Shown here piece by piece: positions 1-64,000 of a stretch of DNA of 64,000 bases (position 1 is its first letter; every line of letters starts with the position of its first letter). Location: assembly GCA_013239625.1 (NCBI GenBank), contig MU053158.1, positions 1 to 64,000 on the forward strand, written 5' to 3'. Source of the DNA: Lama guanicoe. Its lineage: Eukaryota. A program made the translations under genes and the position numbers. The notes beneath the pieces are model-generated. The model was given only the letters and a program-made list of their open reading frames with translations, ran no database searches and had not been told where the DNA came from.

Positions 1-169
1 CCACAACTATGTTGTGTGGATGTTTCTTATGTTTCCAGATAAATAATATTTTGTATTTCAGAAAATCAAACTCTTAACCACTATGTAATGCAGTTTATGG
101 TTTTGAGTTGTGCTCTGGAGCCTGATTGCCTGAAAGAAATTTTGTCAATACCTAACAAAACTACGTATG

Positions 170-560
170 GTGCAATTACCTTTTTACCCAGAAATCCCAC
201 TTCTAAGAATCTACCCTAAAGGTAAGGCTCAAACAAAATGGAAATGAACATATACACATGGTTGTTCATTCCAGCAATGTTTATAGTTACAAAATATTGG
301 GAACTATCTCAAAACTCACATATGGGAGAATGGTTGAGTAAGTTATGGTAGTCACAGAATGGAGTACAATACAAACGTTCTTTGTGAAATGATGGAGGAA
401 ATTTCCATGATATATTGTTAAGTGAGAAAAGCAAATTGCAAAAGAACAACCTACCCTTCTTGTAAGAAAGAAAGGATGTAAGAAAATACATTTATCTACT
501 TATTTGTGCAGAATAAATGCAGAAAGAACAAAAATAGAAACTCAAGAAATTTGTTACCTG
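170..560 (+). mobile_element. Ancient L1 (L1ME/L1MC-type) ORF2 3' end and 3'UTR fragment
   Basis: Degenerate L1 3' motifs: aatcccacttctaagaatctaccc, gttcattccagcaatgtttatagtt, ggagaatggttgagtaagttatggta. Confidence 0.7.
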
Positions 561-599
561 TAAGAGTTGGCTGAGAAAGGGATGGAATGCAGGAAATTC

Positions 600-780
600 T
601 CTCTCTGTCTCTTTCTTATACAGATGCATGTGATAGCATTTGGACATATCCACATAATCCAGGATACTCTCTTCATCTCAAACCGAGTATATAATCATGT
701 TTTAAGCTATGTAAGGTCACATTTATAGGTTCCAGAAATTAGGACATGGGTACCTTTTGGGGGGCCATTTTTCAGGTTCC
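600..780 (-). mobile_element. MaLR LTR fragment (MLT1C/D-like)
   Basis: Reverse complement reads aatggccccccaaaag...gtcctaatttctggaacc...tgagatgaagagagtatcctggattat, like the MLT1D 5' end. Confidence 0.75.
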
Positions 781-789
781 CATAATATT

Positions 790-1590
790 CATGAGTCCAT
801 AACAATGTGAATAATTACATAAATTGAGAAGGGGCAGACTTTCATTAAAGACAAATTCAAATTTTACAAAATATAAAAGAAATGAAGGAAATAGAAAATC
901 ACCACAGGCAAACACTACAGTAATAACTGTTGCAGAAAATAAATTCCACTAATATATGCTTACATCAGGGGGCAAAAGTTTGAAGAAAAAGAGATATTTG
1001 CATAGTCTCAAAGTATTTCTCTGAAGTATCTGCCTTATCAATTACAAAGTAAAACATAATAATTTTATGTGAGAAACTTAGCAGACACCACTATAACCAA
1101 GAGATCAATGACTAGACATACCAACAGTACCTGCCCTCAGGCTAGATGCCCCAAGAAAGAGACAATAACATTTTTGTGGTATTCTTGCCAAAATGCATAA
1201 CCTCAATCTAATCATGAGCAAATGTCAGACAAACCCAAATTGAAAGACAATCTAAAAAATAACTGGCCAGTCCTTATCCAAATACCAAGGTTATGAAACA
1301 CAAGGAGTGACTGAAGAACTGTCTCAGATTGGAGGAGACTTAAGAGTCACAATCAATGCAATGTGAGATCCTAAATTGTTTCCTGGAACATAGGACAATA
1401 ATAGTGAAAAAACTGGTGAAACTGGAACATGACCTGTAGTTTAGTTAATAGTATTGTACTAATATTAATTTCCTCATTTTGATAATTATATAATGGCTCT
1501 ATAAGTTTTTAATGTCAGAGGAAAGGTATATGTGAATGCTCTGCACTAACTTTGCAGTATTTCTTTAATTCTAAAATTATTGGAAAATAG
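790..1590 (+). mobile_element. L1MC3/L1MC4 (MER42-type) 3'UTR
   Basis: Diagnostic ttcttgccaaaatgcataacctcaatctaatcatgag...tcagacaaacccaaattg and ttagttaatagtattgtac...attaatttcct blocks. Confidence 0.85.
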
Positions 1591-1599
1591 CAAGTAAAA

Positions 1600-1937
1600 A
1601 GAATGAAAGGAAAGGAAAAGGAAGGGAAGGGAAGGGAGGAAGGAAGACAGGAAGGAGGAAGGGAGAAAGGACAGAAGGAAGATTAAAAGGGGGGATGGAT
1701 GGATGGATGGAAGGAAGGAAGACAATTTCCCTCTTAAATAAATACATTTCAGTGGGCCCAACTGCTGGACCTAAGACATGCCCAATGGACTCAACTTCTG
1801 GCTGGTCAGCCATGTTGATACAGGTTTGCTCTTCAATGTGCTACACTTTAACAAAGGACCCATCATCATCCTACTCATTAAATAAATAAATGGACAGGTG
1901 GATGGATGCATGGATGGATGGATGGATGGATGGATGG
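1600..1937 (+). repeat. Purine-rich low-complexity tract and two (GGAT)n microsatellites
   Basis: GGAA/GGGA tract at ~1600-1720; (GGAT)n at ~1693-1710 and ~1899-1937. Confidence 0.9.
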
Positions 1938-2443
1938 AAAAATAAACACAGGAAACAAGGAAGCAAACTGTTCTTGTTGCCCGGCAATGTCTAAAACAGA
2001 AATCCTCACTTCTGTGCTGAATCCATTTTATGCCTGAACTGTTGTTTTTAACAAACTCTTATTTGAACATGATTTGAATTATGGGTGAAATGCCCTTAGA
2101 GACATTTCTAATTAATTTATAATAATGATCTTATTATTTTATTTTTCTGATTACCAAAGTAATACATATATGATTTCTTAAATAATTTTTTAAAAGAAAT
2201 ACGTGAATAGAAATGGACTGTCTTTACCAGAGTGAGCCACAAGAAAGGTCAGATGTGTGTTTCTTGCATCTACTGGTAACCAAAAACCATAATACTACGT
2301 TTTGCTTCAAAATCTTCCCTGTCTCAAATTGGTCACATCTCAATATTGTCTTGTCATAGTGTCCTGCTTCAGCCCAGATCACATGTTTCTAATCATGTAT
2401 TATTGTTACAGTTATTTGGGGAATCTTCCAAGGGACAAGTGGA

Positions 2444-2960
2444 TGTTGACGAGTCCAAACTTGTTCTGCTCACCACACAAGCAGCCAGTAAATTGGGAGA
2501 TGAGGTGTTGGGGCAAGGAATAACAACTTCATTTAGAAAGGCAGCAGATAGAGAAGATGGGAGGAATCATGCCCTGAAGAACCATCTTACCTAAGTCAGA
2601 ATTCAGGCTCCTTTTATACTAAAAAGGGGAAATGGTTTGGTTGTTGCAAACTTCTTGGTGTTGGAATTCTCTATTCTTATAGCTGTCCACGTAGTTCAGG
2701 TCACAGTATTCCTGTAAACCTCCAACAAGAAAAATGTTATTCTCTGTTTTGAAGCTTTTTATTTCTATATGAATGGGAAAGTTTTATACCAATGAAGGTC
2801 AAAGCCTTAAGAATGGGCTATCCTGTATATTTCAGGCTATAGGCAAACTTCTTGTACAAAAGGTGCAGAATCAGCAAGACTAAGCCGAGGAAACAGAGCC
2901 CAGGGTTAGAGCTAAAGGAACAGATCTAATATGGAGTCAGATTTGTTCTTCCTTATTTCA
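2444..2960 (-). mobile_element. ERV1 solo LTR (MER41-like, cetartiodactyl type)
   Basis: TG...CA termini; perfect 4-bp TSD TGGA (2440-2443, 2961-2964); end-to-end homologous to the + strand copy at 45553-46078. Confidence 0.9.
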
Positions 2961-3879
2961 TGGAGGGAGAGGTTTCCTGTGCTAAATTCTGTGTCTCTAC
3001 TCCTGTATGCCACGGTGCTGTAAGGTGCCATCTACAAGGAACCTTGCTGACTTTCAAGCACTTACACTTTCTTCATTGTCACCAGCCACCTGCAACTCCT
3101 AGACCCTCAGGAAAGAAATGAAGCTTTTGACATAGAGAAAAGCCCCTCACATTTATCTTGGGTGTCAACTCAAAAGGTGGTAAAAATTGGAGAAATTGTT
3201 CTGGACTCTTCAGGTCTCAGACACTGACTGGGTTGTCTTTATGGACTAAAAGGGAAGTAATACTAGGAAAAGATGCAAGACTTTGATACAAAAGATCCAT
3301 CTAAGTGGCAGTTGGGGTTCCTTGGGGCCCAGGAACCCTATGATGGACACGTGGGCTTTAACTGCATATTCTCCTAGATAGATGCCAGACCAAAGGCTAC
3401 AGAACCATCTGGTTACTGTCCCTTAATTTGAATGCCATCTTTGCAAATATTTCAATCTACTTTGCATATTCAAAATCCTTCTGGCTGGTATTCTTTCCAA
3501 GAAGCAAAACAACAGAGTTATTGCATCAGTTCAAAGAAACACTCTTTTGTAGTCAGTTAATTTAACAACACTTAAATACTGAATTCTTGTGATGCATAAC
3601 TTACACCATGATTTCAAGGAACTTGTTTTAAAGTCCTGGGGACTTACAAAATGACCTCCTAAAAAGCATTATAGGAGCCTTTTTTTTTTCACCAAGGGCA
3701 AACTTGGTGAAAGATGTTTCCCAGCATATATTTTAGTGATACACTAAGAGCACATCCTAAGCATCCTCTACTAAAGTGTAAAATGAAGTCAGTTTGTTGG
3801 AATCTTTTTATAACGTTTTGAAATTAAGTATCTACCTGATCCAATCAACTGTAAGCTAGATGCTTTACATTTACTGCCT

Positions 3880-3965
3880 TGTTTAATTCCATAGCGGTGC
3901 TGAATTGTCTGAAGGTTAAAGATTTGTTCAAGGTCATATAGCTAGTCAGAGGCAGAACCAGATCT
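3880..3965 (-). mobile_element. MIR core fragment
   Basis: ggttaaagatttgttcaaggtcatatagctagtcagaggcagaacc matches the MIR core. Confidence 0.7.
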
Positions 3966-4780
3966 TTTACTACAAATTCTCTTCTCTTTCTCTTTCCCTT
4001 GCCCACTATCTTCCATCATCACCTAAGCTGCACTCATTGTAGTTGGTATGTTTTTCAAGTAGAAAAATGCAAACAAAAGACAGGTAAATGAGATTATGTC
4101 CATGCAAAGAATATCCAGTTTCTCCTTCTTCAATCCAGTTTCTACAAAAAAACTAGAGTGAACTCTGCCCCATTCCCGAGTGTTGGTCAGTGTTGGCAGT
4201 TCCCTAAATCTGCCTCACGCTCTACAGTCTTCCAGAGTCCAGAGGATGGGATGAGGGAAGTTTCTATTGAAATCCAAGGGAGTCCTGTTGGTTGTGGCCT
4301 TGCCAGTACATACAAGATACAAGCAATGAAGGTAAGCTCATTTCTAAAAGGAGGTAAAAGCGCAAAACAAAGATCCAGGCAAACTTAACCAAGGCATTAA
4401 TCCTTTTGCTTTCAATGTATAATAGCATTTCCCAAAAACTGTGGATGGGGGGATTATTGAAAATTATACAGTTTGGTCATAATCGGATGCATTTGACTCT
4501 GCCTTAGTTTAGTGATATTCAATGCCCTTTTTTTTTTTAGGGAGGCGGCGGGAGGCGGGCGGTGGCGGCGGCGGCACCCAGCACGCTGCTGGCATCTCTG
4601 TGCACGAACAACGGCCCGGTTCCCGCCGCGCGGAGTGGGAGCGCGGCGGGCTGCGGGCAGCAGCGGGAGGCATCAGCAGGCGGTGGCGGGAGGCAGTGGT
4701 GGCGGGCAGCGGCGGGAGGCGGGAGACAGCGGTGGGAGGCGGGCGGCAGGCGGGAGGCGGCGGCAGCGGGCGGCGGCGGC

Positions 4781-4899
4781 NNNNNNNNNNNNNNNNNNNN
4801 NNNNNNNNNNNNNNNNNNNNNNNNNNNNNNNNNNNNNNNNNNNNNNNNNNNNNNNNNNNNNNNNNNNNNNNNNNNNNNNNNNNNNNNNNNNNNNNNNNN
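4781..4899. other. Assembly gap (119 N)
   Basis: Run of N. Confidence 1.
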
Positions 4900-5919
4900 T
4901 TTTTTTTTTTAAGAACACCTGTGGTTAACTGCTTCTACCTTATGTTGCTTGGGTACATTTCCTTTAAACACAGGGTTTTATTCTAATAAATCTGCAGGTG
5001 GAACAATAAAAAGCCTGATACTGTGGTAAGTAAATACTTCCTGGGGAATAAGCTGTCCCATCTTTGCAATGAATGTGTGCTTAAACAGAAAACTTCACTC
5101 AGTCGGTTTGTGGCATCTGGGTTACATTAGTTCATTTAATGTGGGCATGCAGTTTACTGTCATGGGGGAGTTTATGCACCATATAACCAAACCATCCCTT
5201 AGAGTTATACCATTCCTTAAAATGAAATAAGTATATACAGTGTTTCCTAGCAGATCTTTCTGCGGTACATATAAATTTGCCATTTTGTTAGCCATTTCAA
5301 AGTGTGGGAGAAAAACCAGCAGCTGTACTTTTAAGGGTAGGTGCACTTGAAATAAAGAGAAATTTAGATAGAATATGAGGAAAGGGAGCTGAACTAACGA
5401 TTTAAAATCTATCAGAACATGATAGGAGTCCTCATTAACCACTCTGAGCTATTTGTAATAAATTAACTCGAGTAATTTTTGATTGTTTTATGTTTCATCA
5501 TGTTGCTCTAATTCCTGGCAAATCCATCTTGATTGTTTTGCTCTGCAAAGTGTTTTATTAATGTCCCTTTTAACATTCTCCACATTGCTAGTAGCAGCTT
5601 AGACTTATTAAAAATGATTACGTTTCTACTTTTAGCTTTTTACAGAAATTTAACATTTGGATTCTAAGATGTCTCTGTCTAAATGTGCAACATTGATACC
5701 TTTATCTAATCTATCCCTTGGAGAAAATCAATCAGCTGAATTACATTCCTCTTTACAGGAAAAATGTATTATTAAATTCACGAGACCCCATTGTGTTACA
5801 AGAAACCATGTATCATATCCATATCTCTTTGTATAGATATACCATTTACAAGCAAACAAGCAGATAACAGACTATGTAAGTCAGAAAACACTTAAATGTC
5901 TTTGCCTTACATCTTGTGG

Positions 5920-6170
5920 AATATGGCGTAATGAGAATGGTATTAACCTTAGCACAGAGATTTTAATTCAAATCTCAACTTCACCACTAACAAACTTTGT
6001 AATCTTGGACTTTATCTGTTTGTTTAATTATTTATTTAATCAATTTAAGCATCAGATTCTTTACCTATGAAAATTATTAAGGCATAATATGCAGGATTGT
6101 CTGTAGATTTTAAAATGACAGAAAAATATTCAACACAGTGATTGGATCATAATAGAGGTTAAATAAGCCT
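5920..6170 (+). mobile_element. MIR SINE
   Basis: ttcaaatctcaacttcaccactaacaaactttgtaatcttgg...agcatcagattctttacctatgaaaatt...acacagtgattggatcata. Confidence 0.7.
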
Positions 6171-7705
6171 TGTTTCCCCTTTTCTTCCCTTCTTCTGGAG
6201 TGTTTAACCTACAGGTTCTCCATTGTGAATACATAGTAATGTTTTTACTTGATTTACTAATCAGCTAAATACACACAATTTGGCCAATTTACTTCAAAAA
6301 GTTATAAAGGCATTTTTGGAGAATAATTTAGAAAAATGTGATTTTAATTTTTCAAATCACCTCCCAACATTTAGCCAATAATTACTGTGTATTATCAGGA
6401 ATTAAATGAAGTAAAAAGAGCAAAATGATATATATACGTGTGTGTGTGTATATGTATATATTATATATAAAAAACTATTCAACATATGTAATATTACTTA
6501 TTGATATAGCTTATTTTTTAATTAAACAAAAAATTTATGCACTTGAGAGTGAAAAAAATACCACAAGAATTCTTATTGTAGTGTTTTTGTTAGTAGTGAA
6601 AACTTGAAAATTATACACCTACACACACATACAGACAGAGAGAAAAAAATGCATAGGAAGTATTAGGGAGAGGAGGAAACAAGTTTTTCTCATAATATGT
6701 TGAGAATACAATCAATTTTTTGCTGCATTTTTGTTAATAGTTAAAAATGGAAAAACACATAGAAAATACATATAGAAAATAAGTTAAGTTGCTCTTAATA
6801 ACTCTTAATAATGTGTGATAAGACCTCAAACCTTTCAGTAGTCTGAAACATACTGCTTTATTCTCATTAAGATGTCAATTCAGTCAAATATGAACATGAA
6901 CAAAAACTGCTCTTAGAATGGAGAGGTGGGTTCTGGGGGACTTTCCCTTCTATATTATATGTGTTTCTAATGCAAGACTTTGTATTGCATTTGTATTTCA
7001 GTATATATTAATATTATCTATAAGAAAAAATATGATTTTCTGAGGAAAAAGAATTTGAGAGCTTGTCCATTAAGGCAAAATAACCAAGGTAGTTTAACTC
7101 TATACCTCTTAGTTAATCTACTTTATAAAGTTGTGGAAATAATTTGAAATAATGCATGGGAAACCACTCTGCAATGCATAGTGCTATCTCATAATTTGAA
7201 ATCTGAAGATGGATTTGCTTTGAACTATTGATAAGATTATCTTGCCCACCTCTAATTCCAGGTGGAAGACAGTGCAGCAAATGGCTCTGACAGAGATAAG
7301 ACACTGCCTTCTTTAGCAGCCAGGTTTAACTCCTTCAGAACACGTTCTCTTCATCAGTCAGAGGGAAAAATTTCACACTTCAAAAAGAAAAGCTCCAGTA
7401 ATCCAAAAAAGCTCCTGCATATGACTACATTGCTGGATAAGTCCCACGTAATACTGGCTGTCTGCTTCTTTCTTTGTTTAGTCAAATGCATTATTCTCTG
7501 TACGTTAGACACTTACAGATATTCATAGAGATGATCTGGAGGACTGAGGACTGAAGCAAGACAGCCCGGTCCATATAGTTACCTGATTATCATAAAATTA
7601 TCAAAAAAGCGTGGCTAAACCGTGGGGGACTGTGTCAGAGCAGGTTGGCCGATTTACAGTGACTGTTGTTGCCTTCTAGCTTTTCAGCAATGAGCGTGAA
7701 AAACT

Positions 7706-7724
7706 AGGACAGTAGGTGGCAGCT
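7706..7724 (+). promoter_or_regulatory. Candidate CTCF binding motif
   Basis: GGACAGTAGGTGGCAGC: one mismatch to the CTCF core CCASYAGRKGGCRS, in non-repeat DNA. Motif only; no binding data. Confidence 0.45.
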
Positions 7725-8232
7725 TCCTTAACAGCATTTGGCAGATTGCGGCAGTTAGGACCTAATAAAATAAGTACCATATTAGCTGTACTAATATTTG
7801 CTGCCCTTGACCCAAGGAAATTTCCATAATTATTATTGTGTATTTACATCGCCAGATGAAGTCCTGTATTTGCATTGTGGTTTCAAATGCATACTGATTG
7901 TGATTTGATTAGTCATTAGCATACCAAGTATGGAATAGCCAGGCTTTGGAAAGGTTGGAGGCTAGATTTCACTGTCCTCACACTGTGGTGATTCATACCT
8001 TTTTCTAAAAAAATGTACTCATGGTGGCCTCCAGTGTGTACTCGTTTCAGTTTTTCCTTCCCATAAATGACCCTCTAGGTCTAGACAATAAGGTGTCTCA
8101 CATCCAATTTCAAAGAGCAGTGCTAAAACTTTTCTATGTATCTATAAGTTGTCTGTATTTGGGATAAATCTCAATTATGATCAGAAAATCAATTATAACT
8201 TTCTTAGGAGAGTGAAATTTGAGATTCTTTCT

Positions 8233-8395
8233 CTTTTATTTTATTTTATTTATTTATTTACTTTCTTTTGGTGGAGGGAGGAAATTAGGTTGATTTGTTG
8301 ATTTATTTATTTTTAGAGGAGGTACTGGGGACTGAACCCAGGAACTTGTACATGCCAAGCATGCGCCCTACTGCTTGATCTACACTCTACCCACC
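8233..8395 (-). mobile_element. Vic-1-type camelid SINE (tRNA-Ala derived)
   Basis: Reverse complement has a tRNA-Ala-like head, TAAATAAA/cctaatt tail and A-rich end; degenerate TSD tgagattctttct / tgacattcctttct; homologous to 30971-31130. Confidence 0.85.
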
Positions 8396-8779
8396 TGACA
8401 TTCCTTTCTAAACCTAGTAATGTATAGATCCACAGTATCTTGTAAGTTGCTCTCCAGCTTTAGTTTAAGGAACTGGTAGATATTAAAAACATGCTATTTT
8501 GGAAAAATTTGAGAACAAATAAAAACCTGGAAGTTATTAAAATGAAATTATAGTTTTTAATTAAACTTGGTACAGCAGAAAATTTGTGAATGTTTTGACT
8601 TTAGAGGGCTTACTGTCCAGTAGGGAGGTGCCATCTAAAAATATTGACAATAGAAATAGCTAGAATTTATTGCAGACTTACAAGTTCACTACTGTTACTA
8701 CTACTATAATATCAATACTAATACTAGTCAATACTAATAAATGTACTACTACTATGATATCAGTAGTAATACAAAAATC

Positions 8780-8940
8780 TCAGAATGTTTACTGTTTGCT
8801 AGGCATCATTCAAGACATTCTGAACATCATCTTTTTTAACCTGTCCACAAGCCCATGAGGTTACCTGCTCTTAACATGGAAGAGGAAACTGAAACTTAGA
8901 AATGTTACTGAAGCTAGAAAATGGAAAGATTTATCTGGTT
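8780..8940 (-). mobile_element. MIR SINE fragment
   Basis: tttactgtttgctaggcatc...cccatgaggtt...gaagaggaaactgaaacttaga. Confidence 0.7.
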
Positions 8941-9059
8941 TGAAGCGTCTAATGAGCAGCAACTTACAGAATTCTAAACAATATATATATAATACAAGGA
9001 CAAAATACATTCTGCACGAGTATTTAAGCCAAGAATGTTAATGCCAAAATGGCAGGCAG

Positions 9060-9150
9060 CTTTACTTGTTTGTTCACCGATGTCCACCAAGTTCCCAGAA
9101 CTAAATCCTGTAAATAAAAGGTGCTCAATAAAGATATGTGGAATTGAACT
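9060..9150 (+). mobile_element. L2 3' end
   Basis: ttgttcaccgatgtcc...aggtgctcaataaagatatgtggaattgaa. Confidence 0.75.
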
Positions 9151-10249
9151 GTATCCCAGGGAAATAAGTTTTCATTCTTTAGGCGTAGCGGTTAGGATAG
9201 AAGTTGGGAAAGGATGCAGAAGAAATTATCTGAAGAAAGTTTTGAAGGCCTCACTGGCATTGAAGTGTCAATTTTCCTCTTGTCTAACCTCCCACCCACG
9301 GCAGCCCTCCTGCCTATAAGGACCATTCAAGCCCTCTTGTAACACTCCTCAGGTTAAGAGAATCTCCAAAACCACTTTATGAGTGTAGTCATGTTTAGGT
9401 CAGCAGGCTTAGATTCAGAGTAAGAACGTGTCACATATGAGAAACCATAAAGGTCAGTGTTCGTGAACTTGAAGGGCAAAGTGGCTGTGTTTGTGGCTGG
9501 TAGAAGTTAAATGACAAGAGTAGAGGAGGTTGTGGGACTGTGAAGTGATCGAATTATGTCTCAGAACCATACACTTCGCGAGAGGCAAGGCGGAGAGTGA
9601 AAATGCAGTTCTGGTGTTGAAATCACTGAGGAAAGAAGGTCTGGGTAGCTCAGTAAATGAGTGTATTAAAAGACAGCAAGGAGCCTTGTGAATGTGAACT
9701 GAAGAAAAGAGGGTGGAATGACTGTGTTCTGGCCACTTGCAGGGGGGAAGGAATGTACAAATGCTTTCCGTATGGATGCCTGGGGAGCACATTAGACAGT
9801 CAAATGTGATCTGTTTGGGGGGAAAGACAAAGAAATGGAAGTGATATGTAAGAAAAAGTCTGAGAATAAATTCCTTGAGCAGGTATATACTGATTAAGTG
9901 TCGATACTGTGCCAGTCCCCTTAGCAGGCACTAGGAGTGTAGAAAGGTTTCCATTCTCAAAATAATAAGCATTCCAAAGGGAACAGTTAAGAAGCAAATA
10001 AAAAACCAGATATAAATCCAAGGAGTTCAATGATAGCAGGACTGTGCTAGTCTGTGATCAAGTAGGAAGACGATGTTGGGGAGGGACAAGTCATCTAAAT
10101 CAGGAAGAGGAAGCAAGCAGTTTGGGAAGTACGATGAGATGGGATGGACAGCTTGCAACACCGAATGAAAGTGTAGAATTTAAAAAACGTAAGAAAAATT
10201 TATCCTAAGCAAAGATTAGTCAGGCTAATTATGATATTTGTGCCTGCTA

Positions 10250-10800
10250 GATATAATCAGAAAATTATTAATTAGCAAATACCCAGAAAAGCACAGGTAT
10301 TCAACCATAACTAAATATGATTTGGGGAAAGTTTATCACCCTGGAACAATTTAATTTCTCCACGACAGTCATGCCTAAGAAAAAGCAAAAAATTTAATAC
10401 ATCTGGATTTTAGTAAGGCCTCTGATACAGATTCATATGCCATTTATCACCAATAAACTCGGAATATTCTGTAAGGTCAACGTGTAACTTCAGGAATCCA
10501 CATTCCCGTAGGTGATGATCAATGATTCTGTGACACCCTAGGCTCACGTATCGAGAGCTGTCCCACTGTGGTCAGTTCTAAGGCCCAGTGCTTTTTATAC
10601 ATTTTATTAATGATTTGGAAGATAGCCTCACCCTCAGCTTAATGAGCACACTGTCTGTTCCCATCCTGGAAGACTGCCAACACTATCAGGCACAAAAATG
10701 GAATTCAAATGTCCCTTGTTAATTGGGAACTGATCTGTCAAAAGTGTGAGTTAAACCATAGGGACACACCCTCTATATTTGGGGGCTGAACACCAGCTAC
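10250..10800 (+). mobile_element. L3/CR1 LINE reverse-transcriptase remnant
   Basis: Frameshifted CR1 RT motifs: LDFSKASD (10403-10426; cf. YLDFSKAFD) and a degenerate GVPQGSVLGPVLF..INDLE block (~10557-10620). Confidence 0.8.
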
Positions 10801-11099
10801 TGGAGTATAAGCATTAACACATAGCGTAGCCCCAAGAGACAATAACTAAAGACAAGGACCTCCTTTATTGACCACTATGAATTACAGTAGAAGTCCAGTC
10901 CAGGCACCCACAATGCCTGCTGTGTCTTAACTGGAGCATGGCTTTTCTCTCATTATAAAGAAGGTATTTTTTATTCTAAATAAATTCTTCATATCCCCTT
11001 TGCAAAGAGTAAGGATTCTAGCAATATTTGTTAAATGAATGAATGACTTGAAAAAAGAAACTTAAGAGACAACACATTATGACTGAAGTAAAATTCACT

Positions 11100-11330
11100 C
11101 ATTCCTATTAGTTTATTCATTTAAATGGCACTTACTGTTCTTTTATTATTTTCCAGATATGTATTAGGCACTGAGAATACAGTAATGAGTGAGTCATTGA
11201 GCATGCTCACAAGGAGCAAACAGCCCAGTAAAAAAAAATGAAAATCAGTATGTGCAGTGATATGTAGCAAATACTGTAAGAGATGTGTGCCAGAGCATTA
11301 TAGGACAACAGAGAAAAAGAAACTATCTAA
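11100..11330 (-). mobile_element. L2 3' fragment
   Basis: ttattcattt...attaggcactgagaatacagtaatgag...ctcacaaggagc. Confidence 0.65.
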
Positions 11331-11453
11331 AGCCAAGGCAGCGATGGTGATCTGGCTCGGGTAAAATTTGTATAATTAATGATTTGAATTGAAGTTTCGA
11401 GGAGAAGTTATTCCTAACTCTGGTAATGTATGTGTGTTTGTATGAATGAGTGC

Positions 11454-11456
<3 letters not shown>

Positions 11457-11494
<38 letters not shown>
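11457..11494 (+). repeat. (TG)15(AG)4 microsatellite
   Basis: Read directly. Confidence 0.95.
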
Positions 11495-11495
<1 letters not shown>

Positions 11496-11919
11496 CAGTG
11501 TGGGGGGCGGGGAGAGGAGACTTTTCTTTCCACAGAGGAAACAGAATTGGCAGACACATGAAGGATTTTGCTAGGGGATTTACAGACAATCCCTTCTCTC
11601 TCGTTCGAAAAAATAACACTCAAGACAAGATGGCTTAAATAAAATCAAATGAAATTTAACTTAGGCGTAAGAATTTCTGTCAGTGTTTTAACATTGGAAT
11701 GGAGTATTCACACAATACTGGTATTTGTTCCTAGAGGTCATTAAAATGGAATTTTGAAAGTCTGTTTTTTTTATTGAATGAAAGAGTCTTTAATTTCTAT
11801 AGTGCTTTACAGTTTTCAAAAGGTTCATACACATGATTTTATGTAATCACATAACAATCTTTTTTTATTCCCCTACTGTTATATTGTTCCTCCCCACTTT
11901 CCTCTCCCCAGTCTATCTT

Positions 11920-14179
11920 TAGGATGTCAACATGATTGCAAAGTAAGAGATAGACTTTGTCCCCCCACAAATGACAATAATTAGACAGCTACCTATAAAC
12001 AAAAATAGCCCTGGGAGGGCTCAAGGGTCCAACTGAGAACCTACAGCAAAACCATGGAGTAGAAAATGAAGAGTATCCACACGGAAAGGATCAGCAGAGA
12101 AATCAGCTCAGTGGAAGTGTCTGGAGATGGCTTGGAACAATATCAGCCACGTGGTGGCGCCATCCGGGTCCCCAGCGGCCTCCTGTGTGGAGGACCCAGA
12201 AGCCTTTGCCGCTGGGAGCCTCTGCAGTTCCCACAGCCCGTGCGGACGCCCCATGACTTCCACAGCAGCGGGCTCCACTCTCTTTGTCAGCACTGGCCCT
12301 GGAGACCTGCTCTGTAGGAGACACTGCATGCTGGCAGCCTTTGCACCTGGTGTAGCCAACAGCCATGGCCGCCGTAGCCTCACCAGAGAGGGGCTGCTGC
12401 TGGCCTGCCCCCAGAAGGAGCTGCTGTTGTGTTGACTGAAGGCCAGGACTATGGCGCCCTCTCCCCCTACACAGGCCCAAGGCCCCAGACCAGCAGCTGC
12501 TCCACGGAGGGCCGCACTTCAGAGCCCAGCTCCACGTGTTCCTGTGCTCCAGGTTTTAGCCCTGAGGCCGTTCTGCACACATCCACACTCTAAACCCAGT
12601 GCCCCAGCTGCTCCATGCACACCCCAAGCGCCAGGAGCAACAGCACTGCGGTGGAGCCAGCATCCTGGACCCCAGGGCTCCTGCTGCCCCATGCAGGCCT
12701 GTGCTCTGGACCCTGGGCCCGTGGCAGCTCGGTGTGAGCCTGTCTCACACCTCGGTGCTGCTTTGGGCCAGCTGGTGCCCCAGACCCCTGAGCCACTGTC
12801 ATTCTTAACACCTGGGCTTCAAAACCTAGTTTCATGGCTGTTCCACAGGGGTATGCAGATCCAATACCAGTGCCACCACCACCACCACAAGGGTGCCCAC
12901 AGGCTGGGTCTGGCACCAGGAGGGAACTCCTTGACCACATCCTTCATGGGAGAAAAAGAAATCAGGTGGTCCCCAACAACCCCCACCACTGCTACAAATA
13001 TCCTCAGGCTTGGTCACTGAGGGTCCCTGAAACCTTCACCAACACTGACCTCAGCTGATAAAGCTAAACAAGGCTGCTGTTGGGCTTTCACAGGAGCTGG
13101 AACTAGCACACTGCCTGCCCACCCCCTGCCCCCACCAGCCAGCACCCTTACCTTCACCCACAGGAGAATTCTTTCTCCCTGAAAACTTGTCCATAAAGTC
13201 TAGAAGAGGTGACTCTTCCGGCAAATGCACAGACATCAACCCAAGTCTACCGCATGACACCACCAAAGGAACTCAGTAATTTTCCAGTGGCCAACTCCAA
13301 GGAAATGGAGATTGAGACATTGCTGAACAGAGCTTGCAAAGTAATTGTTTTGAGGAGGCTCAGCGATCTAAAAAGAAACACAGACAACTCAACAAAATCA
13401 GGAAAAAAATGAACAAAATAAGTTTAAAAGAACGATTTTTCTTATTAAAAAAAGAACCAAACAGTAATTCTGGAGCTGAATACAATGAATAAAATAAAAA
13501 CACAATAGAGAGCATCAAAAGCAGACGTGATTAAGCAGAAGAAGGAATCTGAGAACTCAGACAGCTTATGTGGAATCACACAGTCAGCAGAGAAAAATAA
13601 ACAATGAAAAAGAGTGAAGACAGCCTATGGGAATTATGAGACATCATCAGATGAAACAATAGTCATACTTTACAAGTCCCAGAAGAAGAGAGAGGCAAAG
13701 GGTAGAAAACTTACTTAAAGAAATGTGGCTAAAATCTCCCAATTCTGGGAGAGATATGGACATTCATAGGTCCAATGCAGATTCAACCCAAAGAAGACTT
13801 CACTGAGACACATTATAATAAAACTGCCAAAAATCAAAGACAAAAATCATTTAGAAAGCAGTAAGGGAAACAAAAACATAAAAAGAAACACCCATAAGGC
13901 TATTGGCATATATCTCAGCAGCAACATTGCAGGCCAGGAGAGAGTGTGATGATACATTCGAAGAGCTGAAAGAAAAAACCCTGCCAATCAAAAATACTTT
14001 ACTCAGCAATGCTATCCTTCAGAAATGAAGGAGAATAAAGACTTTTCCAGACAAACAAAAGCAGAGGGAGTTCATTATCACCAGATCTGCTTCACAAAAC
14101 AATGCTAAAGGAAGTTCTTCACACTGAAATGAAAGGACACTAATTCAACCATATGAAAACATGAAAGTAGAAAATTCAC
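11920..14179 (+). mobile_element. Old L1 5' portion: GC-rich 5'UTR (~11920-13250), decayed ORF1 (~13254-14143), start of inter-ORF spacer
   Basis: ORF1 N-terminus MTPPKELSNFPVANSKEMEI..VIVLRRLSDL; ORF1 C-terminal motifs (cagacaaacaaaagcagagggagttcattatcaccaga, ctgaaatgaaaggacactaa); many frameshifts and stops. Confidence 0.9.
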
Positions 14180-14427
14180 CTTGAGTTCCTTGTGTATCAA
14201 ATAGCTATTGAAAGTAATTTTTATGATTTTAATATAAGTGAATCTGAACTAGCATATGGACTAAGTTTCTTTCAGCTTAGAAGACTGGGCTTTAAATGTA
14301 GAGGAAAATGATCACTTGGAAAATATGTTTTTGTTTTGAAAAACTTCCAAATGTTTAAGAAGTAATTTTCGAATTAACCATATCCATATGCATGTAGGTT
14401 TTCTCATCCTCATCCTTGAAAGATGGT

Positions 14428-15500
14428 AACTAGAAGAAATGAATAAATTTCTGGAAACCTACACCCTACCAACGCTGAATAATGAAAAGATAGAAAATAT
14501 GAATAGACCTGTAACAAGTAAAGTGATTGAATCAGTGATTAAAAAAAAAAATCTACCAACAACCAAGAGCACAGAACCACATGGCTACATTGGTGAACTC
14601 TGCCAAATATTTACAGAGAAATTAATGCCAATAGTTCTCAAATTTCCAAAAGATTTAAATAGAAGGAGTACTTCCAATTTCATTTTATGAAGTCAAGATT
14701 ACCTCAATACCAAAGCCAGACAAGGTTATAACTAGAAAAGAAAATAACAGCCCCAAATCCCTGATAAACATGGGTACAAAAATTTTCAACAAAATATTCA
14801 ATGGCACATTAAAAGGATTGTATACCACGATCAAGTCAGATTTATCCCTGGTATGCAAGGGTGATTCAACATACTGAAATCAATCAGTGTTATGCACCAC
14901 ATTAACAAAATGAAGGACAAAATTTATATGATCATCTCAATAGATACAGAAAAAGCATATGACAAAATTCAACTTCATTTCGTGATTGAAAAAAAAGAGC
15001 TCTCGGCAAACTGGGTATAGAAGGAGCACATCTCAGCAGAGCAAGGCCTGTATGTCAAGCCCACAGCTAGCATCATACTCAGTGATAACGAGCTACAAGC
15101 TCTTCTTCTAACGTCAAGAACACTGCTAGGACACCCACTCTTGCCACTTCTGTTCAATGTAGGACTGGAGTCCTAGCCAAAGCAATTAGATGGGAAAAGA
15201 AAAAAGTTATCTAAATCAGAAAGGAGGGAGTAAAATTGTCTCTGTTTACAAGGTGACATGGTTGTATGTATAGAAATTTCTAAAGATCACACCAAAAAAA
15301 ATGCTAGAATTAATAAATGAATTCTGTAAATTGCAAGATACGAAATTAGCAAACAGTTTCATTTCTACCTGCTAACAATGAGAAATTAGAAAAGGAACCC
15401 CATTTATAATAGCCTCAAAAGCAGTAAGATACTTAGAAGTAAACTTAATCAAGAAGGTGAAAAACTGTATATTGAAAACTGTAAGACATTGATGAAAGAA
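14428..15500 (+). mobile_element. L1 ORF2 fragment (Z region and RT), 3'-truncated
   Basis: [54 protein letters not shown]; degenerate GCPLSPLLFN and LFADDM motifs; stops at KTLMKE. Confidence 0.92.
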
Positions 15501-18309
15501 TGTCGATTCTACCCCAAATTTTAAAAAAATCTCTCTTTGCCCATTTAGTTGGAAAAAAAGGATGTAGAACCTAGAATTGATATTTATAAGTCTCCTCAGA
15601 TTAAGATCTTATTTCAGTCTTCAAACATTATCAGTATTTTAATCCTACAAAAGGTCATTTCCGTCTCACATGACCAATTCAGGTCATTAGAACACCTTAC
15701 TCACATGCAAAACTCCAGGCTGAAAGAAGCTTTCAAGCAACTTGGGAACTTGAGCTCTGGTTCGTCACACTTCACACATCACTGTTGCTCACATTTGGAA
15801 GCAAGTCCCATGATCAAAACTAATGTCAAAAAAAAAGAAAGTACAGTACAACCATGTGTCAGAAAGTGGGAAAGCTCAAAATGTTTGGTGACTACAAAAT
15901 GGTAACCCAGATTTCTTGATTCCTGATTTAAGGATATAATCTGGATCAAAATTTTCAAATATGAGGCTATGAAGTTCAATTAATTATATAAGAAGTTTCA
16001 AATTTCTTGTTCATAATTTTGCATAGTCATCTTTATCAAAGACACAGGATGACAAAACTATCCAGTGTTTTCTAAACATTGTATAATTGTACACTACTTT
16101 TTAACAAATTTTACTATTTTCATCTGACAGAGTAAAATAGTGCGAAGTATTAACTAGTACAAAGTAATACAATTCTATTATAAGCCCAGTATTCATGGAT
16201 TTCAGAAGTCATGGGGTGATCAGTTGATTCAGATTGGTTAATGGGGATGGTTGCCTCCAAACTGGAAATAGAGAAACAGAGATTGAGAGATAGAGAGGGC
16301 TGGGGGGAGGGAAGTGGACTTCTACTGAGGGCAAAATCTTAAGGAAATATAAAATTCTGTTCACTCAAAGGTGAAATTTTGTTAAAAGAGATGTCATGAA
16401 ATGATACGACAGAAGAGGTGCTGCCCAGCCACATGGGAAGCAGGTGTCTCTCGGAACAGGGGACTCCCGTTGAATTTTGCACCCTGTGTGAGCATCTGGC
16501 CTATTTCTGCCTTGGCTGCCTTGTCACTTGTTAAAATAGCTTCTGCTTCTGACTCTTGGACTCTTTGTGAGTCTCCGGGGATTGCAGAAGGGAAGGAGGA
16601 AAGAAGATGGAGAAGAAACAAAAGAAAAGAAGGAGACAGGATGGGAGGCAATAAGCAATGACCTCTGATCAGCCTGACTTTGCATCGATTTTGACAATTT
16701 TCTTATTAGGAAAACTGAGTGAGACCTTTGTTGGGTCTGGAGGATGGAAATGACTAGGTCCCTTGCTGGTGCTGAAGCTGCTTTTCACACAGCCCCATCA
16801 GACTAGCTGATATCACAGTAAACGCTGCCTCAAAGGAGCAGAGCAGTAAGGAGTTGTAACTGACCAAGTGAAAAATTAAGGGCTTTATTTAATTAAGTTC
16901 TGAGCAGATAGATAAATAAATAATTCAACCTTAGACTGTAAGTCACAATATAAGCAAATTTGCAATCAGCACTCTACATCTGTTCCTGACTCTTAAAACA
17001 GTGAAGACTTCAAGTTTACTGCAGATTAGATGATGGACTTGTTGGAAATTAAACAAAGCAAGTCATTGTAAGAAAACAGAGAGCAATTCTTGCCCAGTAT
17101 CTTCTTTCTTTCTTTCTTCATATGTTTAAATCAACTCAAGTAGCGTTTATTAGTGCCATCAGCATTATTATTACTTTGTTAAATGTCCCTAATAATAAAA
17201 TAAAAACTTCTAAGTGTAATTACTATACACTGAAGGACAGCTAGAAATAAAATTTTGTATGTATATATATGTTCAGATATCCAAATGTATGTGAAATGTC
17301 TGTATTGTTAATCACATACATTTATCCATACTCATCTATGTATAGATAGTTCTTGGAAAAGTCATACACATATATAAATTTTATAAACTTGAATTTTTTT
17401 AAATTTCAATTTGCTACCAGTAATATGGAAGACAATTTCCCTAAACTGGTTTTTCAAGTTCAGGACAGAACCATCTTTGGTAACATATTGCAGTGAATGT
17501 CCTGTTCCTGGAATATATGGGTCCTACTATTTCTGACATCACATCATATTTTAAGAGACAGCAGCTGCTAAATAAAATTATCACACAATATCTTGCAAAA
17601 GAATTACCAAGGCAATTCTTTCTCACTACCACTCATATCCCCTTTAAATTGCCTTTCATATGGCTATATTTTCTCTCTGAAGCAGTCTTACTTCTACTCT
17701 AAGCAATTAAAATATATTTGGAAAATGCAATATATAATTTCCCTGGCTTCCATCCTCTCCATTGATAATAAACTTAAAATTAGACATAGTGACTGTGGAA
17801 GACATTTTTAATATTTCTAGATTTATGCAAATGGAAAAATCTCAAAAAGGCATTTAAATTTTAACAAGTCCATATTTATATATGCAACAAATATCTTTTT
17901 TAAAGAATATAATAATATTAAATTAAGATTGTTCTAGACCGCTCAAAGTATACAGGAGTCAGATCTATGGCTGCTTAGATGTTCCAGTCTCAAGGATGGC
18001 TGTGAACAAGGTCATAATGACTGCATATCCACACAAAGAAAGTTTACCGCCCTAGGTTTAAATGTGAGCTGTTCTCTTTCACACACTCAACTTCCTTTAG
18101 CTTTGAAAAATGCACATGCATATATTTGGGTGCATATCCATATGTCCTCAGGCCCTTGAGATGCTATTCTCGGAACTGAAGCTAATTTTTCATAGCTGCA
18201 GTTCTTCGAGTAAGTGGGAAAATCATCCTGACAGAAAATCCCTTAGCCTATGACTATCAGCAATTATATCTATGGTGACATGACCCAAGAAGTAACAGTT
18301 CAGGAGACT

Positions 18310-18525
18310 GAAGACTGAGTGGCCTTGAATCCTGCTTCCAGCAGCTAATAATCACACTTTGATATCTGGCACAGATTTTCCTTCTGACCTACGCCAAATA
18401 GGCTAATTGTTTTCTGCCTCAGTTTCCTTATTTGTGAAATGTAGTATGAAAATAAATCTGGTCCCCAGGGAAGAGCTGTTGTTGGGTTTACATGATGAAG
18501 TGTGATGTACATGCTGAGTGAACCC
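18310..18525 (+). mobile_element. MIR SINE
   Basis: tctgcctcagtttccttatttgtgaaatg core. Confidence 0.7.
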
Positions 18526-18799
18526 TCATTATGCACATGATGGCCTGATTACACTCATGTTGTGTAAAAATTAGCCAGTTTACAGATATGCGCAGGTATC
18601 ACGCCTCGCCTATAAAAGTGAAGGTCAGAAACAATTTTTCACTTGTTATTTTTGAGACTGATTAAGTGCTAAAATTATGTAAAGTACAGCTCTTAATTTT
18701 CTGCATTTTCCTGGGCATGCTATTCGTAGATAATAGCATAAGATATTAGTTTAACTTTATCATTAAATTGGGCTAAATTCACCCATTTCTTCATTTTTA

Positions 18800-18881
18800 T
18801 GATTTATTGCAGTGCCTGTCACATGAATGTATTGATTTTTGTGCCAACTTCTGTTCATGTCACAATTTTTGTCATGCAAAT
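18800..18881 (+). promoter_or_regulatory. Candidate enhancer motif cluster (PBX-HOX, MEIS, SOX-OCT)
   Basis: TGATTTAT 18800-18807; CTGTCA 18816-18821; TTTTGTCATGCAAAT 18867-18881. Motif-level evidence only. Confidence 0.4.
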
Positions 18882-20833
18882 TAGCTTCTCTAAATGCAGT
18901 ACCCTTGGTATACTTTACAAAATATATTGGCATAACATTACGATTTGACCTTTGCATCTTGAGGAACCAGGCCATTTCAGGACTGAAAACCATATTTTGC
19001 AGTTCATTTTATTCCATTCATTTTCAGCTTTTACTAAGCTCTCCAGAAGGTGAGATGTGCATTTGGCATAAAACCTTTTTTGAAAGTTATGATTGAAACC
19101 AGGTAGTTCAAATACAGATTTTATTTTTTTTGAAGCATAGCTAAGTCACTTTTTAGAGCAGGGGTTAAACTAAGAACATTTATTCAGAAGAAAGAATGAG
19201 CAAAAAGATGCAAATTGTATTATGAGTTGAGTGAAAATTTAGGAAGACACTTGGAAAGTAAAAATAAATATTCGTTACCAGTTCAGAGAGGCATTCACAT
19301 GATTTTAATTTTTTTCGGAGATTTAACATTCACAGTCTGTGGAACAATGTGAAAGACTGAGTGTGCATTTCTGAAGTTCAATAAACTATATGCTGGTTGC
19401 CCTGAAATTAATAACCAGCTTAGAAGTTCTTGCCAATAACCTAGTCCAAGAAGTAAATTTCTCAACTACCTGGCCTTTCATTCATTCAAAAATATTTATT
19501 GAGTACCTTTTATTTGCTAGGCTCTGCTTATTAGTGGTTGTATTTTAGCTAATTATTAGTTTATATCTTTGGGATCTTTTTACTTTGAGACACAGGAAAT
19601 ATTTGTTGTCGTTTTATATTTTAAGTATAATAATGAAATATTTCTGATATTTATAGACAGTAATCTTCCAATTGCATCTTAGTACAGCTTTGATGTAGAA
19701 GATAATGGATAAAAAGAGTAATATATGGATAATATGCAATGAATATTTTATAATTAATATAAGGCTGCTGATTTTACTTTTCCATCATTTTCTGGAAATT
19801 TTATTGCCCTTTCTCTAAAATCAAACTTAATTATGCTCAAGAAAACACATTTGAGACAAAGACCATTAGATCATCAAAATCAGAAAAGTGTTTCGGAAAG
19901 AAAAATTCCATAAACATTTAAAATGTATATATTTGAGTAGAAATGAAAATTATAAGCATTATTAAAATAAGAATGGTATATTTATATATACTATAAATTG
20001 CTGTATCAGGTATGACAACCAATTTCACTTTATCTATTTAATATATTTATTTATAAAGTTCCTTTTAAAAAGTTGTTTCAAGTAGCTTGCAATCTCTGAT
20101 TGAATCCTATCAAGATAGCTTACCAAGGAAGTTTTAAATCCATAAATCTTTTCTTTCTCAGTTTATTTCTGATGTCATTTTAGCTAATAAGCAGACAGCC
20201 TACTCAAGGAACAGAGTCCGAGGAACAAGGTGCAAGATATGAATGGTCCATTGGAGCCTGTATTTTATAGCTGCCTTAAAGCCCAATGATATTGAGAAAG
20301 TGATGCAGGCAAATCATCGCTGCAGTCTTCAGAGTTCTCTGAATAAAGCAGAACCTAAGAACTTGACGTATTTAATGAAAAAGAAAGGGAGAGAAAGTGG
20401 ATAATAGTTGCGCTGGCCTTCAGAATCATATAAACACCTTTTTTTTATTCTCCTTTACCTGAAGTCATCATCAGCCAACTTTGGTCCATAAAGTAAAATT
20501 AAAAATTTGAGCTTTTGAGGAATTTTCATAGAGTTAACTCCTGATCTGTGTGTTCAGTCCTCTTACAACTCAACGCAAGTAGCCATGAGCTCTAGCAATT
20601 ATACTGATAGAATGCATCCTAGAAAATTCAAATTTGTCATTAATTTAAAACTCAGTGATAACTACCAATAAATAAAATCTTAGTCAAAGAATAATTCATA
20701 CTTGGGTCATTTTTAAACTGAAGAAATAAAGTACTATAAGCATTCACTTTAGTGTCAGTTAAGAATTAGATACTGAGTTCAGTCATTAGTAATGGAAATG
20801 AGTATTAACAATAGCTTTGGTGTATAAGGTAGG

Positions 20834-20897
20834 TCTCTCTGTCTCTCTCTTTCCTCTCTTTCACACACACACACACACACACATACACAGACACACA
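20834..20897 (+). repeat. Compound (CT)n/(CA)n microsatellite
   Basis: Read directly. Confidence 0.9.
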
Positions 20898-20919
20898 AAG
20901 AAGTGAAGAGTTAAGCAAG

Positions 20920-21820
20920 CTAGGATTGCATTGGTAGATCTATAAAGACAACTAAGTTAGCCCTAGATTCCACTCCCGGAATCACAAGATGGCTGCTAGT
21001 GCACCAGCCATCTGGGCCAGAAAGAGTTAATTCAGCAGGCCTGAGTTGCTCAGACCTTGCACATTCCCAGTAGTGGGCTGTCTTTTGACTGAATTGTCCC
21101 TTGACGACTCTTAGGAATTGAAGTCTTTGAATGTTCTAACTGGTGGGAATGTTTTGTAGGCTTGGAGCCTATAACTATACCAGTTTTTATAGATAAGTTG
21201 TGCAAACAAGTATAATTTATGGTGAACACCTGCTTTCCTTTGGGTATCTAGGGGGACTTTGGTAAGTCCTGCAAGCACTGTATGCTTTTTGTGACTGAAA
21301 AACCCCATGAAAAACCTGCACACCTAGGTTCAGGCACAGGTAAGCTTCCCTGGTAGAAAATACATTGCTCATGTTTTCACATATTGTTGCTAGAGAAATT
21401 AAGCACATCCTGTTCAACTCTACTGGGAGCAGAATCTTGCAAGCTTGAGACTGGTTTTCTCCAGATTTCGCCCCATGCACCTTTTCCCATTGTGATTTTA
21501 TGTTATATAATTTTGCAGCAATAAACTATAACCATGAAAAGAAGAACTTCTAGGTTCTGTAAATCCCTTGAGCCAGTCAACAAATCTGAAGGTGATTTGG
21601 GGACTCCTGATACACTATCATATTCTCTTTTGAGGCTTCAGAAAGGAAGATGCACAGAGGAAGGGAAAAAACTTATCCTGAATTGTCACACAACATCTGT
21701 TTAAATCTCAGTTTGCTCCCTTATATTTATCTTTATCTGGGCACAATGCCCAGGGTTCTGTTGGCAAGGAAAAGAGAATGAATATTGGGCAGGCAACCAG
21801 CTGAGTTTGTGCCCACCCAA
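20920..21820 (-). mobile_element. MaLR LTR (MLT1J/K-like), split by the LTR at 21013-21614
   Basis: cacaagatggctgctagtgcaccagccatc on the left; gggttctgttggcaaggaaaagagaatgaatattgggcaggcaacc on the right. Confidence 0.65.
21013..21614 (+). mobile_element. ERVL solo LTR (MER77/MER68/MER21 group)
   Basis: Starts TG..cagaaagagttaattcagcaggcctgag; contains agcttccctggtag, AATAAA and a ...ggggactcctgataCA end; 5-bp TSD ccatc/ctatc (4 of 5 match). Confidence 0.85.
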
Positions 21821-22420
21821 ACATCAGCATGCACCTTTTGTCCCCATATATAGAAGAAACACAATCTTCCCTCACAGGAAACAACCCCTATATCTCTCTG
21901 AGAGTTTCTGCAAAGAGCTCGAGCCCCAGGATCTTTGAGTTACATGAAGATCTGTGCACATCACATTTCCGTGTGGCTCCTGTGCCTTGTAGATTAAAAT
22001 GCTATAAGAGGAAAATGAACAATGCATAGAATTCAAATGCCACCTAATAGGAAGAGACTCCAGGCCTGGCTCTGGCAGTGGAATTTGTTCCATGATTAGC
22101 CAATCAGACAGGCCCTGATGCATTTCTTAGATAAGCTATTCCTTATTTATTTTCCTCTGAGGCCTTGGCTTTGGCCCCTGGAGGAATCTGCCTTGCCCAG
22201 TATCTCCTGGCCACATCTGAGGTGAGCACAGAATCTTCTTGGGGCTGGTACAGCATGTGCACATCACCTCCTACCATTGTGATTTTAAAGGCCCAGAGAT
22301 TTCTTTGTAAACCAAACTGTCATACTTCATTGAGACGAAGGTTTGGGATTTCTTTGGCAATACAATTGCCTAAAACTTAGCACATTTCTGGTCAATTTGT
22401 TTCCAGTTGTCATGGTGAGT
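21821..22420 (-). mobile_element. MaLR internal sequence (MLT1-int-like)
   Basis: Abuts the MLT1 LTR; motifs such as ggccacatctgaggtg and ttctttggcaatacaatt recalled from MLT1J-int. Confidence 0.5.
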
Positions 22421-22489
22421 GCCATATGGATGGGTTATTTTTGTCACTGTTGTTGCCTTTCATTTATTATTTAAGAAAGTCAAAATATT

Positions 22490-23110
22490 GTTTATCCCCG
22501 CTCTTCAGGAGCTTAGGGTCTAATCGATGAGATAATATAAGAAAAAAAATGAAGCAGGAAAAAAAGGACAAGCATTTACTTACCTTTTATAAATTAAAAG
22601 TAATTTATCTTTTTAAATTTTTTAAAAAGTGAAATAGACAATAGATGCTACAGTACAATTCGATGAATATGAGGATTCCCTGCTGGAGCAATCCTGAAAG
22701 GCTTCCTGGAGGAGATGAAGGGCAGACATTTAAAATTGCTGGAGGGAAAGGGGAAAGTCCTACTAAAGAGAGAATGACACTAGTTTGGGATTGTATACAT
22801 AATGAAAGCAGAATGTTTCCCTAAAGAAAAAGAAAGCATGATGAGATATGGAGTTATCGATTAGTCTCAAAGATATCCATGTTTAGAGAATAAATATGAA
22901 ATGGATAAAGCATAAGGGGTACACTATTTTAGGAGGAGATTTGGCTGCACTTGAGTTGCTGTTGTTCAAACGAGAGTAAGCGTCCTTGGGGGAGTCCTAG
23001 GACACTGGGGCAGAATAGCAGTGAGCTGGGTGAGTTGAGTAGACATTTAACATCACAGGAGGTAATGGAGGATAGAAGTGACCAGGTTGATATCTGGATG
23101 CTATAAGTAA
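22490..23110 (-). mobile_element. L2 fragments
   Basis: cttcaggagcttagggtcta; gaaaggcttcctggaggagatga; caggttgatatctggat. Confidence 0.55.
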
Positions 23111-24164
23111 GTTCAAATAGCATGTGACCCCAAATTTAAAGCCAGCCTACTTTTATCACCAGCATCAATTAACATTAAGTATCTGGAAAATTTTCGCTGG
23201 TATTTCCAGGGCTGTTGCAATGTATGCACATCTCAGCACTTCCTCACCCTTTCCTTTCTCTTCTTCTACCTCCTCTTCCTCTTTCTTCTAGACCTCGGCA
23301 TTCCTTTGCTCCATCCCCATGTTCCTAGGGACCTATTTGGGGCATTCCTTTCACCACAGTGTAGTTTTTTTACCTAAACATATTCTTATTTTTCTTTATT
23401 GGCATCTGTGTTTTGCTTATCTTCCTCTGGCTAGTATAAGTAGAAAGATTTATTCTTAAACTGGAAGAATCAACAAGTCTAATAACAATAGAAGTTAGGA
23501 AAAGCTAATAACAAACTCTCTTCTAATGAAAGCTCCAACACTTCTCATCATAGCACTAGGCACTTAGGATGCTAGGAACCATCTCCTAGGACTTCCACTA
23601 GAGCTGTACAAAAGGCATCAACCCCTTGAAACTTTGCCCGCCATGCTTTCAAAAAGAGTCAACATCCCTGAGTTACTTGCTTCATTGCTCTCTTCCTCCT
23701 TCTGAGTTCCCGTGGTATACCTGCTTAGAAGAACAAAAGCTGCCTGGAAATCCACCAGAAAAGTGATCTGAAAATATTAATTATTTTCCTGCCTAATTTA
23801 TTCATTTATTTTTACTTCACCAACTTTTTCACTGTAGGAAATTTCATTGGGGTGTAAGCCTTTCTGCAGCCAAATTGAGTCAACAGGCTTTGTTTGTTTG
23901 TTTGTTTACTTTAACATAACTGAAGAAAATATTACAGAACCAAGAAAACATACACTTGCTGTTTCTTTCTGCCAAAAGTTTCTTCAGCTCAGTCTAATTC
24001 CTTATATTTTCTCTGTCAACATCTCAACAGTCATAACATTATTTTTTCAATCTGGAAATACAAAATACAAAGGTATCTTTATGTTTCCCAGAATGTGTTA
24101 ATTTGTGTTTGGATTTCAAGTCTTTTATATCTATAATCTGTATATCTATCTATACCAGTATGCC

Positions 24165-24167
<3 letters not shown>

Positions 24168-24201
<34 letters not shown>
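24168..24201 (+). repeat. (TC)n microsatellite
   Basis: Read directly. Confidence 0.95.
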
Positions 24202-24203
<2 letters not shown>

Positions 24204-24599
24204 CCCCATCCACTGATGTAATATGAGAATATAAGAAACATGGTTATATTTATACTAGGGGCTCTCAAGCTTTTCCACTCCATGAACTCTCCTTTTACTC
24301 AACCAGAAAATAAAAAGAAGAAATAAAAGGAGAAGGCAAGAAGGGGAAAGAATAAGAAGAAGAGGGAGAGGAGCTCAAGAAGAATTAGAACGAGACCATG
24401 CAGGAAAAGGGACAGGAGAAGGAGATTAGTATTCGTGGTGGTAGTGATGGTGGTAATAGTGTTAACAACAGAAAGGTCTTCACTTCTCGCGTTGCTTCTG
24501 TCTCAGTCGATAAATTCATTTGTATTTGTATTAATCATTCCCTTCTACCGGCTTTCATTTGCAGGGATGGTACATCATCTCCAGTCTAACACTTGGCTT

Positions 24600-25780
24600 T
24601 TTGGGTGAGGGGATCATTTCCCATCTCCTCCATTATCATGGATCTTGCTTCATGGGTCATCCTCTAGCTCATTGATGACTCCAAATTTCTTACTCTGTTA
24701 TTTCTTTCCTCTAATAAAGTAAACATCTTTACCTTTCCAGCATCTTGAAAGAACAAACACACAAACAACTTTTACTGGACTTTATATATCTGTCACCTAC
24801 TCTGACTACAACATCTTTTTCCTTCACAGCTAAGGTTCTAAACACCCTATTTTCTCTTCCTATTTCACATTCCAACTCCCATTTGTTTTTCAGCTCACTG
24901 CAGTATGGCTGGCTTCCAATTCAACTAGTCAAGAGGAAAATGTTCTCAGCAAATTTCAACTGTCCTCAAGTTGCCAGATCTCAGGCACACTTTCAAGCTG
25001 AGATCGTCTCCTTTTAACAGCATTAGTGCTGTTGGCCCACCTCACATGCCAACTCTTCAAATGCTTTCATCCCCACCTTCCATGAACTAGTGTCTCATGA
25101 AACAGTATCTCAAGATTTTTCTTCTATATTTCTGGGCATTTTATCTCAATTACTTGTCTGGGCTCTTCTTCTTCCAGATAGTATTTATAGTTGGTGTCAC
25201 ATTGCATTCCTTTCTCAGTTCAATTTTCTTCTCAGTCTCCAAACTCTCCTTAAGTGATCTTAATGCATATCTGTGAGCTGATAACCAATAAATGTATATC
25301 TATACCTCATAATTGAAAGACTTTTAGATAGGGGTGTGTGTGTGTGTAGATATACTAATCACACACACACAGGCACTGAGCAGCTCTAACTGAATTTCTA
25401 ACAGAAGGTTCACACTCAGGATATCCAAAACTGAACTTAACACCCCGTTTCACTGTCACTCTCATTGCCACTCTCAATAATCCCCATTCTCTGTATTAAA
25501 AGGTTGTCCAGCAATTCATTCAGTACTTCAGTCATTGCAAATAATCCCTCTTGTTAATTCTCCTCTTGTCCTACACATGCAGTCAGTCTTAAAGTCATGT
25601 AAGCTCCATTTCCAAAAGATCATTCTATGCCTACTACCATTTCTTAGATGCAGAACCTTCCCACTTCATGCCTGAGAACCACGGCCATCTCTCAGGTAAT
25701 CTTACCTCCAGAATCAAAGTCTTTTATCATTTCACTACTCTTCTTAAAATGTATTGTCTCCTAATCACTGAGTCTTTATT
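24600..25780 (+). mobile_element. L2 body fragments
   Basis: Pyrimidine-rich L2 motifs: agttgccagatctcagg, aacagcattagtgctgttggccc, ctcaggatatccaaaactgaact. Confidence 0.6.
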
Positions 25781-25849
25781 CTTACCTACTAAATACTGCA
25801 TCTGGAGAGTGCGAGAAATAATTGGAGCGTGATTGAGAGGTCGGGCTGA

Positions 25850-26075
25850 AATGAACAGCTCATGTTGATTAAGTGCTTACAATGTGTCTACCATCTCCTA
25901 TTATCTCATTTTAATCCTCTCAAAGTCCCTATAGACAATGTGTTATGTTTTTCCAAATTTTAAAGATTAAAAAAACTGAAGTGAGAAGGTATTAGTTTTC
26001 CTACCCAAAGTCACAATCTAGTAACTAGAGAGCGATGTGAATCCAGGAAGGCTGAATCCAGGACCCACGCTTCTT
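25850..26075 (-). mobile_element. MIR SINE
   Basis: tgattaagtgcttacaatgtg...attatctcattttaatcctc...aaaactgaag...cccaaagtcaca. Confidence 0.75.
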
Positions 26076-26874
26076 GGAGCTTACATGCAAACTATTGAAA
26101 CCACTGTCTAAGTGACACTTGTTGTATCCCTGGATAAGTATAAAATGTCAAAAGCTCTAGTATAACACATGTGCTTTGAAAGACAGCTGTGTTAAGGTAC
26201 AGTGAGTGACAGGAGCAGTCAGAGAGGTGGACGGACCTGAATAAAACATCAAATAAGTCAAAAAGGGAAATATTTATTTAGAAAAAAAAGAAGTGATCCA
26301 CGGAGTTAAGGCTTCTAAAATGATGAATAGAGACAAGCTACTTTTTAAAAAGCTTTTCAATGTCTCTTAAACAATAACTGATTGCACTGGGAAGAACAGT
26401 TTCATTAGAGTGGAAGTTATTTTTAATAAACTCTGAGTTACATTTTAATGTTTTAACACGATAATTTACAAAAACAAAATAAGAGAATAAGATTCCCCAA
26501 ATTTTCAGTATGCCTCTTTATGCTAACAATAAAACATTTTATTTGCTCCTGAAATAGTACAAATAAAGAGAATGGAGAAACTGTGTCATGTTATTTTAAT
26601 AACTATTTCAATATGAATAGAATAAAACATAATGAAGAACACATGTCTGCTTGGTGCTAATGACATAACATTTTGCAGTTTTAGAGATAAAGCAAAATGC
26701 ATAATTTGAACCAGATGTTGAAATGCTGTGGGATTATTATCTAAGGACAAATATTTCAGAAAATATGTGGAAAAGGTGACCACATATTTGCTACTGGGAG
26801 TCCTCTATGTGGGCGTCTTTATGTTGTACTTTCGTTGGTTTCTCAAAATGAAATACAATCTGTTCTCAATACTG

Positions 26875-26931
26875 TATATATATTATATATATATATATAC
26901 ACATATATATATATATAATATATATACATAT
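26875..26931 (+). repeat. (TA)n-rich microsatellite
   Basis: Read directly. Confidence 0.9.
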
Positions 26932-26944
26932 TTTAATCCCATAG

Positions 26945-27200
26945 GAGAGGCAGTTCAGCCAAGTGGTTAAGAGCTCGGATTCTGTAGTCGCATTTTTGGC
27001 TTTATCACTTTCTGGCTATGGGATCTTGGGAAACCTAACCTCTTTGTGCCTCAGATTCATCATTTGAATATGAGAACGATAATACTTAAACCTGCCTCAT
27101 AGGCCTGTCGTGTTGCTTAGATCAGGATGATCCCGGTGAAGTGCCTTCCAGGGGAGCACAGCACTCAGTAAGACATCGTATGACTGCCTTGGTTATTACT
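26945..27200 (+). mobile_element. MIR SINE (near full length)
   Basis: agtggttaagagctcggattctg...aacctctttgtgcctcagattcatcatttg...cctgcctcatagg...cactcagtaa. Confidence 0.85.
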
Positions 27201-29489
27201 ACTGCTTTTTTCATTATTACTATCAATAAAACACCCTTCCAAATTATTTACTGTTCATCTGAGCGTTGTTACAGTTTCGCGCATCACTGGGTGTGTCTGT
27301 CTGTATCTTGAGAAGTGTGTCGGTTAGGCTCTTTCAAGTTCCATGGCACAGGAGCACGCTCAGATGAGCAGGGCTTATTTTTACAACGTACAGGAAAGTT
27401 TGGGAAAGCAGAAAGTGGTCTTAGAAGCTCCTCCAGACCTAAAATGTCTTTTCTTACAGTTCCTCATCACCCCTGGCTCTCTTGCTCTGGCTATCACTGT
27501 ACTGATTCAGAAGCATCTCTACTGGTCGTTTCTGCAGGAGCAGCTCTTGCCCGGGCTCTAGGGAAACACTTCTGCCCATTCAATACCCAGCTTCCTCGGC
27601 AGAGCCGGTCACACCTGAACTGCCTCTAACATCAGGGTCAGCAATTTCAACTTAAACTCACTGAGAAAGAAATGCCTTGATGGTTTGGCCACCACAGTCC
27701 AGCATAGTGTGTCCCTTGTACGTGGGGCTCTCCCCTTGGTCACCACATAGACTGCACAGCGGTGATCCTTTGTTAATTAACTATGTAGCCAGCAGAAAGG
27801 GAACAGGACAAGATGAGATCAGTATAGAGGTGCTATTATCCTGAGGCTTCCTGAAGGGATCAGTGTAACTGGTAGAGGCGGTGTGTAGCATCCCCAGCAC
27901 ATCCAGTACATCATGTGTGCCAGGGGCACAGCAAGACTCATTTTTTAACTCATTGGCTTCTCTAGCAGTCACTTTGGCATTTAAAAACACAGTATTTATA
28001 TTGATAATGGACTCCTCGGGGGAAGTCATTGGGCCCTCTCTCTCCATGCCACCCTTCTTTGGGAACTGCTTTCCTTATTTGACCACAGGATGGCAGAGGT
28101 TAGTCTGGGCAGCGATTCTGCACAACGTGCCTTGCTTCTCACTGGGCCAGGCAAGGCCATCAGATTCCTCAAAGGTGATCACTTAGCCCAAGCTACGCTC
28201 AGCTCAGTCCCTAGGAATTTAAAGTCAGGACTGAGAAAGAAAAGTCCGCTGTGGGCGCAACATGCCAACTCAGGATTCGGCAGAAGCCATGGTTGCTTTG
28301 CTTTGTTTTCTTGCATTTCTTGTTAGTTGGTTTTCTGTTTGTTTTTCTGTATTATATGGTCAGGAAACTAGGAGTAAGCTTATCTTTGAGAGAAAGAAAA
28401 CTGAAGCAGACACAGAGAGAGGCATAATGCCTTCCACTTCCTAATCCCACACAGTGCCGAAGAATGAAATTTATACCTACTCTTCAGTTCTGTGAGACGG
28501 TTCAGGATCATTATAGCATATCCTTCACATTGTTAGGCTAGGGCCTATGAGTATCTGTTATTTGAAACATAGAATTCGAATAATCAGCATAAAGATAGCT
28601 AAATGTTTCCTCTAAGGATGTAAACTAGGCACTAAAAATGGCATAGGTTTTATATAAAAATTTCAAAGTAAATTTTGCAACCATTTGTCATGGAAGAAGT
28701 TTGGGGAGGCTTTGAGTATTACCTTTGGGGATGAACATGTTTCATAAAAGAAGTTTGGGGAGGCTTCTTTGGGGACGAACATGTTCTGTGACCTCAGCTA
28801 CACACCTTGTGCTTTTTTGTCTCATCTTTGTTTTAAACTGTTTAGGTCTTACATTTTCTTGCTGACATATAATAAAGAAAATAAATATTTATCTCAGGAT
28901 CTATAATTCACAGAAATACTAATTCTCCTTATTTAAAAATATAGGTATAAAGGTAGACAGTATAAGAGATGGTGCAAGGTTTGTACCAAATTCAGGATAT
29001 ATGTTTAAATACCTGAAGATGAGTAGGTATTACTAAACCCAAGCCTGATGTGAATCTATTTTCTTAAAGTTTGCCTCTTCCTCGAAAGAAATGAAATATA
29101 TACATATATACATAAGTTTTCTATAATTATGGGTCTTAAATATGTTTGCATTCCCCAACACAGACATAGAACTGGCCAGGTAGTAATATTCTTGTCTAAT
29201 TATTACCGTCTGGCCTCAGTCACCCCCAAATCACAATCCTTACAGCCTTTTCTGACTTCCTTTAATAACTGGTTTTAGATACTGGGGGCTTACTTGGGCG
29301 TAAGCTATCCTGGCTGGTTAGATCCAGATAAGCCCTGAAGAACTCCCCAAAAGAATATATATTTCTGAGTGTTCTAATTCCTGAGAATTATCTTTTTCCT
29401 TTGTACGACTCATCTGTTGCCTGGACATATTGTTGGAGGTTAGGGGAAGGATTTTTGGCTTCCCTTCATCCCCCCTTTCTTTTCCCCAA

Positions 29490-30040
29490 TTATTTCAACC
29501 ATTATTGCTGCATAACAAACCACCCCTACCTCAGTGGCCTAAAACAACAACCATTTGGGGTGTTCATAAATTCTGTGGGTCAGGAATTTCAGTAGCGTTC
29601 AAAAAAGATGGCTGATTTCTGCTCCATTGTTCTGGAGTGTTAGCTGAACAGACTCAAATATATGGGGTGACTCAGACACATTGGGGATAGACTATTCTGG
29701 AGCCTTCTTCACTCACATATCTGGTGTCTGGGGTAGGAGGACATAAGCCTGGGCTCAGCTGGACTGCAGCTGGATACTGTCACATGGCCTGGGGAGGTGG
29801 TTTGGGTTTCTCTCCACATGGCAACTGGCTACTGGGCTCTGACATACCCAAGAGGAAGCATCTGGAGAGGAAGCATCAAAGAGAACAAAGTACAAGCCAT
29901 ATGGCATTTTTATGACCTAGTCTTGGACATGACAATAGCATCACTTCCCCACTCAATTTTCTGGGGGAGGGGACATAGACCCCACCTCTTAATGGAAGGA
30001 ATGTCAAAAATTTCTCAGTCCTTTTAAATCCACTCAACTA
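29490..30040 (-). mobile_element. MaLR solo LTR (MLT1G/H-like)
   Basis: attgctgcataacaaaccaccc..cagtggcctaaaacaacaacc; ttctgtgggtcaggaatt; ttttatgacctagtcttgg; gaccccacctcttaatggaagga. Confidence 0.85.
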
Positions 30041-30479
30041 AATGCGAATCTAAGTGTACATTATTGGTAAAACTAAATTGGAAAATACAGCAGGGGTATA
30101 CTACTTGCTATCTTATTTAAATTTGCCTACCTAGTTGCAGTTAAAATTTCAGAGGAGCAGCCTTTGCCCCATCACTCCATTCACTGTAGAGGAGGATAGA
30201 TTCCAGGACATTCATCACATCAGAAGAGAAACGTACTCTGCTTGAAGGCGGGCCAGGCAGGGAAGAAAGTTTTTGTGACACCAACTCTTACACAGACAAA
30301 TTTGATAGTACTCTAAGCCCCAACACTCAGTAAAAGGAGAATCTCAAAGAGACTAGGGTAATAGTAAACTGTCCTTCAACTGGGTTCATTTGCCAAATTG
30401 GAGAAACTTGAGCTTTAGTTTTCATGACCTCCTGGTTGTGACCCTTAGAAAGTGACTATAAGGTTTACAAACTAAAGTA

Positions 30480-31170
30480 ATATAAGATAGACTGTGAATC
30501 TAATCCAAAAGAATAGAAAATATGAGACTGCATCAAATGAGAATTATTTCTGTTGTTTTGGGAAAATTGTGTTTACTTGGCCACCATGAAAAACAAAGTT
30601 CTTATTTTGCATCATGGTCAAATATATTGAAAACCACTGTCCTAGGAAAAATCCTGTGTATAACCAGGAGAAAGGTATAAGAATGTTCAGATAGCACTGT
30701 TCCCATTAGAAAAATAACAAGATACATTCCAATGTCTATAAATAGAAGAATGGTAAATAATTTGTGGTATGTCCACATAATGGAATACTGTGCAACAGAG
30801 AGAATTGGTGAATACAGCTAAAAGGAACAACATGGCTAAATCTTAGGGATGATTAACTTAAAGATCATATTTCTGAAGAATATAGTATGATTTGACTAGT
30901 ATACATAAAAAACATGCAAAAGCAAACAAAATATTAAGTACAGGAATACACAGTAAAATTTGAAAAATGTGGGGGGAGGGTGTAGCTCAAAGTGGCAGAG
31001 CGCATGCTTAGCATGCACGAGGTCCTGGGTTCAAACCCCAGTACTTCCTCTAAAAAGTAAATAAATAAATAAACCGAAGTACATCCCTCCCCCCAGAACA
31101 AAATAAATAAATAAAATTTAAATTTAAAAAATATTTTGAAAAATGCAAGAGATGATCAATGCAGATTTTA
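30480..31170 (+). mobile_element. L1ME-type 3' fragment (interrupted by SINE)
   Basis: aatgtctataaatagaagaatggtaaataatttgtggtatgtccacataatggaatactg...aacaacatggctaaatct. Confidence 0.65.
30971..31130 (+). mobile_element. Vic-1-type camelid SINE (tRNA-Ala derived)
   Basis: ggggggagggtgtagctcaaagtggcagagcgcatgcttagcatgcacgaggtcctgggttcaaacccc (A box; B box 31028-31038); (TAAA)n tail; 11-bp TSD tttgaaaaatg (30959-30969, 31135-31145). Confidence 0.9.
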
Positions 31171-33689
31171 CGAGGTTCAATTTTACAAGGCATTTTCTTG
31201 GATTTTTGCTGCCAGTAAATAGTGTATGTCTCCTAACACCAGCCACATCTTCCTAATGTGACCCTGAACAGTCAAAATGTCTCACGTTCTGGTTTACCGA
31301 TGCCTTAATCTTAAATTCATCCAGTGCTATTGTAATTTCTGTATGTTATTTGTGTCCCTAAGTGCCAGTTCTTTTCTGTTTTCTAACGTTTCCAGCCAGC
31401 AAAACAAGGTGTAAGGATATTGCAGGCCCCCACAAATAAAAATCTTTCTTTCCAATGAATGGAACACAGTTGTTCCAGGAAACACTAGGCATAAAGGGGA
31501 AGTCAAAATTAAGATGTCACATTAAATAAGCCTCCTTCATCATGTCGTAAGTTCTGGAAAAAGACCATAATTTTGCAAATGCCATTCATTCTTTGAGGTG
31601 ATTGCAAATATTGGTGATATTTTCCCCCTCTTGGTATGACACCATGATTATTCCTGATGGAGAGATCTATACCTACTGAGTTTAAGTTCACAGATCATGA
31701 GCTCTGGATAATGGGCCCTGAACAACCAACATGTTAGCAAAGGTAAAAAGCAAGCCTTTCCATCTCTGTCCACCCTCCATCCTACAGCTCTTCTCATGCT
31801 CTTTCTTTTTTGCACATTTCTTGGCTCTACAAACTAAATTTGCTCAAATAACACATTATTGTTACACAGTTGTTACCTGGTGTAGCAACCAGGGAGCAGA
31901 TCTAGCTGGAGCAGGAACCCAGACAGACAGAATCAAGAGTTGGGAATCACTACACCACGGACAAATGGCACTGGTTGTGATTTTATTCCACTTTGATGTT
32001 ACATGGCTTTATTTATTAGGCATAAAATAACTTTTAAAAGGAAATGATCAAAGTGATGAGTCAGCTTCAAAAAGTTCAGTGTTTTTGGTTCAACTGAGTG
32101 CAAGTACTCTCATTTGATAATTCATTTTAAATGCCAGGCTTCCTATCTCATTTTCCTCCCAACTGTTCAAATTTTATGTCCATCCAACAGCTGTATTCAA
32201 GGTAAATTTGCCAAATGTGAATCATTTTCTGTGCTGCTGGGTACCAGTTGCTAGGAATGATGCTTCATTGTTTTTCTCTTCAATGGCATCATTAAAACTC
32301 CAGTCAGTTAATCATCAAAGGAATTACACAAACAACTTTTTCAATTGCACCAAACATAACAAAGCTTGTCAAATTTATTTTTGTACAAAATTTCCATGAC
32401 AATAATGAAGCAAACACCAGCGTCTGTCAGGCATCACAGTCTCTGCGTCAGTTTTATATTTATCCATCCTAAACTTGTCAAAATATCACGACCATCCCTA
32501 GGCAGATATGTTTGCTTGAGATTTTGTACGTACCTTTGCCAAAAGAAGACATTTAAACAATGTGCCTATTTATGAATGCTCAATCCTAAATGATAAGTAA
32601 ATATAAAAGGAAATAGAAGTGAGAATTTGGGGCTTCACATCAAATCTTTTAAAAAAATACTTTTCACGTGCATTAATTCCTTAATATAGTTTCAGCAATC
32701 ACCCATTGCTAATTAGGTTATGAGATATTTCTCTGATGCTGTACTTTAAATGGGTATCTAGAAACATTGCTATGACTTTAAAAGAGAAAAGGGAAAAGGA
32801 GGGTTAAGTGAATTTGTTAAATCGGTCTTTCCTTCTTGCCAGGTCCCTGCATTGTATCAGCGTCTATGATCAGCATCTGGATAGTCCCAGATTGGAGGTT
32901 AAAAAATGCATAGAACAGGGATCTGAGGTGGTAACAGGAGTCTTCAGTTTAGACATCTTCCAAGTCTACCTTCTAATTTTCTGCTCTGAGTTAAGGACAC
33001 AGGAGAGTTTTTGAATATAATGAAGATCTATCAACTAATTGGCCCACAGAGCAGGTAACATTGATTTTGGTAAATTGTTGCCATTTCTCCACATTCGTGC
33101 TCCAAAAGATGACTTCTAGGTTTTTCATTCAAATATGAATTGACTCTCCAGTGCATAGATAGGCTATTTTTAACAGTATGCTCCAAAGAGGTTTTTATAT
33201 TTTCCTTTTAATACTCCCCATCTAATGAAATATATTATACAAATAGAGCTTAGTATGAAACATATTTCTGTATTTTCCCCTTACTTGCTCTTGGATCCCA
33301 TTAAAAATTTAAAATATTGGGGGAAAAAACTCTTCCTTGAAATATTAAAATTACACTTTCAAATGCATAATAGAGTCGAAAACAATTTCCTCCAAGTTAC
33401 TCAAAACAGTGTATTAACAAATCTCAATATTAAAACTAATGGGTTGCAATCAAAATAAATCAGCAAATAACAGTAATTAAAGCAAAGATGAAATATAGTA
33501 CCAGAAATTCATAGCAGTATAATTAGCCTTTTTGTCCTTCCTTAAGAAGGTTTCTAAGATAATTAGCACGGCACATCCTAAAGTTTTATTGATCTGGTTA
33601 AATTTACTACTAACCAGTGCTCAGCAAATATATAATTTTCAGCAATAAACAAATATTAATGTGCTTGTTCTATTTTGATCTCTGCTTTA

Positions 33690-34150
33690 ATTTTTTTGCA
33701 TTGTAATGCTTTATTTAATACATAAATGATATTATGTGTAAGTTATAAAGAATAATAATATGAAGAATTACATTGAACCCACTACGTAACTCCCCTAAAT
33801 GGACTATGTCCTACAATTTCCATCTCCTTTGTGCCATTCTTTTCTCACAGCGCCCTTCGAGATAATCACTATTCTACATTCTGTGTTCACCACTCCTTAG
33901 ATTTTCTAGTTTCATCATGTGAGTGTATTCCTGGGTTTTGTTTGAGTTCTATAGTTGTATATATTATTGTAAGTCATCCCCCGGGACTTGCTGTTTTGTC
34001 CTGATGTATCTTCATGTATCCCTGTTGTCATGTTGACCACAGTTCATTTCTTTTTACTGCAACATTGTCTCTAATTGTATGAATGTACCCCAGTTTGTTT
34101 ATTTATTTTTTTGTCAATGTGATTTTGAATTTTTTCAAGTTTTGGAGGGA
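33690..34150 (-). mobile_element. L1ME-type 3' fragment
   Basis: gataatcactattctacattctgtgttc; acagttcatttctttttactgc..ttgtatgaatgtaccccagtttgtttat. Confidence 0.6.
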
Positions 34151-34229
34151 TGTGTCATACTCTCTCTATTTTTATCCTCACAAACACTGCTTCTATGTTC
34201 TCTAGTGTCTATGTATAAACTGTTCATTA

Positions 34230-34950
34230 AGTGTCTATTTCCTCTTTATACTGGGCACACAGTTAAATAAGCATGTAACAGTTCTGGCCAATGAAATGTG
34301 AGACAAAGTATTTTACATTTAGGAGACAGCTTTCAAGAAGTATGTTTGCTCTTTCCATGTTCTCGTTCCCCCTCCACCAACTGATCACAGAAAATTAGAG
34401 GCTTTAGAAGATGGGAAGTTCACAAGCTCAGTCCCCAGGGTGAAATTTGAAATTGGACCCTATACACAGAGAGCAAGGAGAGACCAAAGGAAGAGGCAGA
34501 CCAGGCCATGTTGGTGGGTTGCAGATTTAATAAGCAAAGGAGCTTACATAGGAGGCTTGTCTTGAGCGGACGCAATGTAGATCTCCCCACCATACCCTAT
34601 TCCCTGCCAGAATCTTAAAAGCTTATATAGAGGACTTAATAGTCAGTCAAGATGGTCTCAACATCACCTTAGTCTCTCAAGTTTGCATCCTTGAAATGGC
34701 TCCTAGTGATGGAAGGTTGAGTAGAGCATACATTCCAAGGACAGGGGATGGGTAGGGAGCCTCTCTGATTGCCAGGATCCAGCTCTTGGATCAACTGGCA
34801 GTCACATCCTCTCAACAACCAACAGTCTGAATGGTCATGCAGCATCCTCAGGGCAAGTGCTACATATTTGAATTATTATTTGAATGAGAAATAAACTTCT
34901 AGATTATTAAGCCCATTTATACATTTTGTAATGTGCTTGTTAAAACTGTC
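34230..34950 (+). mobile_element. MaLR LTR (MLT1I-like), split by the LTR at 34441-34824
   Basis: agttctggccaatgaaatgtgag on the left; tgagaaataaacttct..ttaagccc..ttgtta on the right. Confidence 0.65.
34441..34824 (-). mobile_element. ERV-type solo LTR (family not assigned)
   Basis: TG...CA-bounded block interrupting the MLT1; TATA-like and ATTAAA-type motifs on the minus strand; no clear TSD. Confidence 0.6.
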
Positions 34951-34974
34951 AGTAGCCCTCTAACTGTTTCACTG

Positions 34975-35211
34975 AGCAAAATGTTTCCACGACCATGCTC
35001 CCCAAGGAAGCATTTGACAATGTCTGTCAGAGCAGGGACCAGAGGAAGGTGAGATATGACCTGAGAGAGTGTGACCACCGACACCCTAAGCACCTCACCC
35101 CCAAAGCGGGTTGCTGCTGGCATCTAGTAAGTAAGGACCAGGGATGCTACTAAATCCCACAGTGCAGCCCCTGCCACAAAATATCAATAGTGCCAAAATT
35201 GACAAAACCTG
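34975..35211 (+). mobile_element. MER20 (hAT-Charlie) DNA transposon
   Basis: catttgacaatgtctg..tgctggcatctagt..ccagggatgctactaaa..tcaatagtgcc..aaaacctg. Confidence 0.8.
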
Positions 35212-35479
35212 TTCTAATTAATACAAGCAAATAACAAATAAAAACTTAATAAATGATAGCAACCCTAAGGTAGCTTAAAATCTACACTTTAGGTTAAATT
35301 TCTACTCTCAAATTTCGTATTTCATCCAATAGTACAATAATCCAAATTCACAATATTAGGTAAAGACTGTGTCTTAAATGTGTGGCTTTCCACTTTTCAA
35401 ATTAGGCAGATGCTCTTATAAAGTTTAAAATGCAAATGCACTGGAAAATATGACTTTATTTTTAAGAATGTTTTGAGAG

Positions 35480-35530
35480 ATATATGTATATATATGTATG
35501 TGCGTGTGTGTGTATATATATACATATATA
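35480..35530 (+). repeat. Mixed (TA)/(TG) microsatellite
   Basis: Read directly. Confidence 0.85.
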
Positions 35531-38500
35531 AAATTTCACCAATCAGATCAGGTACTGAAATATAAATGCTAATCTTTGGTAATCCATAAAATGGTGTGAT
35601 GTTAAGAAATATATTGGATTATTCTACTAGGAAAATTAAAATGGACGAAGCATGACATAAAAGGTAAAAACAACTTGCTATCCTAATCTGCCCGTACTTT
35701 GCCATGTGCCTCCAACGTGTCATTCTAACATGAAGTCCTGGGTCAGCTAAGCTTCAGGGTTGCTGTCTGCCCAAACAGTAATCCGATTTATTAATTTTCC
35801 TGGCTGGCCTTAGTGTTTGGCTCCAAATCAGGTTCTCTTCCTGGTTTTGTGCATCCATCGCTAGCTACACTTGCTTGGCCAGTTCCCATTTCATATTTAT
35901 TATCTCCAGAGGCTCCAAAGGGAGACAAGACAGCAAAGTTGAAGAGCAGAAACTCTGGGTTCCAATGTGATTTTTACCATTTTCTAAAATCAAGACCTTG
36001 AATGAGAAAAAAACCTTCTTGTGATATATTTTCCTGTCTGTAACTTGATGATAATAGGATCATGTGAGGGACAAAGAGAAGTAATATATGTGAAACACTT
36101 AGACCCACACCTGGAATGTAGTAAACTTTTTTTTTTAAAGTCAGCTTGATTATAACGGTCTTTATTGCTTTCCTTGCTCTCATGTTTTGGGATTTTCTTA
36201 TTCCTGTCTGTGTGCCTGCTTGATTTATTTTTCACTGATCAGTTTGCTTTCTAGTCATCCTCTGTATGACTATCTGCTCTGTCTTTGGTTTGCTCTTGTG
36301 TTGTATGTATAGATTCATCAAGCAAATGTCCCCTGGGTGCCTAATATGTTCTCCTCTGGTTATAGCAGTGAACAAAACAGACAAACCTCCTTGCCTTCAT
36401 AGAACTTGCCATAGAACGTGCTCCATTCATACCTTGACTCATGGCATGATTGCTGGGCTCTTGATTTCTTCCCCGTGGCTGATCTGATTTTCTTACCGTA
36501 ACTCTTAACTTTAGTGACTCCTTTAGCTAGCCTCAATATGCCTTCTAATCTTCTCTGCTGTAAACCGATGAGAAGGGCTGACCGAGTCTGGACATTGGTT
36601 CCAGCTCCATGAGTTGCAAAAATTACCGCATGGAAATGAAAACCAAGGAAGTGCTGTGTAGCCATTTGCCTGATACACGAGACAGATTTACTTGGTGTCT
36701 TCTCACCAGAGTTGGTGCAGATAAAAAGTACTAGAGATAGAAGACCACATGAAATGACCAAAACCTATCCAGAGGAAATTTTAGCATGTAAGTCTAAGCA
36801 CTGTCAATTACTGGGATCGAAATAAGGACTTTTTGTGTGCTGTTGGACATAGGGTACTTGGAAACCTTTTTGTCATCTATAGATGTACTAAAGGTATCCC
36901 TAGTCATCTGACATTGTTTCTGTACGATATTGTTGTCCAGGATCACAGTAAAAAAATGCCATTTTTAATTATATTTTTGGTGACTATGTTAAAGATAAAA
37001 ATGGGCTGGATAGAATGTATGTCACATAAAAATGCGTGAATGAGCATTATTACGACTAGTAGAAGGTAGAAGTCTTCTGTTACTGTGCAGCTACATAAGA
37101 GTTAATTTTATTTCCTAGCTTATGTTTTATGTCTTTTAATGTTTTAATTTTGAAAAATACCCTAGGAAAATTACACAATGATTTTTAAAAATGAATAATC
37201 ATACACTTTCTACATCATGAACATAGAGCCTTAAAGTTATCTTTGAAGCAAACAGAAGACCTTTAATTTGCTGCCGACTAATGCCATATGCCTTTTCAAG
37301 ACACAGGGGAGGGATTAACACTGTGTAGGGACATGTAAACAGAGAAAATCAGTCACAGGTGCTAGGGCATAATAATGATTGCCTGCCTATGAAATCATAA
37401 TCCTGATGTTCCTCAGATAGAAAATAAGGTTCCTCTTGGGAACATAAAATCAAGTTTTGTAACAGTTACAGGCTATTTTTCAAATGAGTCGATGAGGGAA
37501 GACCCATGAATGACTCCGTGATTTCTATCAAAGCAGTTGTGTTACGTTATCAGGGTACCGAGCACAGAAACCTACTCTGTGAAACTTCTGAATTTTGACA
37601 GTAATGAGAAAGTGAAATAATAACTCAGTTATGAGCAATGGCAGTTTTTCATTTGTTAGCTCCTAATATGAACATTACATATATTTTCTGTCATATTTCT
37701 ATAAATATTAGCATATTTCAAAATAGCTATTTTAGTTTATATGTGGAAATTACTCTCTAAGTGATTAATAGGGCTCAAAACTAGTACTATTTAATAGTGT
37801 TACATTATCTAATTGAGTTGTAGTACTTTGTAATCTCACGTATGTGAAATGTATGTACGCCAAGGATTAGACTAACTTACCTCCCTTGATCCAACTAGTT
37901 CAACAGTGACTTTTATTAATTATTTATGCAGTGAATGAACGCACTATGGGAAGAGTTTGGTCATGTTAGAGAACTTAAGAGCCGAATGACTGTCAAAGAT
38001 ATGACATGGGAATCTCTTGCCCTGTCAGTTACAGAAATTGTTTTTAAATTATACTGTGGACTGGAACTGGCCTTACAGAGAACAGTAAAGACACTTTCTA
38101 AGCGTCAGAGGCCACTGACTCTGGATTATGTGATTTAGCTTTTAGTAAAATCAGACATAAAGAGGTAGTACAACCAAAGCAGTTTTTCATCCCATACAGA
38201 AAACCATACGAATTTCATCTGGTTTTGGATATTCACGTGAAATTTGAGCAACCTAGGTTACATACAAGCCTATAAATCTAGCTTTGAAATAAGAGTTTCA
38301 ATATTTTATTACAAGGACGTGTGAAATCCTAGAACCTTGTCCATCTAGGGCCTGAATTTGGCTCATTGTGGAACTTTTAAAAACACCCTGTCCGAACTAC
38401 CCTTGGTTGAACAGCCTTCTCCACCAACTGAAAACTATGGATGCAGCATCTAAGAAGGCGTCAGGGACGAGCTACGTTTAGTCAGTGCTCCTGCAATTCC

Positions 38501-39629
38501 TGTAAAGTGCTCAAATTTTCCCATTTTTTAACTGAAAATATACAAATTTTTTTTTTTACATAGAGTTTCTCTTTCATTATTTTACTAACTTGGCAAGAAA
38601 AAGGATGGAAGCGTTCTTCGGGTTAGTGAAGCTTCTCTTCTCAAGTGGAAAATGGGGTGTAGGCTGTTGTCAATGAAGTATGAGAGACTGGAGTCAATCA
38701 AAGACAGCAGCTGAAGCCAATAACGTAGTTTAAAATAGACTCAAACTACTATGCCTGCCTTTCATTGCTTTTGATTTGTCTCAACAAAATTTGCATTTAA
38801 ACATGGTAAGATTAGCTTGCTTTGCTATGCTTCACATAAAAAATACTTCTTTCCCTGCACAAAGGAAGTTTAATGTCTTTTCTGACTTTAATTTCCATTA
38901 GACTGAATTACTACTGTGTCTGTTGGTGTTTTGCATAAACATTCAGTAGTTACGGTACAAAAATGTATGTGTGTGGTCATCCTAAATAAAAAGTAAATAT
39001 TTGTTTCAAAAATGGTAGTTTAATTTGTGTTAAATATTCATCTGTCATCTACAGCAGCCAGATGTAACCTAGGGTTAGTTTCTACCCTGCATTTAAATTT
39101 TAATTAGCATGCTTCCTTTAATGCCCTATTGTCCACAAAAGACAATGCACCTTGCAATTTGAAATATTAATTTAGATCACATTTACTGTAGATTTATATG
39201 CTAACGTTTTACTATTAACCCATTTCAAAGCAACAATATTGACGTGACAATATAGTTTACATGAAAGAAAATGTTTTCAAAGTGAGGCTATTTAGCTCTC
39301 TCTTAATAAAATAATCACTTCTTAGATTTAAAAGTTTTCTTAAAGAATTAGGAAGTGTCCATGATAACAACATAGCAATATTCTTCTATTAGAAAATAGT
39401 CAATGAGTCAATGTGTATATAATAAAGAAACTGAAGCAGATCAGTACTGGTAAGTTTTACAAGGTCAAACTGTCTAACTATAGACTAACTGGAGGAAGAA
39501 CAAGTATTCAAATTGGTCGTGTGTTAGAACTATGTATTTCAGTGTTAAGTTTTTATAATCTTCAATTTCAATTTTCCTTAATAATATTTGAGATGTCATC
39601 TTTTCTTGAAATTGCCTAAGCATTTTTTT

Positions 39630-40377
39630 GAATGTTAAACTGATTCTAAATTTATTAGGATAAAATCAAGACTTATGTAAATTACATGAAGCAGAATGGC
39701 AAATGTTAAGCCAGTCACTGACGTTTCCACTTGCAGAAGAGGAGGGATGAGGGGGTAAGGGAGGACATCTAGCTTGACTCTATGTGGCTGAAAGCCGCTA
39801 AGATAATCGGCAACTTTCCTTTTGTAGTGCCCGGGCTGGGTCTCCAGTAAGTTCATTTAAATCATCCCACACAGTGAAGTTTATCCATTTATAACACACT
39901 TAAATCTGGGAAATCCTCAGCTCCATGGCATGAACAGCAGGTCAACTGAAAATCACATCGGAAATTCAAAATAAACAAGGAAAAGACCAGTCAATCTTAA
40001 GCTTGTTAAGTGCCTTTTTATTGATTGTATTTAATTCCTTCAGCGTGAATCCAAAGGACAAAAACTGGTCCTGTGGCTTTTCCTCTTTCATTATCCCAAA
40101 CAAGAAAGGAAGGATCGGATAGAGAACAGGAACATAAAATAGCTGTTTCTGCAAAAATGATCACCTTCCTCATAGCTTCATAATTTACTCCCAGTCCATA
40201 AGGTCCTCAGTTCCAGTGATTGGGATGATGGATGACTCCACTTCGGCTACAACCGGCGACCGTGCTGCAATGTATCTCTCCGCAGGATGTACAATAGAAC
40301 AAACGAACCAGCAGGATGGAGTGGCACGCGGGAGTGCCGGGGGATTTCTCTTCAGTGGAAGAGTAGATAGTCATTCC
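39630..40377 (-). other. Candidate 3'-terminal exon of an unidentified minus-strand transcript
   Basis: Acceptor tattttacataattccag at 40378; CpG-retaining 5' part; AATAAA at 40017-40022 and 39651-39656 on the minus strand; no recognised repeat inside. Gene not identified. Confidence 0.3.
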
Positions 40378-41330
40378 CTGGAATTATGTAAAATACAGCT
40401 TGTAAATATTGCTCCCATTGTGGACACGTGCATGTGCAACTTGACAGAAAAGGGCAACACTGGCATAAAAGAATGCAAAAATATTTTCCACTTCAGTGCC
40501 CGTGTGTTTTCACATGGCCAGATTTTGCATTAAACAAAGCTCCCGCTCCATGCTTAGTGAATTGTTAAGAAGGTAAATATATATATATATATTTGAGGAC
40601 AGAGGGAAACGACTTACGGTTTTATCATTGATACTTAGTTTATTCCGAAGCTTGTAATTCAATATTAAAATAATGCTAAACTGCTTGATAATACTTGCTT
40701 AGATCATATTTTTAGGATCACCTCCGTATCTCTTTATAAGTCAATACTATATTTTAACTGAAAAAATTAGGATGTGAAACAATAACCAGCAAATTAACAA
40801 AAGAGACTTGAATTTCCAGACTATCCAGGCGGATGTGTTTACGTCCATCCTTGTGCTGTGCAGCTTGCACAGGAATCAAAACTTCTAACTAACCATACTT
40901 CCCACATTCTTCCACAATCTAACAGAATCTAAAACAGAATGAGGCTAAATGTTTATGTTCTGAAAGGACTTCAAGAGCTAAGACCTCTCATCAGCAAGGA
41001 ATAAGAGTGATTGTTAGCAGTTTGTCCGAGTTGCTAGCAACTAGCAAGAAAAACTCCTTGGCCAGCTCTTACAGTCAACTTCCAAATTGCTTTTGCCAGA
41101 TTCTTCTTTGTCTTTTTCATTTGAAAACTTCTGTTCCACAGGCGGCTGTTTGGCAGTGTGTCATTTGTTTTTAATTTTTATGCAAGTAACCTTCTCTTCT
41201 ACCTCCATACTAGCAGTGCTGGGGCAAAAATGAAGTCAAACTCATAAAAAGTAGCGTACCAGAATTCCAGGTACCCAGCTCCATACAGTCCTGCCACATT
41301 TCATTTATCTAACCAATAAGTATAAAATAG

Positions 41331-41334
<4 letters not shown>

Positions 41335-41362
<28 letters not shown>
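41335..41362 (+). repeat. (TG)14 microsatellite
   Basis: Read directly. Confidence 0.95.
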
Positions 41363-41700
41363 GCAGGGGGTGGGGTGTTAGGAATGGGAGATAATCCATA
41401 ATTTTACTTAAAGTGATTGACCCTCATGACAGATGCAGTGACCTTTATAAGATAATGAAACCAAGACATGGATTTCATATTTTACCTATTAAAATAATTT
41501 AATTTTTTAAAACTTTTGTGGGTTTTTAACGTTTTTTTTTGCTCAGAAAAAAGTGACACTAAAGGAGAAATGTTAATCATAAAATTCTATTTGGTTTATC
41601 TTTTATTCTCAGGAAAGAGATTTGAAACAACACTTCTGCTTGAGAATGTACACTAGAACTCTTTGCTTCAGCTTCTCAGAACATAAAACTACACACTAAA

Positions 41701-42543
41701 CAAGTGTTTCCCATTGTGTGCTATTGTTAGGTAGGTAGATAAGTGGGGGCCCCGGGCAGACAGATGGAGGAGAAGGAGGTTGTTCCGGACGATGGTTTTA
41801 CGCCCGCCTCCAGCATGAAGGGACTTCACTTCTTCTAAATGAGTGCCAGCAAGAAACTGGTTAGAACCCAACAGCCACGACTGCACAGTAGCAGAAAGGA
41901 CTTAATCAGATATGACCCAATACTCATTGTATTATAATTAACATTGCAGTTTAGCACCCCCCGCCGTGGGCTTTTCTGTGTACACCATGGATAAGGACAT
42001 GCGCAAAAGGGTCAATCATGACTTAGCACTCCAGGGACAAGAGCATCAATCAATCAAGAGACCACCTCTAAGCGAGGGTGTAAGAGAAAGGGGAGGCAGA
42101 CACCAAGGCAGACACCAAGGCAGGCTCTTCCTCCCTTGGATCAGCTCACTTCCTGTTCTCAGAGGTATACTTTTGTAAATAAATCTTTTAAATTCCTTTG
42201 CTTCAGGATGCACCGTCTTCCTGCTGTAAATTTATCTTTTGGGTATGGCAAGAACTGAGGTCTTTACCTTTTGGGGTAATACTATAAACTGCTATTATTT
42301 GCTTTAAAAAAGTGTTCTATGATCAAAAAGTTTGGGAAACACTTGATAAAACAAAGCTAAATAGGTATCTTTACTGTCCACTTTCACAGAGCCTTTCATA
42401 TGCTCACATGCATCGTAAATATCAAGAAATGGATATTGTATGCAATTTTTCTCAAGTATATTTGAAAACATTTGTTTTTGCTTAAAACCTATTAATATCC
42501 TGATAAATTTACATTATGCAATGCATGTCTTGAAAAAATGCTA
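41701..42543 (+). mobile_element. hAT-Charlie MITE (MER112-like), split by a solo LTR
   Basis: caagtgtttccca (41701) and its inverted match tgggaaacacttg (~42333-42345); aacaaagctaaataggtatctttactg..cagagcctttcatatgct. Confidence 0.7.
41725..42281 (+). mobile_element. ERV1-type solo LTR
   Basis: Starts TGTTAG and ends GTAATA (CA end apparently mutated to TA); perfect 4-bp TSD CTAT (41721-41724, 42282-42285); AATAAA near 42178. Confidence 0.85.
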
Positions 42544-42999
42544 CTCGAATGTTGCATTCATAAGCACAACCGATCATCGATCTTATATTTTAATCATCAT
42601 TGTCCATCTTCTGATACAATGCAATGCTACAAACAGTGCAAAAACTCTCCAATTATGTGTTACATTTTTTCTTTTCCTTCTGCTATTTAATAGAGTTAGA
42701 ACCTTGTCTATGTAATCTATTTCTTTATCTGCAAAACTTCTAAATAGGCTGATGACCCTTGGTGACTAAAATGACCTACCTTGAAGGAACTAACTCCTCT
42801 ATGATACAGCTGTGGGGATTATGTTTTATAATCTACAACTCTGGATCATTTCCTGCCCACTTTCTAAGAGAGATTCTTCCCATTACCAACTGTAAAAATA
42901 TATGCAGTTTTGAGCTTTAATTTAAATTGATGATTATTAAAATTCACCTTCCCCTTTTCATTTGACATTCAGAGACTCAAAGTCAGTGAAGGAAGGGGA

Positions 43000-43150
43000 C
43001 ATATTGTAGTGAAAATAAAATTAAATTGAAAATCAAGGGACCAGAGTTTAATACCAGTATAACCCTGGGCAAGTCACTTTCAGGACCTCAGTTTCACATA
43101 TGTAAGATGCAGAGTGTGTGATTCATATATTAGAATCTTTCATTCTGAAC
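43000..43150 (+). mobile_element. MIR/MIR3 fragment
   Basis: aaccctgggcaagtcacttt..ggacctcagtttcacatatgtaagatg. Confidence 0.7.
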
Positions 43151-45319
43151 ATGGAATGGGAAACCAAATCTTAATAAGTATTAAATTACTGTGCTCTTTC
43201 TTGCATGTATGAGCCATTGCAACTGGAAGTCATTGAAAACTAAAATTGTATTTTGTTTTTAACTTTTACTTAAAATATAGAAATGGAAATAGACTATGAT
43301 ATTATAAGTCTGTTTAGTAAAACCTTGTACAATCAAGGCAACTTTTCTACCCTACTTCTGTAGTCAAAATTTTATAGATTAAAAATATGCATTGTTTATT
43401 ACAAATTGGGTTAAGATCAGAGACTTTTGCTTTTAGCATAACTATTAGTCTATAGGCTTTTTTCTCAAAAGCAGTCTTTAGTCTAATAGATTCAGAATTG
43501 AATTGCATATCTTTCAACTCATCAATCTACCAACACAAAGCTTTTTTAGTGCCTTTCTGTTTCAAGAAGAATATGTACCTACTTGTTAGAAATCTTGGCA
43601 CCATTTCTCTTCTGTATGTAGAAGATATAATAGCTTGACATTAAAAGAACTTAGCTTCAACAAAATATACCCATTAAGTGTCACAGCCAATTCTTCTTGG
43701 CAAGGAAAAAAAGGTATGAAAAGAGAAAACTGTAAGTTCGTGAGAAGAACACAAATTAAGCCTTTTAAAATTCCTTTGGTTTAACAACCTATGTTTCATC
43801 CATTGTTCAGTAAAAGACATTCACTACATTTTTTATGATCCATTGCTGTAAAATTTTTTTATTTTAAATGTTTTAAGTGTGTCAATTTTACCCTTCCAAC
43901 GTACATGTGAAATGCTTTATACTATTAAAATATTTTAAGGGAAAACATGACCTTGAATGTTTTTGAAACTGTTCTACAAAATTTGTACTTTAGGAAGTAT
44001 TATGACCAAAAAAATAAGATTAAAATGTTTGCAACTTCCAAGACTTATGAAGGAAGGTTTAGAGCAACTCTAAATGTAGAAACAAACATATTTCTTCCCT
44101 TGAAAAGGGTAGAAAGTATTTTACTTAATTGGTAGGGTAGAAACACATACCTTTCATTTTGAAAACGGAGGACAAATGTTTTACTTAATTTGTTGGAGCA
44201 CGATAGTGTGGATGTGTGGATCTGTTCAGGTTCTTGTTTATCATTTCGCTTCTACCTCATTGAGGCACAATTACCAGGTTTAGAGGCTATAGTAAGCTTG
44301 CTGAAGATGACAGGTATTTAGTTATTGCTTTCGGGCACGCAGATGGACTCCCCAGAGCCCTGAAACACTGAGCCTCATTCTACCTGCAGGCACCAAGGCA
44401 GGTGTGCAGCGCTGATGGGGCGGCTCCAAATGGAACATACTACAGGTGATGCTAATTAAGGAAGCCCGGGGACTCTGAAGGAGCACACAGTTTATTGCTG
44501 ATGGTGGAGTGCCACAGGTTAGTGAAAAGCTGGATTGTCTGCTGGCCCAGGGAAGATAAGAACACAAAGGGCACAGAAATGGATTTGAATACAGGCACTT
44601 ATCCAAGTGCCTTTTAAACTACAGAATGCTGCATATAACGGTGTGCTTTTAGCAGTAAAATTAGGAGTCCTTGTATGAATGTACTAATTCATTAACATCA
44701 ATTTGTGTCACCATTTAAGTAGGCTCATTTTTTTTTTGTCACGAAGAGGGAGCATCAAGAAAACATTAAACCAACCTCAAATAAGCTATGATTAAAATGA
44801 AAATCAGATGTATCATGCCATTTTAATAAGTAGTTTTATATAGTGCAATTTTACCGCCACATGAAGAAAAATTATTTTAATTTTGATAACATATGAATTG
44901 AATAAATCTCCATCTTCCCCAGATTTACCAGTTATTTTTAAAATATATTTATTTGGAGAATGATCACTCCATTCCACAGAAAAATGGAATTGCATTTTTA
45001 TTGGCATTATCATCAAATGGTTAATTCTAATAATGATAAATCAGAATTAATTCAGGTTGAATTTATTACAGATAATTTTAAATTTTATATATGCCTCATT
45101 ATTAGATATATTTCCTTTTTAATTAATGTAGCTAGGAAAAAATATTGCCTAAAGAACAATGAGTGTTTAAAATAAGGAAGACATATAACGTGAATATTAC
45201 AGATTTTAGCATGTTTCACCATAGAGCAGCTAGTTGATGATGAACTGTATATAGTCACCTAAAGTGTAGGTGGCAATATAATTGATCATTATGAAATTTA
45301 ATTAGAGTAAAGTGTGTTT

Positions 45320-46400
45320 TTGTTATCTTCTGTTGCTCAACAAACTACCCTAACATTTAATGGCTTAAAATCAGTACTGTTTTTATTTGCTCAAGATTCT
45401 GTGGGTCGGGAATTCAGGAAGTAGCTGTACTTGACCAGGCAGGTTTTATTTTTCTATTTCTTATGGCATTTCCTAGGATTACTCATTTGACTGCGTCCAG
45501 CTGGGTTATCAGCTATAGATTCAGTTCCACGGGGGCGAGCAGGAACTGGAATTGTAATAGGGAAGAACAAATCTGACTCCATTTTAGATCTGTTCTTCTA
45601 GTTCTAACCCTGGGCTCTGTTTCCTGGGCTTAGTCATGCTGATTCTGCACCTTTTGTAAAAGAATGTTGCCTAGAGCCTGAAATATACAGGACATAGCCT
45701 GAAATATACAAGATAGCCCATCCTCAAGGGTATAAAACTTTTCCATTCATGTGGAGATAAAAAGCTGCAGAATGAAGAATAACATTTGCCTGGTGGGAGG
45801 TTTGCAGGAACATTATGACCTAAACTACACAGAATTCTGCAAGAACTGAGGATTCTGACACCAAGGAGTTTGCAACAACTAAACACACCCCCTCCCCTTT
45901 TTAGTATAAAAGGAGTCTTAATTTTGACATGGGGAAGATGGTTCTCCAAGACATTAGTCTGCCATCCTCTGGGTCTGCTGGCTTTCTGAATGAAGTTATT
46001 ATTCCTTGCCCCAACACTTTATCTCCCAATTAATTGGCCTGTTGTGTGGCGAACAGAACAAATCTGGACTTAGTAACAGAATGTCCAGGTGGATTTATTT
46101 ACCTGTATGGTATCTCAGCTGGGGGCTGCCTGGATATATATCTCTTTCTCTCTCCATGTCATCTTTCCAGTATAAAAGTTTTTGCCTGGCAGATAAGGAC
46201 TTCAAGAGAGGAACTGGTGGCTGCACATCAGGCTTGGCCTCAGCGGTTACAGTAGCATTTCCACCACATTCTATTGGTCAAAGCCAGTTCACTACTCATC
46301 TAGACTCAAGGGATGGAGAAAATAGACTCAAGCTTGATGTGGGAGCAGAAAGGGAGCTACTACTGTGGCCCTCTTTAGAAACACAATCTAATTCAGTTTA
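45320..46400 (-). mobile_element. MaLR LTR (MLT1H-like), split by the MER41-like LTR
   Basis: caacaaactaccctaacatttaatggcttaaaa..gattctgtgggtcgggaattc on the left; ttccaccacattctattggtcaaagc..gactcaaggg on the right. Confidence 0.75.
45553..46078 (+). mobile_element. ERV1 solo LTR (MER41-like, cetartiodactyl type)
   Basis: TGTAATAGGGAAGAACAAATCTGACTCCAT...GTAACA; perfect TSD GAAT (45549-45552, 46079-46082); TATAAAA near 45905; short internal duplication agcctgaaatataca (45675, 45696). Confidence 0.9.
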
Positions 46401-47099
46401 CTATCTTTTGGTTTGCTATCCAAAAATACCATTTATTTTATAGAATAGCATCTTAAATTATATTAGACCTTACAGAAATTATCTACAAAAGAGAGGTGAG
46501 CAAGATTTTGAAATAATTCCTTGGTAAATATATAAATTTGAAATCATTATGAAAAATAGTGAAATAGGAAATCAGAATCTGTACCCTCCATGCCCTGAGA
46601 GATCCATTTCAACAAGAAGCATGTGTTCATCACTATGAAACTCAACCTCAGTGCACCTGGCCTCTCAAAGAAATCTAAACTGGAATGAATGAGATAAACT
46701 GTTATGTGTGAGAATTTTTACCCCACTTATGAATGGCTTTTGTTTAGAAACAAACTCCTAACATCTTGCCAAGCCATATTATGGCCTTGCTCATGGCACT
46801 GGAGAGTGGTCACTTCAGGGATTTTCCAGCCAGGTATCATTGAAATCATGGTGACGTCAGTTTCCTAAGGGACTTTAAGGCCTAACTTCTACACCCAAGG
46901 GATGAAAAACATTTTTGTCTTAAGAAGAGACTTTTGCAAAGAATAGAACTGAAAAAAAGTGAACTTTAATTGAAATCAAATGCTCTTTCCTTTATGGGTA
47001 TCTATTCTTTGTTCTGAAAGGCAATAAAACAAAATTTATTGCAAGAAAAGAATTTGATGTTCATATACTTCAACACTTTCGTTTCATTGGTTAAAACAG

Positions 47100-47205
47100 G
47101 AAAGAATTGAGAGGTGGAATCTTGTTCAGAGTCAAAGAAGTAACAAATTGACAGGCCTGGATTAGAACCCAGGAATTTGATTCCATTCCTTTCCAGTTCC
47201 CAATG
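47100..47205 (-). mobile_element. MIR fragment
   Basis: cttgttcagagtca..ggcctggattagaacccagg..ttgattcc. Confidence 0.6.
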
Positions 47206-47262
47206 CACCAGACTGACTCACACAACTTGTGTCTGTCATAAGTCAGGGATCTCTGTCTAGGT

Positions 47263-47587
47263 CAGGGATCAGCAAACCATGGCCTGAAGGCTAAGTCCTG
47301 CCCTCTGTTTTTGTGGAGTCCATAATAAGAATGTTTCTTTTCATTTTGAAAAAGTTGAAAAAAAAAAGAAGAAAAATGTTTTGTGACATGTCTTGAAACA
47401 TACAAAATTTAGATATGAAATGTTTATAAATAAGGCTGTATTGGAACATAGCCACACTCTCCTTTTACGCATTTCCTGTGGTTACTCTCACACTGTGAAG
47501 GCAGAGCTAAGTAACTGTGACGGAGCTCCCTTTTGGCCTGAAATACTTACCATCTGGCTTTTTAGAGAGAAAGCCTTCCTCCCCATG
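47263..47587 (+). mobile_element. MER58B (hAT-Charlie) DNA transposon
   Basis: cagggatcagcaaaccatggcc 5' end; tattggaacatagccacac; gcctgaaatacttaccatctggc; 8-bp TSD gtctaggt/ccctaggt (6 of 8 match). Confidence 0.88.
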
Positions 47588-48049
47588 CCCTAGGTTTTTT
47601 TTTCTTCCTTTTAATTGATTATCTATTGTCCTTCCCTTCCCCACCCCCTCTATCTTTTCTCTCCAACCCTCTGCCCTCTTTCTCTCTCTTTTTCCTTCTC
47701 TGTCATTTTGTTTCTTTCTTTCTTTATTCATTTCTTCCTTTTGTTCATCTCACACATCTTCTTTATGATACCAACCCCTTCAGCTTTTCCTTTGACTTTT
47801 ACACATACTTATGTCCTACGCAGGTTCTTTACATGTCATGTACTCAAAGACTCTGTCCAAGTGTTTTTTTTTTTCCAAAATGACATTCATCCTCATAAGC
47901 AGACATTTGTTTGCTTGTTATATACACAAAGAAATTCAATCAGCAGTCTCATGTCAACATTTCAAAATTCACCTAAACCGGAAACATGTTCAACCCCACC
48001 ACGTCAACTAGAACAGAACGTTATCTACAAGGTAGGTAACATTGGGTGG

Positions 48050-48332
48050 CATAGCTGTTCATCTTCCCAGCTTCAGTGTTTCCCTTTCAGCGATGTCTTC
48101 CCTGACCGCTTCAGTCACAGTGCACAGACCCCCATGTTTCCTTCTTTTCCTCCCTAATTTAACTTCTTCACTGTGCATATAGCTGAAACATATAATTTGC
48201 TTACCTGTTTGTTACTTGCCCCACCAGAATGTAAGCTTCACAAGGTCAGAGATTCATATCAGTTTTGTTTACTGCTATACCCCAGGAACCTGGAACAAAA
48301 TAAGAAGTCACTCACTATTTCTTGAATGAATC
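48050..48332 (+). mobile_element. L2 3' end
   Basis: ccaccagaatgtaagcttcacaaggtcagaga..ttgtttactgctataccccaggaacctggaaca..ttgaatgaa. Confidence 0.8.
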
Positions 48333-48849
48333 TTGGGCTTTTCAACACATAGAACAAAGTCTTGATGAAATAACAGACTTAATTACTTGAACAAAATTGA
48401 AACAAGGAATTTTTAAATTTTAGAGTAAAGAAAAGTCATTTCCAAAACTGGAAAACTAAATTGTGAGGATTTTTTCCAAAAGAACTCTACATCTCTAAAC
48501 TGAAATTATATTTCCATTTTCTGTAATAAAATAGGGCAGAGTGGAAACAATTTAGTTGTTTTAACTGTATCTTAAAATATTTAATGTGCTTAGGTAACAA
48601 ACAAGACAATGCCTTAAAAAAATTCACTGACCCCTTTTAGATGCCAAGAAATAGTGAAAGAAATGACAACCATTGGGAGAAAAGAGAAGTTTATATAATC
48701 TGAAACTATCAGAGAAATTGAAAGTACAATGGAATGAACATTATTTTTCTTAATCCATGGTTCCAAAAGTGTCTTTATAGTGAGAAGATTCAGTTTCAGA
48801 ATCAGGAATTTACTTGTCACACCTAGTTTCTTCATTCTGGAACAATGCA

Positions 48850-49560
48850 TCCATTTGTCATTGATTTCTTGACCTTGATACGTTTGAAGTATACAGATCA
48901 GTTATTTTGTAGAATGTCTCTCTTTTGGGTTTGTCAAATGTTTCTTCATGATTAATATCAGGGTATGCATCTTTAGCAAGAATCACATGGAAGCAGTGCT
49001 ATTTTCTTTTCATTGCATTCCATCAAGCATTGCATGATTTTGATTTGTCCCATTGTTGTTGAGGATAAACTGTGACCACTTGTTTAAGGTGACATCTGCC
49101 AGCTTCTCCATTGTAAAATTACACATCTTCCCTTTCTTACTGGTAAGGATTTGAGACAGGAGTAGAGTAAGTACTGTGAAACTATGTAAATATCATAATC
49201 AGATTCCTTATCAAAGTTTCGGTTTGTTCATTTATTTAATCTATTAGTATGGATTATGGTTTCCTAATATATTCATTTAGCATAATCCATTACTATCATT
49301 GTTTATTTTGATACTCACTGTGTACATTTTTTTTGTCTAGTGGGAGCTCTTAGAGTTGACTATTGTGTTATTTTGATGTTTCCATCACTCTCTTGAGTAT
49401 GTCATTGCTTTCTGACATAATAGCACATTTCATGTTCATTTTATATTTTTCATTCCCTGCCTGGTATCATTTCCACATTTCCATCATTTCTATTGGATTA
49501 TTACTGTTTCCAGTTCCTCTCAGTGGATAGACCTCAGGGATACGTGTATGTATATCATGG
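48850..49560 (-). mobile_element. L1MC4/L1MC5-type 3'UTR
   Basis: cagttattttgtagaatgtctctcttttgggtttgtc..cttcatgatt; aaggtgacatctgccagcttctccattgtaaa; reverse homolog of 790-1590. Confidence 0.8.
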
Positions 49561-51032
49561 CTTCTTTCCCACGTGAGGCTCTGCACACCCACCAAATCCA
49601 TGTTACTCCATAATTAAGTTACAGTTTGTTCTCCTAGAGCATTCACAAATGCAATTAGTCATTCGCTCTTTCAGGAAAAGAGGTGAGTGGCCAATTTCAC
49701 CTGCAATTAACCAATTACCTCATGGTTTCATTTGCTATGCTTGAATCCATGTGTTTTTAAACATTGTTTGTACTGCATCCAAAACATCCAAAGGAAAGTC
49801 AGGGACAATTTTTCAAATCCTGGATTAATGTACTTGAGGCAGCACATCCTTTCTCTAAACTAGAGACTAAACGATTAGAAATGAAAATGACACAATTAGA
49901 TTTTTCTTGTTATTATGAAACAAAGAATCCTCACATAGTAAAGTGCAGAACTGCAGAACAGAATGTCAACATCAGTGTCTGCAAAGCTCACCGGCTTGTG
50001 CAAGGGCTCTCATTTCATAGACCATTTGTTGCAGTATGATTTAAAAATCAGCAGATTTTAAGAAATGAATAACAGTACTCTTATTTTCTTTTCCTTTTCT
50101 GTTTTTAAGGTAAATATACCCATAGATAGATGACTGACGGATAGGTAGATAGATAGGTAAGTAGATGACAGATGTGATTGAAAGGGGTGGCTGCTAATTT
50201 TCAATTGTTTTCGTCTTGACGCATTTCACCCACAACTCAGGTATTTCATTTTCAGTAAGAATCCCACCTCGACTCTATAATTAAAACAACTTAAATTCAA
50301 ATTTAAAATAAGAAGAGAATAATTGTTTCTGTGTTTCTGTCTGGTCCCTATCCCTGAGCTCACCAAGATCTAACCCTACACCTGGTACTCAGATCCTTTT
50401 CAGTCACAAGATTTAGATTCTTCTATTCTAGTAACTTGTATAATAAAAGTGAGGGAATGACTATCTATAAATGGTTGATTGTGCCAGTGTGCTCTTGAAA
50501 ATTGCTGCCTTACAGGCACCATGAGTCACCTCGGCCATTTACCATGTAATGGATATTTCTTCACCTGAGAAAAATGAAATTTGATCAACTTTTCTAAGAA
50601 AGCATCTGAGTACATGGCTTGGGGTAGTTCATTTCTGTGATAGTTTTCTAAACATTACAGCAATGGAGAGAAGAAAAGCATGAGATATTCAGAGTCTTGC
50701 TACGTAGCTCTATCTCATGAGAGTTAGAAAATATGAAGATTTTAGTTTAAATTATTTGAAACTATTTAAGAATTTTTTAAAAGCTTATTCTCATCTCATT
50801 TCATAAAGTTACTGGCAGTTCACTTTTTAGTTAGAAAGGATAGAAGAGTCTTCAGAATTTGCCTGGCCAGGTTACCTCTTTTAAACAGATGGTAGAAGTC
50901 TGAATGTGTTGTGTACAGACTCAATCTATATTCTGGATGGAGAGGCCCCAACTTCCCATTGGTTTAAACATGCCTACGGAATGAAAACTCAGGAAGTCCA
51001 AAGTCTAACAGGAGAGGCAAGCATGTACTCAA

Positions 51033-51093
51033 TAATTTAGCAAAGCAGATTGTGATAAAGTAATTTAGCAAAGCAGATTGTGATAAAGTAATT
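51033..51093 (+). repeat. Perfect 28-bp tandem duplication
   Basis: taatttagcaaagcagattgtgataaag at 51033-51060 and 51061-51088, then a partial taatt. Confidence 0.95.
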
Positions 51094-51309
51094 AAACATG
51101 AAAAAAAATAAGAAAATAAGAACGGAATATGACCAATTTCATAGCGGCGATACATAAGACATTGACATGCAGAGTGCTAGAAAGGCATTTCTTGAGGAGT
51201 TAAGAGAGATACAGAGTCATCCTTTGAAGGGAAAATAGAGGAGCCAAGGCACAAAGATGTGGGAAATGCAAGTATTTGGACACATTAAGCAGTCATTCAC
51301 TCAATAGTG

Positions 51310-51808
51310 TTCAAGCACCTCTTTTACAGAATAAAGACGGACACGATACTCCTTCCCTTGAATATGGGAGAGCTCTGCTCTCTGACTATATTGTATAGTA
51401 TCCTTTAGCAGAATTTATACTGTGCTGGTTTCCAGGCCTAGGCCTTCAGAGACTAGCAGCTTCTACTTCCTGCCTCTTGAAATAACTGCTCTTGGAACCT
51501 ATTCCCATGCTGTAAGGAAGCCCAAACAACAATGTGAGGCAACCCATGGGAAGCAGAATCAAGGCACAACAACTCCAGCTGAGCTCCAAGCTGATGGCCA
51601 GCACCGACTCATACACCATATGAGTAAACCATCCTCGACAGGTATTCTCCAGCCCAGTCAAACGGAAAGAGCTTGGTCAGAGATGGCCAACCCCACTAAT
51701 TCTTAATATGCTCATAACACAGATTTATTAGTAAAATAGTGCATTGTTTATGTTTTAAGCCACTGAGATTTGGGGTAATATGTTGCAAGATCAATAGATA
51801 AGAGAACA
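51310..51808 (+). mobile_element. MaLR solo LTR (MLT1G/H-like)
   Basis: ttccaggcctaggccttcagagactagcagcttctacttcc..catgctgtaaggaagccca..gttttaagccactgagatttgggg..caatagataagagaaCA. Confidence 0.85.
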
Positions 51809-51809
51809 A

Positions 51810-52345
51810 CTACCTACATACCAAGACTGTATCTGGGGAAGAAACGGACACATTTAAGTCTTGTGTTCATGAAGTTTACAGGCTTGTGCAGTGCAGGTGG
51901 AAATGGGTGTAGGTATGGAAGAGAGTGGGATGTAATAGAACACGAGTTGAGAAAAGTAAGCTTATTAGTGATTATATTGAGAATGCAGGGGCCTTAAAAT
52001 GTAGTATAAGTATTTATAAAAATGTTTAGATGTGAATGTAAACTATTGAAATTTTCTAAGTGGAATCATGCTTTAGAACGGTGAAGGTGATGTTAGTGTT
52101 TGGGTTCAACTGGAGAAGCAACACTGAAGGTAGATTTACTATTTAGGAGACCTCAAAAGCCCAGAAAAAGGAAAAAGGTAATGAGATCCTAAGCCAGAGT
52201 CAAGAGGATGGAAAAGAAAAATTAGGTTGGAGTGATACTCTCACATCTCCATGAAGCAGACTCTATCTATTTTGTTAATTCGTATACCCAATTTCTTAGA
52301 ACACTATCTAGTACACAGCAGTTTCTCATATCTATTTACAGAACA
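51810..52345. mobile_element. L2 fragments (both orientations)
   Basis: tcatgaagtttacaggcttgtg; actatttaggag; ctccatgaagcagac..tagaacactatctagtacacag. Confidence 0.55.
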
Positions 52346-52835
52346 AATACAAGTTTAAAAAATAAATAAATGTGACAGAAGCCAAGATATCTGTTAGGAG
52401 AGTTATACTTCCATTTGGTTCAACTCACCTCTCAACAGCCCAGCAGAAATCTAAGGTAGTCAGTCTGCCATAACTCCATGCCTCTCTTCCAAGGATATAG
52501 ATCCATGAATTGCTTTAAATAAGGATAAAGGAAATGCATCCCTTGACTATGTGTCTATCCAAAGTGAACTTATCCAAAAGACAACTTTGGGCTACGTGTA
52601 CAGCCAATAATTTAATCTACACTACACTTCATTTCTAGCCCTTCCAGTCTCCTGTATTTTGTTTTTGTATGTTTCTTTGTTTTTGTTTTCTTAATATATT
52701 TGAGGATATTTATTTGTAGTGATCATGTAGGAGAAAATACAATAAATAAATGTAAAGAAGAATCTTTTATTCACACTCTTCCCGGAGCAAAAGGCAAAAG
52801 AGATATAACAATAACCAAAATCTAAAAGGACCACA

Positions 52836-53228
52836 TAACTGATACTATATGGTAGTGTATTTTCTTACAGAATTCTCACTAGTAGGCTAACCTATTGCCT
52901 TCTTCATCAAAATTCCCTGACAGTATATTTGTTTTTGGATGAGTAAAAACAGTAATCTAATATTTCCCAAATACACAAATGAGTATTGCTGTAGGATCTA
53001 TCTTCACTGGACTCTAAAATTTCTATATAGTAACTGATACTATATGGTAGTGTATTTTCTTACAGAATTCTCATTAGTAGGCTAACCTATTATTGCCTTC
53101 TTCATCAAAATTCCCTGACAGTATATTTGTTTTTGGATGAGTAAAAACAGTAATCTAATATTTCCCAAATACACAAATGAGTATTGCCTTAGGATCTATC
53201 TTCACTGGACTCTAAAAATTCTATATAA
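52836..53228 (+). repeat. Head-to-tail duplication of a ~195-bp unique segment
   Basis: Copy 1 at 52836-53030 and copy 2 at 53031-53228 differ by about 5 substitutions and a 3-bp (TAT) indel. Confidence 0.95.
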
Positions 53229-53421
53229 TTAAAATGACAAAAAAGACATTAGCTGGAAAGAATTGGGAAACTCACCCAATGTAGTCATTCATACAAATAT
53301 TGGGGTTGACACTAATATTTTGTTTGTAACACTGTTTGATTTGTTTTGCATCTATATATTCAAATTCATCCACAATAAAATGTATTTGACCTGTTATTTA
53401 GAAAAAATAATTGGTTTGGTA

Positions 53422-54353
53422 NNNNNNNNNNNNNNNNNNNNNNNNNNNNNNNNNNNNNNNNNNNNNNNNNNNNNNNNNNNNNNNNNNNNNNNNNNNNNNN
53501 NNNNNNNNNNNNNNNNNNNNNNNNNNNNNNNNNNNNNNNNNNNNNNNNNNNNNNNNNNNNNNNNNNNNNNNNNNNNNNNNNNNNNNNNNNNNNNNNNNNN
53601 NNNNNNNNNNNNNNNNNNNNNNNNNNNNNNNNNNNNNNNNNNNNNNNNNNNNNNNNNNNNNNNNNNNNNNNNNNNNNNNNNNNNNNNNNNNNNNNNNNNN
53701 NNNNNNNNNNNNNNNNNNNNNNNNNNNNNNNNNNNNNNNNNNNNNNNNNNNNNNNNNNNNNNNNNNNNNNNNNNNNNNNNNNNNNNNNNNNNNNNNNNNN
53801 NNNNNNNNNNNNNNNNNNNNNNNNNNNNNNNNNNNNNNNNNNNNNNNNNNNNNNNNNNNNNNNNNNNNNNNNNNNNNNNNNNNNNNNNNNNNNNNNNNNN
53901 NNNNNNNNNNNNNNNNNNNNNNNNNNNNNNNNNNNNNNNNNNNNNNNNNNNNNNNNNNNNNNNNNNNNNNNNNNNNNNNNNNNNNNNNNNNNNNNNNNNN
54001 NNNNNNNNNNNNNNNNNNNNNNNNNNNNNNNNNNNNNNNNNNNNNNNNNNNNNNNNNNNNNNNNNNNNNNNNNNNNNNNNNNNNNNNNNNNNNNNNNNNN
54101 NNNNNNNNNNNNNNNNNNNNNNNNNNNNNNNNNNNNNNNNNNNNNNNNNNNNNNNNNNNNNNNNNNNNNNNNNNNNNNNNNNNNNNNNNNNNNNNNNNNN
54201 NNNNNNNNNNNNNNNNNNNNNNNNNNNNNNNNNNNNNNNNNNNNNNNNNNNNNNNNNNNNNNNNNNNNNNNNNNNNNNNNNNNNNNNNNNNNNNNNNNNN
54301 NNNNNNNNNNNNNNNNNNNNNNNNNNNNNNNNNNNNNNNNNNNNNNNNNNNNN
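53422..54353. other. Assembly gap (932 N)
   Basis: Run of N. Confidence 1.
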
Positions 54354-56309
54354 TATCAGCACAGATGATGCAAAATTGTATAAAGAGGAAAATAATCTCT
54401 TTTTCCTCATCTTTTTCCTCCTCCAATCCCACCTGCACTGAAGTAATCAACATTAATGGTTCTGTGTCTATCCCCCACACCTTTAATAGCTGGATTTATG
54501 TAGTACAATTCTTTTCCAGGTACAAATATACATGTACAGGCTGATGGTGGAATGGAGCGTGGAAAAGTGTCTCCTTTCCACGTCACGTCTAAGGTCCTGA
54601 CCACCTAACTGCCTACTCACCTAAAAGAATGAACAGACAAATGCCTTGAAAATTATAACGTGTGAATGTAAAGTGACCGTGTGCTTGCTGTTGTTATATC
54701 ATTTTAATCCTTTATTTTGCCAAAGATGTATAAATCAAAGTTACATTCTAAGTTGTTCATATCTGTTGACAAAATACTCATGAATTCATAAATTAGATAA
54801 AATTCTGACAACTTCTAGTGCCTTTACAAGTAATAATTAGGCCCATGTGGTTCCCAGTGCTCCTGAATTTCTTCCTAACGCTGAATAACTCATCCTGGTT
54901 CTCAGTGACAGGAGGAATTCAACATTCTGTATCTGAGGTTTGTGGACACTGATTGAAAATGCAATATTCTGAGAAATCAGTAGAGGAGAGATTTATGTTG
55001 CTCTGTGAAAGACGATACTCTGAGCAAGGACAGAAACAGGATATGCATATGAAGAAAGAACGATTTTCATACTACAGTTTAACCTGAGCACCCTCATTCC
55101 TGTTTACAAAAAAATCTACTTTTTGTGTATCAAAAAATTAATTGATATGAAATCAATTCTCAGGTTAGAGAAATTCAGATTTGTAATGAGTTTCTTGAAC
55201 TACAGAAATTTTAATGGTATAGGCTTTTCTTGTGTAGCTATCAATATTTAGTCATAAAATCTAAGTGCGAATAAGCCCATCCAAGGTTTGATTAACATTA
55301 AAATTTGCCTAAAAGCACTGGCCTTCCTTCCGTTCTTACCAGTGGCATCATCATTAGCACGGTGCCTCTTGCAAACTTACTATTTCTATCACCATTGTTA
55401 ATGACTGACAAAGCACAAGGCCATGCTCAAACAGCTACCTACATGCACAGAGCTGCATTTATCCTAGAGTGGACTGCATATTGGGTTTCTTAATTTATAA
55501 ATCTTTATTTCCACTGCGCAATTTGTAAAGTCTTGCTGTTGGAAAATATGTCTGAATGGCTATCAAATCCCTGTCTGATTCCCTCTGCCCACGGGCACAC
55601 CGACTCTTTGGTTTGCTGCTACAACTGTAGCTGTGCTTTAATTTTTGATTGAAACTAGTCCACATTTGCATCCTTCAATCTGATACCGTTGTCACAACTC
55701 TACCCTCCAAAACTCTTATTTTGATTTCTTTTTATTTCATTTTTCTTCTTCTGTTTCCTCAAAGAAATGTCATGTTTTTGTTTTTGTTTTTAAAGCACAT
55801 CTTTTGTCTGAGCCTTTATGGTGCAAATATGAGGACAGTAGGAAGTTTAAAGACTTGTTCATTTATGTTAAATTTTGGGAATGCCTGGAACACATTTTCC
55901 TCTAGGCACAATGCTAAGTAGTCACCATTACAAAGTATTTAATGGGGAAAAAAAAGGAATTCTTTATGTATTTTATCAGAATTTAAAGTTTTTATTTAAA
56001 AATAATCCCCAGATGTTTGGGATGTAATAAAACAAAACTTTGAAGATCCAAACATCACTATTATTTAGTAAAAATGAAGAGTTCAGCCACAATTATATCC
56101 AAACCAGGTAGAATAGGATTTCCCCTTTCCAACTGAGTTTTAACTACTAGATACCTGATACCTATTTGTCAGATCAGGTCTCTCCTCTGAAGAACTATAC
56201 CTGAAAATGAGGTGAATATTGGTTGTGTAAACATACCGATCAGCCTGAAGCAACAGTAGCATTCTGTCAGTCTGAGCATGCTCAGTCCACTTCCTCCTCA
56301 GGCTTCAAA

Positions 56310-56570
56310 GTTAGTAATAATAGTGACAAATAGCCAACATTTATTGAGTACGTGAATTGAGAACTTACCATGTTCCAGATGCTGCATTAAAAACGTTATC
56401 TGCAGCAATGAATTGAATGCTCACCGCTTCTCTCTGAGAGGCATTATTGTAATACTCATATTTACAGAAGGGGATTAAGACTGAGGGAAGCAAAGTAACT
56501 TGAGTTAAGCTCATGTGGCTAATAAATTTAGAAAAATGCCATGGTTTAAAACTGTGAACTTCAAAGTTAC
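56310..56570 (-). mobile_element. MIR SINE
   Basis: aacatttattgagtac..catatttacagaagggattaagactgaggg..aagtaacttg..catgtggctaataaat. Confidence 0.75.
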
Positions 56571-56729
56571 AGCTGAGACAGAAGGGTCCTTTCCCTCCCC
56601 CCAACTCCCCCCACCACACACAGCCGCACACTTTTATATAGAAGTGGTCATCTGGAGATGTACGCCATAAATGTTTTTTTCTTATCAGAATGATTTCATG
56701 ACATTCAGTAAAAACTAAGAAAATCTGTT

Positions 56730-56915
56730 TGAATGAAGTATGACCTTTAGTCGGTGTATCAATATTGGTTCTTTAGTTGTGACAAAGGTCCACTATGAAT
56801 GGTAGATATTAACAGGAGAGGAAACTGGGTGTGGGGTGTATGCGAATTCTCTGTGCTGTATTTGCATTTTTTTCTGTAAAATCTAAAATAATTCTTAAAT
56901 GAAAATGTATCTGAA
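56730..56915 (+). mobile_element. L1MC/L1MD 3' terminal fragment
   Basis: tgtatcaatattggttctttagttgtgacaaa..ggaaactgggtgtggggtgtatg..ttttctgtaaaatctaaaa. Confidence 0.8.
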
Positions 56916-57909
56916 AAAGGCTGCATATGCATACCCAATCAGTGTTTAAAACAGTCCATCCTACAACCCACAGACACCTTCCATGACAATTTTATTGTGC
57001 TTTTGCTAAAGAGGGACATAATCTCCTCAGAAACAAACAGAAAGCTGGTTTCATTAAATCCATTCTTCTTAATGTCAGAAACCCTTATTTCTTCTCTCAA
57101 AATCTGCGATATTGCCTGGATCATGAAAAAATATGAAAGCAAACTAGAGTAGTCAAACTGTTTACAAAAAATGTTATTAATGATACAATCCATCTACATA
57201 GATGTGAACATATTTTAATAACCTTGGATCTGACAGGAAGAGTTGTGATGTAAAAGGAGATTTACATGCATAAAAGCTCAGGGAAAAAGTTTGAACTTCA
57301 AGCATTAAGGTCTTAGTTCGTAAATCCGAAGGGAAATACATAGAAAATAAAGGCATTAGAAGAAGATATGAAAAAATGTAAAAGAATTAATGTCTCCTCC
57401 ATGAATCTTTGTGAATAAATGGCAACACACAAGCTACAGAAAACCAGTTTACTGTTTGAAGGATGAATGTGGGTTCAGAAGAATCAACATGGAATTTTCA
57501 AGTTAATGGAAAACAAGCTCATATTGTTTATGTAATGATTGATACTATCCTGGTTGAATTAAAAGGGATTCTAGAACATACCTCTCCCTACTGAAACACA
57601 TTTTGCTGCTTTAAAAATGCAAGGTGTTTGAGAATGGCTTAGAAAGATTATCAACTACATACTAGTAAATCACAAACTCTTAACCCAAAATCAAATTAAA
57701 ACCTATTTTTGCAGAGTTTATTAAAAAGCATTTGTTCTTTTGCTCTACATGTCTGTGGCTAAAATTTAAATCATATTAATCTTGAAACGTGTTTTAGATG
57801 TAAACTAAATCTAATACATACAAAGTCCTTATTTTCCTATTTAATTAAAAGAAATTCCAAAAGACTACTTTCTTTTCAGAGAGAAACTTGTTGAAATAAT
57901 TACCTATTG

Positions 57910-58190
57910 AGGACTAGAAATCCCAAGGGATTAGCTTTGGATACAGAGCTTTCAAGTTTCTAGGTCACTGAATGGAATCTGAAACCAAACCCACAGGGAC
58001 TAAAGGGCATTATCAGGAAAGGCTGTTAAAGGACCTTTATCATATGGTCTCAGTGAGAGACAGGTGTCCACTGTTGTTGACCATCTGGGTTAAGAAGCAA
58101 AAACATAAAAGGGTATGATTGCCCCTAAAAATGATCTCCAGAGATTCGGTTTAGGCAAAACATTGAGGGCGGACAAGTCCGTGCACAATG
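57910..58190 (+). mobile_element. LF-SINE (LFSINE_Vert) remnant
   Basis: Collinear matches to the recalled LF-SINE consensus: ggatacagagc, tctaggtcactg, ggctgtt, tggtctcagt, gacaggtgtccac, ttgttg, cccctaaa..ctccag, aggc..acattg..gggc. Confidence 0.7.
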
Positions 58191-60439
58191 ACTTAACATA
58201 ATACTTCTCTCTCTCTGTCTCTCTTCATACATACACACACACACGCATTCTGCATAAGCTCCACAAAAAGGTATTTATTCAGAAGATGCTTCAGGGAGAT
58301 GGGGGAATTATCTCTGTGCTTTGGAAAGGAAAAAAACAAATTTTCCTCAAGTGGTATTAAGATTTAGATCAATAGAAAAGGGTGATTGATTATATAGAAG
58401 ACTTACATATAAAAAAGAAAAAAATATGTTCATTAATTACACAGGTTTTAAAATTATGAAGACAAATACAAAACTTATTGCAAAATAGTTTCAAATTGCA
58501 CTGTTTCGTAAGCTGATTTTGCTCAGGTTGAGGAAATTTTGACTCAAGATGGGTCTTTAAAAGCTTTGGTGGGTAGAGAAGAAGGTTATATAATGTCGGA
58601 TTGGAGAGGGTGGTAGAACACTAAGCCAAGTACAAAATGAAGGATGAAATGGAATCAAATACGTTTCATTTATTACTATAAAAATTGTTTTCATGATCAG
58701 GAGTGAAATTGAATCTTTGCGTTTATTATTGAGTGTGAATATCGATGAAGGTCATATAGCAATATTGGGAAGCAGAGTAATGGCTACAACTCTCTCCATC
58801 TCACCAAAAGAAGGAGCAAATCCAGTGCACAGTCTCTCTTGCTTATTCTGGCCACAACCAGTATGGAGACTTGTGTCTGGTATTCAAATCATCTTTCTAC
58901 GTAGCATACTAATTTTAGCTAAGCTCCTTCTTTGAAAAAAATGTGCTTTAAAAAAAAAATTAGAGCCGCTATACAAAGAGTTGAGAGTGAGATGGGGAAA
59001 GAGAGCCTGTGGTTGATGAAATGCAAATGAGGCTTGGCTCAGACAGCTGGCTGCTTTGGATGACATGGGTGATAAATGGTTCTTAAAACATGAGCAGGCG
59101 TCGGGCTCCCGATTCAGTGTCGGACTGGCAGAAACAGCAGTATTACTAGATGCTTCCTTTAATTAATGCAACTCGACTGCATTAGTCCGGACACTGCCGA
59201 TAAATGGGAAAGAAGTGATATCGAAGGTAATATCAGAAATCTTTCAACCTTGAAGCTGGGATGTGTTGGCCAAAAGCCTCAGGATTGTAAGAGGTTTAAT
59301 TGTATTTGTAATGTACCAGTGCACCATGACAAAAACGGGGAGATAGTGTAGTCAGGACCAGGCAAGGCTGTGATAAATGGGAGAACGAGTGATTACACGG
59401 CAAGGAGGACTGTGGAAACAGACAAAGGACAGGCAAATGGAAAGCGGGAATGTAGCCACCACTGTAATTTGAAAGCACTCAGAGGAATTTTGAGGTGCAC
59501 AGAAGGGTAGGATTTGGTCCTTCAGGATTTGTTAGGGCTCAAGGATGCACAAAATACCTAATATTTCAGTGTGCCCCTAAATATGGTCAGGCAGCATATA
59601 CCTTGTAACACTGTGTAGACTTTAACCTATACCCAAATATAAATGTATGTGCTGCTGGGACGGTGTCTGAGAAATACCTTTAAAAAATACACATACACAT
59701 GCACAAGATGTTTTAAAGAAAACACACCTGGACCTGGCTGCCTACCAAGAGTGTCCTTTTTCTCCTGGCTCAAATTTCTACCTAGAAATCAAATAAAATC
59801 TTTCAGATGACACCAATATTGTCAAGGTGTCGCATCAAAGTAAGATTTTATTCAAGAAGGTATGCCAGTAAGGAATTTTCTGCAACAAGCAAATGACAGA
59901 AGAGTTGGCCTTAAATCTCACAGCGGACACCAGTGAGAATTCCCTGAAATCATACCTCCTTTCACACTTTGTTAACTTGGATCATGACAACCTCAGCCAC
60001 AGCACCAACCACACCTACACGCTGCCCTTTCTCGACACCCCGGCTGTACTTTCCTACTCTGATCCTGGATCTTCCAGTCTTGACCTCCTATCGCACTTTA
60101 GAGCAATGAAACTTTATTTATGAAAACAAGCAGTGAGCTAGTTTGGCCCATGGGCTATAATTTGCCAATTCCTGATAGAATATTGCATCTCTCCATGGTT
60201 ACTTTAAGTACAGAGGTTAGTCTGGTCAGTATTCACACCTCTGCAAGCACTGCTTACAAAGGGAGTGGAAGAGCCAGTCGGGAATAGCTCCTCTTGACGT
60301 GTGTCACTATGTTGTATTTGGGACAGTACTTTTTCTTCCTTTTGGTTCTCATCTTTTGCCCTAGACTAAAAGAAGTCACTAAGAACTGTTTTAGATGGAA
60401 AAATTAATTGTCACCTAAACCCAGTCCTTCCAACCTCTT

Positions 60440-62147
60440 CTTTTCATCTTTGTTGTGGTATAAGTGACAAATAAAATTGTCAGCTATTTAAAGTGTGCAA
60501 CACGATAATTCGTGATATGTATACATGGTGAAAGGATTCCCATTGAGTTCATTAATACATACATCACCTCAATATTTTCTGTTTTTGTTGTTGATGAGAA
60601 CACAAGTTCTACTCTCTTAGCAAATTTCTATTATATAATGTAGTATTATCAACTATAGATGTTATATATTAGATGCATAGAACGTATTCATCTTACAAAA
60701 CTGAAAGTTTGTACCTTTTTACCAGCCTCTCCCTATTTTCCCCAGCCCCCAGCCCCATGGCAACCATTATTCTACTCTCTGCTTCACTGAGTTTAACCTT
60801 TTTTCTTTTTGTACTCTGCATATAAGTGTTATCATGCAGTATTTGTCCTTCTGTGTCCGGCTTATTTCATCCAGCATAATGTCCTCCAAGTTTACCCATG
60901 TTGTTGTAAACAGCAGAGTTTCCTTCTTTTGTAGGGATGAATGATATTTCCTTGTGTGTGTGTGTTTTCTTTCTTCATTCATTCATTCATGGACACTTGG
61001 GTTGTTTCCATGTCTTGGCTGTTATAAGTAATGCTGCTGTGAACATGGGGCTGCAGATATCTTTTCAAGTTAGTATTAGCAACTTTGTGGGGTGTTTTTT
61101 TTTTTTTTTTTTTTTTGAGATATACCCAGAAATGGGATTACTGGATCATATGGCAGTTCTATGTTTAATTTCTTGTGGAACCTCCATACTGTTTTCCATA
61201 ATGGCTACATCAATTTACATTCCCATCCACAATGTGCAAAGGTATGCAGCATGTAGTTGGTCTTTTTTTTTTTAATCCATCCAGCCAGTCTTTTAAGAAT
61301 TTTTTTTCCCATTTACATTTAAAGTAATTGTTGATAGGTTTGGACTTAACTACTGTCATTTTGCTAACTGCTTTCTGGCTCTTTTGTAAGTCTTTTGTCC
61401 CTTTCTTCTTCTCTTGCTCCCTGCCTTTGTGATATGATGGTTTTCTTTCATGGAATGCGTAGATTTCTTTCTCTTTCTCTTTTGTGTATCTACCATAGGT
61501 CTTTGTTTTGCAGTTACTGAGGCTTACATAAAACATCTTATTTTTTTATAGCAGTCTATTTTAGGCAAAAATAACTAGAGTTATAAGTAGTGCACCTACC
61601 ACTGTTACGATATTAGGGTATTCTAAATTTTTAACTACATATTTACCTTTACCAGTGAGTTTTATATTTTTACATGTTTTCATGTTAAAATTACCATCCT
61701 TTCATTTCAGCTTCTGAAATATCTGTTGGGGGCTTATCAGAACTGCTTCTTTGCTACAGTCCTGTGGATCTTGTGGACATAAATCCCTTCAGTCTTCAGA
61801 GCTAGGTGTTTTAGGGTTCCATCCCCTGAGTGAAAGTCTACAAAGGTGGAGTGTTAGACATACAGTCTAAACCCTTTGCTTTTCATGGAGAATCTGGGAG
61901 TTGGAGCTTTCCTCCTGATTTCATGGCACTGTGACTGGAGTGGGTTTTATGAGGAGAGTACATCTCAGCCTTTTCTGTTCATTTCAATGTGGGTATTTTC
62001 CCATTCCCCTGATGTGTAGGAGCCACTCAGCTAGTTTGTGGATTTCTTTTAAAGGGAATTGTACCATGTGTCACTGTAAAGTCAGTGTGTCCATGGGAAG
62101 GAAAAGTTTAGGTGACTCCTATGACACTATCTTGGCCCCTCTCCTCC
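60440..62147 (-). mobile_element. L1 (L1MA9/L1M2-like) with both ends but two large internal deletions
   Basis: 5'UTR start (rc ggaggagaggggccaagat) ~61714-62147; ORF1 end, spacer and ORF2 start ~61243-61713; ORF2 C-terminus and 3'UTR ~60440-61242 (TTWVNLEDIMLDEISRTQKDKYCMITL). Confidence 0.85.
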
Positions 62148-62274
62148 TGCTTCTTAACATTAGTGTTAAACTTTCCTTACCCAAGGATAGCAAAGATATC
62201 TCAACACTTCTGTAAGCTTCTATCAGGTATTGTGTTTCATTTCATTATCTGCAAGATGCTAGGGGAAAAGCATA

Positions 62275-62780
62275 CAATTTTGTGTAGGTTATCAATTGCA
62301 ACATAGCAAATCACCCCATCACGCAAAACAAAGATTATTTATCCTTTCAGCTCACACATCTGTAAACACCACAGGCATAGTTGGTCTAGGCTGAATTTAG
62401 CTGGGTTGACTGAATTTACTCCTCTGCAGTTTGCTAGTCTGAGAAATTCTGTTCTTTACCACTTATTCTGGGCAGCTTACCCAGAGAGGTTCTCCTCTTC
62501 ATGTCTCATTTTCTTTCTGGAACCAGAAGACTGGCTGAGAATGTTCTTCTGCTGGCAATGAGAGAGCCACAAGTGACCAAGTCCCATTGCATAAACTCAG
62601 ATCAAACTTTGCTTGTATCATGCCTGCTGAAATTCCATTGGTCAAAGCAAGTCCCACAGATAAACTCAGTTCACCAGACAATAGTAGGAAGCCCTATAAA
62701 GGCGTGGATTCAGGGAGATATGAAGATTTTAAGTCAGATATGCAATCTATCAAAAATTGGAAATTAGACAAAGCTAGGTG
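62275..62780 (-). mobile_element. MaLR LTR (MLT1-like)
   Basis: caattgcaacatagcaaatcacccc; aatgttcttctgctggcaatg; ctgctgaaattccattggtcaaagcaagtc. Confidence 0.7.
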
Positions 62781-62789
62781 TAACTGGCA

Positions 62790-62945
62790 GCCCAGCCAAA
62801 TTCCAGCTGTGTGATACTGAATTTAGTTTGTTTCAACAGGAAAGCAGGGACAGTTGTACATACAAATAAGACCATTTGTGTGATTATAAGAATTAAATGA
62901 GATAATATAAAACGTGTGAAGACAGCATAATGAAAATTTTCAATA
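62790..62945 (+). mobile_element. MIR fragment
   Basis: ccagctgtgtgatactg..ttgtgtgattataagaattaaatgagataatataaaacg. Confidence 0.55.
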
Positions 62946-62965
62946 TCAAAATGTGTAAGAAAATA

Positions 62966-63199
62966 TAATTGATCCTTGAACAACATGTATTTGAACTGTG
63001 CAGGTCCACGTACATATGGATTTTTTTCCATAGTTAATGCTACAGTGCTACACAACCCATTGCTGTTTGAAACCACAGATGCAGAACTGCAGAAATGGAC
63101 AAAACACATATGGAGAGCCTACTATAAATTATACAACTATTAGTTTTGACTGCACAACAGGGAGGCAGTCTAACCCCCTTGTTGTTCAAGGGTCAAATG
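62966..63199 (+). mobile_element. Tigger2a/MER8-type TcMar-Tigger MITE
   Basis: Terminal inverted repeats (t)aattgatccttgaacaac / gttgttcaagggtcaaatg with TA flanks (62964-62965, 63200-63201). Confidence 0.88.
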
Positions 63200-64000
63200 T
63201 AAAAATCTGGAATGCCATGCCCTATGTAACATCAAATATATGTTAATTTAATCCACAACAAGTTAAGAAAATCTAATTTTATTCAACACAGTTTAGGAGT
63301 TGACAACTTGAAAATTTACTCCTTTGAGAAAGATACACATATCAATGACAGCTTGGATATCTATTAATAAATCTACTAGTCTAAAAGGTGCTTCTGTGCC
63401 CTTTACAGAAGTGGTAATATATTATTCAACCAACAACTGATTATTTACCAACAATTTTTAATTTAAGGTTAAGCTACAAAGTTCCTTCCCTGTGATTTGA
63501 AAGCGAAATATCTGAATTTTCATATAAATTTTATGTAATTATGAAGTGTTAAATGAGGCCTGAACAAATGGTACATTATCCTTAATTTTCTTTGTCTTGC
63601 GATGGCCATAATTAATTAAATATATGGAAAAATGTATTAACTCACATTGAGGCATAAGACTCACATCTGTCTCTTGGATTTCAATCAATAGCACTGGTTT
63701 TAAAATTGAAAGCATTATTCCTGATGTAATTAGTCTCTAACTTACAGTTTTTGTACATGGCTCCCACTTAGATCAAGCAGGCTGTGCTGTTCCTTGAGAA
63801 CTTTCCTGTGTAACTTTAAAACTTATTTCAAGGAGTTGGAGTAACCGAAAAACTAAGGATTAAGGATTTTTCTCTCTTTTCCTTTTCATTTAAATGGCTC
63901 CTCAGGGAAGATGGATAGGACTGGGGTGGGTTATAATTCCTTTTTCTACAATGTTCATGACATGCACTAATGAAAGTGTTCACCTTTATGTTCCTCTTGA

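Follow-up and report, generated by a model that had tools for sequence, protein, structure and literature searches.

The retroposon family LF-SINE, or LFSINE_Vert, was reportedly described by Bejerano et al. in 2006. The family, which is covered in PMC4255032, PMC5063351 and PMC5753468, is of tRNA type, has a length of about 481 bp and goes back to the ancestor of lobe-finned vertebrates. An enrichment of Lhx2 and Sox2 on its copies is reported in PMC10257727 and PMC13063735. PMC3649676 reports an Isl1 enhancer derived from LF-SINE, together with over 200 human copies that are conserved and non-coding, and the ultraconserved uc.338 is an LF-SINE copy exonised in PCBP2, with uc.338-linked sequences supplied by PMC5993207 and PMC6961840. 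According to a preprint (bioRxiv 10.1101/2025.03.14.643233), faint LF-SINE relics in human are about 100 times more numerous than previously known. In dromedary genes, LFSINE_Vert is annotated in at least 32 rows of a table in PMC6675863; copies measure 81-355 bp among 30 of these at least 32 rows, and they occur in all kinds of genes, housekeeping genes included, with MRPS33, LARS, TOP2A and SOD2 among the rows listed.

In this study, we analysed a candidate member of this family in a 64,000-nucleotide stretch of Lama guanicoe DNA (contig MU053158.1, positions 1 to 64,000; hereafter the window), which is AT-rich and mammalian in character, with a CpG observed/expected ratio of 0.226. A preliminary description had proposed an LF-SINE relic on the basis of ordered sequence blocks separated by internal deletions. 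The eight blocks are borne out: all were located at the positions given for them and in the same order, within 57939-58165, in non-coding camelid-type DNA (Table 1). The interval is also a compositional unit, having a GC fraction of 0.43 as compared with 0.27 and 0.30 in its flanks and a sharp step at 57901. This contrast is equalled in 4 of 1201 window tiles, a count that includes the interval's own tile and that depends on a tile geometry picked post hoc, after inspection of the profile. A search with nhmmer revealed no second copy of the element within the window. The share of the words contained in sequencing runs was 0.88-1.0 for 14 DNA or unlabelled runs and 0.08-0.28 for 6 RNA runs; these word contents are evidence neither of expression nor of conservation.

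Table 1. Features in and beside the candidate element (window coordinates)
Feature	Position	Strand	Remarks
Probable LF-SINE relic	57908..58190	+	Blocks, GC island and uc.338-linked matches; 5' end kept, internal deletions, 3' end lost; edges approximate
Presumed tRNA-derived head	57910..57990	+	Decayed A and B boxes of the Pol III promoter
Blocks	57939-57953, 57959-57970, 58021-58027, 58045-58054	+	Located in sequence
Blocks, continued	58059-58071, 58122-58129, 58136-58141, 58160-58165	+	Located in sequence
Two body blocks	58045..58071	+	9-nt exact match to TUC338-15; CAGGTG E-box at 58061; both blocks also in L001
48-codon ORF	57972..58112	+	Chance frame, no Pfam family, not thought to be a gene; led to P0003
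Best-kept stretch versus P0003	58068..58097	+	10 identical codons; includes RCCATCTGK site and minus-strand acceptor
Antisense frame PSM-F-CLN	58149..58169	-	Core of uc.338-linked published peptide plus one inserted residue
Possible 181-nt pseudo-exon	57904..58084	-	Donor at 57903 and acceptor at 58084; each of the three frames has stops
TC/CA microsatellite	58206..58247	+	Immediately beyond the 3' edge of the relic; repeat family D7

The LF-SINE consensus that we presume agrees with the one behind the preliminary description, which we take to be a lead and not an independent test. From this presumed consensus we placed the edges and the internal deletions, and the part that would match it best is the presumed tRNA-derived head, about three quarters identical over about 60 bases. 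The stretch is very likely an LF-SINE relic, an identity to which published pieces of uc.338 give independent, if modest, support. These pieces come from the 18 uc.338 tiling probes and the primers in a supplement of PMC5993207, and from a 32-residue human peptide in a passage of PMC6961840 that leaves PCBP2 unnamed; the peptide includes, as judged by eye, the translation of the uc.338 forward primer. The antisense frame PSM-F-CLN, read from 58169 to 58149, is the sole match to the PSMCLN core of that peptide among the 125,887 six-frame residues of the window, with a rough p of 0.001-0.004 for the interval and strand and 0.5-1.7 matches expected window-wide. For probe TUC338-15, chosen by eye as the best of the 18 published probes, which has a 9-nt exact match at 58063-58071, the score in the interval is 18, as against 63 of 5000 shuffles that reach it within the interval; window-wide the interval is not the top match, and 104 of 150 shuffled probes equal or beat the probe's best score. 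The peptide-like motif lies antisense, as in uc.338, and 3' of this probe match. Taken jointly in the expected orientation and order, the two pieces have a rough p of 1e-4 to 4e-4 within the interval, rising to 0.05-0.19 window-wide, values that are corrected for the nine probes overlapping LF-SINE and approximately for the post hoc choice of the motif. An equally long, 9-nt match of probe 18 lies at 58080-58088, out of order by eye.

It is improbable, in our judgement, that the resemblance arose by chance in an ordinary GC-richer patch or that the relic belongs to some other ancient repeat, although the profile searches speak for such a reading. No Rfam family matched the element at E ≤ 10, uc_338 included, the presence of the uc_338 family in Rfam being stated by a 2014 paper. 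Likewise, a tRNA model built from 19 phage T5 tRNAs found no match in the element head (best E 1.3). The same model recovers the heads of the window's two young SINEs at E values of 8e-8 and 0.09, and it therefore has little power on an ancient head. In pairwise comparison, the head ranks within the top 31 of 1396 tiles for 4 of 25 tRNA-type sequences (best rank 5 of 1396), which is not significant after 25 tests. The window-wide values of the published-sequence matches also suit a chance resemblance, and what support remains beyond them is the presumed consensus, common to two like readers; a motif search of paper text did not yield the consensus sequence itself, nor did the supplementary files of PMC4255032 and PMC5786205. 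Against this, the interval and strand were fixed before the uc.338 comparisons, the order and orientation of two separate pieces are consistent, and the published probes are, by eye, collinear with the presumed consensus. In addition, a pattern made from the two middle blocks matched a single metagenome locus, L001, where 0.05-0.5 chance matches were expected, and the contig is vertebrate-like, with a CpG observed/expected ratio of 0.225; the pattern had no match in viral and prokaryote contigs, and blastn against plasmids gave three chance matches at E 1. At positions 680-740 of L001, both middle blocks are followed by sequence resembling probe 15. The similarity of L001 to the relic is limited to the search pattern (455 of 2000 and 141 of 2000 shuffles were as good) and L001 has no match in Rfam, but this locus is probably another short LF-SINE relic.

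The relic cannot transpose, for the A and B boxes, 3' tail and target-site duplication of a competent SINE are missing from it. No Pol III A- or B-box pattern occurs in the interval at up to one mismatch, and no target-site duplication flanks the element edges, the one 7-mer falling inside a SINE-like block. RNA folding is unremarkable (z -1.45 for the head, and -0.89). Nor is the relic a coding exon of the PCBP2 type, because its antisense frame stops 7 codons past the shared motif; an in-frame antisense exon was ruled out on this ground and on the lack of an upstream acceptor above 1.1 bits. Searches of PDB and Atlas with the antisense frame returned nothing, and a pentaxin match at E 0.0076, in a stop-ridden frame and below the cut-off, was dismissed as chance. 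The relic would accordingly be neither Pol III-transcribed nor coding.

A view of how the relic has changed was provided by the 48-codon ORF, with which phmmer retrieved three matches among 1.84 billion proteins. Two of them, P0002 and P0004, are repeat-rich and were rejected as artefacts. The third, P0003 (E 1.4e-5), is a singleton hypothetical protein translated from a metagenome ORF on a 16-kb JGI/IMG contig, and it aligns with 57972-58112 at 27 of 47 identical residues with no gaps. Because the alignment is gap-free and has the same short block spacing, P0003 probably stems from host DNA, namely from the locus orthologous to the relic in another mammal. The short spacing between the two body blocks would then be common to another animal, and the change in spacing therefore old. 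DNA for P0003 was not found, with three weak viral loci among 28 candidates and none among 492 prokaryote candidates. A word-index protein search gave no candidate for the ORF, P0003 included, and is therefore lossy for this query.

The preliminary description had reasoned that so old a copy should not stay recognisable unless it is constrained, and that it may mark an enhancer of a nearby developmental or neural gene. The first of these claims finds no support in the comparison with P0003. Neutral simulation on window codons, in which protein letters alone were compared, puts the two at about 0.25-0.35 substitutions per site; distances (d) of 0.15 or less are rejected, since 27 or fewer identities have a probability of 0.008 at d = 0.15, which falls to 0 at d = 0.1, and so are distances of 0.5 or more (P ≤ 0.013). 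Under neutrality, camelids differ from other laurasiatherians and from primates by about 0.2-0.35 substitutions per site, and from rodents by about 0.6. The rate of the relic would thus be near neutral if the host of P0003 is any of most placentals and about half neutral if it is a rodent, and since d ≥ 0.5 is rejected, a rodent or marsupial host would imply real constraint. The SINE-like blocks are kept no better than the remaining aligned codons, with 6 of 10 and 1 of 3 codons identical over these blocks versus 10 of 14 downstream, and P0003 is altered at the 58021 block and at the CAGGTG E-box (Cys to Arg at 58065). On the other hand, the run of 10 identical codons (704 of 20,000 permutations, p 0.035) and the lack of any indel in 141 aligned bases lean towards constraint, although the search that found P0003 itself favours gap-free alignments and identical runs. 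If the copy is more than 300 million years old, the identity of 68-75% over 160 columns, which we take from the presumed consensus, would lie 3-7 standard deviations above neutral decay at d 0.7-0.9. Overall, the counterpart in P0003 appears too diverged to indicate a strongly preserved gene switch, and strong ongoing constraint on the relic is somewhat disfavoured.

These observations are best accommodated by a decayed LF-SINE fossil under weak or patchy constraint, possibly with one bHLH site kept near 58080, an explanation on which our confidence is evenly balanced. Under this explanation, an old retrocopy would have been inserted here long before placental mammals; the RNA polymerase III promoter and the 3' part of this copy would since have disappeared, and internal deletions would have arisen in it. 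Its legibility is probably owed to constraint earlier in its history, and most of it may now be changing near the neutral rate. Any residual function might reside in a small site of about 30 bp where a transcription factor docks, centred on the sequence RCCATCTGK at 58080-58088, which we take to be a bHLH-type E-box; this sequence occurs 5 times in the window, with 0.022 occurrences expected per 281 bp.

A more active role, that of an exapted enhancer of the Isl1 type, still constrained and acting on a remote gene beyond the window through bHLH, SOX and homeodomain sites, is possible but doubtful. Published precedent favours it, namely the Isl1 enhancer with the conserved human copies and the Lhx2 and Sox2 binding outlined above, as do predicted binding sites within the element or next to it (CAGATG at 58087, CAGGTG at 58061, SOX at 58185 and TAATTA at 57897) and the gap-free probable orthologue with its run of identical codons. 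However, SOX and TAATTA sites are at chance level, about 0.5 being expected per 310 bp, the E-box at 58061 is among the positions changed in P0003, for which d ≤ 0.15 is rejected, and the copy has large internal deletions relative to what we presume to be the consensus. In addition, no gene was identified in the window: none of 442 stop-to-stop frames of at least 48 aa reaches the Pfam cut-off, a search that short exons could escape, and the best match is a scrap of L1 reverse transcriptase at 14865-15017, below the cut-off. As no frame reaches the cut-off, the relic is intergenic or deep intronic, which leaves it without a nameable target gene. The claim of a nearby developmental or neural target is therefore not sustained, no coding exon having been detected in 64 kb and the dromedary copies being spread over all kinds of genes.

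A further point raised for the enhancer reading is a CpG-retaining, non-repeat patch about 0.8 kb downstream, at 58900-59400. It has an observed/expected ratio of 0.55-0.71, and its CpG count is the third highest among all 300-bp tiles. The octamer ATGCAAAT occurs in it at 59021, and an inverted repeat, imperfect in its pairing, at about 59114-59196 (fold z -0.12). By its sequence, this patch resembles a regulatory element under conservation, and as an enhancer candidate it may surpass the relic. Further CpG-retaining patches, at 40000-40600, 27000-27400 and 7400-7800 (observed/expected 0.5-0.6, with no frame at the Pfam cut-off), are possible conserved non-coding elements.

The same element was also considered as an exonised copy, in which 58084-57904 would form a 181-nt, frame-breaking antisense cassette of a minus-strand transcript, as a poison or non-coding exon. 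Its acceptor is within the top 134 of 8337 AG and its donor within the top 241 of 6380 GT dinucleotides of the window, as scored with approximate splice frequencies; the donor coincides with the 5' edge of the element, and the best-kept run versus P0003 spans the acceptor. Yet 48 acceptor-donor pairs in the window score equally, 23 of 440 intervals contain one, no host gene was found in the window, and the uc.338-like part lies outside the 181-nt exon, which makes this reading very unlikely. Slighter still are the prospects of its extended form, according to which the 5' half of the LF-SINE, exonised antisense from 58084 to 57904, would tune a minus-strand gene via nonsense-mediated decay, with constraint limited to the acceptor; here the acceptor would have newly arisen where the SINE middle was deleted, unlike the use of the 3' half in PCBP2.

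Several other features of the window deserve mention. Two short tRNA-Ala-like SINE heads lie at 8314-8385 on the minus strand and at 30976-31052 on the plus strand, presumably similar to the camelid vic-1 SINE. ARAGORN and Rfam both report the head at 30976-31052 as a tRNA; it would likely appear as a false tRNA gene in annotation, and it is the only Rfam match across the window. The vic-1 name is used in PMC3531059. A decayed LINE-like stretch at 10150-11000 has no Pfam match. One of its frames contains LDFSKA, which we take to be typical of CR1/L3 reverse transcriptase. An LTR-like repeat of 500 bp, presumably MER41-like, is present in two oppositely oriented copies (2452-2960 and 45553-46070) that are 78-92% alike by block. 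At 4540-4780 there is a GGC-rich, CpG-rich low-complexity insert, preceded by a poly-T run and ending at an assembly gap, which may derive from an mRNA retrocopy, as its 5' end. Lastly, a 198-bp tandem duplication at 52836-53227, 96% identical and located shortly upstream of a 932-base gap, may be an assembly artefact.

The relic described here probably adds a new copy to a well-known family and may well already be present in standard repeat annotation. As it stands it carries little weight, LF-SINE relics having been described in many mammalian copies, but it serves as a caution that an ancient copy can be legible without acting as an enhancer under strong present-day constraint. Its importance would rise if 58068-58097 were functional, as a bHLH site or as a splice acceptor, and had arisen inside a decaying element.

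Compared with the described systems, the relic shares with the Isl1 LF-SINE enhancer a non-coding nature and a setting in which no coding exons were detected. That enhancer, however, was examined in transgenic mice and is reported in PMC3649676 as probably active in all tetrapods, whereas the relic differs from P0003, its one probable orthologue, by 0.25-0.35 substitutions per site. In contrast to the uc.338/PCBP2 exon, the relic is not ultraconserved, has neither an Rfam match nor a host gene in the window, and has an antisense frame that ends 7 codons past the motif, with a best upstream minus-strand acceptor of 1.1 bits; nevertheless, it has the PSMCLN core in common with that exon, apart from a single extra residue, as well as the 9-nt match to probe 15. 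With respect to LFSINE_Vert as a family, the relic covers about 280 of 481 bp, has internal deletions, and is without an A or B box, a detectable tRNA fold or an edge target-site duplication, but it has the ordered blocks, the uc.338-like pieces oriented as expected, and a length inside the 81-355 bp range of the dromedary copies.
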